DNA of 61,654 nucleotides from an uncultured Chloroflexia bacterium. GTDB lineage: Bacteria > Chloroflexota > Anaerolineae > B4-G1 > SLSP01. The translations under genes were made by a program, and so were the position numbers. The stretch covers positions 1 through 61,654 of the forward strand of contig CAVVUS010000041.1 of assembly GCA_963751345.1 (NCBI GenBank), in the 5' to 3' direction. Below are positions 1 through 61,654 of the stretch, one piece after another. The stretch's first letter is position 1. Every line of letters starts with the position of its first letter. Under the pieces are notes generated by a model. The model ran no database searches and had not been told where the DNA came from. It saw only the letters and a list, made by a program, of their open reading frames with translations.

Positions 1-15
1 CCGGGTCTACGTAAC

Positions 16-43
16 TCGACATTGTGTCGTTATGTGGTATACT
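16..43 (+). promoter_or_regulatory. Putative sigma70 promoter of csp gene
   Basis: TCGACA (16-21), 16-nt spacer, extended -10 TGgTATACT (35-43). Confidence 0.55.
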
Positions 44-82
44 ACTGAGTGTAGGACGAAGTAAGTGTAGGTCGTGAACCCC

Positions 83-120
83 AAGGCCACCCACTCTTGC
101 TGAGCTGGGCGGCCTTTTTT
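83..120 (+). terminator. Terminator-like hairpin in csp 5' leader
   Basis: AAGGCCACCCA...TGGGCGGCCTT stem (one mismatch) running into a T6 tract. Confidence 0.5.
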
Positions 121-165
121 GTTCGACCGAACTTCGCCCACTATAGATGTAAGGAGCGTAGTACT

Positions 166-408
166 TTGTCACAGACAGAAAATGCAGGGCAGACCGGAGT
201 GCAGACCGGAACCGTCAAGTGGTTTAACGCCGGAAAAGGCTTTGGCTTCATTTCGCGCGATAGTGGGGAGGATGTCTTCGTCCACTTCTCGGCGATTCAG
301 GAGACCAGCGCAGGCGGTTACCGTGAGCTTCAGGAAGGTCAGCGCGTTGAGTTCACAGTGGAGCAGTCCGATCGGGGCCTCAAAGCGGCCAACGTGAAGG
401 CGCTCTAG
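166..408 (+). CDS. cspA: Cold-shock protein
   Basis: GTVKWFN, RNP1 KGFGFI, RNP2 VFVHF; TTG start after AAGGAG RBS. Confidence 0.93.
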
Positions 409-446
409 TCCACTCTCAATGAGAGTCACGGTGTAAGCCGTGAGTT

Positions 447-482
447 CAAAGACCGCACAGCTTAACAGCTGTGCGGTCTTTG
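447..482. terminator. Bidirectional intrinsic terminator
   Basis: Perfect 16-bp stem CAAAGACCGCACAGCT/AGCTGTGCGGTCTTTG between convergent genes. Confidence 0.8.
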
Positions 483-568
483 CGTATAGAGGATGCCTCC
501 CCTTATGATCACGGATGTCGAGAGCTACTTTGAAGCCGCGTGTCTCTCCCCTTGGTGCCGGCGTGACG

Positions 569-2458
569 CTACGGCAGATACGCCGCCGCCCACCCAACAT
601 CGAGCTCGTTGAGCTTTGCCTCGGTCGGCACCCCCGTTTCGGGGTCCCAACCTGCCATCGCATAGTAGGTGTGCATCGCGGACCGCAGCGCATCGCGGTC
701 GATGCCGCCGTCGGCCAGCGCGCCGCCCGTCGTGGGACCGTAGCTCCGCTCAGCCAGGCGATCGTCCTCCGGGCCAAAGCCCTCGCGCGCGTTGAAAACC
801 CGCGCCAGCGCCAACGCCCGCTCCCCTGCCCTGAAGAGCTCGTAGGACGAGACATTCCAACCCGTCGCTGCCTGCACGATCTTGACCTGCTCCTCAGGAG
901 TCCATGGCACGAAAAGACAGAGGCACAGGCAGTTGATCGTAATCTGGCGGATCGTGTGATAGAGCGAAGCCCGCACCTTGTCGGGACCCAGGCTCTCCAG
1001 CGGAACCGGTTCCAGGACACCCATCGCGCGCAGCCCGCCGTTCTGCGTGAAGCCCTCCTCGTCAGGGTTGACGAGACCTGTATCGTGGAGCGAGTGGCAG
1101 TGGTCGGCGCCCGTCGGCGAGACGGCGTAGCCGATCGCCATGCCGCGCTTGAGCCGCGGCTCGTGCATTGGGTACTCCTGCCCCTTGGCCTGCATGGCGA
1201 ACTCCTCAGCACCGTGACCGATAGTCTGCGCAGCGCGGAGCGAGCCGTCGGCCAGGAGATTGCCGATGCCCTCCCGGCGACCGATCATCTCCACCATCTT
1301 GACGAGGGCCTCACCGTTACCAAAACGGAGCTCGACGCCGCCGGTATCTTCGACCGAGAGCAGCTCGTTCTCGAAGCACTCCATCGCGAAGGCGATCGTC
1401 ACCCCGGTGCTGATCGTGTCCAGCGAGTAAGCATTACACCGCTCGGTGGCTTTGGAGACGGTCACGATGTCGTTGACACCGCAGGCCGACCCCAACGCTC
1501 CCACGGACTCGTACTCCGGACCGCCGTACGCCGGGTCGACCGCAAACGGTGCCTCTGCTTGCACGAGCTTCTTGCAGCGCACGGCGCAGGCGTAGCACCC
1601 TTCCATCCCGACACCGATCTTCGTCATGAAGTCGTCGGCGCTCAAGTTGGTAACCTCGTCAAACTCCCCGTCCCGGAAGTTGCGGACGGGCAGATTGCCG
1701 CTTGCCAGGCCCCCGTCGAGGCCCACACCCGTACCCCATTTGTGTAGGTTCTCAGCACGCTCTCCCGCGTTGACTGCCTGCGCCATCTCGCGGGCAAGCG
1801 ACATCATCGCCTCTTGGTCGTGGGCCTCCAGCCCCTGCGCCCCGAGAACCGCAATGGCCTTGAGCTTCTTCGAGCCCATGACTGCACCCATTCCCGTCCG
1901 GCCGGCCGCATCCTTGGTGCCGTTCATTACACACGCGTAGAGGACCTGATTCTCGCCCCCCGGTCCGATCATCGTGACCTCGACGCGCCGGCTTCCCAAC
2001 TCGTCGCGCAACTGGGCCTCGGTCTCCTTGGTTTCGAGCCCCCAAAGATGGCTGGCGTCGCGAATCTCAGCCTCGCCATCCTTGATCCACAGATAGACCG
2101 GCGTCTCCGAGATACCCTCGACAATGATCGCGTCGAAACCCGCCCGCTTGAGCTGCGCCCCCCAATGACCACCCACCTCCGCCGCACCGAATGCCCCGGT
2201 CAGCGGCGACTTGGCACCCACTGCGCTGCGCGAGGCACCCGAGATCGGCAGACCCGTTAACACGCCCGGAGCGAAGACCAGCTTGTTCTCCGAACCCAGC
2301 GGGTCGGCTCCCGCAGGCACTTCTTTCAGCAGCACATCGGCGATGATGTTCCATCCACCGAGGTATCGTCGGAAGTAGATCGGTCCCGGCGACTCGACAC
2401 TCGTCGTCCCATCCGTCAGATTCACCCGCAGGATCTTGTCATGAAATGACTGAGCCAC
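569..2458 (-). CDS. Aldehyde ferredoxin oxidoreductase (W/Mo AOR family)
   Basis: KILRVNLT, KSPLTG, GRTGMGAVMGSKKLKAI, CYACAVRC, GPEYE, GADH; GTG start after GGAGGTG. Confidence 0.92.
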   Translation of the reverse strand: MAQSFHDKILRVNLTDGTTSVESPGPIYFRRYLGGWNIIADVLLKEVPAGADPLGSENKLVFAPGVLTGLPISGASRSAVGAKSPLTGAFGAAEVGGHWGAQLKRAGFDAIIVEGISETPVYLWIKDGEAEIRDASHLWGLETKETEAQLRDELGSRRVEVTMIGPGGENQVLYACVMNGTKDAAGRTGMGAVMGSKKLKAIAVLGAQGLEAHDQEAMMSLAREMAQAVNAGERAENLHKWGTGVGLDGGLASGNLPVRNFRDGEFDEVTNLSADDFMTKIGVGMEGCYACAVRCKKLVQAEAPFAVDPAYGGPEYESVGALGSACGVNDIVTVSKATERCNAYSLDTISTGVTIAFAMECFENELLSVEDTGGVELRFGNGEALVKMVEMIGRREGIGNLLADGSLRAAQTIGHGAEEFAMQAKGQEYPMHEPRLKRGMAIGYAVSPTGADHCHSLHDTGLVNPDEEGFTQNGGLRAMGVLEPVPLESLGPDKVRASLYHTIRQITINCLCLCLFVPWTPEEQVKIVQAATGWNVSSYELFRAGERALALARVFNAREGFGPEDDRLAERSYGPTTGGALADGGIDRDALRSAMHTYYAMAGWDPETGVPTEAKLNELDVGWAAAYLP

Positions 2459-2610
2459 AGTATTCACCTCCCGTAGCAAGCTACAAACAGCCATGGATCA
2501 ACAGTCAACATCCGGAGAGGGAGAGCCGCCTCTCTCATGCCTTCAGGCTTCGGAGACCAGATGCCGACCGCTTATTCACTGCAACCGACAACTGAAAACA
2601 GGAAACGGTC

Positions 2611-3492
2611 CTATCCTAACGTTGTCTCCTCGCCTTCACCTTCTTCTTGGGGCTTCTCCCAGTTGATCTTATCGAAATCCTCGATCGAGTGCGTCTGGCC
2701 CCACGCTTCGAAATCTGCCTCGATCGCCTCGGTCCACTTCGTGTCCATCTGGCTGGAGTTGTAGATCCCCTCACGGAGGCGTTGGTGGCTGAATGTCTCA
2801 CGCAAGTGCGTGCGCTCCGAGTGCTCCACTACCTCTTCTGCCAGATGGGGCGGAATGAAAAGCAGGCCCGTCATCGTGCCGAGCACGACGTCGCCGGGCA
2901 TACAGGTAGCGGCGCCGATGCGGCATGGCACGTTCATCCCCACCAGGGTCACATTGCGAATTGGCGTCGGATCAACGCCTTTGCAGAAGGTAGAGAAGTT
3001 AGGGATGTCGATGATCTGCTCGGCGTCGCGAATACCGCCGTAGATGACCTGCCCACGCTTTGTGCGGCTGGCGATGGCAGTGGATAGGTTGGCACCTGAG
3101 TAGGTTCCCTGGTAGACCTTGCCAAAGAGGTCGATGACGACCACGTCGTCCTCGCGCAGTGTCTCGATAACCCAGGAGTTCATCGCGCCGATGCGGCCCT
3201 CTTGCTCGTGACCGTAGTCCATCAGCCCGTCATGCAAGTCCGGGCGGTGTGGCACGAACACCCCGGTCACCGCACGCCCGACGAGCTTTCGATGCGGGTG
3301 CAGCCGATACCAATCACCCTCAAACTGGAAGTGGTATTCGTGGCGCCACAGCACGGACCACGCCTCTTCCATCGTCACCCGCTCCATCCGGCGGATGATG
3401 TCATCCGGCACCCTGGGGCGTCCATCCTCGAACCGCTCCCCCTCCCACAACGGCGTCAGTTGAATGATGTCCTCGCGATTATTGTAAATCAT
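2611..3492 (-). CDS. RraA/HMG-aldolase family protein
   Basis: GRAVT, VIYGGIRD, PGDVVLG motifs. Confidence 0.8.
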   Translation of the reverse strand: MIYNNREDIIQLTPLWEGERFEDGRPRVPDDIIRRMERVTMEEAWSVLWRHEYHFQFEGDWYRLHPHRKLVGRAVTGVFVPHRPDLHDGLMDYGHEQEGRIGAMNSWVIETLREDDVVVIDLFGKVYQGTYSGANLSTAIASRTKRGQVIYGGIRDAEQIIDIPNFSTFCKGVDPTPIRNVTLVGMNVPCRIGAATCMPGDVVLGTMTGLLFIPPHLAEEVVEHSERTHLRETFSHQRLREGIYNSSQMDTKWTEAIEADFEAWGQTHSIEDFDKINWEKPQEEGEGEETTLG

Positions 3493-3590
3493 GAAGTCAG
3501 CTCCTTGAATTGGCAGATGATGACGTTCGATATGGACTGATCGACGTGACGAATAACGACCTACGATTGATCCGGATCACCCGTCACGCG

Positions 3591-4440
3591 TTACGACTTT
3601 CCCGTCGCCCCAAACAAGTCTGCGTAATAGCCTGCCTGTACTTCAAAAGCCTCCGTCGTAGCCTTGCTGAACGACCAGTAGGAGGTCTCGCCGGCTTGGG
3701 CTGCGTCGGCGACGGCCTGACCCGCTGCGCGGAATAGGTTCGTGGCGACGTTGATCTTGGAGATACCGTTCTCGATGGTGGCGCGGAACTGCGCATCCGA
3801 ACAGCCCGAACCGCCGTGAAGCGCCAACGGGATATCCACTCGGGCACGGATGGCGCGCAGCAGATCGATATCGAGCTGCGGGTCGCCCTGGTAGAGTCCG
3901 TGGGCCGTACCGATGGCCACCGCGAGCATATCAACGCCCGTTTCTGCCACAAACCGCTCGACCGAGTCCGGATCCGTGAAACCCTTGCGCCGGGCGCCAT
4001 AGGCCTGATACTCGCGTCCACTGCCCACGTGCTCCAAGCTCCCCCTCCACGCAGACACCGACGGCGTGCGCCGCCCGGACCACAGCCTTCGTCTGCTCGA
4101 TGTTCTCCTCCAGCGACAGGCTGGAGCCATCATACATGACGTCGGTGAAACCGGCGGCGATGGCACGCATTGCCAACTCGAAGCTCGCCCCATGGTCGAG
4201 CATCAGCGAGATCGGAACGCTGACCTCAGAAGCTCGAACACAGACATAGGCCGCGAGAGCGCGTCCGTTGGGCCGATCGAAAACCCCGGAATAGAGTGCA
4301 ACCATCGCCGGTGCTCCGCGAGCCTCCAGCGCCTGAAGCATCCCCTCCGTGCTCTGGACATCCGACGTATCATAAAGCGGTAGCGCGTAGCCCCCGGCTT
4401 GCGCGCGTTTGAGTTCCTCCCCGATAGAAACGAGTGGCAT
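3591..4440 (-). CDS. Class II fructose/tagatose-bisphosphate aldolase (frameshift ~4035)
   Basis: LDHG, VMYDGS, VEGELG/HVG, AIGTAHG, LHGGSG, KINVAT spread over two frames. Confidence 0.88.
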
Positions 4441-4486
4441 GGCGTATCTCCTCCAGTGGTGAACTAACGTAGAAACGTCTGAACGT

Positions 4487-5457
4487 TCAAACGTTTGACC
4501 ATTCAGACGTAAGTTCGATACCCCGAGCGCGCAGAAACGCGATCACTTCATCATATCTCGGGATGCCGGCGCGACCGCCGAGACGGGTGCACTTCAACGC
4601 CGAAACGGCAGACGCGAACGTCGCGGTTCGACGCAGATCCCAGCCGTGCAGCAGACCCACGATGTAGGCGCCGTGGAAGACGTCGCCGGCGCCGGTCGTG
4701 TCGATGACCCGGCACGCGAAGGACGGGACGTGGAAGCGATCGACCACCCCATCCTGCCCCCTGGCACGGTATAGGCGCCGTCCTCCCCCTCTGTCTGCAC
4801 GACAATCCTCGGACCGTAGTCGAGCGCAGCCAGGAGCGCATCGGCAAGATCCGCCTCACCGGTCAGGCCCTGCACGAAGCCCGAACCGCTGATCAGCACG
4901 TCCACGTGCTCGACAAGCGTGCGCAGATGGCCGCGTACCGGCCCGCTCGTCTTGCTGCCATCGAGGACGACCTGCTTCCCTGCCTCGTGCATCCACTGCG
5001 CCGCCTGCAGCGCAGCCGCACTGTGGTATCCATCCAGATGCAGGTAGTCCGCCGACGTGATGTAGGCCCGGTCAAGCTCCTCTGGCTGCAACTGTGTGTC
5101 AGAAGGGCGCGCGACGCCCGCAAAGACCCGCTCACCGGTGTCAGCGTGCACATACACGATCACGACCTGGTCCTCGGGCACGTTCCGCGCGACCAATCGA
5201 CTCAAGTCGACGCCGACATCGTGGAACGAGCGCATCTTGAGCTCGGCGGCAGCGTCGTTCCCCACCGTCCCCACGAATCCGACCCGTGTGCCCAATTTGG
5301 CCGCAGCCACCATAGCGGTGCCGACCGGGCCGCCGCCATCGAATCCGAAGTCACTCAATCGCGTTCCGCGCTCCCAGGTGGGCATCTCCCGGAGCCGCAT
5401 CAAGACATCAAGGGTGGCCATGCCCAGGCCGACGATTTGCAGGGATTTCGAGGTCAT
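4487..5457 (-). CDS. PfkB-family carbohydrate kinase (frameshift ~4750)
   Basis: GGGPVGTA, GTVGND, DTTGAGDVFHG signature. Confidence 0.88.
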
Positions 5458-5796
5458 AGGTGATATCCGCGTTTGCTCCAAACTGAGGTAGATGACGGGG
5501 TTGCATCTAGGCCACCCCGCTGATGTCGCCGGCCTCCCGAGCGCCTCGCAGAGTATAGCGATGGATTCTGTAATGGTAAAGTGGACAAAGACACGGCAGG
5601 GACCCACGGACTACTGCGATTCCTCCAGCCTGGAAAGCAGAGACCGGATCGTTCCCGGCGTCAACGGTTTGGTGACACAGACGTCCGTACCCGCGAGCCT
5701 CGCACATCTGCTCCGCGGCGCGCCCTATCCGTGTCGTCATCCCTACCACCAGGGGCGTGGTCCGTCCTCTGCCCCCGATTCGCCGCACCCGCGCCA

Positions 5797-5970
5797 TCAG
5801 TTCGAGTTGCCGGCTTCGATCGTGCTCCGCTGCGCTCTCCTCTCAAGCAGGGAATCCGACAAACCGCCCTGCCGGAAAGGCTTGGTCAGATAAACGCAGA
5901 ATCCGGCACGCAGCACCTTCTCTTCGACACGTCCGGCTTCATGGGCCGTGACCGCGATCAACTTCGTCAC
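5797..5970 (-). pseudogene. Remnant C-terminal half of a response-regulator receiver domain
   Basis: Manual translation VTKLIAVTAHEAGRVEEKVLRAGFCVYLTKPF...; below ORF-track cutoff; no N-terminal acidic pocket. Confidence 0.55.
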
Positions 5971-6084
5971 CTGGATAGTAGTGGAATCAAGAGTGCCACG
6001 GCGACCTCAATCTATCACAGGTACTCCAGCAAGCAAGTCAGAATCAGGCTTGCCAATCCACCCCAGACGTGTAACCTGTGGCAC

Positions 6085-7545
6085 ATGCGCAAACAGACTA
6101 CGGCCCTCTGGATCCTAGTCGCTGTCGTGCTGACAGCGTTGATCCTGACGGCGTGCGCCGTGCAGGACAGTTTGTCCGGGGAACCGGTTCACATCACGGT
6201 GCTCTACACCAATGATGAGCACGGATGGATGGCTGCCACGGGCAACTTCGGCGGCGCCACGGGCATGATGCACCGCTGGCGTGAGGACGAGGGATATTCG
6301 GAGGACGGGGCGTTCCTGATCCTCGGCGGTGGTGACACGTGGACCGGTCCGGCGCTTTCCACGTGGTTTGACGGCGAGTCGATGATCGACGTGATGAATG
6401 CGATGAACTACGACGCCATCGCCATAGGCAACCACGAGTTTGACTTCGGCCTTGATGGCCTCCGAGCACGCGCGGCACAGGCCGAATTCCCCTTTCTCGC
6501 GGCCAACGTCAGCGACACCGCCACAGGAGAGCCACCTGATGGCGTCCTGCCCTACATCCTGCAGGATGTCGCCGGCGTCCGCGTGGGCATCGTGGGGCTT
6601 GCCTCACAACGCACACCGCAGACGACTATGCCCACCCACGTCGCAGGGCTTGAATTCGGCAACTATCAGCAGGCGCTGGCCCGCGCCGTGCCGGAGGTCC
6701 GGGCGGAGGGCGCCCAGGTTGTCCTCGTCATCAGTCACCTCTGTGGCCCCGAGATCAATGCCCTCGCGCCCGTGGCAGCCGAGTTGGGCGTGGCCATGAT
6801 CGGGGGCGGGCACTGCCACGAGCAGGTGGCCCGGATGGCGGAGGGAGTGGCGCTCGTCGAGGCAGGATGGCGCATGGAGGCCTACGGTCGCGTCGATCTG
6901 GACTACGACCCGCGCACGGGCAGTGTCGAGAACCTTGGGGTCGATGTGAAGCCTAACCGAGCCGGTGCAGGGAGTGACGACATCACGGATGTCGTCGCCC
7001 ATTGGCAGTCGCAGCTTGACGACGCACTATTGGTCCCCATCGGCTATACAGCGGATGGCATCAAGCGGAATTCCGACGCCATGTACAATATGGTGACGGA
7101 CGCTTGGCTGGCCGCCTACCCCGCCGATATCGCGATGAGCAATCCCGGCGGATTCCGGCAGGACATCGAACCCGGCGAGATCACGTTGGCGGATATCGTC
7201 GGCGTGCTCCCCTTCGACAACACGTTGGTAGATGCGCAACTGACCGGGCAGCAGGTCGTCGCCAGCTACCAGCATGGCGCGCAACGTCCTGCCGTCGGCG
7301 GCCTGACGCGGGCGGGCTCCCGCTTCCTGGTGAACGGCGAACCGCTGGAGATGCAAGGCACCTACCACGTCCTGGTCAATGACTTTATGTACGCAGGGGG
7401 AGACCGGTATGCCTTCGCGGACTACGACCCCGACGCCTACATGACCGGCATCGATTGGCGCCAACCGGTCATCGAGTGGATCTCGGCACTGCATACCTCG
7501 CCCGCGGACCCGCTGGAGAACTACCTGGATCAGAGCCGGCGGTAG
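6085..7545 (+). CDS. Lipoprotein bifunctional metallophosphatase/5'-nucleotidase
   Basis: Lipobox LTAC; TNDEHG, GGD, GNHEFD, GGHCH, NPGGFR, LPFDN. Confidence 0.9.
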   Translation: MRKQTTALWILVAVVLTALILTACAVQDSLSGEPVHITVLYTNDEHGWMAATGNFGGATGMMHRWREDEGYSEDGAFLILGGGDTWTGPALSTWFDGESMIDVMNAMNYDAIAIGNHEFDFGLDGLRARAAQAEFPFLAANVSDTATGEPPDGVLPYILQDVAGVRVGIVGLASQRTPQTTMPTHVAGLEFGNYQQALARAVPEVRAEGAQVVLVISHLCGPEINALAPVAAELGVAMIGGGHCHEQVARMAEGVALVEAGWRMEAYGRVDLDYDPRTGSVENLGVDVKPNRAGAGSDDITDVVAHWQSQLDDALLVPIGYTADGIKRNSDAMYNMVTDAWLAAYPADIAMSNPGGFRQDIEPGEITLADIVGVLPFDNTLVDAQLTGQQVVASYQHGAQRPAVGGLTRAGSRFLVNGEPLEMQGTYHVLVNDFMYAGGDRYAFADYDPDAYMTGIDWRQPVIEWISALHTSPADPLENYLDQSRR

Positions 7546-7596
7546 CGCGATCCAAGAAGGGTGTTGTGTCGACGTGACATCTTGTGGGCTACGCCC

Positions 7597-8316
7597 TCAA
7601 AACGGCCATTCCTTTCCCAGGTAGTCTCGGAGCACGAGACGATCCTCATCGGCCCGCGGGTCTAGGAAGAAGGGCAGCGCGTAGGCGGCAGCCTCCTCGG
7701 GCTCCAGGTCCGCGCTCGTGTTCTTGGTGCCGCCCATGTAGGAGCGCACCCAGCCGGGATGGTAGAGCCGGAAGGTATACCCCTCGGGGTGTAGATGGTT
7801 GAACATCAGCTTGACGCCCATATTCAGCGCGGCCTTCGACATGCAGTAGCTGTACCAGGAGGTGCGCCGCGCCATGTTGATGCTGCCGGCCTCGGACGAG
7901 ACAAAGCAGAGCCGCTTCATCTCGCTGGGCCGCGTGAGGGGCAGGAAAGCCTCCACCACGCGCAAGGGTCCCAGCGCGTTCACATCGAAGAGCCGGTGCA
8001 TCTCGTCGTAGTCCTGTGGCTCGCTGATGTCGGCGCGCATCGCACGCGAGCTGACGCCGGCATCGTTGATGATGAGGTCCACGCAGTCGGTCTCCGCGGA
8101 CACTGCCGCAGCAGCGGCCCGCGCGGACTCGACCGAGGTCACGTCCAGGGGCACCACGTGCAGCAGGTCGGGATAGTGCTGTACGAGCTGCGAGAGCTCG
8201 GGCCATTCCGGCATATACTGCCCGGCGAAGACCTGCCATCCCCGTGCCAGGAGTCCGGCAGTCAGCGCGTTGCCCAGTCCTCGATCGGCCCCGGTGACAA
8301 ATGCAGTCTGTGTCAT
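7597..8316 (-). CDS. Short-chain dehydrogenase/reductase
   Basis: TGADRGLG, YCMSK, HPGWVRS. Confidence 0.9.
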   Translation of the reverse strand: MTQTAFVTGADRGLGNALTAGLLARGWQVFAGQYMPEWPELSQLVQHYPDLLHVVPLDVTSVESARAAAAAVSAETDCVDLIINDAGVSSRAMRADISEPQDYDEMHRLFDVNALGPLRVVEAFLPLTRPSEMKRLCFVSSEAGSINMARRTSWYSYCMSKAALNMGVKLMFNHLHPEGYTFRLYHPGWVRSYMGGTKNTSADLEPEEAAAYALPFFLDPRADEDRLVLRDYLGKEWPF

Positions 8317-8340
8317 GTAGAACCTCCTGTGCGGGTGAGC

Positions 8341-8388
8341 GAATCGGAGAATACAAGAATGGAAGAATCAGAGAATGCGAGAATCGAG
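8341..8388. repeat. Degenerate 8-bp-period tandem repeat
   Basis: GAAT at 8341, 8349, 8357, 8365, 8373, 8381. Confidence 0.75.
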
Positions 8389-8444
8389 AGTCTTGCAGAT
8401 GGTGGCGAATACCATCTTGTCATCCGTCATCCAGAAAACGTCCG

Positions 8445-9496
8445 TCACCAACTCTCCTGCCGCGCCGTGATGGCGAGACCCCCATTGGGCAGCACCTCCA
8501 GCAGCCACGCGATCTCCTCGTCGCTGAGCTTGCCTTCCAGCAGCAGCGGCTTGCGATCCAGGATCTTCCGGAAGATCGGGGCCATCTGCGCCAGCGTCGG
8601 CACATTGGGGCCCTCCTCCAGCGTCACCTGGATCGCCTGCGGACGCTCGACCTCTAGGAGGGCGTCCACGGTGTGGAGCGAGCACGAGTGCAGGTGGATG
8701 AAGGCGTAGTCGACACTCTCCGAGATCCGCACGTCATAGGGCAGGAACCAGTCGCGGTAGTGACGCGCCGAGAGGAAGGCCGAGGCGTCGCACTGGGTGC
8801 GCACCACGGTCCCCGGTGCCCAGATGCCAAACGGGCTGACGTAGCCGCCCGCCACCGGCTGGAACCGCGCCAACAGCGCGGTCAAGATCTCGATGAAGAT
8901 GCCGGTGACGTCGTCGAGGAACTCGCGCAACCGGTCGGGGTGATCGTAGATCGAGAAGCTCATTAGCTCCGGCCCCAGCACCGCCTCCGCGAGATCGCTG
9001 GGCCCACGCATCGTGGGTGCCACGGTCGCGTAGCGTCCGCCGCTACGAGCCACAAGCAGGTCCGTCATCGCCAGGAGCAGCTCGAGCCAGGCATCGCTGC
9101 GATGCACGGCGCCAGCCTGCCAGTCGTCCCAACTTTCGACGAACTTGTGGGTGCGCATACTGCCGCCCTGGACCAACGCCTCGACGGCATTGCCAAGGAT
9201 CGCCTCGACCCACGGCACACGCCCGAACGCCGTCGCCGTACGGAAGAGGTCGCCAAACGTCTCCAGCGGGCCGGGCTCGCGGGCGGGGCCCGACCAGCCG
9301 CTCCACATCCACCATCTCCGGGGTCAGGAGCGTGTCCTCGGTGGCCACCGTGCCGCCGACGAGCGGGAGCCAGAGCTCTCCGAGCGGCGCCCCGTGTACC
9401 CGCGTGATCAGCGTCTCCTCGCGCTGCCACCAGCGCCGGTGGCGGTCGATCGAGCGCTCGCCCGTCGCGATCCAGGGCCAGGTCTACGGGCGTCAT
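8445..9496 (-). CDS. Uroporphyrinogen decarboxylase-like / MT2 methyltransferase-like protein (frameshifted)
   Basis: MRGPSD, QCDAS, IHLHS, IQV motifs; N-terminus split over frames. Confidence 0.55.
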
Positions 9497-9497
9497 C

Positions 9498-10295
9498 TCA
9501 CAACGCCGTCGCGCCGCTGGGTATGAAGCGCACGGGAAGCCCCGGCAGCCGCTCCGCCAGCATCGCAGCCTGGCGCCGAATCGCGGGGCTCTCGCTGATG
9601 CTGTGCAGCGTCTCGATCACGGGCATCCCCATCTCCAGCGCGGCGATCACGATGAACTCACTCATCTCGCCGATGATCAGCGCCTCCGCCCCGAGGTCAC
9701 GCGCCGCCTGCGGCATGTGGAACTGGTTCTCGCCAAAGCCGCCAATGAGGAAGGCGAAGCGGCGGATCGGCTTGTCGGCGTCGCCAAAGACCCGCACCGC
9801 ATCGAAGCCCAGCCCCTCGACCGCGCGATCCCGCAGCGCGCCGACGGTGATCGGTGCCGGCAGCTCGCTCACGGAGAAGAAGCGCTGTCGTGCTACCTCG
9901 CGCAGACCCTCGATCCCCAGTGCCGCCACCGCCTGGTCGGCCACGCCGTCGTCGCGCAAGGCGTCCCAGTTCGAGTGACTGCGATAGACAACCATCTCGT
10001 GCTGATCCAACAACTCGCGCCGCAGCCGGTTCGAGAAGATCTCGCCCGCCGCAGGCCCGGCGTACCACGGGCTCTCCTGCGGCGCGAGCCAGATCGACTC
10101 GTGACAGATCAGCATGTCGAGCCCCTGCGCCGCGCTGGCGCGGATACTCCCCGCGTGCACGTTCCAGAGGCAGGCAACCCCGCGGATCGTCCGGTCGGGC
10201 TTACCGTAGAGAAACCCCAGTTGATCCCCCGGTATCCCCGAATCCAGCGGCGCGATCTGCTCGAAGATATCGGCAACTTCACGTGCAGTTGTCAT
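9498..10295 (-). CDS. Nif3-like dinuclear metal centre protein
   Basis: DQLG, ICHE, HSNWD, GE, HSISE motifs. Confidence 0.8.
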   Translation of the reverse strand: MTTAREVADIFEQIAPLDSGIPGDQLGFLYGKPDRTIRGVACLWNVHAGSIRASAAQGLDMLICHESIWLAPQESPWYAGPAAGEIFSNRLRRELLDQHEMVVYRSHSNWDALRDDGVADQAVAALGIEGLREVARQRFFSVSELPAPITVGALRDRAVEGLGFDAVRVFGDADKPIRRFAFLIGGFGENQFHMPQAARDLGAEALIIGEMSEFIVIAALEMGMPVIETLHSISESPAIRRQAAMLAERLPGLPVRFIPSGATAL

Positions 10296-10402
10296 GGTTC
10301 CACCTCCTACCTCAGTGTAGCCCCACTTCGGCGGCTAGCCAGTTGACCTTATCGCCATCCGGCATACGCTAGAGGCCCACACACAACAGGAGGTGAACCC
10401 AG

Positions 10403-11251
10403 ATGTACACACTCAGGAACGACATGCTGGACGTCTCGATTCTCGACCCGGTCGCCGACCGGGAGCGGCTCGGGACGCGCTATTGCACCGGCGGTTACAT
10501 CTTCAGCATCACCGACGCCAATCTCGGCGACCTGATGAGCGGCCCGACCTATCCCGACAGCTTCAACGTCTTCGACGGACAGGGCATCCCGGACAGCTTC
10601 AACCTCAGCCCACTGCTGGCCTGGCCCGGCCCAAAGCACCCTCACGCGCCCGTGCCCGAGGTGCCACACGATGCCCACGCCCTGGTGCTCGGCGTCGGCG
10701 TGTGCGACCTGGAAGAAAGCACCGTCTTGGAATGGTGTGAGTGGCAGGTCGAGGCGTCGGACACCATGGTCAGGATGTCAACCCATCACTCGTTCCGAGG
10801 CTTTGAGGTGGATCTGGTGCGCAGCGTCAGCCTGCTTGGGCGAACCCTGCGGTCGTGGACACAGGTGCGAAACGGACGACGCCCCGTGCCGATCCGCTGG
10901 TTCCCGCACCCCTTCTACCCGCACCCCGCGACCGACGAGCTGGTCAAGTTCAACATTCGGGTCACTTTCCCTGAGAACCCCGGCTACATGATGGCGCCGA
11001 GCGGCTTCATCAGCCGCAAGGACTGGCCGTGGCAGGGCGGCCCCTATCAGGCCCTCGACCACGCCGCGACCACCAACCTCGTCGTGATGCAGAAGCACCC
11101 CAAGCTGGGGCTCGTCGGGGCGACGTGCAGCTACATCCCGTCCTTCTTCCCGATCTGGGGCAACGCCAATACCTTCTCGTGGGAGCCCTTCCTCGAGCGC
11201 TCGCTCGCGCCGGGGCAGGAGACCAGTTGGTGGATTGACTACGAGTTCTAG
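10403..11251 (+). CDS. Hypothetical protein, possibly galactose-mutarotase-like fold
   Basis: AGGAGG RBS; FPHPF and SWEP resemble aldose epimerase motifs. Confidence 0.5.
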   Translation: MYTLRNDMLDVSILDPVADRERLGTRYCTGGYIFSITDANLGDLMSGPTYPDSFNVFDGQGIPDSFNLSPLLAWPGPKHPHAPVPEVPHDAHALVLGVGVCDLEESTVLEWCEWQVEASDTMVRMSTHHSFRGFEVDLVRSVSLLGRTLRSWTQVRNGRRPVPIRWFPHPFYPHPATDELVKFNIRVTFPENPGYMMAPSGFISRKDWPWQGGPYQALDHAATTNLVVMQKHPKLGLVGATCSYIPSFFPIWGNANTFSWEPFLERSLAPGQETSWWIDYEF

Positions 11252-11270
11252 CCACGGATGACACGGGGAT

Positions 11271-11396
11271 TGTCTGAATCACGGATTGAGAGGATTACTC
11301 GGATTTCACGGATGGCCTGGGAATCGAAGGTGCCGGGCCTTCAGTGACGTGTCGTCCGTGAAATCAGTGTCATCCGTCGAATCCGTGATTCAGACA
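11271..11396. repeat. REP/MITE-like inverted-repeat element
   Basis: 17-bp perfect IR TGTCTGAATCACGGATT / AATCCGTGATTCAGACA plus inner GATTTCACGGA / TCCGTGAAATC. Confidence 0.75.
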
Positions 11397-12676
11397 GGCT
11401 TGTACACTCGATCCACCTCGCGCCGCGCGATCTCGACGGCGCGGCGGGCATTGTTCAGATCGCCGTGGACCGTGTAGACGTCGCGGATGATGAACTCGAC
11501 GAAGACGCCGCGGGTCGCCTCCAGCGTGGCGCGGATGTGCGCCGCCCAGGCCTCCTCGTCCAGTCGCTGATCGACGCTGAGGAAGTTGGGGTCGGGCTTG
11601 CGGGAGTAGACGATCTCGGTGCCCTGCAGCGCCTCGCCCATGAAGCGCTCGTCACACCAGCGCGAGATCGATACCTTCTTCAGGTTGGGCATCGCGCTGA
11701 TATCGGCCCAGAAGGGATGCGCGGGCTCGCAGCAGCCGTAATAGACCAGGCCCACGGGCTCGCAGACGTCGCGGTAATAGGGGAAACAGAACTCGTGGAA
11801 CATCCTCGGGGAGATGCCGACGGTCTCCTGGCTGTTTGCGTTTCCCCACATGTCGCGCAGTCGCGCGGGGCCGCCGTCGTAGCCCGGCGCGGGCAGCTTC
11901 GTGGTGAAGTCGTAGCTTGACCCGAAGCTCTCCTGGTTGCCGTTGTTGAGCCGCAGCAGTCCCTCAGCCTCGGCCCACCGCATCACGCGGAGCGCGTTGT
12001 CGCGCAGGTACCCCATCAGCCGGTGCACCTCGTCGGGGGCATCGACCATCGCCATGAAGTAGGCCTGCATCCCCATCAACTCGACGACGCGGTGGGTCAG
12101 CATCGAGCAGCCGAAGACCCCGGTGCGGATCTCCACGGGCAGCAGGTCGCCCAGCAGGTCCTGGAGAAAGGCCTGCCACGCCCACGTCCGCTCGCGGTCG
12201 ACGCTGCAGGTGGCGGGCTTCAACAGGTGGAAGTCCTCGCGCAGGTCCTTGATCGGGTGCTTCCAGCGGTAGCCCGTCTCGATCCCGTCGGCGTCCTTGA
12301 CCGTCTCCTGCTCGATGACCACGCCAAACTCATCGATGTCGACGGCCCAGCCGATGTCGTAGGTATCGGGGATCACTTTGTCATCGTCGATCAGCTCGTG
12401 ATTGCGGACGTTGCGCAGGAGTTGGCGCTCGATCGACCGGCCCAGGTCCGACGTACAGCGGTAGATGCCGTCGGGCATGAAGTCGCGGTCGAAGGTCCAC
12501 GTCTCGATGATCACCGGCGGTCGTGCACCGGCGCGCCCATCGTTCAGGTCGTACCACTGCTGCTTGCGCGCCGCCATCACCGGCAGCGCCGCGATCTCCG
12601 CCTGCCGCGCCGCCAACTCGCGCAGGATCGCGCGATCCCCGTCAGGGAGTGTCCACGCCGTCATATGTTTACTCAA
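11390..12676 (-). CDS. Conserved protein, uroporphyrinogen decarboxylase-like TIM barrel
   Basis: SQETVGISP, YYGCCE, KVSISRW, SRKPDP. Confidence 0.6.
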   Translation of the reverse strand: MSKHMTAWTLPDGDRAILRELAARQAEIAALPVMAARKQQWYDLNDGRAGARPPVIIETWTFDRDFMPDGIYRCTSDLGRSIERQLLRNVRNHELIDDDKVIPDTYDIGWAVDIDEFGVVIEQETVKDADGIETGYRWKHPIKDLREDFHLLKPATCSVDRERTWAWQAFLQDLLGDLLPVEIRTGVFGCSMLTHRVVELMGMQAYFMAMVDAPDEVHRLMGYLRDNALRVMRWAEAEGLLRLNNGNQESFGSSYDFTTKLPAPGYDGGPARLRDMWGNANSQETVGISPRMFHEFCFPYYRDVCEPVGLVYYGCCEPAHPFWADISAMPNLKKVSISRWCDERFMGEALQGTEIVYSRKPDPNFLSVDQRLDEEAWAAHIRATLEATRGVFVEFIIRDVYTVHGDLNNARRAVEIARREVDRVYKPV

Positions 12677-12712
12677 GTTGTCCCTGCAATTCCCAATGCT
12701 TACTTAAGTGAT

Positions 12713-12967
12713 TTACTCGTGCAGCGCATGAACAATCAACGGAACGATGGTCGGAACTTCCTCTACGACCGTCTTCCAGAGAACAGCCAGATCCACTCCG
12801 AAGTAACGATGGATCAGCACATCGCGCATTCCTGCAATCTTGCGCCACGGTATCTCAGGATGACGCTGCCGCCAGGAGGGTGGAATCTGTTTGGCAGCCT
12901 CTCCTGCGATCTCAAGTGCATCAAGAAGATCTTTCAAGTAGTCGAGGAACGTCCGCTCGACGCTCAT
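12713..12967 (-). CDS. HepT-like (DUF86) HEPN RNase toxin, internally shortened
   Basis: [20 protein letters not shown]; only 84 aa; ATGA overlap with MNT. Confidence 0.8.
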
Positions 12968-13272
12968 ACGGGAATGGCTTCTTCGAGGATGCGTTGGCCG
13001 ATGTGCGGTTTCAACGCACTCTTCATCACCAGATCGACGTCCACACCGAGCAAATCGGCGAGACGGAGCTTGAGCCCGACAAACTCGAGCAACCCGGGGG
13101 TGGCACGGAACGTGACGAGAATATCGAGGTCGCTGTCTGGGCGTTGCTCACCGCGAACGTAAGAGCCGAAAAGGCTCAGCGAGTCGACAGCATACTCCGT
13201 TCGCAATTCGGGCAGGTGCTGCGCCAGGATAGCCCGTATCCGTTCAACGTCGCCAGTCAAAGACTCAGCCAT
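12964..13272 (-). CDS. MntA-like minimal nucleotidyltransferase antitoxin
   Basis: [16 protein letters not shown] (GSX10DXD), VDLV. Confidence 0.88.
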
Positions 13273-13413
13273 AATCCACCAACCTCTCAACTGACTGGCT
13301 AAAGTATGGACACAATCGGGAACCAAGAAACTCAGCCAGTTCCACCGCACGTCTACTATCATTATAGCATGCGGCGGAGGGTGCGCTCAGTCTCAGCAGT
13401 TTCTTGGCGGAGA

Positions 13414-14424
13414 TCAACCTGGATGAGGATTCGCCGCCGGAGGGCAACCGAAACACAACCTTTGAGCGCCGATATCGGCGCTCAAAGGTTGTCCGTCTCC
13501 CCTAACTCGGTGACCCGTCGCTGGCCAGCGTTGCGCCGCGACCGCCTCCGGCGCCTCACCCTGCGAGCGCGCGATCGAGGCCATCGCGGCGAGGTTGCCG
13601 CCCAACTGCATCGTCTCCAGCGCCGAGCTCGGCACGACGATCAGGGTGGCCTTGGTCTTGAGGCCTTCGTAGACCATGTTCATGGCCCGCAGGTGCAGCG
13701 CGGTGGGATCCTTGGCGTACATCCTGGACGCGGCCACGAAGCTGTCCGCAATCTGCCGCTCGGATTCACCCAGGATCACGCGCGCCTGCCGCTCGCGCTC
13801 GGCCTGTGCCTGCATCGACATCGCGTCCTGCAGGTTGGACGGGATCGTCACGTCACGGATCTCCACCGATTGCACCGTGATTCCCCACGGCTCGGTGCGC
13901 AGTTCGATCATCTGCTGCAAGGCTGCATCGATCTTCTCGCGCCCGGCCAGCATATCGGCCAGATCGGTCTTGCCGATCACATCCCGCAGTGCCGTCTGGG
14001 ATGCCCAGGAAATCGCGCCGCGATAGTCGACCACCTCCAGGGCAGCTTTCTTGGAATCGACGACCTTCCAGAAGAGGACCGCGTCGACGTCCACGGGCAC
14101 GGTATCCTTGGTCAGCGTCTTCTCCGCCGTGAAGCTGGTCAGGATAACCCGTACGTCGATCCAGTAGGTGATGACGTCGATGATCGGGATGATCATAAAG
14201 ATCCCCGGCCCCTTGAGGCCCTGGAATTTCCCGAACCGCATCACCACGGCCCGATCCCACTGATTTGCCACCTTGATGGACGCCCCCAACAGCAGGGCCA
14301 GGAAGAACGTGACCACCCCGACGACGAGCCCGGCAGTCGGGTTGGTATTGAGCATCGCCGCGGCCACCGCCCACCCGATGGCCAGCACGATGACTCCGAC
14401 AATACTGCCAATTGTGTTTCGCAT
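13414..14424 (-). CDS. SPFH/band-7 stomatin-like (slipin) protein
   Basis: N-terminal TM helices, GPG, LTKDTVPVDVD, QAQAERE; ATG after GGAGG; true stop may be TAG at 13502 if there is an indel. Confidence 0.88.
   Translation of the reverse strand: MRNTIGSIVGVIVLAIGWAVAAAMLNTNPTAGLVVGVVTFFLALLLGASIKVANQWDRAVVMRFGKFQGLKGPGIFMIIPIIDVITYWIDVRVILTSFTAEKTLTKDTVPVDVDAVLFWKVVDSKKAALEVVDYRGAISWASQTALRDVIGKTDLADMLAGREKIDAALQQMIELRTEPWGITVQSVEIRDVTIPSNLQDAMSMQAQAERERQARVILGESERQIADSFVAASRMYAKDPTALHLRAMNMVYEGLKTKATLIVVPSSALETMQLGGNLAAMASIARSQGEAPEAVAAQRWPATGHRVRGDGQPLSADIGAQRLCFGCPPAANPHPG
13455..13492. repeat. Perfect 38-bp palindrome
   Basis: ACAACCTTTGAGCGCCGAT|ATCGGCGCTCAAAGGTTGT. Confidence 0.85.
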
Positions 14425-14744
14425 ACCTCCAGCTCCTTTCGGGGCACCAGTCTTATGGAGCAGAGCCAAGGTCCGCTCTTGCTGCCCCGCTCCATCATAG
14501 TAGCGCGCGCGCCGGCGTTTCTGGGATCGGTCGACGGTTGGCTAGTGGATGGAAATGGTTGGAAGTCGCGACAGAGCGGACGTTCGATAGTTGGCAGAGT
14601 GCACAGAGCCGCACACGCTGCTCCTGTGGCAAAATGGCCCATTTGGGTACTGGTCATGCACACCCTCCCCCATCTATAATGGATCATAGGTTGCCCCTCG
14701 TGCTTTCCCCCACGAGATTCGCAGACAGATAGGAGAATAGGACG

Positions 14745-16347
<1,603 letters not shown>

Positions 16348-16368
16348 GAAACCGACAAGAACGGAGAC

Positions 16369-16474
16369 GGACCGCGGGCGTCTCGCCCGCTCTGGCGACG
16401 GTAAACTGTGCGCAGATAGTTGTTTCCACGTCGTGGGAGCTCCCGCGCACTGGCGGGCGAGACGCCCGCAGTCC
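16369..16474. repeat. Inverted REP-like doublet
   Basis: GGACCGCGGGCGTCTCGCCCGC and GCGGGCGAGACGCCCGCAGTCC; each arm is itself palindromic. Confidence 0.7.
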
Positions 16475-16490
16475 TCAGAGCCTTAGCCGA

Positions 16491-16715
16491 CTAGAACGCT
16501 GTCTCCTGCAGCGACTTCGACGCAAATAGAAGACACGCCTGAATATCCTCGTGCGTCAGACCCTCGTATTCATTCAGAATCTCCGCTTCCGTCGCCCCGT
16601 GGGCAAGCAGGTTGAGAATGTGGTCGACGGTCAGCCGGGTGCCACGGATCACGGGCTTACCGACCATGACTCTGGAATCAAGGGTGATACGCTGCAAGAG
16701 CTGTCGATCACTCAT
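16491..16715 (-). CDS. DUF433 family protein
   Basis: GKPVIRGTR, LTHEDIQACL; GGAGG RBS. Confidence 0.85.
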   Translation of the reverse strand: MSDRQLLQRITLDSRVMVGKPVIRGTRLTVDHILNLLAHGATEAEILNEYEGLTHEDIQACLLFASKSLQETAF

Positions 16716-16753
16716 CATCGCCTCCAGCCCTATTATATCTCGAAACCTCACCC

Positions 16754-16806
16754 GGTAGAGGCACAGCGCCGCGAGGTACGCAGGACAGGCATGCTGCGCC
16801 CCTACC
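16754..16806. repeat. GTAG-type REP-like inverted repeat
   Basis: GGTAGAGGCACAGC ... GCTGCGCCCCTACC. Confidence 0.55.
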
Positions 16807-16823
16807 CGTACACCTCTAGGAGC

Positions 16824-19215
16824 CTACAGTGTGATCCGCACGACGTCGGCGCCAGCCTCGGGAGCGATCAGCGTCCCCAGCGGCTCGACGGAGGCTATCC
16901 CCTCCTCCACCGACGCCACCGCATCGACCCCACGCAGCAGCACTGACCACGGCCCGGTTGCGCCCTCTGCCTCTACCGTGATCTCGCCATCCTCGCGGCG
17001 CGCGGTGACGCGCATCGCGGTGGCGCCGCCCAGCGTGGGCACGGTCGCCGTTGCCGTCGCGCCCTCCGCAAGCTCAAAGACGTGGAAGGTGACCCCGTCG
17101 GCGTAGTCGTAGTCGGGCCGCTGGTCGTTCGCGCCGACCGGGATGATGGACCCGGGCCGCGCCATCAGCGGCAACGATGTGAAGTCGTGGGTCTCGCGCA
17201 CCCAGCGCCCACCCTCGACGACCTCGCCGGTCAGGAAGTGGGTCCACCGCCCCGCGGGCAGGTAGTAGTCGACGACGCCCTCGTGAGTGAAGACCGGCGC
17301 CACCAGCAGCGCGTCCCCGAGCATGTACTGGCGATCGAGCGTGTCGCAGCCTGGGTCGTCGGGGAACTCCAGGTGCATTGCCCGCAGCACCGGCGTGCCG
17401 TGATCGTGCGCTTCGACGCCCGCGCCGAAGAGGTAGGGCATCAGCCGGCACTTGAGGTTGGTGAAGAACCGCAGGACGTCCACCGCCTCGTCGTCGAATA
17501 GCCAGGGCACGCGGTACGAACTCGACCCGTGGAGCCGGCTGTGCGACGAGAGCAGCCCGAAGGCGCACCAGCGCTTGTAGACGTCGGCCGACGCGGTGCG
17601 CTCGAACCCACCCATGTCGTGGCTCCAGAAGCCGAAGCCCGAGAGTCCCAGCGAGAGCCCGCCGCGCAGACTCTCCGCCATCGACTCGAAGGTCGCGGTG
17701 GAGTCGCCGCCCCAGTGCACGGGGAACTGCTGTCCGCCCGCCGTCGCCGACCGCGCGAAGAGCACCGCCTGCCCCTCCCCCAGCTCCTCGGTCAGCACGT
17801 CGTGGACCGTCTTATTGTAGAGGAAGGTGTAGTAGTTGTGCATCTTGACGGGGTCGGAGCCGTCGAAGTAGACGACGTCGGTGGGGATCCGCTCGCCGAA
17901 GTCGGTCTTGAAGCAGTCGACGCCCATCCGAACCAACGCGCGCAGCTTCTCCTGGTACCACCTGCACGCATCGGGGTTGGTGAAGTCGACGATGCCCATC
18001 CCGGACTGCCACTCATCCCACTGCCAGACGCTGCCATCCTCACGCTTGAGCAGGTAGCCATTGGCCATTCCCTCGTCGAAGAGGGCCGAACGCTCGCCGA
18101 TGTAGGGGTTGATCCAAACGCAGATCTTGAGCCCGCGCGCCCTGAGGCGGGCCAACATCGCCGCGGGGTCCGGGAAGAGATCCTCGTCCCACTCGAAGTC
18201 ACACCAATGGTAGGCCTTCATCCAGAAGCAATCGAAGTGGAAGACGTGGAGCGGCAGGTCGCGGTCGGCCATGCCCTGGATGAAGCTCGTCACGGTCCCC
18301 TCGTCGTAGTCAGTGGTGAACGAGGTGGTGAGCCAGAGCCCGAAGGACCACGCCGGCGGCAGCGCCGGGCGCCCGGTCAGCGCCGTGTAGCGATCCAGCA
18401 CCTCTTTAGGGGTTGGGCCGTAGATCACGTAGTAGGTCAAGGTCTCGCCGGGCACGCTGAACTGGACGCGCTCCACCTTCTCCGAGGCGACCTCAAACGC
18501 GACCTGCTCGGGGTGAGCGACGAAGACGCCGTAGCCCCGGTTGGTCAGGTAGAAAGGAATGTTCTTGTAGGCCTGCTCGCTGGCGGTGCCGCCGTCGGCG
18601 TTCCACATATCGACGGTCTGGCCGTTCTTGACGAAGGGCGTGAACCGCTCGCCCAGCCCGTAGACGCACTCGCCGACGCCAAGTGCGAGCTCATCCTTGA
18701 TATATCGCTCGGACGCGTAGCCCTCGGGGACAGTCCAGATGGTCGGTGCCCGCTCAGGCTCGTGCATCCACGGGTCCACGTCGACGATGCCCAGGCCGCG
18801 CCAGCCGCTGCCGGTGAGGACCCGTTCGCCGTCACCCTCGCGGGCCACAAACTCGACGCCCCACGCCTCGCCCTTGGCCACGCGCACGGTGAGCGCGCCG
18901 CTCGTCAGCGTCGCGACCTCGGCGTCGTTCGTGATCGTCACGCCGGACGCGCCGCTCGGCCAGGATCTCGAACGCCGGGCCGCGAACGCGCCCGCCCTTG
19001 AGGTGACGCGCCTCGACCCGGATGACGTTCTCCATCGGCGAGGTGTAGCGCACCGTCATCACCGGCGCGCCAAGGGTATCGCCGCGCCCCGATATCTGGT
19101 TCGTCGGCGCATGCACCGTCAGCACACCATCCCCAACCTCGGCGTCGTAGACCTGCTGCGCCAGGTGGGGCGTAAGCCCCGGACGTACGTGCCAGTAGCC
19201 GTTTGTGAATTTCAT
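16824..19215 (-). CDS. yicI: Alpha-xylosidase, GH31 (frameshift ~18950)
   Basis: MKFTNGYW, YGLGERF, FHFDCFWMK, KTDFGERIP, HWGGD, SHSRLHGS. Confidence 0.9.
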
Positions 19216-19262
19216 AGGATGCTCCCTTCGTAACTAGAGATCACCAATCTCGGTCCGGACGC

Positions 19263-20231
19263 TTACAGCGCCTCCGCCTGCGCGATGATCGTCTCGCGTC
19301 GCGGGCGGACATCTACGCCAGCCTGCTCCATCGCGAGCATCACCGCCCCGGCGACGGGCGGCGCGGTGAGACGCGTGAGCCGTGCCCCGGGCGCGACGGC
19401 GCGGATCGTCTCCAGCATGACGTCGCTCAACACCGGGCTGCCCTTGTAGAGGCTGCCGATCTGCACCACCTCGAAAGCCACGTCCTCGATCCCTAACTGG
19501 CGGATGACGCCTACCGCCAGATCGCCCAGCTCTCGACCAGACCAAGCAACCAGGTCCTGCGCAGCGGCGTCGCCTTCCTCGGCTGCCCTGAAGATCAGGG
19601 GAGCAGCATCGGTGTCGATCCGGTAGCGGCCCATGAAGAGCCCCTCCAGCAGATCCTCGGCGCCTTTGGCCCCGGCGTAGGCGATGAACGCCTCGGTTAG
19701 CTTGGTCTCGGGGCCACGGCGTGTGAACGCGCGGGAAACGGCCCGGACGGCCTCCGGGACCAGGGTGTCGGCGCCGCCGTACTCGCCCAGCATCGCCGCG
19801 CCGCCCGTTGTATGGCCAAGCCGACCGTGTGCGTCGCGCCCCCAGCAGTTGGCACCCGTCCCCGCGACGAGACCCAACCCCCACCCCGTCGTCGCACCGG
19901 CGATCAGGCCGATGACACAGTCATTGACCAGTGCCGTGGGCGCGGCTAGGCCAAGCGTCGCGAGTGCATCGAGGTGCGGCTGCCGCTCGCCGGGCCAGTC
20001 GTAGCCCGCGATACCGAAGCCCGCCCCCGCGAGGTCAGCAATCGTGATGCCTGCGGAGGACAGAACGGCGCGGGCTACGTCGCGAAGCGCCGTTTCCAGC
20101 CCCTCCCAGCCGACGACCTCATAGTTTCCGGCACCCGCGAGGCCGGTTCCCACGACACGTCCACGCTCGTCGACAATCAGAGCGTAGGTCTTGGTGCCGC
20201 CAACGTCGACACCCAAGTAGTAGCTTGGCAT
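19263..20231 (-). CDS. BadF/BadG/BcrA/BcrD-family sugar (GlcNAc-type) kinase
   Basis: GVDVGGTKT, VND, AGTG, GEYGG. Confidence 0.85.
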   Translation of the reverse strand: MPSYYLGVDVGGTKTYALIVDERGRVVGTGLAGAGNYEVVGWEGLETALRDVARAVLSSAGITIADLAGAGFGIAGYDWPGERQPHLDALATLGLAAPTALVNDCVIGLIAGATTGWGLGLVAGTGANCWGRDAHGRLGHTTGGAAMLGEYGGADTLVPEAVRAVSRAFTRRGPETKLTEAFIAYAGAKGAEDLLEGLFMGRYRIDTDAAPLIFRAAEEGDAAAQDLVAWSGRELGDLAVGVIRQLGIEDVAFEVVQIGSLYKGSPVLSDVMLETIRAVAPGARLTRLTAPPVAGAVMLAMEQAGVDVRPRRETIIAQAEAL

Positions 20232-20311
20232 AGGGTCCCCTCAGTTGGATAGTGGATGCTTGATGCTCGATGTTCGGTTTTGCATTGTCTGCCGAACAGA
20301 TCCTGTTCGGG

Positions 20312-21142
20312 TCACAGAACAGATGCCACCGGCAAGGCCCGATATCGAGCGGTTTCGGCATCCAGAAAGGCCAGGATGTAGTCAATGAAGGCGCGATCAA
20401 GGGCGAGGCTCTGATAGAGGGCCTTTTCCTCAGACAATGCCGCAATCAGCTTGATAGCAGCCTGATAACTGAGGGCCAGGTCGAGCCGGGCGCTTCTCGG
20501 GCGAATCCGGTCCAGCCACGCCGCCTCTTCGGGGCTGAGTGCGTCGATCAGGACCTTGCTCTCGTAAGCACCCAGACGCCGCGAGAACGTCTCCGGCTGC
20601 CAGCCGAAGTGACGCTCGTAGAGCAGCACCAGCGCGAGGTCGGTGATGCTTTCCCAACGCCGGTACATATCCACGTCCCGCCTGAAGAGGCACTTCGTGA
20701 ACCTGCCGACCGAGAAGAGAATATCCGTCAGGACGTAGGCAGCGTCGCGCCGAATCTCCACGGCTTCAAGACGCGAGGAGCTTTCTCCCCTCTTTGCCGG
20801 ATCGTCGTACACGACCATGACCGGCCAGTCCTCCTTGCCACCGATCGAGAAGTCGACCTTCTGATAGGGGCTGTAGTCCTGGAGCATCACCATCTCGGCG
20901 TACCAACGATCCGTTCCACCCAGCGTAAACGTCGCCCGAATCGGCGAGATGGCGCCAAACACGTCGCGATACTCGGCCTTGGTCCTCGCCGGATCGCTGG
21001 AATAGACGATGATGTCGATATCGGAATACGCATCGTGCCGGCCCTCGACTTCGCGGCCGAACAGACAGATGCGCCAGATTTCGTCCCGCGCGGAGAAGCC
21101 GTCGATCAGTCGGTCTCGAAGCTCCTCACGCGTCCGAGCCAT
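20312..21142 (-). CDS. Nucleotidyltransferase-domain protein (aminoglycoside/lincosamide NTase-like)
   Basis: LFGR...DAYSDID, KVDF; helical C-terminal domain. Confidence 0.6.
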   Translation of the reverse strand: MARTREELRDRLIDGFSARDEIWRICLFGREVEGRHDAYSDIDIIVYSSDPARTKAEYRDVFGAISPIRATFTLGGTDRWYAEMVMLQDYSPYQKVDFSIGGKEDWPVMVVYDDPAKRGESSSRLEAVEIRRDAAYVLTDILFSVGRFTKCLFRRDVDMYRRWESITDLALVLLYERHFGWQPETFSRRLGAYESKVLIDALSPEEAAWLDRIRPRSARLDLALSYQAAIKLIAALSEEKALYQSLALDRAFIDYILAFLDAETARYRALPVASVL

Positions 21143-23545
21143 GAGCTTCCATCGAAGACACGACGACCTCGGCACCCGCCAAGCCCTTCCGACGCTGCCG
21201 TCACGCGGATCTCGCCCGCCTCGCCGGTCGACTGCACGATCGCGAGGCACATCCCGTTGAAGGCCTGACGCTCGTGCGCCTGGAAAGAGGCGTGGCTCGC
21301 CGGATCGCCGTTGTCCACGCCGATGAGCGTGCCCGGTCCCTCGACCTCGAAGGTGACCTGGTCATCCGCCGTGGGCACGAAGCGGCCTTCTGCGTCGAGG
21401 ATACGCACGGTGACGTGTGCGACGTCCCGACCGTCGGCCCGTAGCTGGGTCCGGTCGATCGTCGCCTCGACCTTTGCAGCCGCGCCTGCGGTCGCGATCT
21501 CCTGGACACACACCACCTCGCCGTCGCGCATGCCGACCGCCTTCAGAACGCCTGGGGCGTAGGGCACGTCCCACGCCAGGTGCAAGTCGCCGGTCGTCGC
21601 CCAGACGCGGGGCTGACGGATGTTATCGAACCAGCTCATCCTGCGGTCCATATTGGTATGGGCGAACCGGTAGCTCTTGGTGCCCCAGGAGACGCCGTTG
21701 ACAAAGAGCTCGACCGTGTCGCAGTTGGAATAGCACAGCACAGGGATGACCTGCCCCTCTTGCCCCTCCCAGTTCCAGTGCGGGAAGAGGTGGAGCATCG
21801 GCGCCTCGGTCCACTGACTCTGGTAGAAGTAGAAACCGTCCTTCTTGAAACCGCAGAGATCGATGGGGCCGCTGCTGGCGTTCTTATGGGGCCACCATGA
21901 CTCACCCAGGTAGTCGATACCCGTCCACATAAAGTCGCCGGCGACGTAATCGGCCGCGCTCGTAGCCTTCCAGAGCTGCTCGGCCCGGATCATCGCCACG
22001 TTGTAAGGGCGGTGCCATGGCCCACCGCCCTCGCCGCCGAGGCTATAGGCGCCCCGCACGCCTCCCACCGAGACGTTCTCGCTGCCGATCATCCTCCGCT
22101 CGGGATAACGGAAGTGATCGATGGTGTAGTAGCGCGCCCCGCGCTCCTCCCACCGGTCGACGTAGTTGTAGCCGACGACGTCCAGCGCTGCCAGGAACTC
22201 CTCGTGGGTCGGCCCACCGAATGCCCTGGGCCCCTCAATGCGATCGCACGCCGAGGTGACAGGGCGGGTCGGGATCCTCGCGATGGCAGATGTCGATCAA
22301 GTCCTTCAGTCGCCGGACGCCTTCAGGCCGGTTCTGCTCGGGGATCTCGTTGCCGACACTCCAAAGGACGACGCTAGGATGGTTGCGGTCCCGATGGAGC
22401 ATGCTGAGCAGATCCTTGGCGGCCCAGGCATCGTAGATATCGTGGTAGCCGTAGGTGTAGCGCGCCTGCTTCCACTCGTCAAAGGCCTCGTCCATGACCA
22501 CAAAGCCCATCCGGTCGGCCATGTCGAGCAACTCCGGTGCGGGCGGGTTGTGGCTGCAGCGGATCCCGTTGCAGCCCATCTCCTTGAGGATCTCCAGCCG
22601 CCGCTCGAGGACGCGCTCGGGCACCGCGGCGCCCACCGCACCGGCATCGTGGTGCAGGCAGACTCCGTTGATCTTGACCTGCTTACCGTTGAGGACAAAT
22701 CCTCGCTCGGCGTCGAAGAGCGCGACGCGCACTCCGAATGGGGTGTCACAAGCATCGACGATGCGGCCGTCTCCCTCGCGGATCTCGGAACGAATTCGGT
22801 AGAGATAGGGGTCCTCGATCGACCACAGATGAGGTTGGGCCAGGGCCAACATCTGATAGGCCTCGTGGCGTTCACCGGGTGCGATGGGCTGCGACACCTC
22901 CTCGGTCGCCACGATGGCGCCGGCTGCATCCACGATAGAGGTGACCAACGTGCAGCCCCGCTCCACTGCACTGTTATTCTTGATCCACGTCGTCACGGCA
23001 ACCGTCGCCAGATCCTCCGCCACCGACGGCGTCGTCACGTACGTTCCCCAGTGGTCGATGTGAAGCGAATCGGTGACCACGAGCCACACGTGCCGGTAGA
23101 TGCCGGAGCCCGTATACCATCGGGTATCGGGCTGCTGTGAGTTGTCCACCCGGACCGCCAGGACGTTCTCACCCTCCTCGAGGAAGAGGGTCAGATCGTA
23201 GCGGAAGCTCGTGTAACCGTAGGGATGGAAGCCGAGATGATGCCCATTGAGCCAGACGTCAGCGTTTTTGTAGACGCCGTCGAACTCGATCCACACTCGC
23301 CGGTCCATATCCTCCGGCGCCACATCGAAGTGCTTGCGATACCAGCCCACCCCGCCGGGCAGATATCCCCCGCTCTTTGCGGGCACATCCTGGCTGAAGG
23401 GCCCTTCGATGCTCCAATCGTGGGGAAGCGAGAGCGAGCGCCAGTCGCCATCGTCGTAAGCCACCTCGAAGGCAGCCTCTGCGTCTCCCCTCACGAATCG
23501 CCAACCGCCGTCAAACAGCGTCCGCCGTCTCGGGAAACCTTCCAC
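21106..23545 (-). CDS. GH2 beta-galactosidase-like hydrolase (frameshifted ~22260 and near the C-terminus)
   Basis: LPHDWSIE, FDGVY, RWYTGSGIYR, IRCSHNP, WSVGNE, WTGIDYLGE; GTG after AAGGAGG. Confidence 0.9.
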
Positions 23546-23571
23546 TCCGGTCCTCCTTCGGTTCAGGCTGA

Positions 23572-24741
23572 CTACCATGCTTTCAACCCAAAGTCTGATC
23601 GACCCGATCCTCGGCCGCCGATCGAACAATCGCTTCCACCACCTGCGTCTGCTTGAGCCCATCGATGCCCGTGGGCAGCGGACCATAGTCGGCCCACGAT
23701 GCTGGCGTGAGCGTCGCCTCCAGCACAGCGTCGACGAAGCCGTGCACGACGCGCCACCCATCCTTGGGCGCGGCGAAGGCCTCCAGTCCCGTCCTTGGCA
23801 TCCGAAACCGCTCCCGCGCCCGGGAGTGGCTCGGGGGCGTGCACCAGCGCGCGGACCGGGATGCCCAACGCGGCGAGCCGTTCGCGGTGACGGAGAAGTA
23901 CCTCAGGCTCGATCTTCTCACTGAGATTCGCCCGCCATCCGTCGACCTCGCCGAAGCCCGGGATCTTGATGTAGCTCAGATACCCCTCATCCCCTGAGAA
24001 GGCCAGCGAGAACTCGACCAGGCCGTCGATGTGCTTGATCCACTCCGCCTTGATCCTGAACTTCGCGCCGTTGTCGAAGGTCAGGAACGCATCGTAGAGA
24101 TCCGGCGTGTAGCCGAGCACCTTCTGCTGGGCGATGGCGTAGACCTCGCGGACCTCCGCAGGCGCCATCACCCACCGCAGGAAGTCGACCACGTGGCTGA
24201 GGAGGAAGTGGGCCGTGGAGGAGCCCGCGGCCCACTCGCGGGTTCGATCGCCCCAGAGCTGGGTCGGCACCACGATGTGGTCATCAAGGTGCGCCTCGCC
24301 GTAGACGACGTCGCCCAGGAGGCCCTGCTGGATCACGTAGTAGGTCGCGCGGTCCATCGCGGAGCCCCGATTGGCGTAGTTGATGAAGATGCGGGCACCG
24401 GCCTTCTCAGCAGCATCCAGCATCCGCCGCGCGTCGTCGACCGTGGTCGCCATCGGCTTCTCCTGGATGATCGTGGGCACGCCGGCCTCAATGGCCGCCA
24501 GCACAGGCGCTGCGTGGAACGGATCCGGCGTGGCCACGACGGCAATATCCGGCTTCTGTTCCCTCAGCATCTCCGTGGTGTCGGTATAGACCGCGGCACC
24601 CACGGGATCTCCTACCTCGTGCGCCCTCGCCGATCGGATGTCTGCGACACCCGCGACGGACACCTCCGGTCGCTCCTTGAGCAGGGCGACGTACTCACTG
24701 CCCAACAGGCCCAGCCCGATGACACACGCCTTGAGCTGCAT
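23572..24741 (-). CDS. Gfo/Idh/MocA oxidoreductase
   Basis: IGLGLLG, ATPDPFH, EKPMA, HVVD. Confidence 0.85.
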   Translation of the reverse strand: MQLKACVIGLGLLGSEYVALLKERPEVSVAGVADIRSARAHEVGDPVGAAVYTDTTEMLREQKPDIAVVATPDPFHAAPVLAAIEAGVPTIIQEKPMATTVDDARRMLDAAEKAGARIFINYANRGSAMDRATYYVIQQGLLGDVVYGEAHLDDHIVVPTQLWGDRTREWAAGSSTAHFLLSHVVDFLRWVMAPAEVREVYAIAQQKVLGYTPDLYDAFLTFDNGAKFRIKAEWIKHIDGLVEFSLAFSGDEGYLSYIKIPGFGEVDGWRANLSEKIEPEVLLRHRERLAALGIPVRALVHAPEPLPGAGAVSDAKDGTGGLRRAQGWVARRARLRRRCAGGDAHASIVGRLWSAAHGHRWAQADAGGGSDCSIGGRGSGRSDFGLKAW

Positions 24742-24750
24742 AGAACCCTC

Positions 24751-25926
24751 CTAATCCCACCAGGGCTCGCCCTCGGCCCGGTTTGCCTTCAGATAGTCGA
24801 AATCGAGCTGCAGCCCAAGGCCGGGGCGCGAGGCGACCTTCATATGGCCATCCTCGATGACCAGCTTTTCCCCGGTCGCTTCCGGGGCCTCGTCGGCGTT
24901 GCGCGTGCACTCCATCAACGGGCAGTTGAAGATCGCCGCCGAGAACTGCTGCGACGCCATGTTCAGCACGTAGCCGCTAACGTTGTGGCACGAGATCGGA
25001 ATACGATAGAGTGCCGCCAGCTCGGCGATGCGCTTGGCACCCGTGATACCACCGCAGTTGATCAGGTCCGGCTGGAGTTGGTCCACGACCTGGGTCTGCA
25101 GGAAGGGCAGCGCGCCCTCGGCCAGCGCGATGTTCTCCCCCGTCATCAGCGGGACGCGTGTGGTCCGCCGCAGCGCAACCCAGGCGTCGGAGAACTCGGG
25201 CGCGATGGGATCCTCGAGGAAGAGGGGGTTGATGGGCTCGACCGCCGCCGCGACCTGAATCGCGCTGGGTAGGTCAAGTTCATTGTGACAGTGGACGATG
25301 ATATCGATGTCGTCGCCCAGCGCCTCGCGCGCAAGCTCATAGGCGCGGGCGACGTTGCGCACCTCGCGCGGACTGATGGTCGGGATGAACTGCTGCATGT
25401 GGGCACCCAGCACGTGATGGATGTCGATCTTGTAAGCCCCGAAGCCATGGGGATCGTCCTTGAGATCCCGTGCACGATCACGCCACTCCTCCTTGCTGAG
25501 GAAGTCACCCCCGCGGCAATGCGAGTAGAGCTTGATCCGGTCGCGGAACGGGCCGCCCAGCAGCACGTGTACCGGTTGGCCCAGGATCTTGCCCGCCAGA
25601 TCCCAGAGCGCGATGTCAATCGCGCTGACCACGCCCATCACGCGCCCGCGCTGCGGGTAGGCGTAGAACATGTTGTGGAAGTGGACCTCGATCGCCAGCG
25701 GGTCCTTGCCGATCAAGCCCAGATGCGGCAGTCGCGGCCCCTCGAGCGCGGCAATGGCGGCCCGCACGAACGGCCCGCTGCCATGGCACGGCCCATAGCC
25801 GGCAATCCCGGCGTCGGTCTCGACTCGCACGAGTGTGGCCCCGCGCCGCTGCTGCACCGCCTTGATCGCCGTGATCTTCACCTGTCCCTTTACCGACTCG
25901 GCCCCGGTGACTAACCCTCCGTTCAT
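24751..25926 (-). CDS. Mandelate racemase/muconate lactonizing enzyme family
   Basis: AIDIALWDLAGK, EDP, TGEN, QPD, PGLG. Confidence 0.88.
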   Translation of the reverse strand: MNGGLVTGAESVKGQVKITAIKAVQQRRGATLVRVETDAGIAGYGPCHGSGPFVRAAIAALEGPRLPHLGLIGKDPLAIEVHFHNMFYAYPQRGRVMGVVSAIDIALWDLAGKILGQPVHVLLGGPFRDRIKLYSHCRGGDFLSKEEWRDRARDLKDDPHGFGAYKIDIHHVLGAHMQQFIPTISPREVRNVARAYELAREALGDDIDIIVHCHNELDLPSAIQVAAAVEPINPLFLEDPIAPEFSDAWVALRRTTRVPLMTGENIALAEGALPFLQTQVVDQLQPDLINCGGITGAKRIAELAALYRIPISCHNVSGYVLNMASQQFSAAIFNCPLMECTRNADEAPEATGEKLVIEDGHMKVASRPGLGLQLDFDYLKANRAEGEPWWD

Positions 25927-25977
25927 TCGTTCCCTCGCTTTCTCGCCTGCTCGCTTTATCGCTCTATCGCTGATTCT

Positions 25978-27157
25978 TCATTCCCCGATTCTGATCCTCG
26001 GGCACCGCGCCACCAACTCCTCGTTCAGCGTGACGCCCAGACCAGGCCCCTCGGGCACCGGCATATGCCCGTCCCTGATTTGCGTGTCAAGCGGTTCGTT
26101 CACCAGTTCGTAGGCGATGGCGTCGCGGAAGGGCACCATCTCCTGGACCAGGAAATTGGTCGTGCACGCATCGATCTGGGCCGCGACGGCGGTGGCGATG
26201 GGGCCATGACAGTTGTGTGGCTGGATGTGAAGATCGTAGGTCTCGGCATAGGCCGCGATCTTCTTCACCTCGGTGATCCCGCCGGCGAGCCCGATGTCGG
26301 GCTGCAGGATGTCGATGACCTGCTGCTCGATGTACTCGCGGAACCCGTAGCGAGTGTAGAGCCGCTCGCCCGCCGCTATCTTCAAGGGCACGTTGTCGGC
26401 GACCTTCTTCATGCAAGCCACGTTCATCGCGTCGACAGGCTCCTCGTAGAAGTAGGGATCGAGATCGACCAGCCGGCGCCCCATCTCGATGGCCGACGTG
26501 GGGCCAAACCAGCCGTGGCACTCGACCATGATGTTGACGTCGGGGCCTACGGCATCGCGGACGGCCTTCACCCGCGCATAGGCCAGGTCGGCGCGCCAGG
26601 GCTCCAGGACCCGCTCGTGGTCCGCGCGCCCGGCCCCGCGGGGCGCGAAGAATGGGTTGAACTTGAGGCCGTCGTAGCCCAGCGCCGACGACCTCGGCTG
26701 CGATCTCGCCGAAGTCCTCCGGCGTTACCGGCACGCGGTTATTGCCCGGCGCCCATTCGCCGCTGTACCAGCCATTGGCGTAGACGTGGATGCTGTCACG
26801 GACCTTGCCGCCCAGCAGATCGTAGACCGGGCGACCGAGCGCCTTCCCCTTGATGTCCCAAAGCGCCTCGTCGATCGTACTCATCCCGCCATAGACCACG
26901 GGGCCGCCGCCCTGTCCCCAGAAGGTCCGGCGATAGAGCTTATGCCACATCGCCTCGATGAGCATCGGATCGGCACCGATCACGTACCGCCCCACCATCT
27001 CCCGCATCATCTCGATGGCGGCCTGCCTGCCCACGCCGTAGGCCAGCGGGAACTCCCCCAACCCGTAGATCCCCTCGTCGGTGATCAGGCGAAGGATGAT
27101 CGGCGGCTTCCAGCGATGTAGATCAACGTCATAGATGTCGGCTGCAATGACTTTCAC
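25978..27157 (-). CDS. Mandelate racemase family acid-sugar dehydratase (frameshifts ~26590-26680)
   Basis: ALWDIKGK, YANGW, ECHG, AAGERL, QPD, GPGLG. Confidence 0.85.
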
Positions 27158-27175
27158 GAGCGTAGTCTCCCTTCC

Positions 27176-27805
27176 TTAGCCCTTCCCTGCACACCAACGC
27201 AGTACGTTTTCGAGCAAGACCTGGTAGGTGGGCGTCAGCCATACGTCGGTGTTGTGCCCAGGAGTGAGCACGCAGACACGGCCCGCACCCTCGGTGCGCG
27301 TCCAGCCACCTGGCTGCGTGCCGTGTTCCGAGGTCGTGGTGAGGAAGATATCTGTTGTGCCCTCTTCCATCGCCATATGATAGTGTTCGTCCATGGCCGT
27401 GAATGAGGTGACACCCGCCGTCAAGGGATGCCCCGCCTCAGGTGTGACAGTGACAAGGCACTGCGCCGGGTGCTGCACAAAGGTGCCACCGAGCAGCGGA
27501 CGCAGAATCTCGGTATCCCGGTAGACGGTGCCGGAATGGGTCGCCAGCAGACCGCCGCCCGCGACCACATAACCGTGGAACGCCCGCTCCACCTCGGGCG
27601 TGGCCCAGGGCGACTCGTGGGCTTGGGTCACGTATTTCGACTTGCTCAACACGACGACCGGATACTGCGCCATCTTCTCGGCGGACCATTCCGCCGCGTC
27701 GTCAATCCAGTCGAACTCGAAGCCTTTGGCGGCCAAGGGCGCCAATCCCTCGTGTACAACGCTGCCGGGATGCCAGTAATCGTCGCTGATGACCAGAACG
27801 CGCAT
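27176..27805 (-). CDS. ThuA-like (class I glutamine amidotransferase-like) protein
   Basis: DYWHP, GGGLLATHSG, DEHY, GRVCVLTPGH; AGGAG RBS. Confidence 0.8.
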   Translation of the reverse strand: MRVLVISDDYWHPGSVVHEGLAPLAAKGFEFDWIDDAAEWSAEKMAQYPVVVLSKSKYVTQAHESPWATPEVERAFHGYVVAGGGLLATHSGTVYRDTEILRPLLGGTFVQHPAQCLVTVTPEAGHPLTAGVTSFTAMDEHYHMAMEEGTTDIFLTTTSEHGTQPGGWTRTEGAGRVCVLTPGHNTDVWLTPTYQVLLENVLRWCAGKG

Positions 27806-27887
27806 GTGATGATCTCCTATGTAAGTATGTTGGACGTTTGAAAGTTGGCAGGTTTGGACGCAATCGGCCCGTCGATAGACGGAGGAT

Positions 27888-28054
27888 TCACAGAAGAACT
27901 CCGATGGCACGCACGAAGGCGCGCAGATCGTCGAGGTTCTCATGCAGGATCGTGTAGACGCGTACGACGCAATGCTCAAAGAAGGGCTCCGATGGCCCGC
28001 ACGAAGGCGCGCAGATCGTCGAGGTCCTCCTGCAGGATCGCGTAGACGCGCTCG
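27888..28054 (-). repeat. Diverged tandem duplication of the hepT 3' end (~78 bp, 88-bp period)
   Basis: 27888-27966 vs 27976-28054 encode RVYTILHENLDDLRAFVRAIGVLL* vs RVYAILQEDLDDLRAFVRAIGALL*. Confidence 0.85.
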
Positions 28055-28393
28055 TAATCAACGGCCCAGTACACATGGACGAGCATATTGCGAAAGCGCG
28101 CCATCTGCTGGAGATTCCGCGCAAGCTCTCTAGGAGATGATGCCCGCATCCCCAAGGATGGCAAAGCACTCCGCGTACGCCTCAGGTGCACGGTGAACGA
28201 CATGCGCACTCACGTGAAAGCAGAGTTGGATAGCAGCTTCGATGGCGACCAACAGACGATAGCTGGCGATGTCCAGCGCGTCCTGGTCGGCGAGGAACGT
28301 CTCACGGGGCAACGCAGCGAACTCATCGAGCCGCTCCAGCGACTCCCGGATATCGTCGAAGCGCGCCTGAACCAGATCGGCATTCAGTGCCAC
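27976..28393 (-). CDS. HepT-like (DUF86) HEPN RNase toxin (frameshift ~28135)
   Basis: AIEAAI, PEAYAECF, MARFRNMLVHVY. Confidence 0.85.
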
Positions 28394-28845
28394 GAGGTCA
28401 TCGCCTCCTTGAGCGCGGCTTCGTAGAGCGGCTTGATGTCGAGATAGCGGCTGATCGTTGTCGCGGTCCACTCCGTACGGAGAGCGTCGTCCTGGTTGGT
28501 GAGAAGCTACCCGGTGCGAAGCACCTGATAGCGAAACCCCAGCGGCGCAGCATTGAGCGCCCGCACGTCGATGGGAGGATGACGACGGATACGGAGGTCT
28601 GCAAAGACGACCTCTTCCAGCGAGGAAGCCAGGTCAAAGGTCCGCCGGCTCATCTCGAGGTCGCTCAGGCCCACGAAGTAGACGGCGACATCGATGTCGT
28701 GGAACGGGCCCTCCGTCACAAACGACCCGTGAACAAAGGAGAACGCGACGTCAGATTCGGCAGCCAACGCCTGACCAAGCGCCTCACGGACTTGGTCGCG
28801 TCGCACCGCCGCATAGTCGAAGAGCGGCTCTCCGAATGTAGACAT
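28384..28845 (-). CDS. MntA-like nucleotidyltransferase antitoxin (frameshifted ~28510)
   Basis: HGSFVTEGPFHDIDVAV, IDVRALNAAP; upstream of hepT. Confidence 0.82.
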
Positions 28846-28876
28846 ATCTCTACAATACGCTTGACGTCCACGTTCG

Positions 28877-30849
28877 TCAACCGATGGATATCGCGGCAAG
28901 ACACGGTCGCATCGACATGTCGACACGTCTCTGCGACCGCAGCCTTTCCTTATGAGACGCCGCCGAGACGACGCTAGTATGCCCCCAGCGAAAGAGGCGG
29001 AACATATGCGGCCCCACTTGGGTCGTGATGCGCGTCTCGCCCGTGGGCTGCTCGCGCCAGTCCAACACCGGCTCGCCTTCCAGCACCTCGCCGGTGAGCA
29101 GGTCCCGCACTTCGGTCACGCCCTCACTCGCCACGATCGTGACGTCCGTCACCTCGGGCAGGAACGACTCGACGATGAAGGTGTCGTTGTCGTAGGCGAA
29201 GAACGCCACCTGCGCCGGGGCATCGACGTGGACGGGTAGGTCCGCCACCACAACCGCGTGGATACGCGCCAGCACCGCCTCGGGCAGCTTGTACAGGTCG
29301 TCGAAGTTGTCCGGGATCGTGAGGACGTAGAGCACGCCCGATGCGTAGGCCGCCGAGTGGAGCACCGGATGGCCGGTGGTCTCCGTGAGCCCAGAGATCT
29401 CCTCCCACGAGTCATTCGTCATGTAGCGAATGTGGGGGATCAGGATCGGCGCATCGGCCTTCACCCTCGTGCGCCAGCCCATCAGATACTCCTGCACGAT
29501 CGCCTTGGCCTCCGTCACCTCCAAGCTCGACGATGTCCTCGATCGTGTTGCCTGGCTCACCGCCCTGCAATGCGCGGTAGAGCCCCGAGGTCACGACGAC
29601 GTTCTTGCCGTCGAGCAAGTGCTCGGAGATCTTGGCAACGATGTCGGGATCGGCCTTGGCTGCCTCGGTCAGCAGGACGGTCCCTGCCTCTGCCGGGAAG
29701 GTGGGCTGCAGCGCGATGGGGATCCCGAGCATCCCCAGGTAGTCGTGCAGGAAGTCCTCGCCCTCGGCGTGGAAGGGCCGATAGCTGGCAACGCCCACCG
29801 GCTCGCCCAGCTCGCCAACGACGGCGTCGACCCGCTCGAAAGCGTGGCCCGCGGCCAGCGCCAACGTGGCGCCCTCGGCCAGGGAGCCGTCGGCCTGGCG
29901 GTGCTCCTTCACCATCTCGTCGAAATCCACGCCGATACCCCAACTGCGCGGCGCGGTAGGCCGGTCGCCCTGCCACGCCGCACGCTGTCGAGGGCTGGAC
30001 CGGCATCTGCAGCGAGCGGAAATCGAAGAGCATGATCTCCGGCGCCTTGCTGAAGGCGGTCAGCCAGAGCTGTTCGGCGTAGCGGTCAGCCGTGCTCGAG
30101 CCGAACGGGTCCACCCAGCCGCCGCCGTTGCGACCAGGGGCGATGGCCTCAAAATAGCGGACAATCTGGTAGCTCTCATAGGGCTGAAGGTGCTGGTTGC
30201 TCAGCACGGCATCGCGGGTCTCCGTGCCGGTGTAGATGCCATCGAAGATTGCGGGCTGGAGCTCCAGGTTGAAACCAAGAGCGTGGAAGTGCGGGTACCA
30301 GTTCGGATACTTGATCGTGACGTGCACGTCGGGATTGACGGCCTTTGCCGGGCCGACCACCAGGTCGCGGGCGGCCCCGGCCATCAGGTCCAGACGGTAG
30401 TCGGTCCAGGTGCGGTCCCCCTTGGCCTCGATGCAGGCCGGGCACTTGCAGTTGGTGAAGAAGAAATCGTCGAGGAGGAAATCATCGAAGAGGCTCGCCG
30501 TGTACTCGGCGATCTCCTTGACCTTGGCCCGCGACTCGGGCCGGGTATAGCAGTAGGTTTGAAAGCGATTGCGCTCCATGACGGTGAAAGTGATGCCTCC
30601 CGAGGTGCGCACGCCCCGGTCGGCGAAGAACTGTCGCGCAGCCCTGATGGTGGCTTCGTCGGCTATCAGTGTATCGCGATGCGTCTCCAGATAGACCCTG
30701 TCGACCTTGAGATAGCGCTGCATGACGTCAAAGCGTGCCGCCAGCCAGTCGAGATCGGCCATGTCCCGTACCTCGTACGCGCGGGCGTAGATGGCCACAT
30801 TGAAGTTTCGGTAAGAGCCTGTAGCCTTGTTAAGTGACGAGACAGTCAT
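28877..30849 (-). CDS. Hypothetical glycoside-hydrolase-like protein (frameshifted)
   Basis: LETHRD, LDDFFF, CKCPAC, KYPNWY; three overlapping frames form one continuous protein. Confidence 0.5.
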
Positions 30850-30918
30850 TGACGAAGACCTCCATCCTGCGGATTAGTTGGCCTCCCATCCTCCAAGGAC
30901 GGCCATTCGGGTGTTTCC

Positions 30919-30954
30919 ACGTTCAAACGTGCTGACGTGGAAACGTGCAAACGT
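30919..30954. repeat. Degenerate 8-bp-period ACGT repeat
   Basis: ACGT at 30919, 30927, 30935, 30943, 30951. Confidence 0.75.
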
Positions 30955-31005
30955 CTCCAGTTTACACCTCGGGGGCTCAGGGTACAATTGAGTGCAGGGG
31001 GACAC

Positions 31006-31695
31006 TTGAGCATCAACACAATTACCGAACGTCTGATAACGCAGCCGAGGACACGATTTGTGGCCTTCGGTTCATCGAATACCGAGCGGCGCATCCACGG
31101 GCTGCACTGGTTTGATTGGCTGGAACTGGGCCTGGCCCAGACCTATGGCCGGAGGCACCACTTCATCAACGCAGGTGTCGGGGGCGACACCACGCGCGAC
31201 CTCTTGGCGAGGTTCGATGAGGATGTGGCGCTCTATCAGCCCCACGTCGTCTTTGTCACCATCGGTGGCAATGACGCAAAGCCTGACTCGGGCATCGACG
31301 AAGAGGCCTTCCAGGCCAATCTTCGGGAACTCGAGAGACGAATCCGAGACCTGGACGCGATCCCCGTCTTCCAGACCTACTATGCTGCCGATGTCGAAGG
31401 GCTTGGCCCGGCGCACGGCACGCGTTTTCTAGCGTTCATGACGGTCGTTCGCCGGGCGGCACTGGGAACAAGCTCGATCCTCGTCGACCACCACCGGCGT
31501 TGGGAGCCGCTGCGCCAACAGCACGTCGATCTCTATCGGGAGCTAATGCAGGACCCGCTGCACGTGAATCCCCTGGGCAATATGCTCATGGGCCTCGACC
31601 TGATCCGGGCCTTTGGAGCCCAACTTGCCGAAGAGCAAGCCACCTTCTGTGCCCGCGGTCTACTCTTTCAGAGAATCCTTGACGCATTGACGTAG
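31006..31695 (+). CDS. SGNH/GDSL hydrolase
   Basis: FGSSNT, NAGVGG, GGND, DPLHVN. Confidence 0.85.
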   Translation: MSINTITERLITQPRTRFVAFGSSNTERRIHGLHWFDWLELGLAQTYGRRHHFINAGVGGDTTRDLLARFDEDVALYQPHVVFVTIGGNDAKPDSGIDEEAFQANLRELERRIRDLDAIPVFQTYYAADVEGLGPAHGTRFLAFMTVVRRAALGTSSILVDHHRRWEPLRQQHVDLYRELMQDPLHVNPLGNMLMGLDLIRAFGAQLAEEQATFCARGLLFQRILDALT

Positions 31696-31700
31696 GCAGA

Positions 31701-32843
31701 TCAGAAGTCCCTTACCGACCCATCGAGCGCATCCAACCTCGGCTGTAGCGTCGGCGTAAAGGTCTTCGATGCCGCCAGTGCTTCGTCGAACGTAATGCCC
31801 AGCCCGGGTCCCTCAAGCGGCAGCGCGTAGCCATCTACGACCTTGGGGTACGGCCCCACCACATCGGTCTCACCCGCTCCGTTGACCCATGGGGCCTCGA
31901 TCAAGGCGACGTTGGGAATGGCCAGGGCAGCGTGCAGCGTTGCCGCGGTCCCCAGCGGACCTGCATTGTTGTGAAGAATGAGGCTCTGATAGTAGGTCTC
32001 GCCCATTGCCGCGATCTTGCGCATCTCGGTGATCCCGCCGCAGTGACAGACGTCGGGACGCAGGTAGTTCACGTACTGGTTGACGATCAGCTCGCGGAAC
32101 TCCCACTTGTTGTGGTAGCGCTCGCCCGTCGCCAACGGCAGGGTCGTCGCTGCCCGCACCTGTGCCAACGCCTGCGGGTTCTCGTGGCGCACGGGATCTT
32201 CGATCACGAAGGGATGGTACGGCTCCACCCGCTTTGCCAGCTCCACGGCCCACACCGGGTCGTACCGTCCGTGACATTCCAGGATAATGTCCACCTCGTC
32301 GCCCACGGCCTCACGAATAGCGGCGATGTACTCGACCTGCTGCTCGACCGCGAGCCGGTGATCGTGGAGGTCCTGATCGTCGTAGGCGTGGAATCCGCGG
32401 AAGCGAATGGCCGTGATACCCCTGGCGACCCGCTCACGCGCCTGCTCGGCGATCTCCTCTGCCGACCGTCCCGTGACGTGGCCATAGACCCGCACCTTGG
32501 TCCGCGCGAGCCCGCCTAACAACTGGTAGACCGGCATGTCGTGGGCTTTTCCCTTGATGTCCCACAATGCCATGTCGATAGCGCTGATCGCTGCCCCCGT
32601 CGCGGGCCCACCGCGATAGAAGCGGCGGCGAAAGCAGGCCTGCCACAGGTACTCAATGCGCTCAGGGTCCTCGCCAATGAGGTAGGGCGTGAGGTCCTCG
32701 AGCATGCCATATGAGGCGTGCGGCAGAAAGTGATTGGTCGCCTCGCCGTACCCCGTGATCCCGGCATCGGTCTCTACCTTGAGAAAAACCGCATTGCTGC
32801 GCACATCCGAGGTAAGGTAATGCTCAACGTTGGTGATTTTCAT
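31701..32843 (-). CDS. Galactonate-dehydratase-like enolase-superfamily enzyme
   Basis: FYRGGP, ALWDIKGK, ECHGR, ATGER, RPD, GPGLG. Confidence 0.85.
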   Translation of the reverse strand: MKITNVEHYLTSDVRSNAVFLKVETDAGITGYGEATNHFLPHASYGMLEDLTPYLIGEDPERIEYLWQACFRRRFYRGGPATGAAISAIDMALWDIKGKAHDMPVYQLLGGLARTKVRVYGHVTGRSAEEIAEQARERVARGITAIRFRGFHAYDDQDLHDHRLAVEQQVEYIAAIREAVGDEVDIILECHGRYDPVWAVELAKRVEPYHPFVIEDPVRHENPQALAQVRAATTLPLATGERYHNKWEFRELIVNQYVNYLRPDVCHCGGITEMRKIAAMGETYYQSLILHNNAGPLGTAATLHAALAIPNVALIEAPWVNGAGETDVVGPYPKVVDGYALPLEGPGLGITFDEALAASKTFTPTLQPRLDALDGSVRDF

Positions 32844-32930
32844 CCATAGCTCCCGTTTGCGTATCGTGGGACAGATATGTCGCTACCGGATGAGCACTTT
32901 GAGCTCCGCAGGAGAGCCCAGAGCGCTGCA

Positions 32931-33200
32931 CTACGCCGGCGAGGTACGCGGTCGTGTGACCCGCTCCAGCGCATCAAGGATCGCAGTCGCCTCCGCCGCG
33001 GACGAGCCACACATCTCGGGATCAGGGCGCAGGTGGACGCATACGGCGGGCCGTTCGGGGCATCCGAAAAGGCGACATTGATTGTCCGACGTCAACTGGA
33101 CACAGCGCACGCCCGCCGGCTTCCCATCCGGCATACCGGGGATCGACGACGTGATCGACGGAGCGATGCAGCACGCTCCACAACCTACGCGGCACTGCAA
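32931..33200 (-). CDS. YkgJ-family cysteine-cluster protein
   Basis: CRVGCGACC, GKPAGVRC, RPAVC. Confidence 0.85.
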   Translation of the reverse strand: MQCRVGCGACCIAPSITSSIPGMPDGKPAGVRCVQLTSDNQCRLFGCPERPAVCVHLRPDPEMCGSSAAEATAILDALERVTRPRTSPA

Positions 33201-33942
33201 GCGATGCGCTCCTGTACATAGTCTGTCACCGCCCGAATCGCCGCCTCACGTTCGCAATCGCGGAACATCTCGTGCTCGGTCTTTTCAAACCACACGATAC
33301 GCTTCTCATCCCCAGGCGTCGCAGTAGCATTCAGCACGATCTCAGCGCTTTCCGGAGCGACGGTCGTGTCGCCGCGGCTCTGAAGGATCCGTGTTGGCAC
33401 CGTCACCTCCGGGAGACGCTGCCGGGCCTGGCGTGAGAAGTCCAAGAACTGGATGACGGTCTCCATCGGCGCCCACTCATAGTTCGTGTCATACTGAGCC
33501 AGGGACGGATCCGCGTATACCGGCGGAAGGTTCCACCTCTTGAGCACGCGTTGCAGGACCGGCTTGAGGAAGCTCAGAGGGCGCCCGGGGGCAAGAGGCG
33601 AGGCCAGCTGCACGGCAGGTGCTGCCAGCACGATGCTGTCGACCACATTCGCGTGATCCGCAGCCAGGTTGATCGCAACGAGGGCGCCCATACTGTGACC
33701 GACAATGACGACACGCTCAGCCTCGGTCAGGAGATCGTGCAGGGTCGTCTCCCCATCGTCGACCCAGTCCTGCCAACGAACACCCCGCAGCGCGTCCGGG
33801 GTTGGGGCGCCGTGCCCTCGCAGCACAGGCATGCGGACTGGGTAGACCCAGCGGCTCGATCGCAGACCGCGATACCGCTGACGCAGTCGAGGCTCGATGT
33901 AAAGCCGTGTGCGATCAAGACACCGAGAGGATGATCTGCCAT
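33185..33942 (-). CDS. Alpha/beta hydrolase carboxylesterase (frameshifted ~33840-33880)
   Basis: HGFTS, LRGHG, GHSMG, DTTV, His near C-terminus. Confidence 0.85.
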
Positions 33943-34105
33943 CTATGCCTCCTCACGCCAATATCGTGTCTACCGCTGTGATTGAAGAATGGGATCGGGT
34001 CTGGTCCATGCCACATTGTAACACGACAGAGTGTGATGCAAACGCACTCCGCACGATGTGGTAGAATAGGCACGGACAACCTAGACGTAGTCTTCGTAGG
34101 CGGCA

Positions 34106-35291
34106 ATGTCTTCAGCCAATCACAAACGCACCAGAACACTCTTGTCTGCGGCGAAAATCGCACTGCGTATCGCTGCGGGAGGATTCGTACTGATTCTTGC
34201 CGTCTGGATTGGCTCAGAACTCTCGCGGACACTCGACGCGCCCGATGTGCAGGCCGTCGCCACAGCCTTGCCAAGCTTTCCCGCCGCGGGGCCACCTATT
34301 GCCCCTTCGCCTTCACCTTCCGCTCGGGCGACGGCGTCCGCGACCTCGCCGTCTGCAACCATCGGTGCCCCGCCCCAGCCGACGCTAGCCGCGCCGACGC
34401 CAGTCGCGACACCGATCCGTGCCGCGCCTCGTCGCGGGCACGGATGGTGTCAACGTACGACTGGGACCGGCGACAAGCTTCGACAAGATCGGCTTCCTGG
34501 AGCCGGGCCAGGAAGCGGCGGTGACGGGATGGGGCAACGGGTGGTGGCAGATTGAATACCGTGGCCAGGTCGCGTGGGTCTCCGGCGCATACGCTGACGC
34601 AACCGGGGCAGACCAGATCGTCGAGCCTACGCCGCCTACAGAGAACAGTGACCCAGGAGAACCGAGCCCGCACTTGGTCGCAGGCGACAACGGCGTCAAT
34701 GTTCGCCTCGGGCCGAGAGTTGCCTTCGACAAGGTGGGACATCTGGAACCTTCTGCCGAGGCCCCGGTTATCGCGAGGAGTCAGGGCTGGTGGCAAATCG
34801 CCTATCTGGGCGGGACCGGATGGGTCTCGGGCCAGTTCGTCACGGCATTTGGCGCCGAAACCGTGGCAGAGGTCACGCCGCCTTCCACCCCGCAGCCCAC
34901 ACCGACCTTGCCACCTGCCCCTGTGTGGGCCATCGACGAAGCCCGCTGGATCGATGTCGACCTATCGGAGCAGCGTCTCACCGCATATCGCGGTATTATC
35001 CCTGTCCAGAGCTACCTCGTCTCAACGGGGCTTCCGCAGACGCCGACCCCACTCGGACAATACCGCATCTGGATCAAGCTACGCTACGATGACATGGCCG
35101 GGGAAGACTACTATATCAAGGACGTTCCCTGGGTGATGTACTTTTACGAGGGCTATGGGCTCCACGGTGTGACCTGGCACGCGAATTTCGGCCACCCGAT
35201 GAGCCACGGCTGTGTCAACCAGCCCAACGATATGGCGGAATGGCTCTTCAACTTCGCCGACGTGGGCACGCTCGTGAACGTCCACGAGTGA
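34106..35291 (+). CDS. L,D-transpeptidase with two SH3 domains (frameshift ~34435)
   Basis: N-terminal TM, Pro/Ala linker, two VNVRLGP SH3 repeats, DVDLSEQ, HG...SHGCVN. Confidence 0.88.
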
Positions 35292-35308
35292 GGGACAGCG
35301 CCGTGCAC

Positions 35309-35440
35309 TTACCGATCCGGCCCACCCTCTAGTGCTTCAAGGGTCTGCATCAGGCGCCGAAACCGCAGATACATGGTGATGCCCAGTCCGAGGGGCACCG
35401 CACAGAAGATCGCGTAAGCGACGATGAGATAGATCGGCAT
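35309..35440 (-). CDS. ccmD: CcmD-like small membrane protein
   Basis: ATG after AAGGAGG; YLIVAYAIF TM followed by a charged tail; downstream of and in frame with ccmC. Confidence 0.6.
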   Translation of the reverse strand: MPIYLIVAYAIFCAVPLGLGITMYLRFRRLMQTLEALEGGPDR

Positions 35441-36154
35441 CGCGTCCTCCTTAAAGCTCTCTCGCGCAAGCTGCAGCGCAGTCAGACGATCCCGCGCCAG
35501 TGCAAGCCGGATCCGCTGACGCAGCAAGGTAGCATAGATAAGAGTGAAGGCGCCCAACGAGACGAAGAGCGTCTGCACCATCTTAGGCGTCATAGCCATT
35601 CCCTCCGAGGAGATGACCTGGGGATGGATGGTTCGCCACCACCGAATCGCGAACCACGAGAGCGGTACCGTGACAAAGGCAACGATGCCGTACACGGCGG
35701 CGAATCGCGCCTCCTGACCAGGGCTGTTCACCGATCCACGCAGCATCACATAGGCGACGTAGACCAGCCACTGCACGGCTGAGATCGTCAACCGCGGCTC
35801 CCAGGTCCAGTAGACGCCCCAGACCGGACGCGCCCACAGCATCCCTGTGAGCAATGTCATCGAAATGAAAGCCAGCCCCACCTCTGCCGAGGAGAACGCG
35901 ACGATGTCCCAACGCCGATCTCCGCGGATGAGATAGACGACGCTTGCCAAGAAAGTCACAAAGAACCCGAAGAATCCCACCCAGGCCGAAGACACGTGAA
36001 AATAGAAGATACGCTGCACATCGCCCATCGTCGCCTCGCGAGGCGCGTAGCCGAAGACCATCCACATCGCCCCAAGGAACGCAAAGACGCTCAGGATGGC
36101 GAGGCCGCCACCAACCCACCGCTTGCCCTCCAGGGCCATCGTACCGCTTGCCAT
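35441..36154 (-). CDS. ccmC: Heme exporter CcmC (no stop seen before ccmD)
   Basis: QRIFYFHV, WARPVWGVYWTWEPRLT, WRTIHP. Confidence 0.9.
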
Positions 36155-36159
36155 CGATT

Positions 36160-36813
36160 CTAAGCCTCCAGAATGGTCTCGAACGTCAAAAGCGAGGCCG
36201 CCGCGATCAGCAGATCGTAGACGACCAACAGGCGGGTCCACCCGGCCAGATCCGCCCAGTGCAGTCCGTCCAGCAGGCCACCGGTCGCCTGTACTGCCGC
36301 GATCAGCAGCGGGACGACCAAGGGCAGCAGCAAGACGGGCAACATCACCTCACGCGCGCGGGTGTTCACCGCGATGCCGGCCAACAGCGTGCCCACGATT
36401 GCATAGCCGACGGTGCCCAGGAGCAGTATAGCGAGAACACCGGTGCTGAACAGGTTCACGTTGAAGAGAATCGTGGCCAGCGGCACCAGCACAACCTCCA
36501 GTGCCAGCATCATGGCGAGGTTACCCAGAGCCTTGCCCAGCAGGATGACGGTTCGATCGGCAGGTGTCAGCAGCAGACCGTCCATCCCACCCGTCTCGTG
36601 TTCGCGGGCCATCGACCGGCTCAGGCCGAGCGTCCCGGCAAACGCGATCGTCGTCCACAAAACTCCAGGCGCAGCCGCACGCGCGACCGGCCCCCGCAGA
36701 TCGAGGGCAAAGCTAAAGATCAGCATCGCCAAGAAGGCAAAGACGAACATCGCGCTGAGGATCTCGCGGGTGTGCAGCTCGGCGGCGAGGTCCTTCGCGA
36801 TGACGGCTGCCAC
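36160..36813 (-). CDS. ccmB: Heme exporter CcmB
   Basis: KDLAAE, APGVLW, LLGK, REVMLPVLLLP. Confidence 0.9.
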   Translation of the reverse strand: MAAVIAKDLAAELHTREILSAMFVFAFLAMLIFSFALDLRGPVARAAAPGVLWTTIAFAGTLGLSRSMAREHETGGMDGLLLTPADRTVILLGKALGNLAMMLALEVVLVPLATILFNVNLFSTGVLAILLLGTVGYAIVGTLLAGIAVNTRAREVMLPVLLLPLVVPLLIAAVQATGGLLDGLHWADLAGWTRLLVVYDLLIAAASLLTFETILEA

Positions 36814-37618
36814 CTGCCGCAGGTAGCCGGCATTCCCCTTCGGAGGGCCTGTCCTGAGCGAAGTCGGAGGAAGGGGGACGCCGGTCTGCTGGCGCCGGGA
36901 GGGGGAGGCGCGTGACGTCGGCCCGCGGTCGCTGCACCAACTCCCGGTACAGCGCCGGGAACCCAGCAGGATCCGTCACGGCATCATCATATACGACGCG
37001 TCCACGATTGAGGATCACGGTGCGGCGCCCGCCCACGGCCATATTCCCAAGGTCGTGTGACGTAAGCAGAAGCGTCCTGCCCTCCTCGGCCAGGTCCGCC
37101 AGGAGCGCCGTCAGCGCATCCGCAGCCACCGGGTCAAGCCCCGTATAGGGTTCGTCAAGCAGGAGCAGCCGAGGCCGATGGAGGACGCTGCGGGCCACGG
37201 CGAGACGCTGCTGCATCCCGCGCGAGAAGGTGCGGACGAGGTCGTTGCGCCGGTCTGCCAGATCGACACGCACCAAGAGCTCGTCGATGCGGGACTCCGC
37301 ATCTGCCAGACCATAGACTCTAGCATAGAAGCGGAGGTTCTGCTCCGCCGTGAGATCGTCATAGAGAAGGGTGCGATGAGAAAGGTAACCGATCTGACGC
37401 CGCACGTCTGCGCCCGCCTTCGCGGGATCAAGGCCCGCGACGCGGACTGCGCCCTTGGTGAGCCCGGACAGCGTGGCCAGGATCCGCAACAGCGTGGTCT
37501 TGCCCGCACCATTGGGACCCGCAAGGACCACGAACTCACCATCCCCCACGTACAGGTTGACGCTCGACAGCGCGGTACGCGGGCCGAAGGACTTGCCTAG
37601 ATCGGTGATTTCAAGCAT
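36713..37618 (-). CDS. ccmA: Heme ABC exporter ATPase CcmA
   Basis: GPNGAGKT, FSRGMQQR, LLLDEP; located in ccm operon. Confidence 0.9.
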   Translation of the reverse strand: MLEITDLGKSFGPRTALSSVNLYVGDGEFVVLAGPNGAGKTTLLRILATLSGLTKGAVRVAGLDPAKAGADVRRQIGYLSHRTLLYDDLTAEQNLRFYARVYGLADAESRIDELLVRVDLADRRNDLVRTFSRGMQQRLAVARSVLHRPRLLLLDEPYTGLDPVAADALTALLADLAEEGRTLLLTSHDLGNMAVGGRRTVILNRGRVVYDDAVTDPAGFPALYRELVQRPRADVTRLPLPAPADRRPPSSDFAQDRPSEGECRLPAAGGSRHREGPRRRAAHPRDPQRDVRLCLLGDADL

Positions 37619-37662
37619 GTTGGATCAACCGAACTGGATACCGCCACGCACGAGCAGCGCCG

Positions 37663-38898
37663 CTACTGCCCCGCCGCCTTACGGACCTCGCGTGACAGCC
37701 TGCGAGTGATGACGGCACGCTCCCGTCGGTAAGCCTCGGCATCGAGGTCGCCACGGTCGTAGCGGTCGTCCAATGCGACCACCTCAGCCACCATTGCCTC
37801 GGCGGACTCAGGCACGGGTGGCAGCGGCGACGCTGCGCTCCAAACCCTGTAGGCCGCGATTCCACCCACGGCGAGGGCGAGGGCCCCAAGACCGGCCTCC
37901 AGCCCTGCGTTGCGTTCGCGGGGCGTCGACGTGGCCAAGGATCCATCGCTGACCGTCTGTGCGACCGTCGCCTCCTGGGGTACCATCCGCAGCGTCAAGG
38001 GGACGCCGGCAGCCAGCGGCCCGGCGGTATAGGAGGCAGCCGTCCCCATCTGTGTGTCCATCAGCCCGTTGAATACGATGCCGTCGCCCTCGACCCCCAC
38101 ATCACTCCCGCTCACAATGATGACCACTGACTGTATCGGGACACCTAGCGACCGCGTGAGGACGAGCCCATCCTGATAGGGCAGATCATAGCTAAAGTCC
38201 GCCTCAACCGTTGCCGTACCCGGTGGAATCGGCAGCGTGTCGGAAAAATGGGTCACGTCGCCAACATACCGCGCACCCAGGCCGGGACCATTGAAACTCA
38301 TCGACCCGGCGCCGGCAGGCGCGGTGAACGCGACCGTGGTCAGCACGCCGGTGCTCCCAACCGGCGTGCCCATATAGGTCCGTTCGCCGGTGTTGCCGAT
38401 GAGATAGTATTCTGCGACCTCGATCCGATCTCCTTGTGGCACAAAAAACAGATGTGCTTGGTCCACCTGGACCGCAGATACGTCGCCGCCGGGCTCGTAG
38501 ATATTGATGAGGGTCGGTGCATCCGACGCGCCTTCGAAGGTGCCGGGCTCAGAATAGTAGGCGACATCCTCGTGGACCACGCGGGCCAGGTAGTCCTTAC
38601 CCACCTCGGCCCCCAGCCCTTCGAAACGAAAGGTGCCGTCAGCTGCCAGTGTGGTCGTGTAAACTGAGGTCCACGTGTCACCGCTGAAAAACTGCAGGGT
38701 CACCGCCGCCCCGACGGGCAGCGTCCCATCAGGGGTGCCGTTGACGACCTCGCCGAGGAGCGTCCCCCCATCCGGTGCCTGCGCCGCGACACCACCGACC
38801 CAGACGAGGCTCATCACGAACAACAGGCAGGTGAGCCATACCCACCTGTTCCACCGAGGCTTGCGGTCGCCCAACGTCTCCGAACTCATCCGAATCAT
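37663..38898 (-). CDS. Exported membrane-anchored ccm-associated protein
   Basis: Signal peptide, beta-rich body, C-terminal TM and SHOCT-like LDDRYDRGDL tail. Confidence 0.6.
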   Translation of the reverse strand: MIRMSSETLGDRKPRWNRWVWLTCLLFVMSLVWVGGVAAQAPDGGTLLGEVVNGTPDGTLPVGAAVTLQFFSGDTWTSVYTTTLAADGTFRFEGLGAEVGKDYLARVVHEDVAYYSEPGTFEGASDAPTLINIYEPGGDVSAVQVDQAHLFFVPQGDRIEVAEYYLIGNTGERTYMGTPVGSTGVLTTVAFTAPAGAGSMSFNGPGLGARYVGDVTHFSDTLPIPPGTATVEADFSYDLPYQDGLVLTRSLGVPIQSVVIIVSGSDVGVEGDGIVFNGLMDTQMGTAASYTAGPLAAGVPLTLRMVPQEATVAQTVSDGSLATSTPRERNAGLEAGLGALALAVGGIAAYRVWSAASPLPPVPESAEAMVAEVVALDDRYDRGDLDAEAYRRERAVITRRLSREVRKAAGQ

Positions 38899-39239
38899 GC
38901 CGCGCCCCCTTTGACGAGAGGTTTGCCGCATCTTGGACAGAACATATGATCCGGCTCCACACGTCGGCCACAATGAGGGCAGAACTGCGTAGGTTCGTCA
39001 ACATCCGGCAATCCGGCATCGCCCGGCTCAGGCGTGGTCAGATCGACGAGAGGGGTCGCCGCTACCTCGAAGCCTGCGTCCGAGGCGGACGAACGCACCG
39101 CACGGGCCTGGCTGACCCACGCCTCGATAGTCGCTTCGACATTGATCGCAACGCGCCGAAAAGGCCGCGCGATGTAGGCCGCGACCACGGAGAGAATGGC
39201 CAGACTCACCAGAACAGTACCCAAACTCATATTGTCCAC
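38895..39239 (-). CDS. Membrane-anchored zinc-ribbon protein
   Basis: N-terminal TM ending in RPF; CPHCG...CPRCG. Confidence 0.75.
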   Translation of the reverse strand: MDNMSLGTVLVSLAILSVVAAYIARPFRRVAINVEATIEAWVSQARAVRSSASDAGFEVAATPLVDLTTPEPGDAGLPDVDEPTQFCPHCGRRVEPDHMFCPRCGKPLVKGGAA

Positions 39240-39244
39240 CTACC

Positions 39245-41726
39245 CTATTCGCTTTGGGAGCCGAGCAAGTCGGCCAGCTCCGCAGACAGCGTCTCGGCCG
39301 TCACCGGACCGATGTGCAGATACGCCAGGTATCCTTCGGAGTCCACGACAAAGGTCTCCGGTATACCTGTGATGCCATAGGCCTCGGCGATCTGGTCCCC
39401 TGTGTCCATCCCGATGGGGTACGTCGTACCATACTGCGCCAGCGCTTGCTCCACGGCCGCCAGGTCATCTTGATACGCGATCCCCACGTATGCGACGCCC
39501 TGATCGCCGAAGCGTCTCCCAGACCTGCTCCAGGTCGGGCATCTCCTCCTGGCACGATGGGCACCAGGACGCCCAGAAGTTGATCACCGTCACCTGCCCG
39601 CGAAGCTGCTCGAGCGAGACGGTTGTACCATCAAGCATAGTGAGCCGGAAATCCGGCACCGGCTGCCCAACCAGCGGCCGGCCCCCACCTTGGTTGGGAT
39701 CCACGCCATGGGGGACGCCCCACATGGCCCACCCCGCACCCGTGAGCAACACCACGCCCGCTGCCAACACGAGTCCGTTCATCGTCCGACTCCGCAGTCG
39801 CGGCCAGAATGCCAACGCGCCACCTGCCATGAAAATCAGACCGCCCAACCAGAGGAAATTCACCAGTGGATTGACGACGATCTTGAACGTCGCATCGTTG
39901 CCGCTATCGGACCATCCCGAAAGGATGAGGTAAAGATCCTCTTTGACGCCGGGCGCCAATGCGGGGACGGTGACCGACTGATCGGAGTTGACGTAGTCGT
40001 TGAGTCTCGGCGCGAGACCGGCGACATAGCTGCCGTCTCGATAGACAGAAACGGATGCCCAAACGCTGCTGTAGTCACCGACGAACTCCTGCTGTAGATT
40101 GTCGTAGACGAGCGTGTAGTCACCAACCTCGGCAGGCTGAGCCAACGACAATGTCCGCTCTGCCTCGAGCGGGTACATACGGCTCCCGATGACGCCTACC
40201 GCCATAAGGATGACGCCCACGTGGACGAGATACCCACCGTATTTCCGGCGCTGCAGGCGAAAGAGCCGCCCCAGTGCATTGAGGGGCGCTTCGCCGGTAC
40301 GCTTGCTGCGGTCTGCTGCCCCCTGGACCAGCTCTGCCAGCGTCGTCACGCCCGCGAGGCCAACGAAGGCGAATCCTACCAGGGAAGCCGGAAGTGTGAA
40401 CCCGGCAAGCGCTGCACCCGCGGGTATGCCCACGGCCCCCAGCCCAACGAGCCAGGCGCGAGAACGTAGGCGGACCAGGGTCGTCGCAGCTCGCCCGAGC
40501 AGTGGACACAGCCCCAACAACAGCACCAACGCCCCAAACTGCGGCCCCGTGACACGGTCAAACCATGCAGGGCCGGCCTCGAACCGCTGGGAGGCCAGGG
40601 CTTCGGTCAGAGTCGGCAGCAAACTCCCCACCAGGACCGAGAGGGTCAGCATCGAGAACAGCACCAGCGTCAGGAAGAAGAGGCCATCGCGTGACAGCAG
40701 CCGGTCGAAAGTCTGCTGTCCACGCAGGAGCTTCCGGCGACTGTAGAGTAAGCCCAGCGATCCCACCAGAGTCACCCCGATGGCAGACAGGAAGTAGCTG
40801 CCCAGGTTAGATGCAGCATATGCGTGTACCGACTGGATCATGCCGCTGCGCGTGGCGAAAGTCCCGAAGAGCACCAGCGTAAACGAGGCGATGGCCAGTG
40901 CGAAGTTCCAGACCCGAAAGCCGCGTCTCTCGTCCTGCATCACGGCCCCGTGCAGCAGCGCTGTCGTCGTCAACCACGGCAACAGTCCGGCGTTTTCCAC
41001 GGGGTCCCACCCCCAGTAGCCGCCCCACCCCAGCACGTCATACGCCCAGCGCATCCCGAGCAGTAGACCCAGCCCAAGCCCCAGCCAGGCTAGCAGGATC
41101 CAGCTCCGCAGGCCGCGCGTCCACCCCTCAATCCTCCGCGTGACAAGCGCCGCCAACGCAAAGGCGAAGGGCACCGCCAGTCCAACGTAACCGACGTAAA
41201 GTGCCGGGGGATGGAAGATCATACCGGGGTGGCGCAGCAACGGGTTGAGGCCCTGCCCATCTACAGGGACAGGCGACAGCGAGACAAAGGGATTCGAGAG
41301 CAAGAGCGTCACACCGACGAAGAAGATCGTGATGACGTTGAGGAAAACGGTCGCCCACGGCACCAACGGCCGGGCCTGGTCCGCGGGGCGGGCGGTGGCC
41401 AACGCAGCAAAGAGCGCCTGAAGCGCACACCACAACAGAAGCGAACCTTCTTGCCCCGCCCACACCGCCGAAACCTTGAGGTAGGCGGGGATGACGGTCG
41501 AGGAGTGCTCAGCAACATAGCGCACGGAGAAGTCATTGGTCAGAAAGGCGGCCAGCAGCAACAACAGCGCCCCCCCGAGCAGCCAGGCCAGGGCCAGCGT
41601 CCCATGGCGCGCGCTCTCCATCCACCGCGAATCGCGCCGGTAGATTCCCCAGAGCGCAGCGAACGCCGCGTACACGGCGACGATAACAGAGAGTATCAGT
41701 AGGTTCTGTCCGATCTCAGCGAGCAT
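39245..41726 (-). CDS. ccmF: Heme lyase CcmF fused to TlpA/CcmG thioredoxin domain (frameshift ~39490)
   Basis: WAGQEGS, HPP, WGGYWGWDPVEN, SVHAY; in-frame NFWASWCPSC, then GIPETFVVD. Confidence 0.92.
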
Positions 41727-42209
41727 CTAGTCTCCCGTCTGCCCCGGAATCGCCTCTTCGTAGCGGGTTGGGCACTTGAGCAGCACCTCATCCGCCCGAA
41801 AGCGTCCGTCGTCCCCCAATTGTCCGCGCACGATCGCCTGAGCCTCATTCTGCAGCAGGTCCGGCTTCACGCTATCGTAGACGATCTCGATCGTCCCCAG
41901 ACTCGCATCCAACGTGGCCTTATGGAGCACCTGTGCCAGCCCCCCTTGCGCTTCTACTACCTTCGGGTCGCCGGGAACTTGGACAATCGTAAATGTGACC
42001 TGTGGTCCCATCGGATCATACACAATGGTATCACCAAGTACGGCGCCGGAAATCGTGATATTACGCCCGAGCGCATCGTCGCCCATCGCACGGAGCTCAT
42101 CAACTGTGAGGAAATACTGAGCCGTCGTCCCCGTACTTGAGACAATCAGGTAGCCGACGGCAGCGACGACCAACAGCCCCGCAACGATAAAGGTGGTCCG
42201 GTTCCGCAT
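41727..42209 (-). CDS. ccmE: Heme chaperone CcmE, CxxxY type
   Basis: N-terminal TM; KPDL; LLKCPTRY. Confidence 0.88.
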   Translation of the reverse strand: MRNRTTFIVAGLLVVAAVGYLIVSSTGTTAQYFLTVDELRAMGDDALGRNITISGAVLGDTIVYDPMGPQVTFTIVQVPGDPKVVEAQGGLAQVLHKATLDASLGTIEIVYDSVKPDLLQNEAQAIVRGQLGDDGRFRADEVLLKCPTRYEEAIPGQTGD

Positions 42210-42250
42210 CGCATTCTCCCTAGCCTAACAAAGGTATCTCATAAGGTATC

Positions 42251-43724
42251 TTATGATGAGAGGAGCGCATAGTGCTCCAGTGTCTCACGAAGGGTCGGGC
42301 TAATCTTCCCGAGCACCTGATCGCGAAGCTCTTCGGCGGCCTCTTTCCCCACGAGCTCGCGAAGGACGCTATGCTGCGTCTGCAAGAAACGCCGGTAGAT
42401 CGCCGCCAGCTCGTTAGCCGTAAGATGGCTTTCGGTCCGGTCGTCGATGCGGCTATCGCGAATACTGACGGGCAGATCTCGGCAGCGCCGGTTCACCTCA
42501 TCCTCGCAAGCGTTCGCCTCCTCGGGCGAGGCCCGCAGCGGGATGGCGTTCCGGCACATCAGCTCGGCAAACTCGCGCAGGACCCGCCGTAACTGACTTT
42601 TGTCAGGATCCGCAGGCTGGACAAGGTCGACGAGATAGAGCCCGTAGAGGATCCGGCTGATCTCGAACTCCGTTAACCCGGCAAGACGAGCGACTGTGGT
42701 GATGTCCTTTGTCCCATCGATGATCGAAAGAATCCGCTGCTCTACATCCAGGAGCTGCAACTCCTCGTCGCGAGCATCCCACGTCCCGAGGTTCGAAAAG
42801 AGCATCGGACGCGGGGACAATCCCCTGGATGATCTGCCATGAGTCCAGTTGGCGTGCCCCTTCAAGAATGAGGGTGTCGGCGTCGCGATCCAACACCACG
42901 CATCCCTCGCGCGGACAGCCGCGCTGATCGAAGACGTACCCGCCCCGCTGCCAGCGAAAGAGCTGAAGAACGTCGTCAAGCACGCGGTCCCTATCCATCA
43001 CAGGTCTGTCGGAGGCCTGCGACCCCACACAGTGCAGTCTACCTTGATCGAAGGTCATCGTCCGGCTGAGCGAGCCGTTCGTCACGACAAGGGTCCCACT
43101 GTGCTTGCCCGACGCAACCAACTTGATCAGATCAGGCAGATGGAACTCCTGCAAGTCCCCCTGCAGGGTCATCAGGTCGCCCGTGAAAGGTGCGCAGTCC
43201 TCCGCAGCATTGAGTTGGTCCGCAATGTCGGTCAGCCAGTCCATGTCCAGCCGGGCTGAAGCGATCGAATGCTCCAGAATAGCTTGCTGAAGGGAGTGAG
43301 CTTTGGCGCTCGCACAGTGGCCTTCCAGATCGGAAACCCACTCGCGTAGGAAGTCGATCCTCCGTCGCAGGAGCGGCTCAGCCTGATCGCGTGGTAACCG
43401 ATTCAGCAGCGAGATGCCAAGGTCATATTCGGTCCGGATCGGCTCGACAGACGCCAGGAGATCGCGCATATCCTCCAGGAACTGCTCACGCCCGAGCTTG
43501 GTCACATGGTACACCGTCTTCTCTCCGCCGGTCCCTCGGGCGTGCGCTTCTGCAATCAGCCCTAGACGGTGAAGTTTGTTAAGGGAGTAGTAGATCGCGG
43601 CAGTGCTGATCTCAAACCACAACTCGACCCCCTCGCCCTTGAGTGCCTGGCCAATCTCATAACCGTGCATGGGACGCTCCACCAGGAAACCAAGCGCCAG
43701 AAGATCGTTCCTTGTCAGTTTCAC
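42251..43724 (-). CDS. PadR-family regulator fused to DUF4388-like domain (frameshift ~42780)
   Basis: PMHGYEI, IYYSLNKL, YHVTKLGRE; LQGDLQEFHLPDLI...SGTL; GTG after AGGAGG. Confidence 0.8.
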
Positions 43725-43808
43725 CGTAGTTCCTCCTGGCAGCCTAAGAGGGTCACGCGATCCGACCGCCACTTCGGGCATTATACCATGCGTCGGGAGA
43801 ACGGCGCG

Positions 43809-43881
43809 TAGTCAGTACTGAATATTCTCAATCTTCGTATTTGACTGAAATTAGTCACTATGATATACTCAAGTCTGAATC
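43809..43881 (+). promoter_or_regulatory. Promoter of cytochrome operon with flanking palindromic operator candidates
   Basis: TTGACT (43841)-17 nt-TATACT (43864) with TG extension; TAGTCAGTACTGAATA (43809) and TACTCAAGTCTGAATC (43866). Confidence 0.7.
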
Positions 43882-44000
43882 ATTGTGCCGAGGAGGTGCC
43901 ATCCAAGAGACGTACCCAGACTGCCTCTAGCCTTCGCTGATGCCTTGCGGAATCTGCTCTTATCTCGCCTGTCCTCACCCTAATGCCCTGGAGGTCCGTT

Positions 44001-46185
44001 ATGCACATCAGACGTTCCTGCCTCCTCTCTATTGGAGGTCTTCTCGTAGGCTTGTTGCTCGCGGCCTGTGGCTCATCTGCCACACCGCCGCCGGCCGCTC
44101 CAACGCCGTCTGCAGTTCCTCCGACGACGCAGCCGTGTCCCGAGCTTCCGGCGTGTCCCGAGGTTCCGACCTCTCAGCCGTCAGTAGACGTCCCATACGA
44201 GGCAGATTGGATCACTTCGGGTCACGCAGATGCGAGTGCCGAACCTTTCGTTCATTGGAACGAGGATGATCCCGCCGTAGTACCCGAGGGGTGTGCCAGG
44301 TGCCACAGCTCCTACGGCTATCAGGACTTCCTGGGCGCTGACGGCAGCACGGCAGGCGTTGTGGATCAGCCCGCCGCGATCGGCTCGGTCATCAACTGTG
44401 TCGCCTGTCACAACACCGCCACACTGACCCTGACGAGCGTGACCTTCCCGTCGGGGCAGCAGCTGACCGGGCTGGGCGATGAGGCTCGCTGTATGCAGTG
44501 CCATCAGGGCCGGGCTTCGAAGGCGACCGTCGATGCATCCATCGAGAGCGCCGGATTGACGGATATGGATACCGTCAGCGATGACCTCGGCTTCACCAAC
44601 ATTCACTATTTTGCTGCGGCTGCGACCCGCTACGGTACCTGGGCGATGGGAGGCTACGAGTATGATGGCCAACCCTACGACGTCAAATTCGCCCACGTCG
44701 AGGGTATGGACACGTGCATCGACTGCCACGATCCGCACACGCTGGAGGTACAGGTCGAGCGTTGCGCGGACTGCCACGAGGGCGTGACCGCCGTCGAGGA
44801 CCTCAAGGACGTGCGATGGATGGGTTCCAAGGTCGACTATGACGGTGACGGCAATCTCCAAGAGGGGATCTACTATGAGATTGAAGGGCTGCGAAGCATG
44901 CTCTACGAGGCGATGCGGACCTACAGCCAGGAGATCACCGGGACGCCCATCGCCTATAGCGCCGATACCTACCCCTACTTCCTGATCGATCTGAACGGCA
45001 ACGGCGTCGTTGACGCCGACGAGGCCAGTCGAGACAACGGTTTCACCGCATGGACAGGGCGGCTGGCAAAGGCTGCCTACAATCTGCACACATCGGTGAA
45101 GGATCCCGGCGCTTTTGCGCACGGCGGCAAATACGTGATCGAGTTGCTGTACGACAGCATCCGCGATCTTAACGTAGCGCTTTCCAGTCCTGTGGATCTG
45201 ACCTCCGCGCACCGCGTCGACGCCGGACACTTCGATAGCTCTGCAGAGCCCTTCCGCCACTGGGATGCCGACGGTGAAGTCCAGGCCAGATGCGCCAAGT
45301 GCCACAGCGCGACCGGGCTCCCGACCTATCTGAAGGAGGGCGTCAATGTGTCCGCAGAGATCAGCAGCGGGTTCGCCTGCACGACATGCCACGAGGTGAC
45401 CCCTGAGGGTCTGGTGCCCCGCACAGTTTCTACTGTCCGGTTCCCCAGCGGCGTGTCACTCGACAGTGGGAGCTCAAGCGGCAACCTGTGCATGACTTGC
45501 CACCAAGGACGGGAATCCGCCGCTTCGGTCGAACGTGCCGTGACGGGCTTCGCCGACGACGAGGTGATGCCGGATCAGGGCTTCATCAACGTCCACTACC
45601 TCGCGGCGGGTGCAACGCTGCTCGGCGGCAACGCCCGTGGCATGTACCAATACCCGGACCAGGAGTATGCTGGCCAACTGGAACACGTCCAGGGCGCACA
45701 GACCTGCGTGGACTGCCACGATCCCCACGGCCTGGCTGCGGACACAGGCCTCTGCCGGACGTGTCACAAGACCGAGGATGTCAGTACCATCCGGATGTCG
45801 AGTGTGGATTACGACGGTGACGGCAACACGCAAGAGGGACTTGCGCAGGAAGTCTCCACGATGGAAGATCTCGTCTACGCCGGAATGTTGGACTATGCCG
45901 CAACCGTGCTCGAGGCGCCCATCGTCTACAGCGACGCGTACCCATATTTCTTCAACGATCTGAACGGCAACGGCGGCGCTCGATGATGATGAAGGCTCCA
46001 GCAGCAATGCCTACGCCGGTTGGACGCCTCGTCTGCTGAAGGCCGCCTACAACTACCACTACGTCCAGAAGGAGCCGGGGGCGTTCGCCCACAATGGTCG
46101 GTACGTCCTCCAAGTTCTGTACGATACGGTCGTCGACCTTGGCAACCAGGTCAGCATCGACACGACCGTAATGACGCGACCGTAA
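44001..46185 (+). CDS. Decaheme cytochrome c lipoprotein, duplicated pentaheme unit (frameshift ~45975)
   Basis: GGAGG RBS, lipobox LLAAC, ten CxxCH; C-terminus continues in +1 frame to TAA 46185. Confidence 0.9.
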
Positions 46186-46212
46186 CTCATAGACCCATCG
46201 GCAGGAGTGCAT

Positions 46213-49200
46213 ATGACACCACTACCACGGACGCGTTGGCGATACATCGCCGTAGGACTGGTCCTTCTCTGCGTGGCCATCTGGCTATCCCTGGGCAACC
46301 CGGCGGTTGCCCAGGAGCCGGGCCAGGACCATGGTGGCTTCTCGGCACTGGCCGGCCCGTTCGAGACGCCTCAGGAGGTCACCGCAGCCTGCCTCACCTG
46401 CCATTACCTCTCCGGTGGGGAAGTTATGGGCACATCCCACTGGACTATGACAGTGACGGACACCGTCACCGGTCAACAACTAGGCGAGCGCCACATCATC
46501 GACAACACCTGGATCGGTCTCCCATCAAACGAGCCACGGTGTACGTCATGCCACGCAGGCTATGGCTACACGGACAGCTCATTCTTCGAGACGGCAACTG
46601 AGACCGACGTCGACTGCCTCGTCTGCCACGCAAGCACAGACACGTACGAGAAGTTCCCAGCGGGGGCCGGCTATCCGGTCCTCGGAGAGGCTCAGGAGTT
46701 CCCTCCGGGATCCGGCACGATCTGGGAGCCCGTAGACCTGGCAGCCGCTGCCCAGAGCGTGGGGCCACCGGGGCGTGATAACTGTGGTTCGTGCCACTTC
46801 TATGGGGGCGGCGGGGATGGTGTAAAACATGGCGACCTGGACAGCACCCTGGTCGCGCCAAGCCGTGAGCTGGACGTGCACATGGGCACGGATGGCCTCG
46901 ACTTTACCTGTGCGACGTGCCACGGCGGACAGGACCATGAGATAGCGGGCAGCTTGGTCAGTGGCCAAACTCCCGTCGAGTGTGAAGGCTGCCACTCGGG
47001 CGACAATGCCCCTCATCAGGACAGCGAAATGGGCGCGGCGCTGGCCCAGCACACAGATGCCGTGGCGTGCCAGACCTGCCACATCCCTACCTTTGCCCGC
47101 GAACAGGCGACGACGATGTCCTGGGATTGGTCGAAAGCTGGGTTGAAGGATGCAGACGGCCAGCCGGTCGTCTACACGGATGCTGCGGGCAACGTGGTCT
47201 ATGATACCCAGAGGGGCACACTCACGACTGAGATGAGTGTGGTTCCCACCTATAGATGGTGGAATGGCGATATCGCCTATCTCACCCTGGCGGATACGAT
47301 CGAACCTACTCAGACGGTGACCCTAGCTGCCGTACAGGGCGGTCCCGGGGATGGCAAGATCTCGCCCTTCAAACGCTTTACAGGCGTACAACCTTACGAT
47401 GCGGGCGAGAACACCCTCGTCGTGCCCAATCTCTACCCCAATGATGCCGGCGACACTGACGCCTACTGGGCTGCCTGGGACTGGCAGCGAGCGGTCGCCT
47501 CCGGTATGGCTACCGCCGGCGCTGAGTTCAGTGGCGAGATCGGCTGGGTAGACACCGAGATGTACTGGTCCCAGAACCACATGGTCGCACCCAGCGAAGA
47601 AGCGCTGACGTGCGTCGACTGCCATACGAGCGGGGGAAGGCTCGACTTTCAGGCTCTGGGCTACGAGCCCAAGCGCGCGGCCTTCCTGAGTACGCTGGCA
47701 GAGCCGGGTGGTCCTCCGCCGCACCAGAATCTGACACGCTACACGGGGCCCGAGACCTGCTTGACCTGCCATCCCGACGCGGGACGACAGGTGGCGGAAT
47801 CTGTACACTATGCGTGGGACGGCGTCGCCCGACCGACGGCGGCCAACGACGACCTCCTCAGCAGGATGGGATCTGAATACTGTGGCCTTCCGGAGTCGGC
47901 CGGCAGCATCAAATGGCTCAGTCTGCTGCAACCCCAGAATCCGGGCCAGTCCCCGGCGCCCGATGGCTGCGCCCAGTGCCACGTGGGGTTCGGCGCTAAG
48001 CCGAATCCGCCGGACGCCCTCACCGAGGCGGACGAGACCAACGTAGACTGTCTGATCTGCCACGGGCCCGGCTACACACGGACGGTCGCAGATGTCGATG
48101 GCACGCCGCGCCTCGTCGCGGCGCCCGAGGCGGATATCCTGGAGGTGGTGCGAAACGTCCAGAACCCAACGAACGAGATGTGCCAACGCTGCCACGCCGG
48201 CCCTGGCGGGGGGCTGAGTAACGAGCATAGTGGTTCGTTGGCATCGCCTACCACCGACGTACACCTGGCCAACGGGCTGCAGTGTATAGACTGTCACAAG
48301 GTCGAGGACCATCATTTCGTGGGCACCTCTGATCTGCAGGGCGGGGACGACCAGGGGCCGGCGCCAAGCTGCACCGACTGTCACGATGGCAAGCACCCCA
48401 CGGGGTTCACCGCCATCGATATGCACCTGGACCGAGTGGCCTGTCAGACCTGCCACGTTCCTGCTATCGCGAGAGACCCGGAAATTCCTACACTCGTCGC
48501 CACAGACTGCACACAGACTGCGCTTCAGGATAACGGGCTCTACCAATCCGTGATCACGCTGGACACGGAGATCACGCCTTTGTACCGTTGGTCGAACGGC
48601 CAAACGACCGGTTACCCGCCGGGCCCGGTCGGGAGTATCGATGATCCCAGCGCCAAGCTCACGCCCTGGAAAGCCATTACGGCAATGGAGCCAGTCGACG
48701 CGGCGTCCGGGGACTATCTGCCCATCCAGAGCGACATCCTTGCGGTCACCGGGGACCTCGACCAGGCCATTAGCCAGGGAGCTGAAGCCGCAGGGACCGA
48801 CTACTCCGGCTCCTGGGAGCCAACACACCGATCAGTTGCTCTTCCCGGTGAACCACCAGGTGGCACCGGCAGCCGAGGCGCTCAAGTGTGCTGATTGCCA
48901 CACGCGCGATCAGGGCAGACTGGACTTCGTAGGCCTGGGATACTCGGAGGTCCGCGCCACAGACCTGGTGCGCAGTGCGCCCACCGGCACGACCTCGGAG
49001 CCGGCGAATATAGTCCAGGGAAGCCAGTACAGCAGTGATGCACGGGCGTATGTCGGCGGTCTGGAGGAAGCTCTCGGGCAACACAGACATGACCTCAACG
49101 TAGCGATGGGCATCATCGGAGGAGTAGCTGCCGGCGTCGTCGTGGCCCTGCTCCTTGTCATCCTGGTGCTGCGCAGCCGCGGAGTGACGGTGACGAGCGG

Positions 49201-50542
49201 CGAGGGGGTGGCTGCGACAGCACCGCGGTGGCGTGACCGCTATGGTGGTCCTGATCGTCGGCTCGGCGCTCGTCGGCTTTGTGAGCCTGCACTATCTGCT
49301 GGAGTTCACCGCTTCGACGGAGTTCTGCGGAGAGCTATGTCACGCGACGCGGGCCGAGTACGTCACATATCACACATCGCTCCACGCAAACGTGTCCTGT
49401 GCAGAATGTCACGTGGGTCCGGGTCTGGACCAGGAGCTCAAGGCCAAGCTGAACGGGCTTCGTGAGCTCTATCTCTACACCACGAATACGTATGAGCGGC
49501 CCATTCCGTCGCCCGTGGAGACCCTTCGACCCGCCCGCGAGGTCTGCGAGGCTTGCCACTGGCCCGAGGTTTTCTACACCGACCGCGCAGTGGAGATCCC
49601 ACACTTCGCCAACGACGAGGCCAACTCACGCAGCAACACCTACATGCTCGTCAAGATCGGCGGCGGGACCGAGCGAGAGGGACAGGGTCAGGGCATCCAC
49701 TGGCACATCCAGAACAAGGTCGAGTACATCGCCACCGATCCGCAGCGCCAGAACATCCCCTGGGTCCGAGCAGAGATCGACGGCCAGACGGTGACCTACG
49801 TCGACGTGACCAGCCCCACTCAGCGAGGAGGAGCTCTCGCAGTACGAGGTCCGCGAGATGGACTGCATCGACTGTCACAACCGCGCCTCTCACATCTTCC
49901 GATCGACCGACGAGGTGCTGGATGAGGCAATGGCGAACGGTGTCCTGCCGACAGATCTTCCCTACCTCCGGCGTGAGGCCTACAATGCACTGGAGACCCG
50001 GGATGACACCGCTGCTGCGACGGCGGCGATCGAGGCTATCCCCGCCTTCTATGAAGCCAACTACCCGGAGATCTATCAGGCGAAGCAGGATGTCTTGACG
50101 GATGTCGTGCAGGATCTGAAGGATATGTATGCCATCTCGCACTTCCCCGAGGAGAAGGTCTTCTCGGACACGTATCCGGACAACCTGGCGCACCTTGAAG
50201 ATCCGGGGTGCTTCCGCTGCCACAATGGCAAGCACTACGCGCAGGACAGCAGCGCCCAGATCGCAGGAGACCAGTCCATCCGCCTGCAGTGCAACATCTG
50301 TCACACCATCCCGCAGACGGTGCCGGCCGGCCAACCGGTGCCGGAGATCCCATTCCAGGCCGCGCCCACAGCCGACCAGCCACCTCTCAAGCACGTGGAT
50401 CGCCGACCATCGCTACACGTTCGATAACACCTGTACCGGTTGCCACGAGGAGGAGACCTTCTGCGCGAACCCCAACTGCCACGGTCGCAGTTGGCCCTAC
50501 GTCAATCTATCTGTGTCCAATCCACCTTTTCCCTTGCCCTAG
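46213..50542 (+). CDS. Giant multiheme cytochrome: OTR-like x2 + 2 TM + NapC/NirT-like, 24 heme motifs (four +1 frameshifts)
   Basis: SNEPRCTSCHAGYG, GGGGDGVKHGDLD; 22 CxxCH plus CGELCH and CANPNCH; overlapping ORFs 46207, 48641, 49233, 49858, 50129 each offset by +1. Confidence 0.75.
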
Positions 50543-50593
50543 CGGTCGCGGCGGTCAATCGACGCCGCAACATCGAGGTTAGGCGAGCTCAGC

Positions 50594-50637
50594 AAGTGCC
50601 CGGCACCCCACCACGCATCCCAAGGTGCCGGGCACTT
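50594..50637. repeat. REP-like inverted repeat / possible terminator
   Basis: AAGTGCCCGGCACC ... GGTGCCGGGCACTT, perfect 14-bp arms. Confidence 0.7.
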
Positions 50638-50726
50638 CTGTCGTGGCTTTGCCTTTCCGCGACCAATGCGCTACTCTAGTAGTCCGATACCGTTAGGACG
50701 TCGGCAGTTTCATATAGGAGTGACGA

Positions 50727-52653
50727 ATGAAACAAGCCATCACCCCGGAGCAATCGCTTCGTCTCAGCCGGATGCCTGTCGAATACGAATTGTGCATGAG
50801 CCTCGGCTGGCTGAGCAACCTCAGGTGGCTCGCGGGCGCCGGTGTCATCGTTGCTACGTGGGTAGCCAGTGCCCTCGTAGGCGTGGAGATAGACACCGTT
50901 GCGCTCTACATCACCGGAGTGGCCATCCTGGCGTACAACCTCGTTTTCCAACGCTGGTTGACCCAGATCCAGTGCGATCTGACCGGCATCAGCACCCACA
51001 CCCGCACGTTGGCGCGCGTACAGATCGCGATGGACTGGGTAGCCATGACGTCGCTCATCCACTTCTCGGGGGGCATCGAGAGCCCCGTGATCCTCTTCTT
51101 CTTCTTCCACATCACCCTGGCTGCTATCCTGCTCTCCGCCCAAGACACATTTCTGTTCGCAGGGCTGGCCTGCCTCCTTCTAACCGGCACGGCGTTGGCG
51201 GAATTCGCCGGGGTATTGCCGCACGAACACGTCACAAAGATGCTGCCTGCGGATCTCTATGCCAATCCACTCTACATCGCTGGCATCCTCGATCTTCTTT
51301 TCCAGTGCCGTCTTCGTCTCAGCCTATCTGGCAACGCGCACGACGCGGAGACTTCGGGCGCGCGAAAGCGAGATGGTCCAGTTGGGACAGGATCTTCAAC
51401 TCGCCTACGGCAGATTGGAGGCGCTCTACCAGAGCGCTCAGGCCGTCAGCTCGACGCTGGAGCTCCAGGAGGTGCTCGACCGCCTGACTCAGAGCACTAC
51501 CGAGGTAATGGCGGTCAAGGGATGCACCATCCGCTTGCTGCACGACACGAGCACCCAGCTTTGCCTGGCCAGCACCTATGGCCTCAGGGAGGAGTACCTG
51601 CAGAAAGGGTGCCTCCTCGTCGAACAGAATCCCCTGGTGCGCCAGGTGCTTGCAGGAGAGGTCGTGTCGGTGCCCGATATCACCGCGGACTCGCGCCTCC
51701 AGTATCCCGCGGAGGCCGCCGCGGAGGGCATCCGCTCAACGCTGACCGCCCCGTTGGTGGGCAAGTCGGGTCCCCTGGGCATTATCCGGATCTATTGCGA
51801 CCAGGTGCACAGGTTCACCGAAGAGGACGCGCAGTTTCTGCGCACGGTGGCGAGTCACGGCAGCATCGCAATCGAGAATGCTATGGCGTATGAAGCGATC
51901 GAACACTTGGAGGAAGCCAAACGGAAGTTCGTGCTGCTGGTGACGCACGAAGTCCGCTCGCCACTAGGCGTCGTACGCAGCTTGCTCAACACACTTTCCG
52001 GCGGATATGCCGGTAAGCTCACGGACCTGCAGGCTGACATGGTCGACCGTGCCGTCCGTCGCACCGAGTTTCTCCAGACCCTGATCGACGACCTGCTGGA
52101 TCTCGCTGCTGGGAAGACTGGCCTGCGGATGACGAACGCGACGGAACCGGTGGAGCTTCAGGCATTGGTCAGGGGCATTGCCGAGCGATACCACGTGCCC
52201 GCGGAGGAGAAGCAAATCGACCTCCAACTGCACATCGCCTCCGACGACCCTCTGATCGTCGTCGCCAACCAGGAGGAACTCGACCGGGCAGTCACCAACC
52301 TGGTATCGAATGCGGTGAAGTACACGCCCGCCGGCGGATCGGTCACCCTATCATTGTCACGGAGCGGAGGAGCCGCTACGCTGACGGTCACCGACACAGG
52401 AATCGGCATTCCCGAGGATGCTTTGCCCCATCTCTTCGAGGAATTCTATCGGGCACCCAACGCGAAGGCTCAGGTGAAACAGGGCACGGGCCTGGGCCTG
52501 GTGATTGCCAAGGATATTGTGAGCCGCTATGGTGGCACAATTGGGGTGAGCAGCACATTGAATCAGGGGACCACGTTCTCCGTGGTTCTGCCGGTAAGCG
52601 TTCAGAAATCCCAGCCGGCGCGAACTGGCATTCCGTCGATGTCTGTGCGATAA
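50727..52653 (+). CDS. Membrane GAF sensor histidine kinase (frameshift ~51290)
   Basis: Multi-TM N-terminus (SGGIESP), GAF, THEVRSPL, NAVKY, DTGIG, GTGLGL. Confidence 0.9.
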
Positions 52654-52706
52654 TGGCGGTGGAATGCGAAGCAAGCACGAGATCATGACAGACCGGAGGA
52701 ACACCT

Positions 52707-53087
52707 ATGGAGCCTAAGAAGATTCTTATTGCCGATGACGATCCCGACCTCGTCCTCGCTACACGCCTCGTCTTGGAAAGCGCGGGGTACGTCGTTGACG
52801 AGGCTTCTAGCGGGGAAGCGGCGCTGGAGAAGATGCGTGCCGATACGCCTGACCTCGTCCTGATGGACGTGATGATGGCCAACCCCCTCGATGGCTACTA
52901 CACTACGCAGCAGATAGCCGACGATCCGGCACTCAGCGAAGTACCCATCGTGATGGTCTCCTCCATCGCGACGTCGCAATACGCGGCGAGCTTCCCCACC
53001 AATCAGCTACTGTCGATTCGCGAGTTCATCTCGAAGCCCGTCGAACCTGAGCAGCTGCTGGCGAAGATCAAGCGCTACGTGAGGTAA
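52707..53087 (+). CDS. Single-domain response regulator
   Basis: ADDDPD, LMDVMM, SKP; no output domain. Confidence 0.9.
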   Translation: MEPKKILIADDDPDLVLATRLVLESAGYVVDEASSGEAALEKMRADTPDLVLMDVMMANPLDGYYTTQQIADDPALSEVPIVMVSSIATSQYAASFPTNQLLSIREFISKPVEPEQLLAKIKRYVR

Positions 53088-53139
53088 GCCCTGCGGGCTT
53101 GCGCGGCACTGCGGGGGCCCGCCCCGCAGCATAGCCAGC

Positions 53140-53211
53140 AGCGCCCAAAGCCGTCGGCCCGAGGCTGCTCGGGCTTTCCCGAGGCTGCTCGGGCTTTGGG
53201 CTTTGGGCGCT
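53140..53211. repeat. Branched inverted repeat containing a 20-bp tandem duplication
   Basis: AGCGCCCAAAGCC/GGCTTTGGGCGCT arms around 2x CCCGAGGCTGCTCGGGCTTT. Confidence 0.7.
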
Positions 53212-53229
53212 TTCACGTGTATGCGTAAG

Positions 53230-54072
53230 CTACTCAACCGACGCAGCGGTCACATCCTCGGCAGCCGCGATCATCTCCGCGAAGCGCGTCCCGGTCTCGA
53301 AGGCCCGCTGGAGGAAAGCGGCCTCATCCGTGAAACCGCTCCTGCCGATGGAGAGCTCCATACTCACGCACTTCTCGTAGGAAGACCCAGCCAGGATGCG
53401 GGCCAGCCGCGGCCAGTCGACCGTTCCGGCGAAGAGCAGGTTGTGCTGATCGCCGGTGCCATCGTTGTCGTGAAGGTGGACCGAGATCAGCCGGTCCTTG
53501 ACTTGCTCGAGACGATCGAGACCGTGCCCCTCGACGTTTCCGTGGCCCGCGTCGTAGCAGAGTCCCAGGAAGTCGGGGCCGTACTCCGAGAAGAGCTGCT
53601 CGATGACGTCGAAGTTGTCGACCGCCATATTCTCCAGCGCAATCCGAACCCCGCGATCCCGAGCGAATGGCATCATCGCATCCAGAGAACTCCGCACGAG
53701 AGCCAACCCATCGCCCGAACCACCGGCGTCAGGTGCAGTCAGGGGCGGCAGATGCAGGATGATGACGTCGCTCCCGAGACGCGATGCCATCGCAATCCGA
53801 TTCTCGACCAGCTCCACCCCCGCCAGCCGCTCATACTCACGCGGCGATCCCCACGCCTTCTCCCGTCCGTGGCTGGCATGGATGTCGAGCATAGCCAGAC
53901 CCAGCTCGTCCAACCAGGCCGCGATCTGCTCTATCTCGTATTCCGAGTAGAGGAAATCGGTGTTCCAGTGGTGGCACCAGTGAAGGTGTGAGAAACCTGC
54001 GGCAGCAATACCCCGGAGATAGGGCTCGGGGTTGCCGGTATCGTGTACATAGTCAGTCGTAATCGATAGCAT
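53230..54072 (-). CDS. Sugar phosphate isomerase/epimerase (xylose isomerase-like TIM barrel)
   Basis: ALEN, CYDAGH, HLHDN, DQH, GTVDW. Confidence 0.85.
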   Translation of the reverse strand: MLSITTDYVHDTGNPEPYLRGIAAAGFSHLHWCHHWNTDFLYSEYEIEQIAAWLDELGLAMLDIHASHGREKAWGSPREYERLAGVELVENRIAMASRLGSDVIILHLPPLTAPDAGGSGDGLALVRSSLDAMMPFARDRGVRIALENMAVDNFDVIEQLFSEYGPDFLGLCYDAGHGNVEGHGLDRLEQVKDRLISVHLHDNDGTGDQHNLLFAGTVDWPRLARILAGSSYEKCVSMELSIGRSGFTDEAAFLQRAFETGTRFAEMIAAAEDVTAASVE

Positions 54073-54090
54073 TATCCCTCCAGAACTCCA

Positions 54091-55430
54091 TCAAGATTTG
54101 GCGGTAACGCGGCCACGGAATGGCCTAAACGTCACCAGATAGAGAAGGGCTGCCATCAGCCGGATGGTGCCCGACACGAGGAAATCGCCGGAGTAGCCGA
54201 GGTTTGTGATGAGCCAACCACCTATCAATGGACCCAAGATGCTAAAGGCGCTCGAAAGCGTCATGTATCCCGCGGCGGCCTCGGTGTTGTCCTCGCCGTC
54301 GAGTAGTTCCAGCATCAGCGTGAAGGCAGCCAGATCATACCCCCCGAACAGAAAACCGGATGGCACCTCCACAAATGCGATGTGCCAGGGCCGGCTGACT
54401 ACCGTGTAGATCCAGGGAAGGACGGGGATGCATAGCGAGGTCACGGTGATCACCCATCGCGCACCCCGCCTGTCCAACAGGTATCCCCAAAGGCGCAGCC
54501 CCAGCATACGGGTGAGGGATCTGGTCGTCACAAGGAGACCGATCACGCTTGCCGGCGATTTCAGTACCTCCACCTGGAACGTGGTGAAATAGGGCCCGCC
54601 AACCATCAGACCGACGTTGAACAAGATGCGAATCAGAACAAAGATCAGGAATGGACGGCTACGGGTCGTGGCTCGCCAGAGGCTGCGCACCTGCTCGACA
54701 AGACGCACCCCGCGGACCGCACTCTTCCGCTGCTCCGGGATCTGGCTGAATGCGTATGAGGCCGCGATGCCGGCGACGAATGCTATGCTGAACGCCACCT
54801 GGTATCCTCTCGGGGCACCGGCGCGCTGGATGAGCGCCCCCGCCAATGGGACCAGGAGCATCGTCGTGAGAGCTTGGAGTAGGTTGCGCGAGGAGAAGTA
54901 GCGCCCCCGTGTCTCCATCGGAGCGATATCTCGCGTTAGCGAGAGCCACGCCGGCATGAAGCAGTTCAGTAGCCCCGCACGCAGCACCAACGCCGCCATC
55001 ACGGCCCACACCAGGTTGGTCCGGTGATGAAGAGTGGGGCCAGGGCCGCCAACAGGAACATAATGCGGAACAGGATCGAGAAGACGACGACCATCCGCTT
55101 CCGATGTCCCCACCGCCGACCCAAAGCAGCTCCCGGAATCGGCATCAGCATCCCCATAAAGCTGGAGGCCGAGGACATCCAGCCTACCTGCGTGCGCGAG
55201 CCCCCGACGGAGAGCACATAGAGGCTGGCGTAGTTCGCCCAGAAGGCATCGGAGATCGACGACAGAAGGCTGTCGAACCAGAATGCGCGCATGCCCTTGT
55301 GATACTCAGAAGGCGTGCCGCGAAGCGCAAAGAGATCGAATGCTCGCAGGCGTGAGAATACGGCGGCTGCAGTGAGGTTATTGGAGGCGGAGGCGCGACG
55401 AGCGTGCAGACGACGTAGCATGCCCTGCAT
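54091..55430 (-). CDS. MFS transporter (frameshift ~55015)
   Basis: Many TM helices, RGRYFS, WGYLLDRRG. Confidence 0.85.
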
Positions 55431-55483
55431 TATACAGCACGTACGTTGCCGAGGAAATCAACCTCACACCTGCATCAGGGCAG

Positions 55484-56386
55484 TCAGAACTCGGCTCTTG
55501 CCCGCATGATCATCGCCAGCGTACCCACCAGCGGCAGCACAAGGAGGGCGGCCAGGTGCCAGCCCATAAGGGGGAAGCCGTCGAGGATGGCGACCTCGGC
55601 AGGAGGAAAGGCCATGACGCCCAGCAGCGCCATCCAGCTCGTCCGGACCAGCGTGGCTACCCACAGCACGCCCATCGCAGCAAAATAGGCCAGCCCGCCC
55701 CACCACGCCCAGCGACGGTGCGTCAAAGTGCCCCAGAGCAGCGACAACAGCACCACCATCGATGCATCGATCAGGGCGAGAGCAGGCAGCCCTCTCGCCC
55801 AGGTCGTGAGCAGCGGGAAGAGCCCACCGAAGAAGACAAGTACCTGGAGCGCCAGGACAAAGAAGGCCTCGAGTATCGCCACCGTGAGGATCGGCGTGCC
55901 GAGACGTTCAACCCAATGCGGGGAGGGCTGTTCACGCTCAAACCTCGTGCGCACGATAGGGCTACGATAGACCCGGGTCACCAAGCCCGGCAGAGCGACG
56001 TAAGAGAGCACCGCCAGAACCAAGGCGATGGCAGCCGCGGCGACGCCGAGATCCTTGGCCGAGAATAGCACGAAGAGGAAAATGAGCAGCAGGGGAATCC
56101 CCAGGACCCACCAGGCCCGCACCAACGCCAGCGCTACAGGCCGCGCCCATCGCCGCAGCCTGAGATGTCCCCACCCCACCGGTATGGCCACCAGCGCGAT
56201 AGCGTAGTAGCCTAGGATCTGCATCGCTAGGTTACCGAACATGAACGAACCAAAGCCAAAGCCCTCGTAGCCGAAGCGCCCGCCCTCCGAGAACCACGAG
56301 AAGCAGATCATCTCCAGCGGCGCGAGCACCAACGATCCGACACCCACAACGAACATGAGCAGGCCGGCAGCTCGAACGACCCACAC
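55484..56386 (-). CDS. Hypothetical integral membrane protein
   Basis: About 8 hydrophobic segments; start may lie further upstream (~56456). Confidence 0.6.
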   Translation of the reverse strand: MWVVRAAGLLMFVVGVGSLVLAPLEMICFSWFSEGGRFGYEGFGFGSFMFGNLAMQILGYYAIALVAIPVGWGHLRLRRWARPVALALVRAWWVLGIPLLLIFLFVLFSAKDLGVAAAAIALVLAVLSYVALPGLVTRVYRSPIVRTRFEREQPSPHWVERLGTPILTVAILEAFFVLALQVLVFFGGLFPLLTTWARGLPALALIDASMVVLLSLLWGTLTHRRWAWWGGLAYFAAMGVLWVATLVRTSWMALLGVMAFPPAEVAILDGFPLMGWHLAALLVLPLVGTLAMIMRARAEF

Positions 56387-56513
56387 GACCTTCCAGCCAT
56401 CGATTCGATTCCACCTGAGGCTCCCTCACCTCCGCGTCGACTGCCCTTCCACCCATGATAGGGGATGGAGACTCAGGTGTCACCTGTGATGATCACCAGG
56501 AATCGTGAGTCTC

Positions 56514-57392
56514 CTAGATGAATGAGGCCATCCCCGCCCGGAACGCCGCCTCGTCATCGTTCTCAATGCCGAACAGCGCCTCCTCCAGCGCGAAGGTCCG
56601 CTGATAGAACTCGACTCGCTCCATGAACTCCTCAATCTCCGGATAGGCTGCTGCGCAGCGGATCACAAAATCCTCGCCATAGCTGGCCAGCAAGCCGGCC
56701 ACGTCATAAGCAGGGTCGCCCACCTCCGTGGAGCCGAAGTCGACAATCCCGGTCAGTTCATACGACCGCGGTTCGTAGAGGATGTTACTGGAGCCGAAGT
56801 CGCCATGGCGTAGAACCGGCCGGAAGTCGAAGTGGCTCTGGTCCGAAAGGTAGGCCGTGAAAAGTCCCTCGATACGGGTTCGCACCCGAGGCCGCATCCA
56901 CTCAAATAGCTCCTGGCGGACACGGCGGTAGAACGTGCGGAAGGAGTGGAGCGTGTCGGCGTTCTCAAGCTTGCAGTCGATCGCATCGGCGTAGTCGATG
57001 CTGTGAAGCTCCCGCAGGAATCCGCCTAGCGTATGCGCTAAGCGTGTCACCGTGGCCTGATCCTCGATCTCCAGCAAGGTGTCGGGCCAGAGAGGCCGCC
57101 CCGGCAGCATCCTGTAACCCAAGAAAGCATCGCCCGGTGGCTGATCGGAGAGATGGACATAGCTGGGCTCCGGGATGGGCAGAGGGAGCCGTCCCACAAG
57201 ACCACGCAGGACCGCTGCCTCCGTCTGGAGCCGGCTGACGCCATCTTCGTATCTCGGGAAGCGAAAGACCAACGCCTCGTTGACGACCAGGACATCGGCG
57301 TTCTGCCCCTCACGATTGAGAGACGCCGACCGCACCTCCAGCTCAGGGTATGCCGCCCGGATCGTCTCTACGTAATCGTCACGCGCGGCCAT
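56514..57392 (-). CDS. Aminoglycoside phosphotransferase (APH) family kinase
   Basis: VFRFP, RHGDFGSSNIL, GIVDFG, GDPAYD. Confidence 0.85.
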   Translation of the reverse strand: MAARDDYVETIRAAYPELEVRSASLNREGQNADVLVVNEALVFRFPRYEDGVSRLQTEAAVLRGLVGRLPLPIPEPSYVHLSDQPPGDAFLGYRMLPGRPLWPDTLLEIEDQATVTRLAHTLGGFLRELHSIDYADAIDCKLENADTLHSFRTFYRRVRQELFEWMRPRVRTRIEGLFTAYLSDQSHFDFRPVLRHGDFGSSNILYEPRSYELTGIVDFGSTEVGDPAYDVAGLLASYGEDFVIRCAAAYPEIEEFMERVEFYQRTFALEEALFGIENDDEAAFRAGMASFI

Positions 57393-57402
57393 CCAGGACT
57401 CC

Positions 57403-58887
57403 CTACCATGGATTCGAGGCCGCCATCTGCCACGCGTCGACGACGTCAAAGACGGCCTCCCCGCCCCAACTACCCAACCGCACCCCGACACTATCGGCGC
57501 GGGTTGGGTAGATGCGGCGCATGACGGCCTGTCGATCATTGGCGAAGACCTCCACCACCGACCGGTCGACGAAAACACGCAATCGTAGAGGCTCCCCGGC
57601 GCGAAGCTCGAAGGGCGCCGCCTCCACAGATTTTGGGCCCTCGCCCAGGCTGCTGCGCGTGGTGTCGACCCGGATCTGCCTCTCGACCGCATCATAGACC
57701 ACGAGGGTCTGCTCTTCGCCACCGGGCGAAGAGCAGACTTTGACACCCACCCGCGCCGCGTCACCCACCCTGACGGTCAGCGAGAGCTCCAAGCTGTTGC
57801 CGGTCACCGCCTCCAGCGTCACCGTCTCCCCGTCACCGACCACAAGTGCCTCGGCCCGATGGTGATCGAACCGCAGGACCTCCAGCTCCTCCGGCGGCGC
57901 CATGCGCAGCGTCCCGTCGTCGCCCAGCCAGAGCACACGCGGCAGGCTCATGGTCCCCGACCAGCCGCTGGCCTCCCGGGTGGCGGGCTCGCGCCCATCG
58001 AAGATCCACGCCCACATGATGCGCCGGCCCTTGTCGTCCACCAGGCTCTCCGGAGCGAAGAAAGCGTTGTCGACCCACGTCATTCGACCGTGGGTCTCCG
58101 GGTAAAAGTGGTCGTCTTCGTAGCGGCCGAGGTAGTACTGGCAACCGAGATTGTGGCTGATGAAGAGCAGCATGTGCCGGTCGCCAAGCGGGAAGAAGTC
58201 CGGGCACATGTCATCCTCGTCCTCACGGGTCCACTCCCGATTCGAAGTATAGAACGGGTGTAGATACGTCCAGTGGGCCAGATCATCGGAGACGAAGAGA
58301 TAGGTCGTGTCGCCCTTGTATTCGTCGAGGTCACGCTCCAGCCCATAGGCGCGGAGCACCAGTAGGTTGCCCGTGAGCAAATAGTAGCGGCCCTCGTGGG
58401 TCCAGATTGCGGATGGATCCGCCGCACCGTAGACCTGGCCACCATCGCCCTCGAAGATGCCCGGCGAGGTCTGGCGAATCGCCGGGTTGTGGGGGCTCTT
58501 GGTCCACGTATCGAGATCGGGGTCGGTGCTGGTGGCGAGGCAGATTCCGGCGCCCTCTCCAAGTCCCCAATACGTGATCGTGGGCACACCCTCCTTGTCG
58601 ATAAACGCGCCGCCACTGAAGATGCCCTCGTCGACCCCACCGGGTTCCAGCGAGAGCCGGTGATGGCGCCAGTGTACGAGATCGTGGCTGGAGATGTGCG
58701 CCCAGCAGTGACCTTTCTCGGTCTGTACGATGTAGTGAAGGTGGTAACGCCCGTTCCAGAAGAGCGCGCCGTTCGGGTCGAACGGCGCGCAGACACCCTC
58801 AGGGGTCACGATGTGATAGCCCGGGCGGTAAGGGTCGGCGACGAGCTTCTCCCTCAATGCACGGGCGTTGCGAATCCACGTTTCCAT
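57403..58887 (-). CDS. GH32-family protein
   Basis: RPGYH, DPNG, DLVHW, FSG, CPDFF, SLPR, DRSVVEVFAN. Confidence 0.88.
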   Translation of the reverse strand: METWIRNARALREKLVADPYRPGYHIVTPEGVCAPFDPNGALFWNGRYHLHYIVQTEKGHCWAHISSHDLVHWRHHRLSLEPGGVDEGIFSGGAFIDKEGVPTITYWGLGEGAGICLATSTDPDLDTWTKSPHNPAIRQTSPGIFEGDGGQVYGAADPSAIWTHEGRYYLLTGNLLVLRAYGLERDLDEYKGDTTYLFVSDDLAHWTYLHPFYTSNREWTREDEDDMCPDFFPLGDRHMLLFISHNLGCQYYLGRYEDDHFYPETHGRMTWVDNAFFAPESLVDDKGRRIMWAWIFDGREPATREASGWSGTMSLPRVLWLGDDGTLRMAPPEELEVLRFDHHRAEALVVGDGETVTLEAVTGNSLELSLTVRVGDAARVGVKVCSSPGGEEQTLVVYDAVERQIRVDTTRSSLGEGPKSVEAAPFELRAGEPLRLRVFVDRSVVEVFANDRQAVMRRIYPTRADSVGVRLGSWGGEAVFDVVDAWQMAASNPW

Positions 58888-58904
58888 CAAGACGTCCCCT
58901 TACG

Positions 58905-60953
58905 TCAGTACTCGTACACCACCGCGCAGTGCATACGGAACTTCGGCACGACCACCTTGACAACCGCACCCTCCTGCACCAAGGGCAGCGCCGTGCCGTC
59001 CGGGATCAGCGTCACCTTCGTGATCGTCTCAGCCACACGCAGTTCGACCGGAATGTCGTGCAGCGTCACCAGATCCTCGATCAGCTCTAGACCGCCACGA
59101 TAGTGCGGTGTCGCATACAGAAGATGAGCGACGTAACGTCGCTCGTCCGGCTGATGCAGGAGGCTGACGCGACCGGAACTGGGCAGGTCCACCCGCAGCA
59201 TCGGATCCGTGTACACGCGCTTCAGCGCTCGCTCGAAGAGATCGCGATGCGGGCGGGCAGCGCGATGGTCGTACATCCTGTCCAGCGGGTTCGCTGAGAA
59301 CACGACATTGCCCTTTTGCATAAGAGCCGGATGTGAGGCCCTCTCGATCCGATAGGGCGTGTTCCGATGTGAGCTGTAGTGGGCATAGGTGCGGCTGAAG
59401 TACGGCTCATGGAGATGCGCCAGGATCTGCGTGCCTTGGCGTGGACTGGTTCGCAGGGCCGGACTGTAATTGAGGACCGGCGACTCGATCAGACCAGTCC
59501 CCAAGCTTGGGTCGGCCACCGTGTAGTCGACGTCGTACAGTGGCTGGCCCTCGAAGTCGGCACCAACGTCGAAGAGGAAGCCCGTCATCTGCTCGTCCAT
59601 CGCGCCTGTGGATAACACGAAGACAGAGCCGCCACCGTCAAGAAACTGCTGGATCGCATCGACCTGCGCGTCGTTCAGGCAAGGCTGGCTGGGGATGATA
59701 ACCGTCTGGAGCTGCTGGAGGTTGCTTTCGTTGGCCACGACAAAATCCATCTGGCGCTCGAGCAGCATCTTACAGACCCCCATATCGGCCTCGAGATCGC
59801 CGGAGAACCACAGACCCAGGTTGGAGACAGGCGTGCCGCCGGGGCCGTATGCCTCGATCTGCTCCACATACTCAAACGCCTCACCGATGCCCTTGTAGGT
59901 CTCCATGTCCATCAACCCGGAGGGGTGCAGTTGATCGCCGAAGTTGCACGCCGAGCCGAAGGCGATCATTGACGCTGCCTCGTATCGCATAGCATCAGGA
60001 TGCTTGAAGCCGCCGAACTCGCCCCAGGACGTGTGGAACTTGCCACTCATCGCGCAGATCTGGTATCCCTCACCCAGGTAGTACTTCGCTCGGAGGGGGA
60101 ACTTGTCATAGCCTCCCCATCCCGTAGGCAGATCCTCAAGATCCTGGTGTGTGTTAAGCTCGTGCAGGGCGTACCTCTGGTTACCGCGGCCAAACGCCGT
60201 GGTCCCGTTGAAGAACACGGTGGCGCGCGGATGATAGGCAGCGATAGCCTCGCGCATATCCAGCATGTGCGCCTTGTAGATGCCGGCGAAGTGGGCGACT
60301 ACGGCCTCGTTGTCATCCATATCAACGCCCTTCGCTGCCATGCTGGCACGACACCGCTCACACCAGCAGCCGTGTTGCACCTGGAAAATATCGAACCAGA
60401 AGCCGTCTACCGCGTACCGCTGACAGATCTCGGTAACCTGCGCCTTCATATGCTCGTGGTAGGGGCCACTCGGGCAAAGCAGCTTCCAGTTGCCGATGGG
60501 GTACGGGTCCGTCGGTGCAGCCGCCGGGTTGCCCCTCCAGATATACGATCCGTCCTTGTGACGCGCGCACCACTCAGGATGTGTCTCAGCGTCGTTGACC
60601 GACCAGCCCACGGTGTAGTAGATCGGGCACTCGACACCGATCTCGTGGGACGCTTCGATCTGCGCGCCCAACAGGTCGAAGTCCAGATGCGGATGGATGT
60701 GCCCGACCTCCGTCGGATAGTAGCTCCACCCGTGATGCCCCTTGGCGAAGATGTTGATGCTATTCAAGCGCCCAGCCTGCAGCGCCGCCTGCCACTGGGC
60801 TTTGGAGAACTGCTTGCCGATCTCGGGGATGTACTCGGAAGTGTGAAAATCCAGATGCACTTGGCGTGTGGGCAACGGGCGCGACGCTCGGGGCATCAGT
60901 CCATACGGGTCGGATGCCGCAGAAAACGAGTCAGGAACAATGGATTCCGTCAT
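58905..60953 (-). CDS. GH151-like/GHL6 glycoside hydrolase with trimerisation domain (possible alpha-L-fucosidase)
   Basis: RQVHLDFHTS, FAKGHHGWSYYP, DGFWFDI, EDLPTGWGGY, GKFHTSWGEFGG. Confidence 0.75.
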   Translation of the reverse strand: MTESIVPDSFSAASDPYGLMPRASRPLPTRQVHLDFHTSEYIPEIGKQFSKAQWQAALQAGRLNSINIFAKGHHGWSYYPTEVGHIHPHLDFDLLGAQIEASHEIGVECPIYYTVGWSVNDAETHPEWCARHKDGSYIWRGNPAAAPTDPYPIGNWKLLCPSGPYHEHMKAQVTEICQRYAVDGFWFDIFQVQHGCWCERCRASMAAKGVDMDDNEAVVAHFAGIYKAHMLDMREAIAAYHPRATVFFNGTTAFGRGNQRYALHELNTHQDLEDLPTGWGGYDKFPLRAKYYLGEGYQICAMSGKFHTSWGEFGGFKHPDAMRYEAASMIAFGSACNFGDQLHPSGLMDMETYKGIGEAFEYVEQIEAYGPGGTPVSNLGLWFSGDLEADMGVCKMLLERQMDFVVANESNLQQLQTVIIPSQPCLNDAQVDAIQQFLDGGGSVFVLSTGAMDEQMTGFLFDVGADFEGQPLYDVDYTVADPSLGTGLIESPVLNYSPALRTSPRQGTQILAHLHEPYFSRTYAHYSSHRNTPYRIERASHPALMQKGNVVFSANPLDRMYDHRAARPHRDLFERALKRVYTDPMLRVDLPSSGRVSLLHQPDERRYVAHLLYATPHYRGGLELIEDLVTLHDIPVELRVAETITKVTLIPDGTALPLVQEGAVVKVVVPKFRMHCAVVYEY

Positions 60954-61219
60954 GCGCTTTACTCCTTCGTAGGCTTCAGGTGGACATCTCCAGCCAGTAT
61001 ACGCACCTTCTACGTTGCCGCCAACGAGGCGCTGCAGCGATGAGAAATCAGCGCGCGAACAGAAGACAAGTCGGAGCCCGGTGGCCAACGACGACAGGAT
61101 CCTGGTCGCCGGGGACTACGGTGATACCTATGCCGACTTCGCGCGGAACCGCCTGAAAGGCGCGAGCAGCACGCTTCTGCGAAACCTATCGCCAGGCGGA
61201 CGCCGAGGCCCGAGACTCA

Positions 61220-61654
61220 TCACGCCAGAAAGATCTCCGGTTCCTTGCGGACGCCGTAGTCGGCCGCCAGCCACCGCGCCGTGCGCAGGATGCCCTCGTC
61301 CTCCATCACCCGCGCTCCATTGGGGCAGTCCTTTACACACGCGCAGCAGAGGGTGCACGCTCGGCGATCTGTGACAACCGTGTCGCCCACCGTGATGGCG
61401 CCAACGGGACAGACATCGGTGCAGATGCCGCAGCGCGTACAGAGATCTGCCAGCGTCGTGGGAGCTACGTCGCTCTGCTGATGTCCAACGCGATAGGGGC
61501 GATGGCCGGGCACGGCAAGGGGTGGCAGCGACTCGTGGGACCCGAGACCACGGAGTTTTGAACCAATGGTCTGCCCGAAGGCAGTGGCTCGCGCCAGGTC
61601 TTTGGCATCGGGACGCCCCAGCGCAATCGGAATGGCGTCTGTGGCGTACGAATG
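61220..61654 (-). CDS. Flavodoxin-ferredoxin (EFR1-like) protein, partial; N-terminus beyond window
   Basis: GRPDAKD, CTRCGICTDVCP, CTLCCACVKDCP, RKEPE. Confidence 0.8.
   Translation of the reverse strand, partial: HSYATDAIPIALGRPDAKDLARATAFGQTIGSKLRGLGSHESLPPLAVPGHRPYRVGHQQSDVAPTTLADLCTRCGICTDVCPVGAITVGDTVVTDRRACTLCCACVKDCPNGARVMEDEGILRTARWLAADYGVRKEPEIFLA

Follow-up and report, generated by a model that had tools for sequence, protein, structure and literature searches.

A putative quinol-fed, porin-free multiheme electron conduit encoded by a monoderm Anaerolineae bacterium

The window, a 61,654-nucleotide contig of an uncultured Chloroflexia bacterium, encodes at positions 35309–53087 two cytochromes with 34 heme motifs in total. 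Our preferred reading, held with slightly better than even confidence, is that they form a quinol-fed, porin-free surface electron conduit for extracellular reduction in a monoderm Anaerolineae bacterium. In the proposed chain, menaquinone obtained by salvage would be reduced by complex I. The 24-heme protein would oxidize the quinol through its NapC/ImcH-type domain, which would sit outside the membrane behind a transmembrane (TM) hairpin and pass electrons along its 8 hemes. Its two N-terminal OTR-fold domains, likewise external and with the catalytic Lys lost, would act as a relay or reservoir of 16 hemes. The decaheme protein, held by a lipid anchor, would be the terminal outward carrier and reduce an acceptor outside the cell, with Fe(III)/Mn(IV) species or humic quinones as the likeliest candidates, and the divergent ccm operon would load scavenged heme. 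We infer the oxidation of quinol, the direction of flow, the contact between the two cytochromes, and the acceptor. Sediments and digesters harbor abundant Anaerolineae, which are generally regarded as fermenters. Large Anaerolineae cytochromes have been counted (bioRxiv 10.1101/2021.08.23.457424), with no pathway resolved in the literature that we found. For cells that have no outer membrane, the locus would represent a minimal, clonable chain of donor, relay, and terminal carrier.

Locus layout and host genome

The features are listed below by coordinates, strand, and identity.

35309–35440, minus: ccmD-like 43-aa membrane peptide with its own SD and ATG, called by position and size
35450–36154, minus: ccmC heme chaperone-loading permease (TIGR01191, E 1.5e-34, below cut-off; PF01578)
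36160–36813, minus: ccmB (TIGR01190, E 3e-12)
36810–37618, minus: ccmA ABC ATPase (TIGR01189, above cut-off)
37663–38898, minus: 410-aa accessory protein within the ccm operon, secreted or in the membrane, no family match
38895–39230, minus: N-anchored accessory Zn-ribbon protein (PF13240)
39245–41726, minus: ccmF fused to a TlpA/ResA thioredoxin
41727–42209, minus: ccmE (PF03100)
42251–43724, minus: PadR-DUF4388 regulator (PF03551, PF14332)
43841–43869, plus: putative sigma70-type promoter, TTGACT-17-TATACT (pattern match)
44001–46185, plus: decaheme lipoprotein (lipobox LAAC), two tandem NrfA/OcwA-fold pentaheme modules
46213–50542, plus: 24-heme fusion (heme motifs, profile matches, intact congener frames)
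46327–47664, plus: OTR domain 1 (TIGR04315; alignment to 1SP3)
47710–48945, plus: OTR-like domain 2, Lys-less subfamily (eight motifs; TIGR04315 below cut-off)
49100–50542, plus: two TM helices and NapC/NirT-type octaheme domain (PF03264; NrfH 2J7A)
50727–52653, plus: sensor kinase (PilS/RegB-like TM domain, GAF, HisKA, HATPase)
52707–53087, plus: stand-alone receiver domain (PF00072)

Both cytochrome genes lie on the plus strand, and the motif count of 10 + 24 agrees with the total of 34 in the initial annotation: 10 CxxCH in the decaheme gene (44292–45767) and 22 CxxCH, one CX3CH, and one CX4CH in the 24-heme gene (46390–50482). CxxCH occurs 32 times in 44001–50542, against a mean of 0.2 and a maximum of 2 in 200 codon shuffles. 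The annotated minus-strand order (PadR/DUF4388 regulator, ccmE, ccmF-TlpA-type thioredoxin fusion, Zn-ribbon protein, 410-aa protein, ccmA, ccmB, ccmC, and the 43-aa ccmD candidate) is borne out, by family matches for all but the unassigned 410-aa protein and the ccmD candidate, and domain matches do so for the kinase (6TM-GAF-HisKA-HATPase) and lone receiver downstream of the cytochromes. As had been noted, MtrB, NrfD/PsrC, and molybdoenzyme families are without a match in profile scans of 17 and 18 locus ORFs.

Compared with the sister genome G002, the window carries one surplus base each at 35458, 36847 (near the end of ccmA), 39513 (ccmF), 42777 (regulator), 45980 (decaheme gene), 48825, 49199, 49813, and 50358 (24-heme gene), and 51292 (kinase). 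Contigs from independent runs lack the surplus base at 48825/6, 49810, and 51290. The locus ORFs are interrupted as assembled because of these ten single-base assembly insertions; relatives have intact ORFs. Gene order is complete or almost so in the congeners G002, G006, G015, and G021, with a further copy (G009) truncated at a contig end, and this synteny supports the view that cytochrome and ccm genes are conserved together. RNA contigs from one salt-marsh run cover the cytochrome genes, in a form from which transcription is not demonstrable.

Complex I is complete in the genome (NuoA-N), and an alternative complex III (ACIII) and a cbb3-type oxidase are encoded as well, which contradicts the earlier description of the organism as otherwise sugar-fermenting. 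Further cytochromes in the genome are an HAO-like octaheme beside Hcp and one with 17 motifs. The window ccm genes are the sole cytochrome c maturation system of the genome (both genomic PF01578 matches fall inside the window), and the module is not self-contained, as had been proposed, because they must also serve ACIII, the oxidase, and these two cytochromes. No porin-cytochrome complex of the MtrCAB or Pcc type was found: PF11854 has no match in the window genome, with a weak control, and Omp85/BamA was not found in 22/22 genus genomes, so the lack of a porin is expected. The lack of NrfD/PsrC is explained by the quinol-oxidizing module fused into the 24-heme protein. HemB, HemC, and ferrochelatase were not found in the genome. 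For quinone biosynthesis, which the initial annotation proposed to check elsewhere in the genome, only an MqnP-like prenyltransferase and MenG were found, and the quinone-ring genes were not found. The electron chain would therefore work only with imported heme and quinone precursors, implying a respiration reliant on neighbors for both.

The presence of ACIII and a cbb3-type oxidase would also suit inward flow, in which Fe(II), reduced humics, or another cell acting as partner would reduce the quinone pool for ACIII/cbb3 respiration, and multiheme chains and MmcA run reversibly according to the consulted part of PMC11024163. We consider this very unlikely, as characterized NapC/NrfH/ImcH proteins oxidize quinol and feed outward acceptors, organic donors are plentiful for the host, and paralogs of the decaheme protein receive their electrons from a transmembrane donor of the NAD(P)H type.

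The 24-heme fusion protein

The fusion comprises, in order, a signal peptide, an OTR domain, a Lys-less OTR-like domain, a TM hairpin, and an 8-heme NapC/ImcH-type domain. It is one uninterrupted frame of 1437–1472 codons in G002, G006, and G015, and five database proteins (P0001–P0005, 1426–1441 aa) carry it whole; genome and database counts overlap in that P0001 is the G002 protein and P0004 the G015 protein. The hairpin is predicted in 5/5 full-length fusion proteins.

The C-terminal domain, whose first motif is CX3CH and last CX4CH, scores 44 bits against PF03264 (cut-off 24.1), is preceded by a TM helix, and matches NrfH (2J7A) at E 1.9e-6. A Lys aligned to NrfH Lys82 is kept in 32/32 homologs of the domain; the Asp89 position is Glu in the window protein and His in many homologs, and the Met49 position is Thr in the window protein. 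We take Lys82 and Asp89 to be quinol-site residues of NrfH and Met49 to be its heme 1 position. The domain is probably a quinol dehydrogenase of the NapC/ImcH type that would itself oxidize quinol, with ImcH and the NrfH-CymA-NapC family as its nearest characterized counterparts, and the same domain lies within 10 kb in 32 of 80 decaheme loci. ImcH of Geobacter sulfurreducens, as described in the consulted sections of PMC4251993, has up to 3 TM helices, NapC homology, and 7 hemes with a first CXXXCH motif, and is required for Fe(III) reduction. By its NapC homology and first motif the window domain appears to fit this published architecture, but it has eight motifs including the terminal CX4CH where ImcH has seven, carries 16 extra hemes N-terminal to the quinol domain, and has no outer membrane to cross.

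OTR domain 1 scores 523 bits against TIGR04315 (cut-off 375) and aligns with OTR of Shewanella oneidensis (SO4144; 1SP3) over 440 residues (E 1.8e-108), with the eight heme motifs and distal His kept. It differs in having Glu at the Lys56 position (codon 46486–46488) and Trp at the Cys64 position (46510–46512). Lys56 is the ligand of OTR catalytic heme II in the portions consulted of PMC3769277 and PMC11024163. It is kept in 119/120 classical homologous OTR domains and is missing only in P0001, from the sister genome, and in the window protein, both of which have Glu instead. Residues aligned to Asp150/Lys153, which we take to be active-site residues of OTR, are retained in domain 1 and lost in domain 2. 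Between the window genome and G002, dN/dS is 0.11 for domain 1 and 0.14 for domain 2, which indicates that domain 1 remains under purifying selection despite the Lys56-to-Glu change. Whereas OTR is a free periplasmic protein, the window version is fused to a membrane quinol-dehydrogenase domain and adds a second, Lys-less OTR-like domain.

MmcA of Methanosarcina acetivorans, which is related to OTR but has no such Lys, functions as an electron conduit (PMC11024163, in the part consulted). Domain 2 likewise has no Lys at the catalytic-heme ligand position, but it lies outside the MmcA family: the P0001 copy matches TIGR04314 at E 8.6e-17 with 61 bits (cut-off 250), and domain 2 keeps the heme II motif that MmcA, with 7 hemes, lacks as a whole. 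MmcA is tied to Rnf, whereas the partner here is the fused NapC-type domain; no rnf genes were found among the locus ORFs scanned.

In the tree of the fused clade, positions 56/64 form a nested, well-supported series KC > KY > KL > EW. The congener G021 has no classical OTR domain and carries two Lys-less ones, with the number of 24 hemes preserved. The fusion probably began as an enzyme, because most fused relatives (P0002–P0006, G006) hold Lys56 and the window protein holds the Asp150/Lys153-aligned residues. The OTR part appears to be an ex-enzyme becoming an electron wire. It would offer a natural series for testing the step from catalytic multiheme enzyme to wire, known only by its end point, MmcA, and proteins annotated as "tetrathionate reductase" in these genomes may be misnamed. 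Of the two functions first suggested, porin-free extracellular electron transfer remains the best reading, while the missing catalytic-heme Lys in both OTR-fold domains weakens the case for respiration of S/N oxyanions in this species.

A heme number that stays stable while catalytic residues erode could also mark an electron sink without a dedicated acceptor, in which 34 surface hemes buffer reducing power from sugar catabolism and discharge to O2 (via the cbb3 oxidase), NO, or oxidized shuttles in fluctuating sediment. The sugar-catabolic genes flanking the locus, a patchy distribution (OTR in 6/71 genomes of the host's family, the NapC-type domain in 5/22 genus genomes), and the redox-sensing look of the attached kinase are consistent with such a capacitor. 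It is nonetheless improbable in our judgment: 34 scavenged hemes make an expensive buffer, and the ordered donor-relay-terminal layout, conserved over many genera, fits a pathway.

The decaheme lipoprotein

The model of the decaheme protein (pLDDT 91.7) matches OcwA (Z 12.2, rmsd 3.6, 215 aligned), ONR (Z 11.7), NrfA (Z 11.2, rmsd 4.7, 249 aligned), and OmhA (Z 11.1); with Z within about 1, the fold match cannot tell surface iron reductases from nitrite reductases. The OcwA alignment covers the C-terminal module only (model 64–391 to OcwA 282–525), and the two halves of the decaheme protein repeat each other in sequence (44% identity in congeners). OcwA (Thermincola potens) and OmhA (Carboxydothermus ferrireducens) are surface iron reductases of monoderms; OcwA and OmhA plus SmhA represent porin-free extracellular electron transfer, in which an NrfA-fold cytochrome, an OTR-related octaheme, and quinol oxidases cooperate (PMC7829351, sections consulted). 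The window system is similarly porin-free. OcwA and OmhA combine N-terminal (c554-like) and C-terminal modules with 9–11 hemes, whereas the decaheme protein is a lipoprotein built solely from the C-terminal pentaheme module, in tandem, and is 15–20% identical to them; the window OTR and quinol oxidase are also fused and clustered with ccm. Geobacter OmcB and OmcC are likewise lipoproteins, and OmcB, whose C-terminal half the decaheme protein may resemble, acts in a porin-cytochrome complex. The decaheme family comprises 601 clusters at E 1e-30. Its single-module homologs carry the same annotation as OmcB/OmcC, "polyheme membrane-associated cytochrome c," and single-module paralogs adjoin a ferric-reductase/NOX-type transmembrane oxidoreductase in 11/11 loci.

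The pentaheme fold, heme spacing, and adjacent NrfH-like donor recall NrfA/NrfH, and HHalign places heme 1 on the CxxCK heme that is catalytic in NrfA (probability 94.6, E 6.5e-8). Unlike NrfA, the decaheme protein has CxxCH at heme 1 and two modules per chain, and the Arg-Tyr-His triad was not recovered: in the HHalign alignment, the catalytic Tyr216 falls on Arg171, Arg106 lies outside the aligned part, and the Ca-binding KxQH finds no counterpart. PF02335 gave no match at E 0.01. Other residues near heme 1 are conserved among homologs (His85 in 96/99, Arg171 in 90/99, Asn200-His202-Tyr203 in 99/99), the invariant His202 being distinct from the triad His, and each module has six conserved non-motif His against the four needed by an NrfA-type chain. 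Such a set is conserved as would be a catalytic pocket, which it seems to resemble, and counts against the conduit reading.

The heme 1 alignment and the six His favor another reading, in which the proteins form a terminal reductase linked to quinol that acts on a soluble compound (nitrite, hydroxylamine, tetrathionate, or a different S/N/Se oxyanion), fed by the NapC domain and with its site at decaheme heme 1, as an unrecognized His-ligated NrfA-fold enzyme, or at a remodeled OTR heme II. His-ligated NrfA is active (PMC13562315, consulted in part), tetrathionate induced otr in an Acidobacteriota MAG (PMC8528874, likewise), Lys56 persists in most fused relatives, and a search of 121 genomes from the order found essentially no canonical NrfA (2 weak matches), so that a substitute could fill its place. 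The mismatches at Tyr216 and KxQH run against such an enzyme, as do the Lys missing from both window OTR domains and the lack of a classical domain in G021; a separate HAO-like octaheme beside Hcp is available for nitrogen chemistry, and the donor that accompanies the decaheme paralogs is of the ferric-reductase type. We rate this reductase as unlikely, though the strongest competitor to the surface conduit.

A fuller version of the conduit reading is tentative. In it, a heme- and quinone-auxotrophic Anaerolineae lineage would respire extracellular acceptors via a two-protein, 34-heme chain with scavenged cofactors. The OTR enzyme would be turning into a wire in a graded series (both Lys and Cys, Lys without Cys, neither residue, a Lys-less copy in place of the domain), with heme II here possibly Glu-ligated or re-ligated. 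The decaheme protein would define a large NrfA-fold family, as yet unstudied, that has a distinct active-site set and uses interchangeable membrane donors (ImcH-type, NOX/ferric-reductase-type, perhaps Na+-NQR).

Cytochrome maturation and regulation

The System I set comprises CcmA, B, C, E, and F plus the thioredoxin, with several TIGR scores below cut-off; CcmH (PF03918) was not found in 22/22 genus genomes. The ccmF-thioredoxin fusion is open in G006 (825 codons) and G015 (836), and the 410-aa protein adjoins ccm in 10 of 80 related loci. The ccmD-like ORF is in frame with ccmC solely via the surplus base at 35458, and its peptide is 73% (G002) and 59% (G015) identical by tblastn.

A palindrome, TGACT-N6-AGTCA (43842–43857), overlaps the putative promoter (one site against 0.1 in shuffles) and is a candidate PadR operator. 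By pattern search no such site was found in G021, nor is there one in G015, which is without padR; a similar site occurs in G002, G006, and G009. The locus may be regulated by PadR and by the sensor kinase, whose TM domain carries a conserved GGIESP.

Locus organization and assembly state

A six-frame motif count gave 10 CxxCH motifs for the first cytochrome; the second has 22 CxxCH together with a single CX3CH and a single CX4CH. In all, 32 CxxCH motifs fall within 6.5 kb, compared with a mean of 0.2 after codon shuffling. These counts and the gene order match the layout described in the initial annotation. The genes are as follows:

Minus strand: PadR-DUF4388 regulator
Minus strand: ccmE
Minus strand: ccmF fused to a TlpA-type thioredoxin
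Minus strand: Zn-ribbon protein
Minus strand: protein without an assigned family
Minus strand: ccmA, ccmB, ccmC
Minus strand: short ccmD-like ORF
44001..46185, plus strand: decaheme lipoprotein
46213..50542, plus strand: 24-heme protein
Downstream of the cytochromes: 6TM-GAF kinase, then a lone receiver

The region separating padR from the decaheme gene holds a sigma70-type promoter overlapped by a palindrome. The kinase, in which a GGIESP loop is conserved, gave weak matches to the RegB family; RegB has a quinone-sensing motif. At the other end of the locus, an SH3-SH3-YkuD L,D-transpeptidase gene (34419-35291) converges on ccmD, an adjacency shared by the sister genome, G002, and not by the congener G015. 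An aldehyde:ferredoxin oxidoreductase is encoded amid sugar-catabolic genes at 569-2494.

Ten single extra bases were present in the locus genes relative to G002. True pseudogenization by frameshifts was ruled out because all ten are +1 insertions relative to G002, three are contradicted by contigs from other, independent runs, and purifying selection is evident throughout the locus (dN/dS 0.05-0.19 over 12 segments, ccmF left out). The extra bases are therefore read as assembly errors. Contigs of RNA run X6 span the cytochrome genes without 50204-53100, although such contigs cannot demonstrate transcription.

The 24-heme protein and its OTR domains

The best-supported reading of the locus, which we hold with modest confidence, is a quinol-fed conduit to an extracellular acceptor. 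The fused NapC/ImcH-type domain of the 24-heme protein would oxidize quinol, and electrons would pass through de-catalyzed octaheme tetrathionate reductase (OTR)-fold domains and then the lipoprotein decaheme to the acceptor. A parallel parts list has been described for porin-free iron reduction in Carboxydothermus, comprising OmhA, the OTR-related SmhA and quinol oxidases (according to PMC7829351).

The 24-heme protein is a single chain of 1426-1441 amino acids in five database proteins, and these relatives, with open frames in congeners, ruled out the OTR and NapC parts being two separate genes. The chain carries a signal peptide and, around residues 965-1025, a hairpin of two helices; this arrangement would put both blocks of hemes on the outer side of the membrane. 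The C-terminal domain matched NapC/NirT and NrfH; its homologs retain CX3CH in 30/31 and CX4CH in 31/31, and all 32 rows of the alignment share the lysine that corresponds to NrfH Lys82. Geobacter ImcH, judged from its published description rather than its sequence, has a similar layout (PMC4251993). The structural model of the NapC-type domain was of low confidence (pLDDT 58), and its fold search was uninformative.

Domain 1 scored as an OTR. In Shewanella OTR, Lys56 is reported to ligate the catalytic heme II (PMC3769277; PMC11024163). Among the 120 proteins listed, 119 of the 120 classical OTR domains carry Lys56 and 116 carry Cys64, whereas the window species and G002 have Glu and Trp, respectively, at these positions. 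In a tree of 29 domains, the residue pairs KC, KY, KL and EW at the two positions were nested within the fused clade (support 99/93, 99/92 and 100/100), and conservation persists in the EW domain (dN/dS 0.11). Domain 2 is a member of a subfamily that lacks the Lys and in which the heme II loop and distal positions are variable (31 rows), and it matched MmcA weakly. The change from OTR to conduit in MmcA offers a second parallel to the proposed conduit.

The initial annotation had left open a choice between porin-free extracellular electron transfer and S/N-oxyanion respiration; the extracellular acceptor is the better-supported half. The rival half, a reductase of a soluble S/N substrate, is possible but rather doubtful. 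Residues aligned to Asp150 and Lys153, which have a role in the OTR active site, are retained in domain 1 and speak against a simple loss of function there. The G015 protein (P0004) has Asp and Arg at the same positions in an alignment with a one-residue deletion nearby. The congener G021 encodes a 24-heme protein with two domains of the domain-2 type and without a classical OTR. Further tandem OTR proteins (P0008, P0009, P0014 and P0039-P0078; 1000-1136 amino acids, 15-16 motifs) contain two classical domains or one classical and one divergent domain, and some are named from Verrucomicrobia.

The decaheme lipoprotein and its fold family

The decaheme protein consists of two repeats and carries a lipobox in the genomes inspected. 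A PDB sequence search returned no match, a profile search gave weak motif-level matches alone, and Foldseek returned nothing at E 0.001 (top match OcwA, E 0.01). The G002 decaheme, 95% identical, was modeled at pLDDT 91.7, and the first repeat of this model aligned with OcwA, ONR, NrfA and OmhA at Z 11-12, compared with Z <5 for unrelated rows. Profile comparison placed decaheme heme 1 on the NrfA catalytic heme and Arg171 on NrfA Tyr216; the KxQH of NrfA was not found in the decaheme. A draw of NrfA across the phylum served solely as a source of NrfA sequences. Each repeat has six conserved non-motif histidines, two beyond the NrfA-type chain requirement, so heme 1 would be either bis-His ligated, as in a wire, or facing a new catalytic set. 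A role for the locus as a capacitor or electron sink appears unlikely.

Single-module homologs share an annotation with Geobacter OmcB, which they may resemble. Elsewhere in the genus and family, single-repeat paralogs were divergent from a ferric-reductase/NOX-type membrane oxidoreductase in 11/11 loci (10 by Pfam, all by tblastn), a gene not found in the window's genome. In L024-L034 (e.g., G003:C7:55526-59482), and also at G015:C292:11587-13253, the partners are an N-terminally TM-anchored single-module pentaheme and a Ferric_reduct-FAD-NAD (NOX/FRE-type) oxidoreductase; the pairing, common in the genus, is a candidate two-gene route carrying electrons from NAD(P)H to the surface. Of three alphaproteobacterial plasmids examined, two also carry the pentaheme module divergently from an nqr operon, with Na+-NQR at L194:3310-9960 (NZ_CP029209.1) and L195:3350-9981 (NZ_CP067130.1). 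Because of these neighbors, the module appears to occur with different outward electron donors. Inward electron flow through the window locus is very improbable.

Genomic context and distribution

The initial annotation described a self-contained module in an otherwise sugar-fermenting host. Neither description held, because the window's ccm genes are the sole set in the genome and other c-type clients are encoded. These are an alternative complex III whose genes lead straight into a full nuoA-N operon carrying nuoF in duplicate (G000:C43:108500-132000, L047-L048); a cbb3-type oxidase with multi-heme CcoO/CcoP-like subunits of 3, 1 and 5 motifs (C11:156600-163000, L053); an HAO-like octaheme encoded divergently from Hcp (prismane), with a Crp regulator nearby (C36:47070-50500, L054); and a family-less 17-motif cytochrome (C10:130170-131770, L052). 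A second family-less cytochrome has about 6 motifs (C25:18750-20750, L055). CcmH was not found in any of the 22 genus genomes, and the accessory gene pair within the ccm operon (37663-39230) may take the place of CcmH/CcmI. The noted absence of a porin was confirmed and is expected, because Omp85 was not found in 22/22 genus genomes in searches that included positive controls.

The suggested check for quinone genes elsewhere in the genome was answered in part: an MqnP-like prenyltransferase and MenG were present, and MqnA/D, MqnC, MenB and MenD were searched for and not found. Immediately downstream of the prenyltransferase gene come two genes for NMT1/THI5-like binding proteins and those of an ABC transporter (G000:C44:12500-17900; L049:4531-10084), forming a candidate quinone-precursor salvage operon. 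HemB was not found in 16/16 genus genomes, HemC was found in only 1/71 family genomes, and ferrochelatase and HemA were not found in the window's genome (93% complete). Despite this, ccmF is present in most genomes, single-copy in 14/16 of the genus. The gene content reads as family-wide heme auxotrophy alongside c-type cytochromes; because the synthesis genes were not found, production of the cytochromes would require heme import.

Large multiheme cytochromes of Anaerolineae, with a guess at extracellular electron transfer, are already in print (bioRxiv 10.1101/2021.08.23.457424), and a known relative exists for every module (bioRxiv 10.1101/2022.02.24.481543; PMC11492766). Within the literature searched, outside which lie subscription papers and supplements that may bear on novelty, no account was found of the OTR-NapC fusion, graded OTR ligand loss, the decaheme family or its NrfA-fold assignment, or heme auxotrophy in Anaerolineae.

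The proposed synteny check showed that the cytochrome and ccm gene order is retained in G002, G006, G015 (without padR) and G021, and in G009 as far as the contig end. The named close homologs P0004, P0006 and P0007 are all from Anaerolineae, and the OTR part was matched in 5/41 genomes searched, all five within the genus. The fusion is patchy, because the OTR family occurs in 6/71 family genomes and the NapC-type domain in 5/22 genus genomes. The decaheme is widespread: its 80 best loci among the collected genomes are mostly from Chloroflexota, with a NapC-type domain nearby in 32, ccmF in 14 and OTR domains in only 1, counts limited by contig ends in many loci. The decaheme-family profile matched 601 clusters at E 1e-30.

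Follow-up and report, generated by a model that had tools for sequence, protein, structure and literature searches.

The 24-heme gene and its neighbours

The window, i.e., the whole stretch of 61,654 nucleotides analysed here, comes from a soil Anaerolineae (Chloroflexota) bacterium. It includes a gene for a protein of ~1,440 aa, ~170 kDa with its hemes, whose parts follow one another in this order: a signal peptide, two domains like octaheme tetrathionate reductase (OTR), a transmembrane (TM) helix, a basic loop, a second TM helix, and an eight-heme module of the ImcH family. The stop codon is at 50540-50542. The features of the locus are as follows.

35309..41726, - strand: cytochrome c maturation genes
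35309-36241, - strand: CcmC-like assembly protein
36713-37618, - strand: ABC ATPase of the ccm group
39465-41726, - strand: CcmF/NrfE heme lyase with a thioredoxin-like end
43983..46190, + strand: decaheme lipoprotein (lipobox LLAAC), upstream of and co-oriented with the 24-heme gene
46207..46320, + strand: start (GTG 46207 or ATG 46213) and Sec-type signal peptide with a basic n-region, hydrophobic core at 46249-46293, and AVA-QEP site at 46303-46320
46327..47664, + strand: OTR-like octaheme domain 1; TIGR04315, 523 bits, profile positions 2-440 of 440; eight CxxCH at 46390-47611
47752..48943, + strand: OTR-like octaheme domain 2; TIGR04315, 153 bits (47752-48819) plus 28 bits (48836-48943, next frame); eight CxxCH at 47758-48887
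49100..49171, + strand: TM helix 1, outside to cytoplasm, by hydropathy
49172..49238, + strand: basic cytoplasmic loop of ~20 residues, Arg/His-rich (RSRGV...RW/HHR)
49239..49301, + strand: TM helix 2, running from cytoplasm to outside and anchoring the ImcH-like module at its N terminus; aligns with the NrfH TM helix
49302..50542, + strand: ImcH-family (NapC/NirT-related) eight-heme putative quinol dehydrogenase module (PF03264, NrfH match, ImcH-like features); CGELCH at 49326, CxxCH at 49398, 49545, 49864, 50209, 50290, and 50432, CANPNCH at 50462
50727..53087, + strand: sensor histidine kinase downstream of the 24-heme gene (GAF, HisKA, HATPase), its frame interrupted by the insertion at 51292, and a response regulator at 52707-53087

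The Met corresponding to 46213 is the start of the protein in G002, a genome of the same genus, and the signal-type N-terminus with its AVA-Q site bears out the signal peptide proposed in an earlier, sequence-only reading. That reading also counted 24 heme motifs. The total, counted per segment, is indeed 24, but not all are CxxCH: 22 are, 16 of them in the OTR parts, and the C-terminal module carries six CxxCH flanked by one CX3CH (CGELCH) and one CX4CH (CANPNCH). All six full-length relatives have 24 motifs and three hydrophobic segments, and keep the proposed out-TM-loop-TM-out topology. Structure prediction, which the same reading had called for, agrees: an AF2 model covering the hairpin and the C-terminal module (pLDDT 87.3, pTM 0.85) has helices 2-38 and 54-82 forming a hairpin. 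All 24 hemes are placed on the outside of the cytoplasmic membrane.

The upstream lipoprotein is ~747 aa long in relatives; in the window, one inserted nucleotide at 45981 truncates it to 667 aa. Its synteny with the 24-heme gene is kept in three same-genus genomes, G002, G006, and G015, which also have a 640-680-aa frame in the kinase position. By sequence the lipoprotein has no solved relative (best E 0.38). We consider it a candidate electron acceptor of the 24-heme protein. The host appears to have a single membrane: BamA and LpxC found no match in its genome (93% complete), while BamA was matched in 7/7 diderm controls. The premise of a cell lacking a periplasm, on which the earlier reading built, fits these results.

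Five reading frames, one gene

The segment 46207-50542 is covered by five overlapping ORFs, each offset by +1 from the previous one, just as first noticed.

46207-48894, + strand: ORF 1, frame 1
48641-49465, + strand: ORF 2, frame 2
49233-49925, + strand: ORF 3, frame 0
49858-50427, + strand: ORF 4, frame 1
50129-50542, + strand: ORF 5, frame 2

The intact gene of G002 was the reference for locating the breaks by nucleotide alignment. Relative to it, the window has exactly four 1-nt insertions and no further indel over 4353 aligned bases, with an identity of 3805/4353 (87.4%). The insertions, all on the + strand, lie within 20 nt of the junctions first proposed (~48830, ~49200, ~49820, and ~50375).

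48825, + strand: extra base 1, frame 1 to 2, inside OTR-like domain 2
49199, + strand: extra base 2, inside the basic loop between the TM helices
49813 and 50358, + strand: extra bases 3 and 4, inside the ImcH-like module

The five frames are one real gene, split here by four single-base insertion errors in the assembly, and the single polypeptide of ~1440 aa that had been postulated is supported. In the same-genus genomes the gene is a single open frame from stop to stop, of 1450 aa in G002, 1437 aa in G006, and 1472 aa in G015; two of these records have NODE_ or scaffold contig names and are therefore read as short-read assemblies. Furthermore, short-read metagenome contigs lack the extra base at three of the four sites. 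At 48825/48826 it is absent in contigs of run X3 (n = 2) and run X4 (n = 1); at 49197, in an X1 contig with three other differences in 151 nt; and at 49810, in one X1 contig. None of the listed short-read contigs spans 50358, which is judged from the continuous frames of homologues and the two conserved C-terminal heme motifs. The contigs come from one study, one of them being ~95.6% identical to the window (18 differences in 409 nt); they may derive from the same population as the assembly and hence are not fully independent of it.

Could the frameshifts be genuine in this strain, making the locus a pseudogene or a set of separate OTR-OTR and ImcH-like proteins? The four extra bases do stand in the assembly as given, 50358 is a site with no read check, and in G021, also of this genus, the gene is likewise in four frame pieces. 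We regard this as very improbable. Besides the near-identical contigs without the base, the breaks in the window and G021 are, every one, +1 single-base events, as expected from systematic error. Three of the four breaks fall inside domains rather than between them. Like insertions occur in neighbouring genes (45981, 51292, and 42777), and elsewhere in this genome rpoB is frameshifted (one shift) and ileS lies in three frames; rpoC, secA, gyrA, and dnaE are intact. Finally, dN/dS in the comparison with G002 is 0.11 for the whole gene and 0.13, 0.12, and 0.07 for OTR domain 1, OTR domain 2, and the C-terminal part, the stretches that follow each break being counted in; these values indicate purifying selection on the gene. 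Programmed +1 frameshifting was rejected, as homologues are unshifted, the short-read contigs lack the bases, and no motif is common to the sites. With single-base insertions this frequent in the assembly, gene calls made from it will split real genes.

Two OTR-like domains and an ImcH-like module

Two OTR-like domains had been claimed, with a profile search as the check. With 523 bits, domain 1 passes the curated TIGR04315 cut-off of 375, and its G002 counterpart matches the OTR structure PDB 1SP3 with 357 bits (E 1.2e-105). Domain 2 is OTR-like as well (E 1.1e-34 against 1SP3), but it is divergent, and its 153 + 28 bits fall below the family cut-off; its match to TIGR04314 is weak too (E 8.6e-17; 61 bits, where the cut-off is 250). 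With 628 related proteins at E<=1e-10, domain 2 represents a separate, mostly unannotated OTR-like subfamily. The arrangement of eight CxxCH per domain is found in the window and in all six full-length relatives.

The catalytic site of OTR consists of heme 2, a Lys, and a Cys, and the native function of OTR is called "cryptic" in the accessible part of bioRxiv 10.1101/2023.04.20.537704. Domain 1 of the window has Glu in place of the heme-2 Lys (LGERH, 46480-46494) and Trp in place of the conserved Cys (DNTW, from 46501). The same Glu and Trp are found in G002, and at these codons the short-read contigs over 46408-46720 and 46472-46683 agree with the window. Among the nearest 120 other OTR-family proteins, the Lys is present in 120/120 and the Cys (NN[YF]C, before the heme-2 motif) in 119/120. 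Counterparts of both residues are absent from domain 2 in all fused forms. Fused relatives vary in domain 1: G006, G015, P0002, P0003, P0004, P0007, and P0193 keep the Lys, and only P0004, P0007, and P0193 also keep the Cys, the Cys column of G006, G015, P0002, and P0003 holding Tyr or Leu. The ancestral fusion may therefore have been an enzyme.

The C-terminal module had been described as NapC/NirT-like. It is related to NapC/NirT, since PF03264, the NapC/NirT N-terminal region, matches the ORF beginning at 49233 (E 2.7e-11), but it falls outside the families proper: the intact C-terminal part scores 21.7 bits with the NapC/NirT profile TIGR02161 (cut-off 310.6) and 45.1 bits with the NrfH profile TIGR03153 (cut-off 134.2). 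On that intact part, the PF03264 match is limited to part residues 58-144. That is, the NapC/NirT-like similarity is confined to the last TM helix and first hemes, as in ImcH. NrfH (2J7A) is matched by sequence (E 1e-6), and the NrfH fold is found in the module model (Foldseek probability 1.00, TM-score on target 0.57; Z 6.6, 142/145 residues). Foldseek found nothing in the PDB at E<=0.001 for the 300 residues past the NrfH-like core, a result that does not bear on fold novelty, and the VIA-wide fold list gave generic helical hairpins at Z<8.

The module is 37% identical to a Geobacteraceae MAG protein of 485 aa with three TM helices (E 4e-69, query residues 1004-1365, 362 aa), and the identity to a three-TM Desulfuromonas protein is similar. 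The matched proteins are named just 'cytochrome C'; by their architecture, these homologues are probably orthologues of ImcH (GSU3259 in Geobacter sulfurreducens). In 72/72 aligned module homologues, six heme motifs, four His, and one Lys, which aligns with NrfH Lys82, are invariant, as is F-C-x3-C-H at the first heme. A Met after the first heme motif is present in 65/72 and absent in the fused clade; it aligns with NrfH Met49, a ligand in NrfH. Hence the chemistry of the quinol site may differ in the fused clade. The three N-terminal TM helices of ImcH are not found here, there being two helices before the module plus the distant signal peptide. We propose, on these sequence features, that the module belongs to the ImcH family, related to but not a member of NapC/NirT/NrfH.

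How did the parts come together? Most simply, the protein would be a tail-anchored OTR joined end to end with a head-anchored ImcH-like protein, the two anchors becoming the hairpin; TM helix 1 would then descend from the tail anchor at the C terminus of the OTR. OTR-type and ImcH-like forms each also occur as standalone proteins in Anaerolineales. In a survey of the tails of the 13 nearest OTR-family proteins, a TM helix and basic tail end 7/8 of the octahemes of ~550-570 aa that are named as or co-cluster with Anaerolineales/Anaerolineae, and 3/3 of the 15-heme Chloroflexota forms; the two proteins from Verrucomicrobiales and a protein of 498 aa lack them. The closest standalone Chloroflexota relatives of the module, in turn, have a single TM helix at the start. 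One-TM module relatives and tail-anchored OTRs favour an end-to-end fusion over an origin in which the OTR domains were inserted within a three-TM ImcH, at its first outer loop, a scheme in which the MAFFT alignment of TM helix 1 with ImcH TM2 amounted to hydrophobic matching.

No described protein of this architecture had been known to the earlier reading. None was found in the literature searched, including papers on MccSep (PMC13510729) and salt-marsh Anaerolineae (PMC11748557), which hold nothing on a 24-heme fusion, but the fusion is already in public databases as six full-length clusters, machine-named only, and under an OTR name. P0012 is an independent fusion in the reverse order, and other Chloroflexota and related proteins have 18-43 hemes. 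At L052 and L106 the matched ranges were long, but they proved to cover separate genes.

Proposed electron path and known systems

The whole is best explained, with a probability of about 0.7, by a one-gene 24-heme protein in which an ImcH-like module and an OTR-like wire lead electrons from quinol to the cell surface. The ImcH-like module would oxidise menaquinol at the membrane-proximal CX3CH heme, and electrons would run along its eight hemes and on to the 16 that the OTR-like domains hold. Lacking the Lys/Cys catalytic signature, these domains would serve as a wire and pass electrons to the co-encoded decaheme lipoprotein, and then to extracellular or high-potential acceptors. We infer the direction of flow, the partner, and the substrate.

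A role as electron wire is favoured over catalysis by the loss of Lys and Cys from both OTR domains in this species, as judged from the residues; the 'redox chain' of the earlier reading fits better than a 'reductase'. There are precedents in the accessible parts of two papers: MmcA, which lost the Lys and Cys, was shown to be an electron conduit (bioRxiv 10.1101/2023.04.20.537704), and for SmhA, an OTR-related octaheme in an iron-reducing Gram-positive bacterium, a role as core electron carrier was proposed (PMC7829351).

The protein might instead be a quinol:substrate oxidoreductase, like a covalently fused NrfH-NrfA, in which an OTR domain reduces a soluble S or N compound (tetrathionate, nitrite, hydroxylamine, or other) at heme 2. 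Anchors of the NrfH type usually have catalytic multiheme proteins as partners, domain 1 matches OTR strongly, and the heme-2 CxxCH is kept in both domains of the window, which may accordingly hold a differently ligated active heme. The retention of Lys and Cys in three fused relatives also speaks for an enzyme. Against this stand the Glu and Trp of the window and G002 at positions nearly invariant in the nearest OTRs, the want of both residues in domain 2 of every fused form, and a neighbour that is a large multiheme lipoprotein, not a substrate-handling protein. We consider the oxidoreductase rather unlikely.

Reverse flow, i.e., electron uptake from an outside donor (Fe(II) or a cathode, for example) through the OTR domains and the ImcH-like module to quinone, seems quite improbable: multiheme chains are reversible in principle, and a Chloroflexota isolate performs anodic and cathodic electron transfer (PMC5808234, accessible part), but ImcH homologues occur only in Fe(III) reducers and are read as quinol oxidases only, as far as the accessible part of a genomic survey goes (PMC6295460), and the locus holds no sign of oxidative metabolism.

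A wider reading can be ventured, tentatively. The fusion would be a natural 'Rosetta stone', marking OTR-type octahemes as physiological partners of ImcH-type quinol oxidases, and the 24-heme wire would capture an enzyme-to-wire transition in progress, the OTR signature being lost stepwise in a small fused clade (Lys and Cys kept, then Lys only, then neither). In single-membrane Chloroflexota the pair would make a 24-heme wire complete in itself, connecting the quinol pool with the cell surface. In Geobacter, ImcH is the entry point of electrons for high-potential extracellular acceptors, and to our knowledge its immediate electron acceptor is not settled. A natural covalent ImcH-OTR link, to which the reverse-order fusion adds, gives a testable hypothesis for both families. 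The partnership is not general, since 0/75 standalone ImcH-like loci had an OTR-like gene (E<=1e-10) in the examined flanks. The proteins also show means of holding long heme chains at the surface with no outer membrane: tail anchors, head anchors, and the fusion of both.

In comparison with ImcH, the fusion shares a first heme motif that is CX3CH and directly follows a TM helix (PMC4251993, Fig. 1 legend, in the part accessible), here by eight codons after TM helix 2. In both, the NapC/NirT-like stretch is followed by a further CxxCH run. The homologues of the module are spread over Acidobacteriota, Verrucomicrobiota, Ignavibacteria, and Desulfuromonadales, matching what the accessible parts of PMC4251993 and PMC6295460 report. 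In contrast, ImcH has seven heme motifs and the module eight, two extra ones being C-terminal, including the CX4CH; ImcH begins with its three TM helices, whereas the first helix of the fusion's hairpin comes after 950 residues of OTR-like domains; and the Met common among the aligned homologues is missing. The 6-10 hemes reported for ImcH homologues (PMC6295460, accessible part) are extended to 24.

OTR of Shewanella oneidensis (SO4144, 1SP3) aligns with domain 1 end to end, with all eight CxxCH, and with domain 2 over chain residues 71-429. Unlike OTR, the fusion has two tandem copies, tethered to the membrane and joined to a quinol dehydrogenase module, with the heme-2 Lys and adjacent Cys, in this species, replaced in one copy and missing in the other. 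NrfH-NrfA (2J7A) follows a like logic, an NrfH-like heme module anchored in the membrane supplying a larger multiheme module on the outside; it is, however, a complex with NrfA as partner, whereas the fusion is one polypeptide with an OTR-type partner. MmcA, the OTR-derived heptaheme of Methanosarcina, is likewise an OTR-family module without the Lys and Cys beside a membrane energy-conserving unit (bioRxiv 10.1101/2023.04.20.537704, accessible part), and the weak TIGR04314 match of domain 2 is a further likeness; but MmcA also lacks the heme-2 motif and, in archaea, forms part of the Rnf complex as a protein of its own.

Reading frame and parts of the 24-heme gene

In the assembly, the 24-heme gene is split among five overlapping ORFs. 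In Pfam and NCBIfam, the first and second pieces match the octaheme tetrathionate reductase (OTR) family, and the third matches the N-terminal region of NapC/NirT. The gene, its parts, and its neighbors are as follows.

Features in the window (window coordinates) and broken housekeeping genes elsewhere in its genome, G000
39465–41726, minus strand: CcmF/NrfE-type heme lyase; C-terminus is the first half of a thioredoxin/ResA-like domain (residues 686–743)
42251–43781, minus strand: PadR/DUF4388 regulator, two overlapping ORFs
43983–46190, plus strand: decaheme lipoprotein gene, lipobox LLAAC; 667 aa as shortened by an insertion, 745–750 aa in relatives
46207–48894, 48641–49465, 49233–49925, 49858–50427, and 50129–50542, plus strand: the five ORFs, each shifted one frame from its predecessor
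46327–47664, plus strand: OTR domain 1 (TIGR04315, 523 bits, search of the genome)
47752–48819 (153 bits) and 48836–48943 (28 bits, next frame), plus strand: OTR domain 2 (TIGR04315)
49100–49171, plus strand: TM helix 1, preceding the loop
Between the TM helices, plus strand: Arg- and His-rich loop of ~20 residues
49239–49301, plus strand: TM helix 2, followed by the 8-heme C-terminal module
50727–52653, plus strand: GAF sensor histidine kinase, two overlapping ORFs; a response regulator adjoins
G000:C10:143888–147659: rpoB, two frames
G000:C18:170374–173153: ileS, three frames

Read segment by segment, the gene has 24 heme motifs: 8 + 8 CxxCH, CGELCH, six CxxCH, and CANPNCH. The sequence-only reading had joined the five frames, each offset by +1, into one 24-heme protein; the frames and the total stand, and two of the motifs are other than CxxCH. 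At the N-terminus lies a Sec-type signal that has an AVA-Q site. OTR domain 1 and Shewanella OTR align over their whole length (1SP3; E 1.2e-105), and domain 2 is far more distant (E 1.1e-34, chain residues 71–429). Within the length range searched, domain 2 has 628 relatives at E ≤ 1e-10, mostly unnamed, with 7–8 or 15–16 hemes and, in many, a C-terminal TM helix. As a side observation, domain-2-type modules such as P0313–P0362 make up a separate family, mostly 'hypothetical', whose 7–8-heme and 15–16-heme members are often tail-anchored by that helix.

Several lines of evidence bear on the breaks. With the third ORF piece as query, matches were found in 7 of 41 related genomes, G000 being counted in both numbers; the gene is present in 4 of the 21 other genomes of the genus. 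Three of these, G002, G006, and G015, have a single open frame around the match (1450, 1437, and 1472 aa, respectively), each with 22 CxxCH, one CX3CH, and one CX4CH. All three share a 745–750-aa decaheme gene upstream and a 640–680-aa frame downstream. In a global nucleotide alignment, the G002 gene and the window are identical at 3805/4353 positions, and exactly four gaps appear, all of them single extra window bases at 48825, 49199, 49813, and 50358. The intact homologues that the sequence-only reading proposed to look for thus exist, and its claim that removing four bases leaves one gene agrees with them.

Contigs from four soil-metagenome runs of one study, placed on 46100–50650, cover three of the four sites, 50358 being spanned by none of the listed contigs. 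The extra base is missing at 48825/48826 in two contigs of run X3 and one of run X4 (the listed X4 contig differs at 1 further position over 151 nt), at 49197 in one X1 contig (3 further differences over 151 nt), and at 49810 in one X1 contig (18 further differences over 409 nt). The contigs and the assembly may share one source population, so the contigs count as support but not as an independent line of evidence. Three neighbors are likewise split by single-base insertions relative to G002: the decaheme gene (45981), the sensor kinase (51292), and the PadR/DUF4388 regulator (42777). Seven long housekeeping genes were checked genome-wide; five, including rpoC, secA, gyrA, and dnaE, are whole, and rpoB and ileS are broken, which points to single-base errors throughout the assembly. 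The copy in G021, of the same genus, has three shifts at positions other than the window's, and every shift in the gene, in the window and in G021, is +1.

Codon comparison with G002, made per block with blocks left unjoined, gives a dN/dS of 0.11 overall (OTR domain 1, 0.13; OTR domain 2, 0.12; C-terminal part, 0.07), indicating that the segments past each break are under the same purifying selection. From the intact relatives, the short-read contigs, the broken neighbor and housekeeping genes, and dN/dS, we conclude that the gene is whole and that assembly errors account for the breaks.

A separate observation is that dS against G002 (locus L014) is threefold uneven along the gene: OTR domain 1 has 0.25, domain 2 has 0.76, and the C-terminal part has 0.58, a pattern that hints at recombination inside the gene.

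Family of the C-terminal module and origin of the fusion

The sequence-only reading took the C-terminal module for a NapC/NirT-like quinol dehydrogenase. The N-terminal match is there, but scores are far under the curated cut-offs for NapC/NirT (21.7 vs. 310.6 bits) and NrfH (45.1 vs. 134.2 bits). HMMER found 2668 relatives at E ≤ 0.001 among 1.84 billion representatives, mostly of 450–700 aa, with the match beginning near residue 20 (single TM helix) or near 100–130. Scanning one genome per species gave 213 loci, and the 80 kept are from Chloroflexota, Ignavibacteria, Bacteroidales, Bryobacteraceae and other Acidobacteriota, Opitutaceae, Desulfuromonadales, and Geobacteraceae. The Geobacteraceae and Desulfuromonas homologues have 485 aa, three TM helices, a first motif CX3CH, and five more CxxCH, and their alignment with the module spans all six motifs. 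Geobacter ImcH (GSU3259) is described as having three putative TM helices and seven heme motifs, the first being CXXXCH, and as resembling NapC/NirT around its last helix and first hemes (PMC4251993, PMC6295460). The 485-aa proteins show this architecture, as compared by description, their names saying only 'cytochrome C', and the phyletic spread of the homologues agrees with that in the same two papers. On these two grounds we file the module as ImcH-family, an assignment made through the described architecture and the homologues.

Across 72 aligned module homologues, six heme motifs are invariant, as are four His and one Lys; this Lys aligns with NrfH Lys82. A Met after the first heme motif, found in 65 of the 72, aligns with NrfH Met49, which we take as the ligand of heme 1; its place is filled by Thr or Leu/Gln in the fused clade. 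An AlphaFold2 model of the hairpin and module, built from the G002 sequence and 71 homologues (pLDDT 87.3, pTM 0.85), predicts the hairpin as helices 2–38 and 54–82. The model's sole meaningful structural match is NrfH (Foldseek probability 1.00, TM-score on target 0.57–0.60; VIA Z 6.6, 142/145 residues aligned over model residues 59–362).

A length-restricted search of a 5.8-billion-protein collection gave 38 module relatives of 792–2522 aa. Six are full-length 24-heme forms (P0001–P0004, P0006, P0007; 1397–1441 aa), and P0005 and P0031 are fragments cut at the N-terminus. In the remaining long relatives, the module is N-terminal and is followed by other heme-rich extensions (10–43 motifs per protein in all, mostly 18–43); in P0012 the order is reversed, the ImcH-like module preceding a partial OTR match (148 bits). 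We also observed that P0008–P0038, with N-terminal ImcH-like modules and mostly 18–43 heme motifs in 800–1800 aa, include some with fibronectin type III domains. P0003 is the only one of 150 listed 50%-identity representatives with the module at residues 945–1427. No OTR-like gene lies in the flanks examined of 75 standalone ImcH-like loci, which argues that the ImcH-OTR link is lineage-specific.

Of 13 OTR relatives inspected, all among the nearest to domain 1, eight are octahemes of ~550–570 aa grouped with Anaerolineales/Anaerolineae. Seven of the eight carry a signal peptide and a linker rich in Pro, Glu, and Thr, and their C-terminal TM helix is followed by Arg/Lys. A tail anchor is likewise present in three 15-heme Chloroflexota forms and is absent from two Verrucomicrobiales proteins and from one 498-aa protein. 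The nearest standalone module relatives have a single TM helix at the start. We infer that the fusion arose by end-to-end joining of a tail-anchored OTR protein and a head-anchored ImcH-like protein, which would yield exactly the hairpin seen, with its short basic cytoplasmic loop.

Electron wire or enzyme, and the host

Every OTR carries eight motifs, according to bioRxiv 10.1101/2023.04.20.537704, which places the OTR catalytic site at heme 2 with a Lys and a Cys and presents MmcA as an electron conduit that has lost these features. The heme-2 Lys is found in 120 of 120 of the nearest OTR-family proteins and the nearby Cys in 119 of 120. OTR domain 2 is without both in every fused form; domain 1 varies.

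Heme-2 Lys and nearby Cys in domain 1 of the fused forms
P0004, P0007, and partial P0193: Lys kept, Cys kept
G006/P0002 and G015/P0003: Lys kept, Cys lost
Window and G002 (LGER...DNTW): Lys lost, Cys lost
P0006 (two domain-2-type copies): Lys lost, Cys lost

Short-read contigs spanning 46408–46720 and 46472–46683 agree with the window at the Glu and Trp codons of domain 1. Given a whole gene, we favor an electron wire over catalysis for the OTR domains in the window's species, at a probability of about 0.55–0.6. Besides the loss of Lys and Cys, three observations lean this way: both domains are under strong purifying selection, a decaheme lipoprotein gene adjoins, and an OTR-related octaheme was proposed as a carrier in a Gram-positive iron reducer (PMC7829351). 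That the domains are catalytic in this species is rather unlikely. By analogy with ImcH homologues, reported to oxidize quinol (PMC6295460), electron flow through the wire would start with quinol oxidation by the ImcH-like module.

The decaheme lipoprotein has two alike five-heme halves and DYDGDGN motifs; a sequence search for a solved relative gave none (best E 0.38). The opposite strand nearby encodes the CcmF/NrfE heme lyase, a CcmC-like protein, and an ABC ATPase. The half-domain on the lyase is either a fusion or a frameshift-truncated neighbor. Separately, a 12-nt direct duplication at 42240–42251, in the intergenic or regulator region, is inserted relative to G002.

G000 comprises 49 contigs totaling 5.4 Mb, with completeness at 93% and contamination rated at 5.6%. 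A second set of weak rpoB-/rpoC-like matches lies on a separate contig (G000:C14:93788–96104) and may be a divergent copy or contamination. BamA (TIGR03303) and LpxC (TIGR00325) have no match in this 93% complete genome, and the BamA search matched in 7 of 7 diderm genomes. This fits the view of Chloroflexi as having one membrane, cited in PMC5808234, and a cell without a periplasm, as first proposed.

Relation to known systems

Full-text literature searches found no description of an OTR-OTR-ImcH/NapC fusion or a 24-heme ImcH-type protein, in line with the sequence-only reading, which knew of none. The 24-heme proteins are already in databases under automatic names, NCBI and JGI using 'tetrathionate reductase family octaheme c-type cytochrome'. 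A 2018 survey of ImcH homologues reports 6–10 heme motifs and one Chloroflexi homologue (PMC6295460), and fusion and fission of heme modules are a recognized theme (PMC11492766). The 24-heme fusion is of note to the field of extracellular electron transfer, as a further member of known categories.
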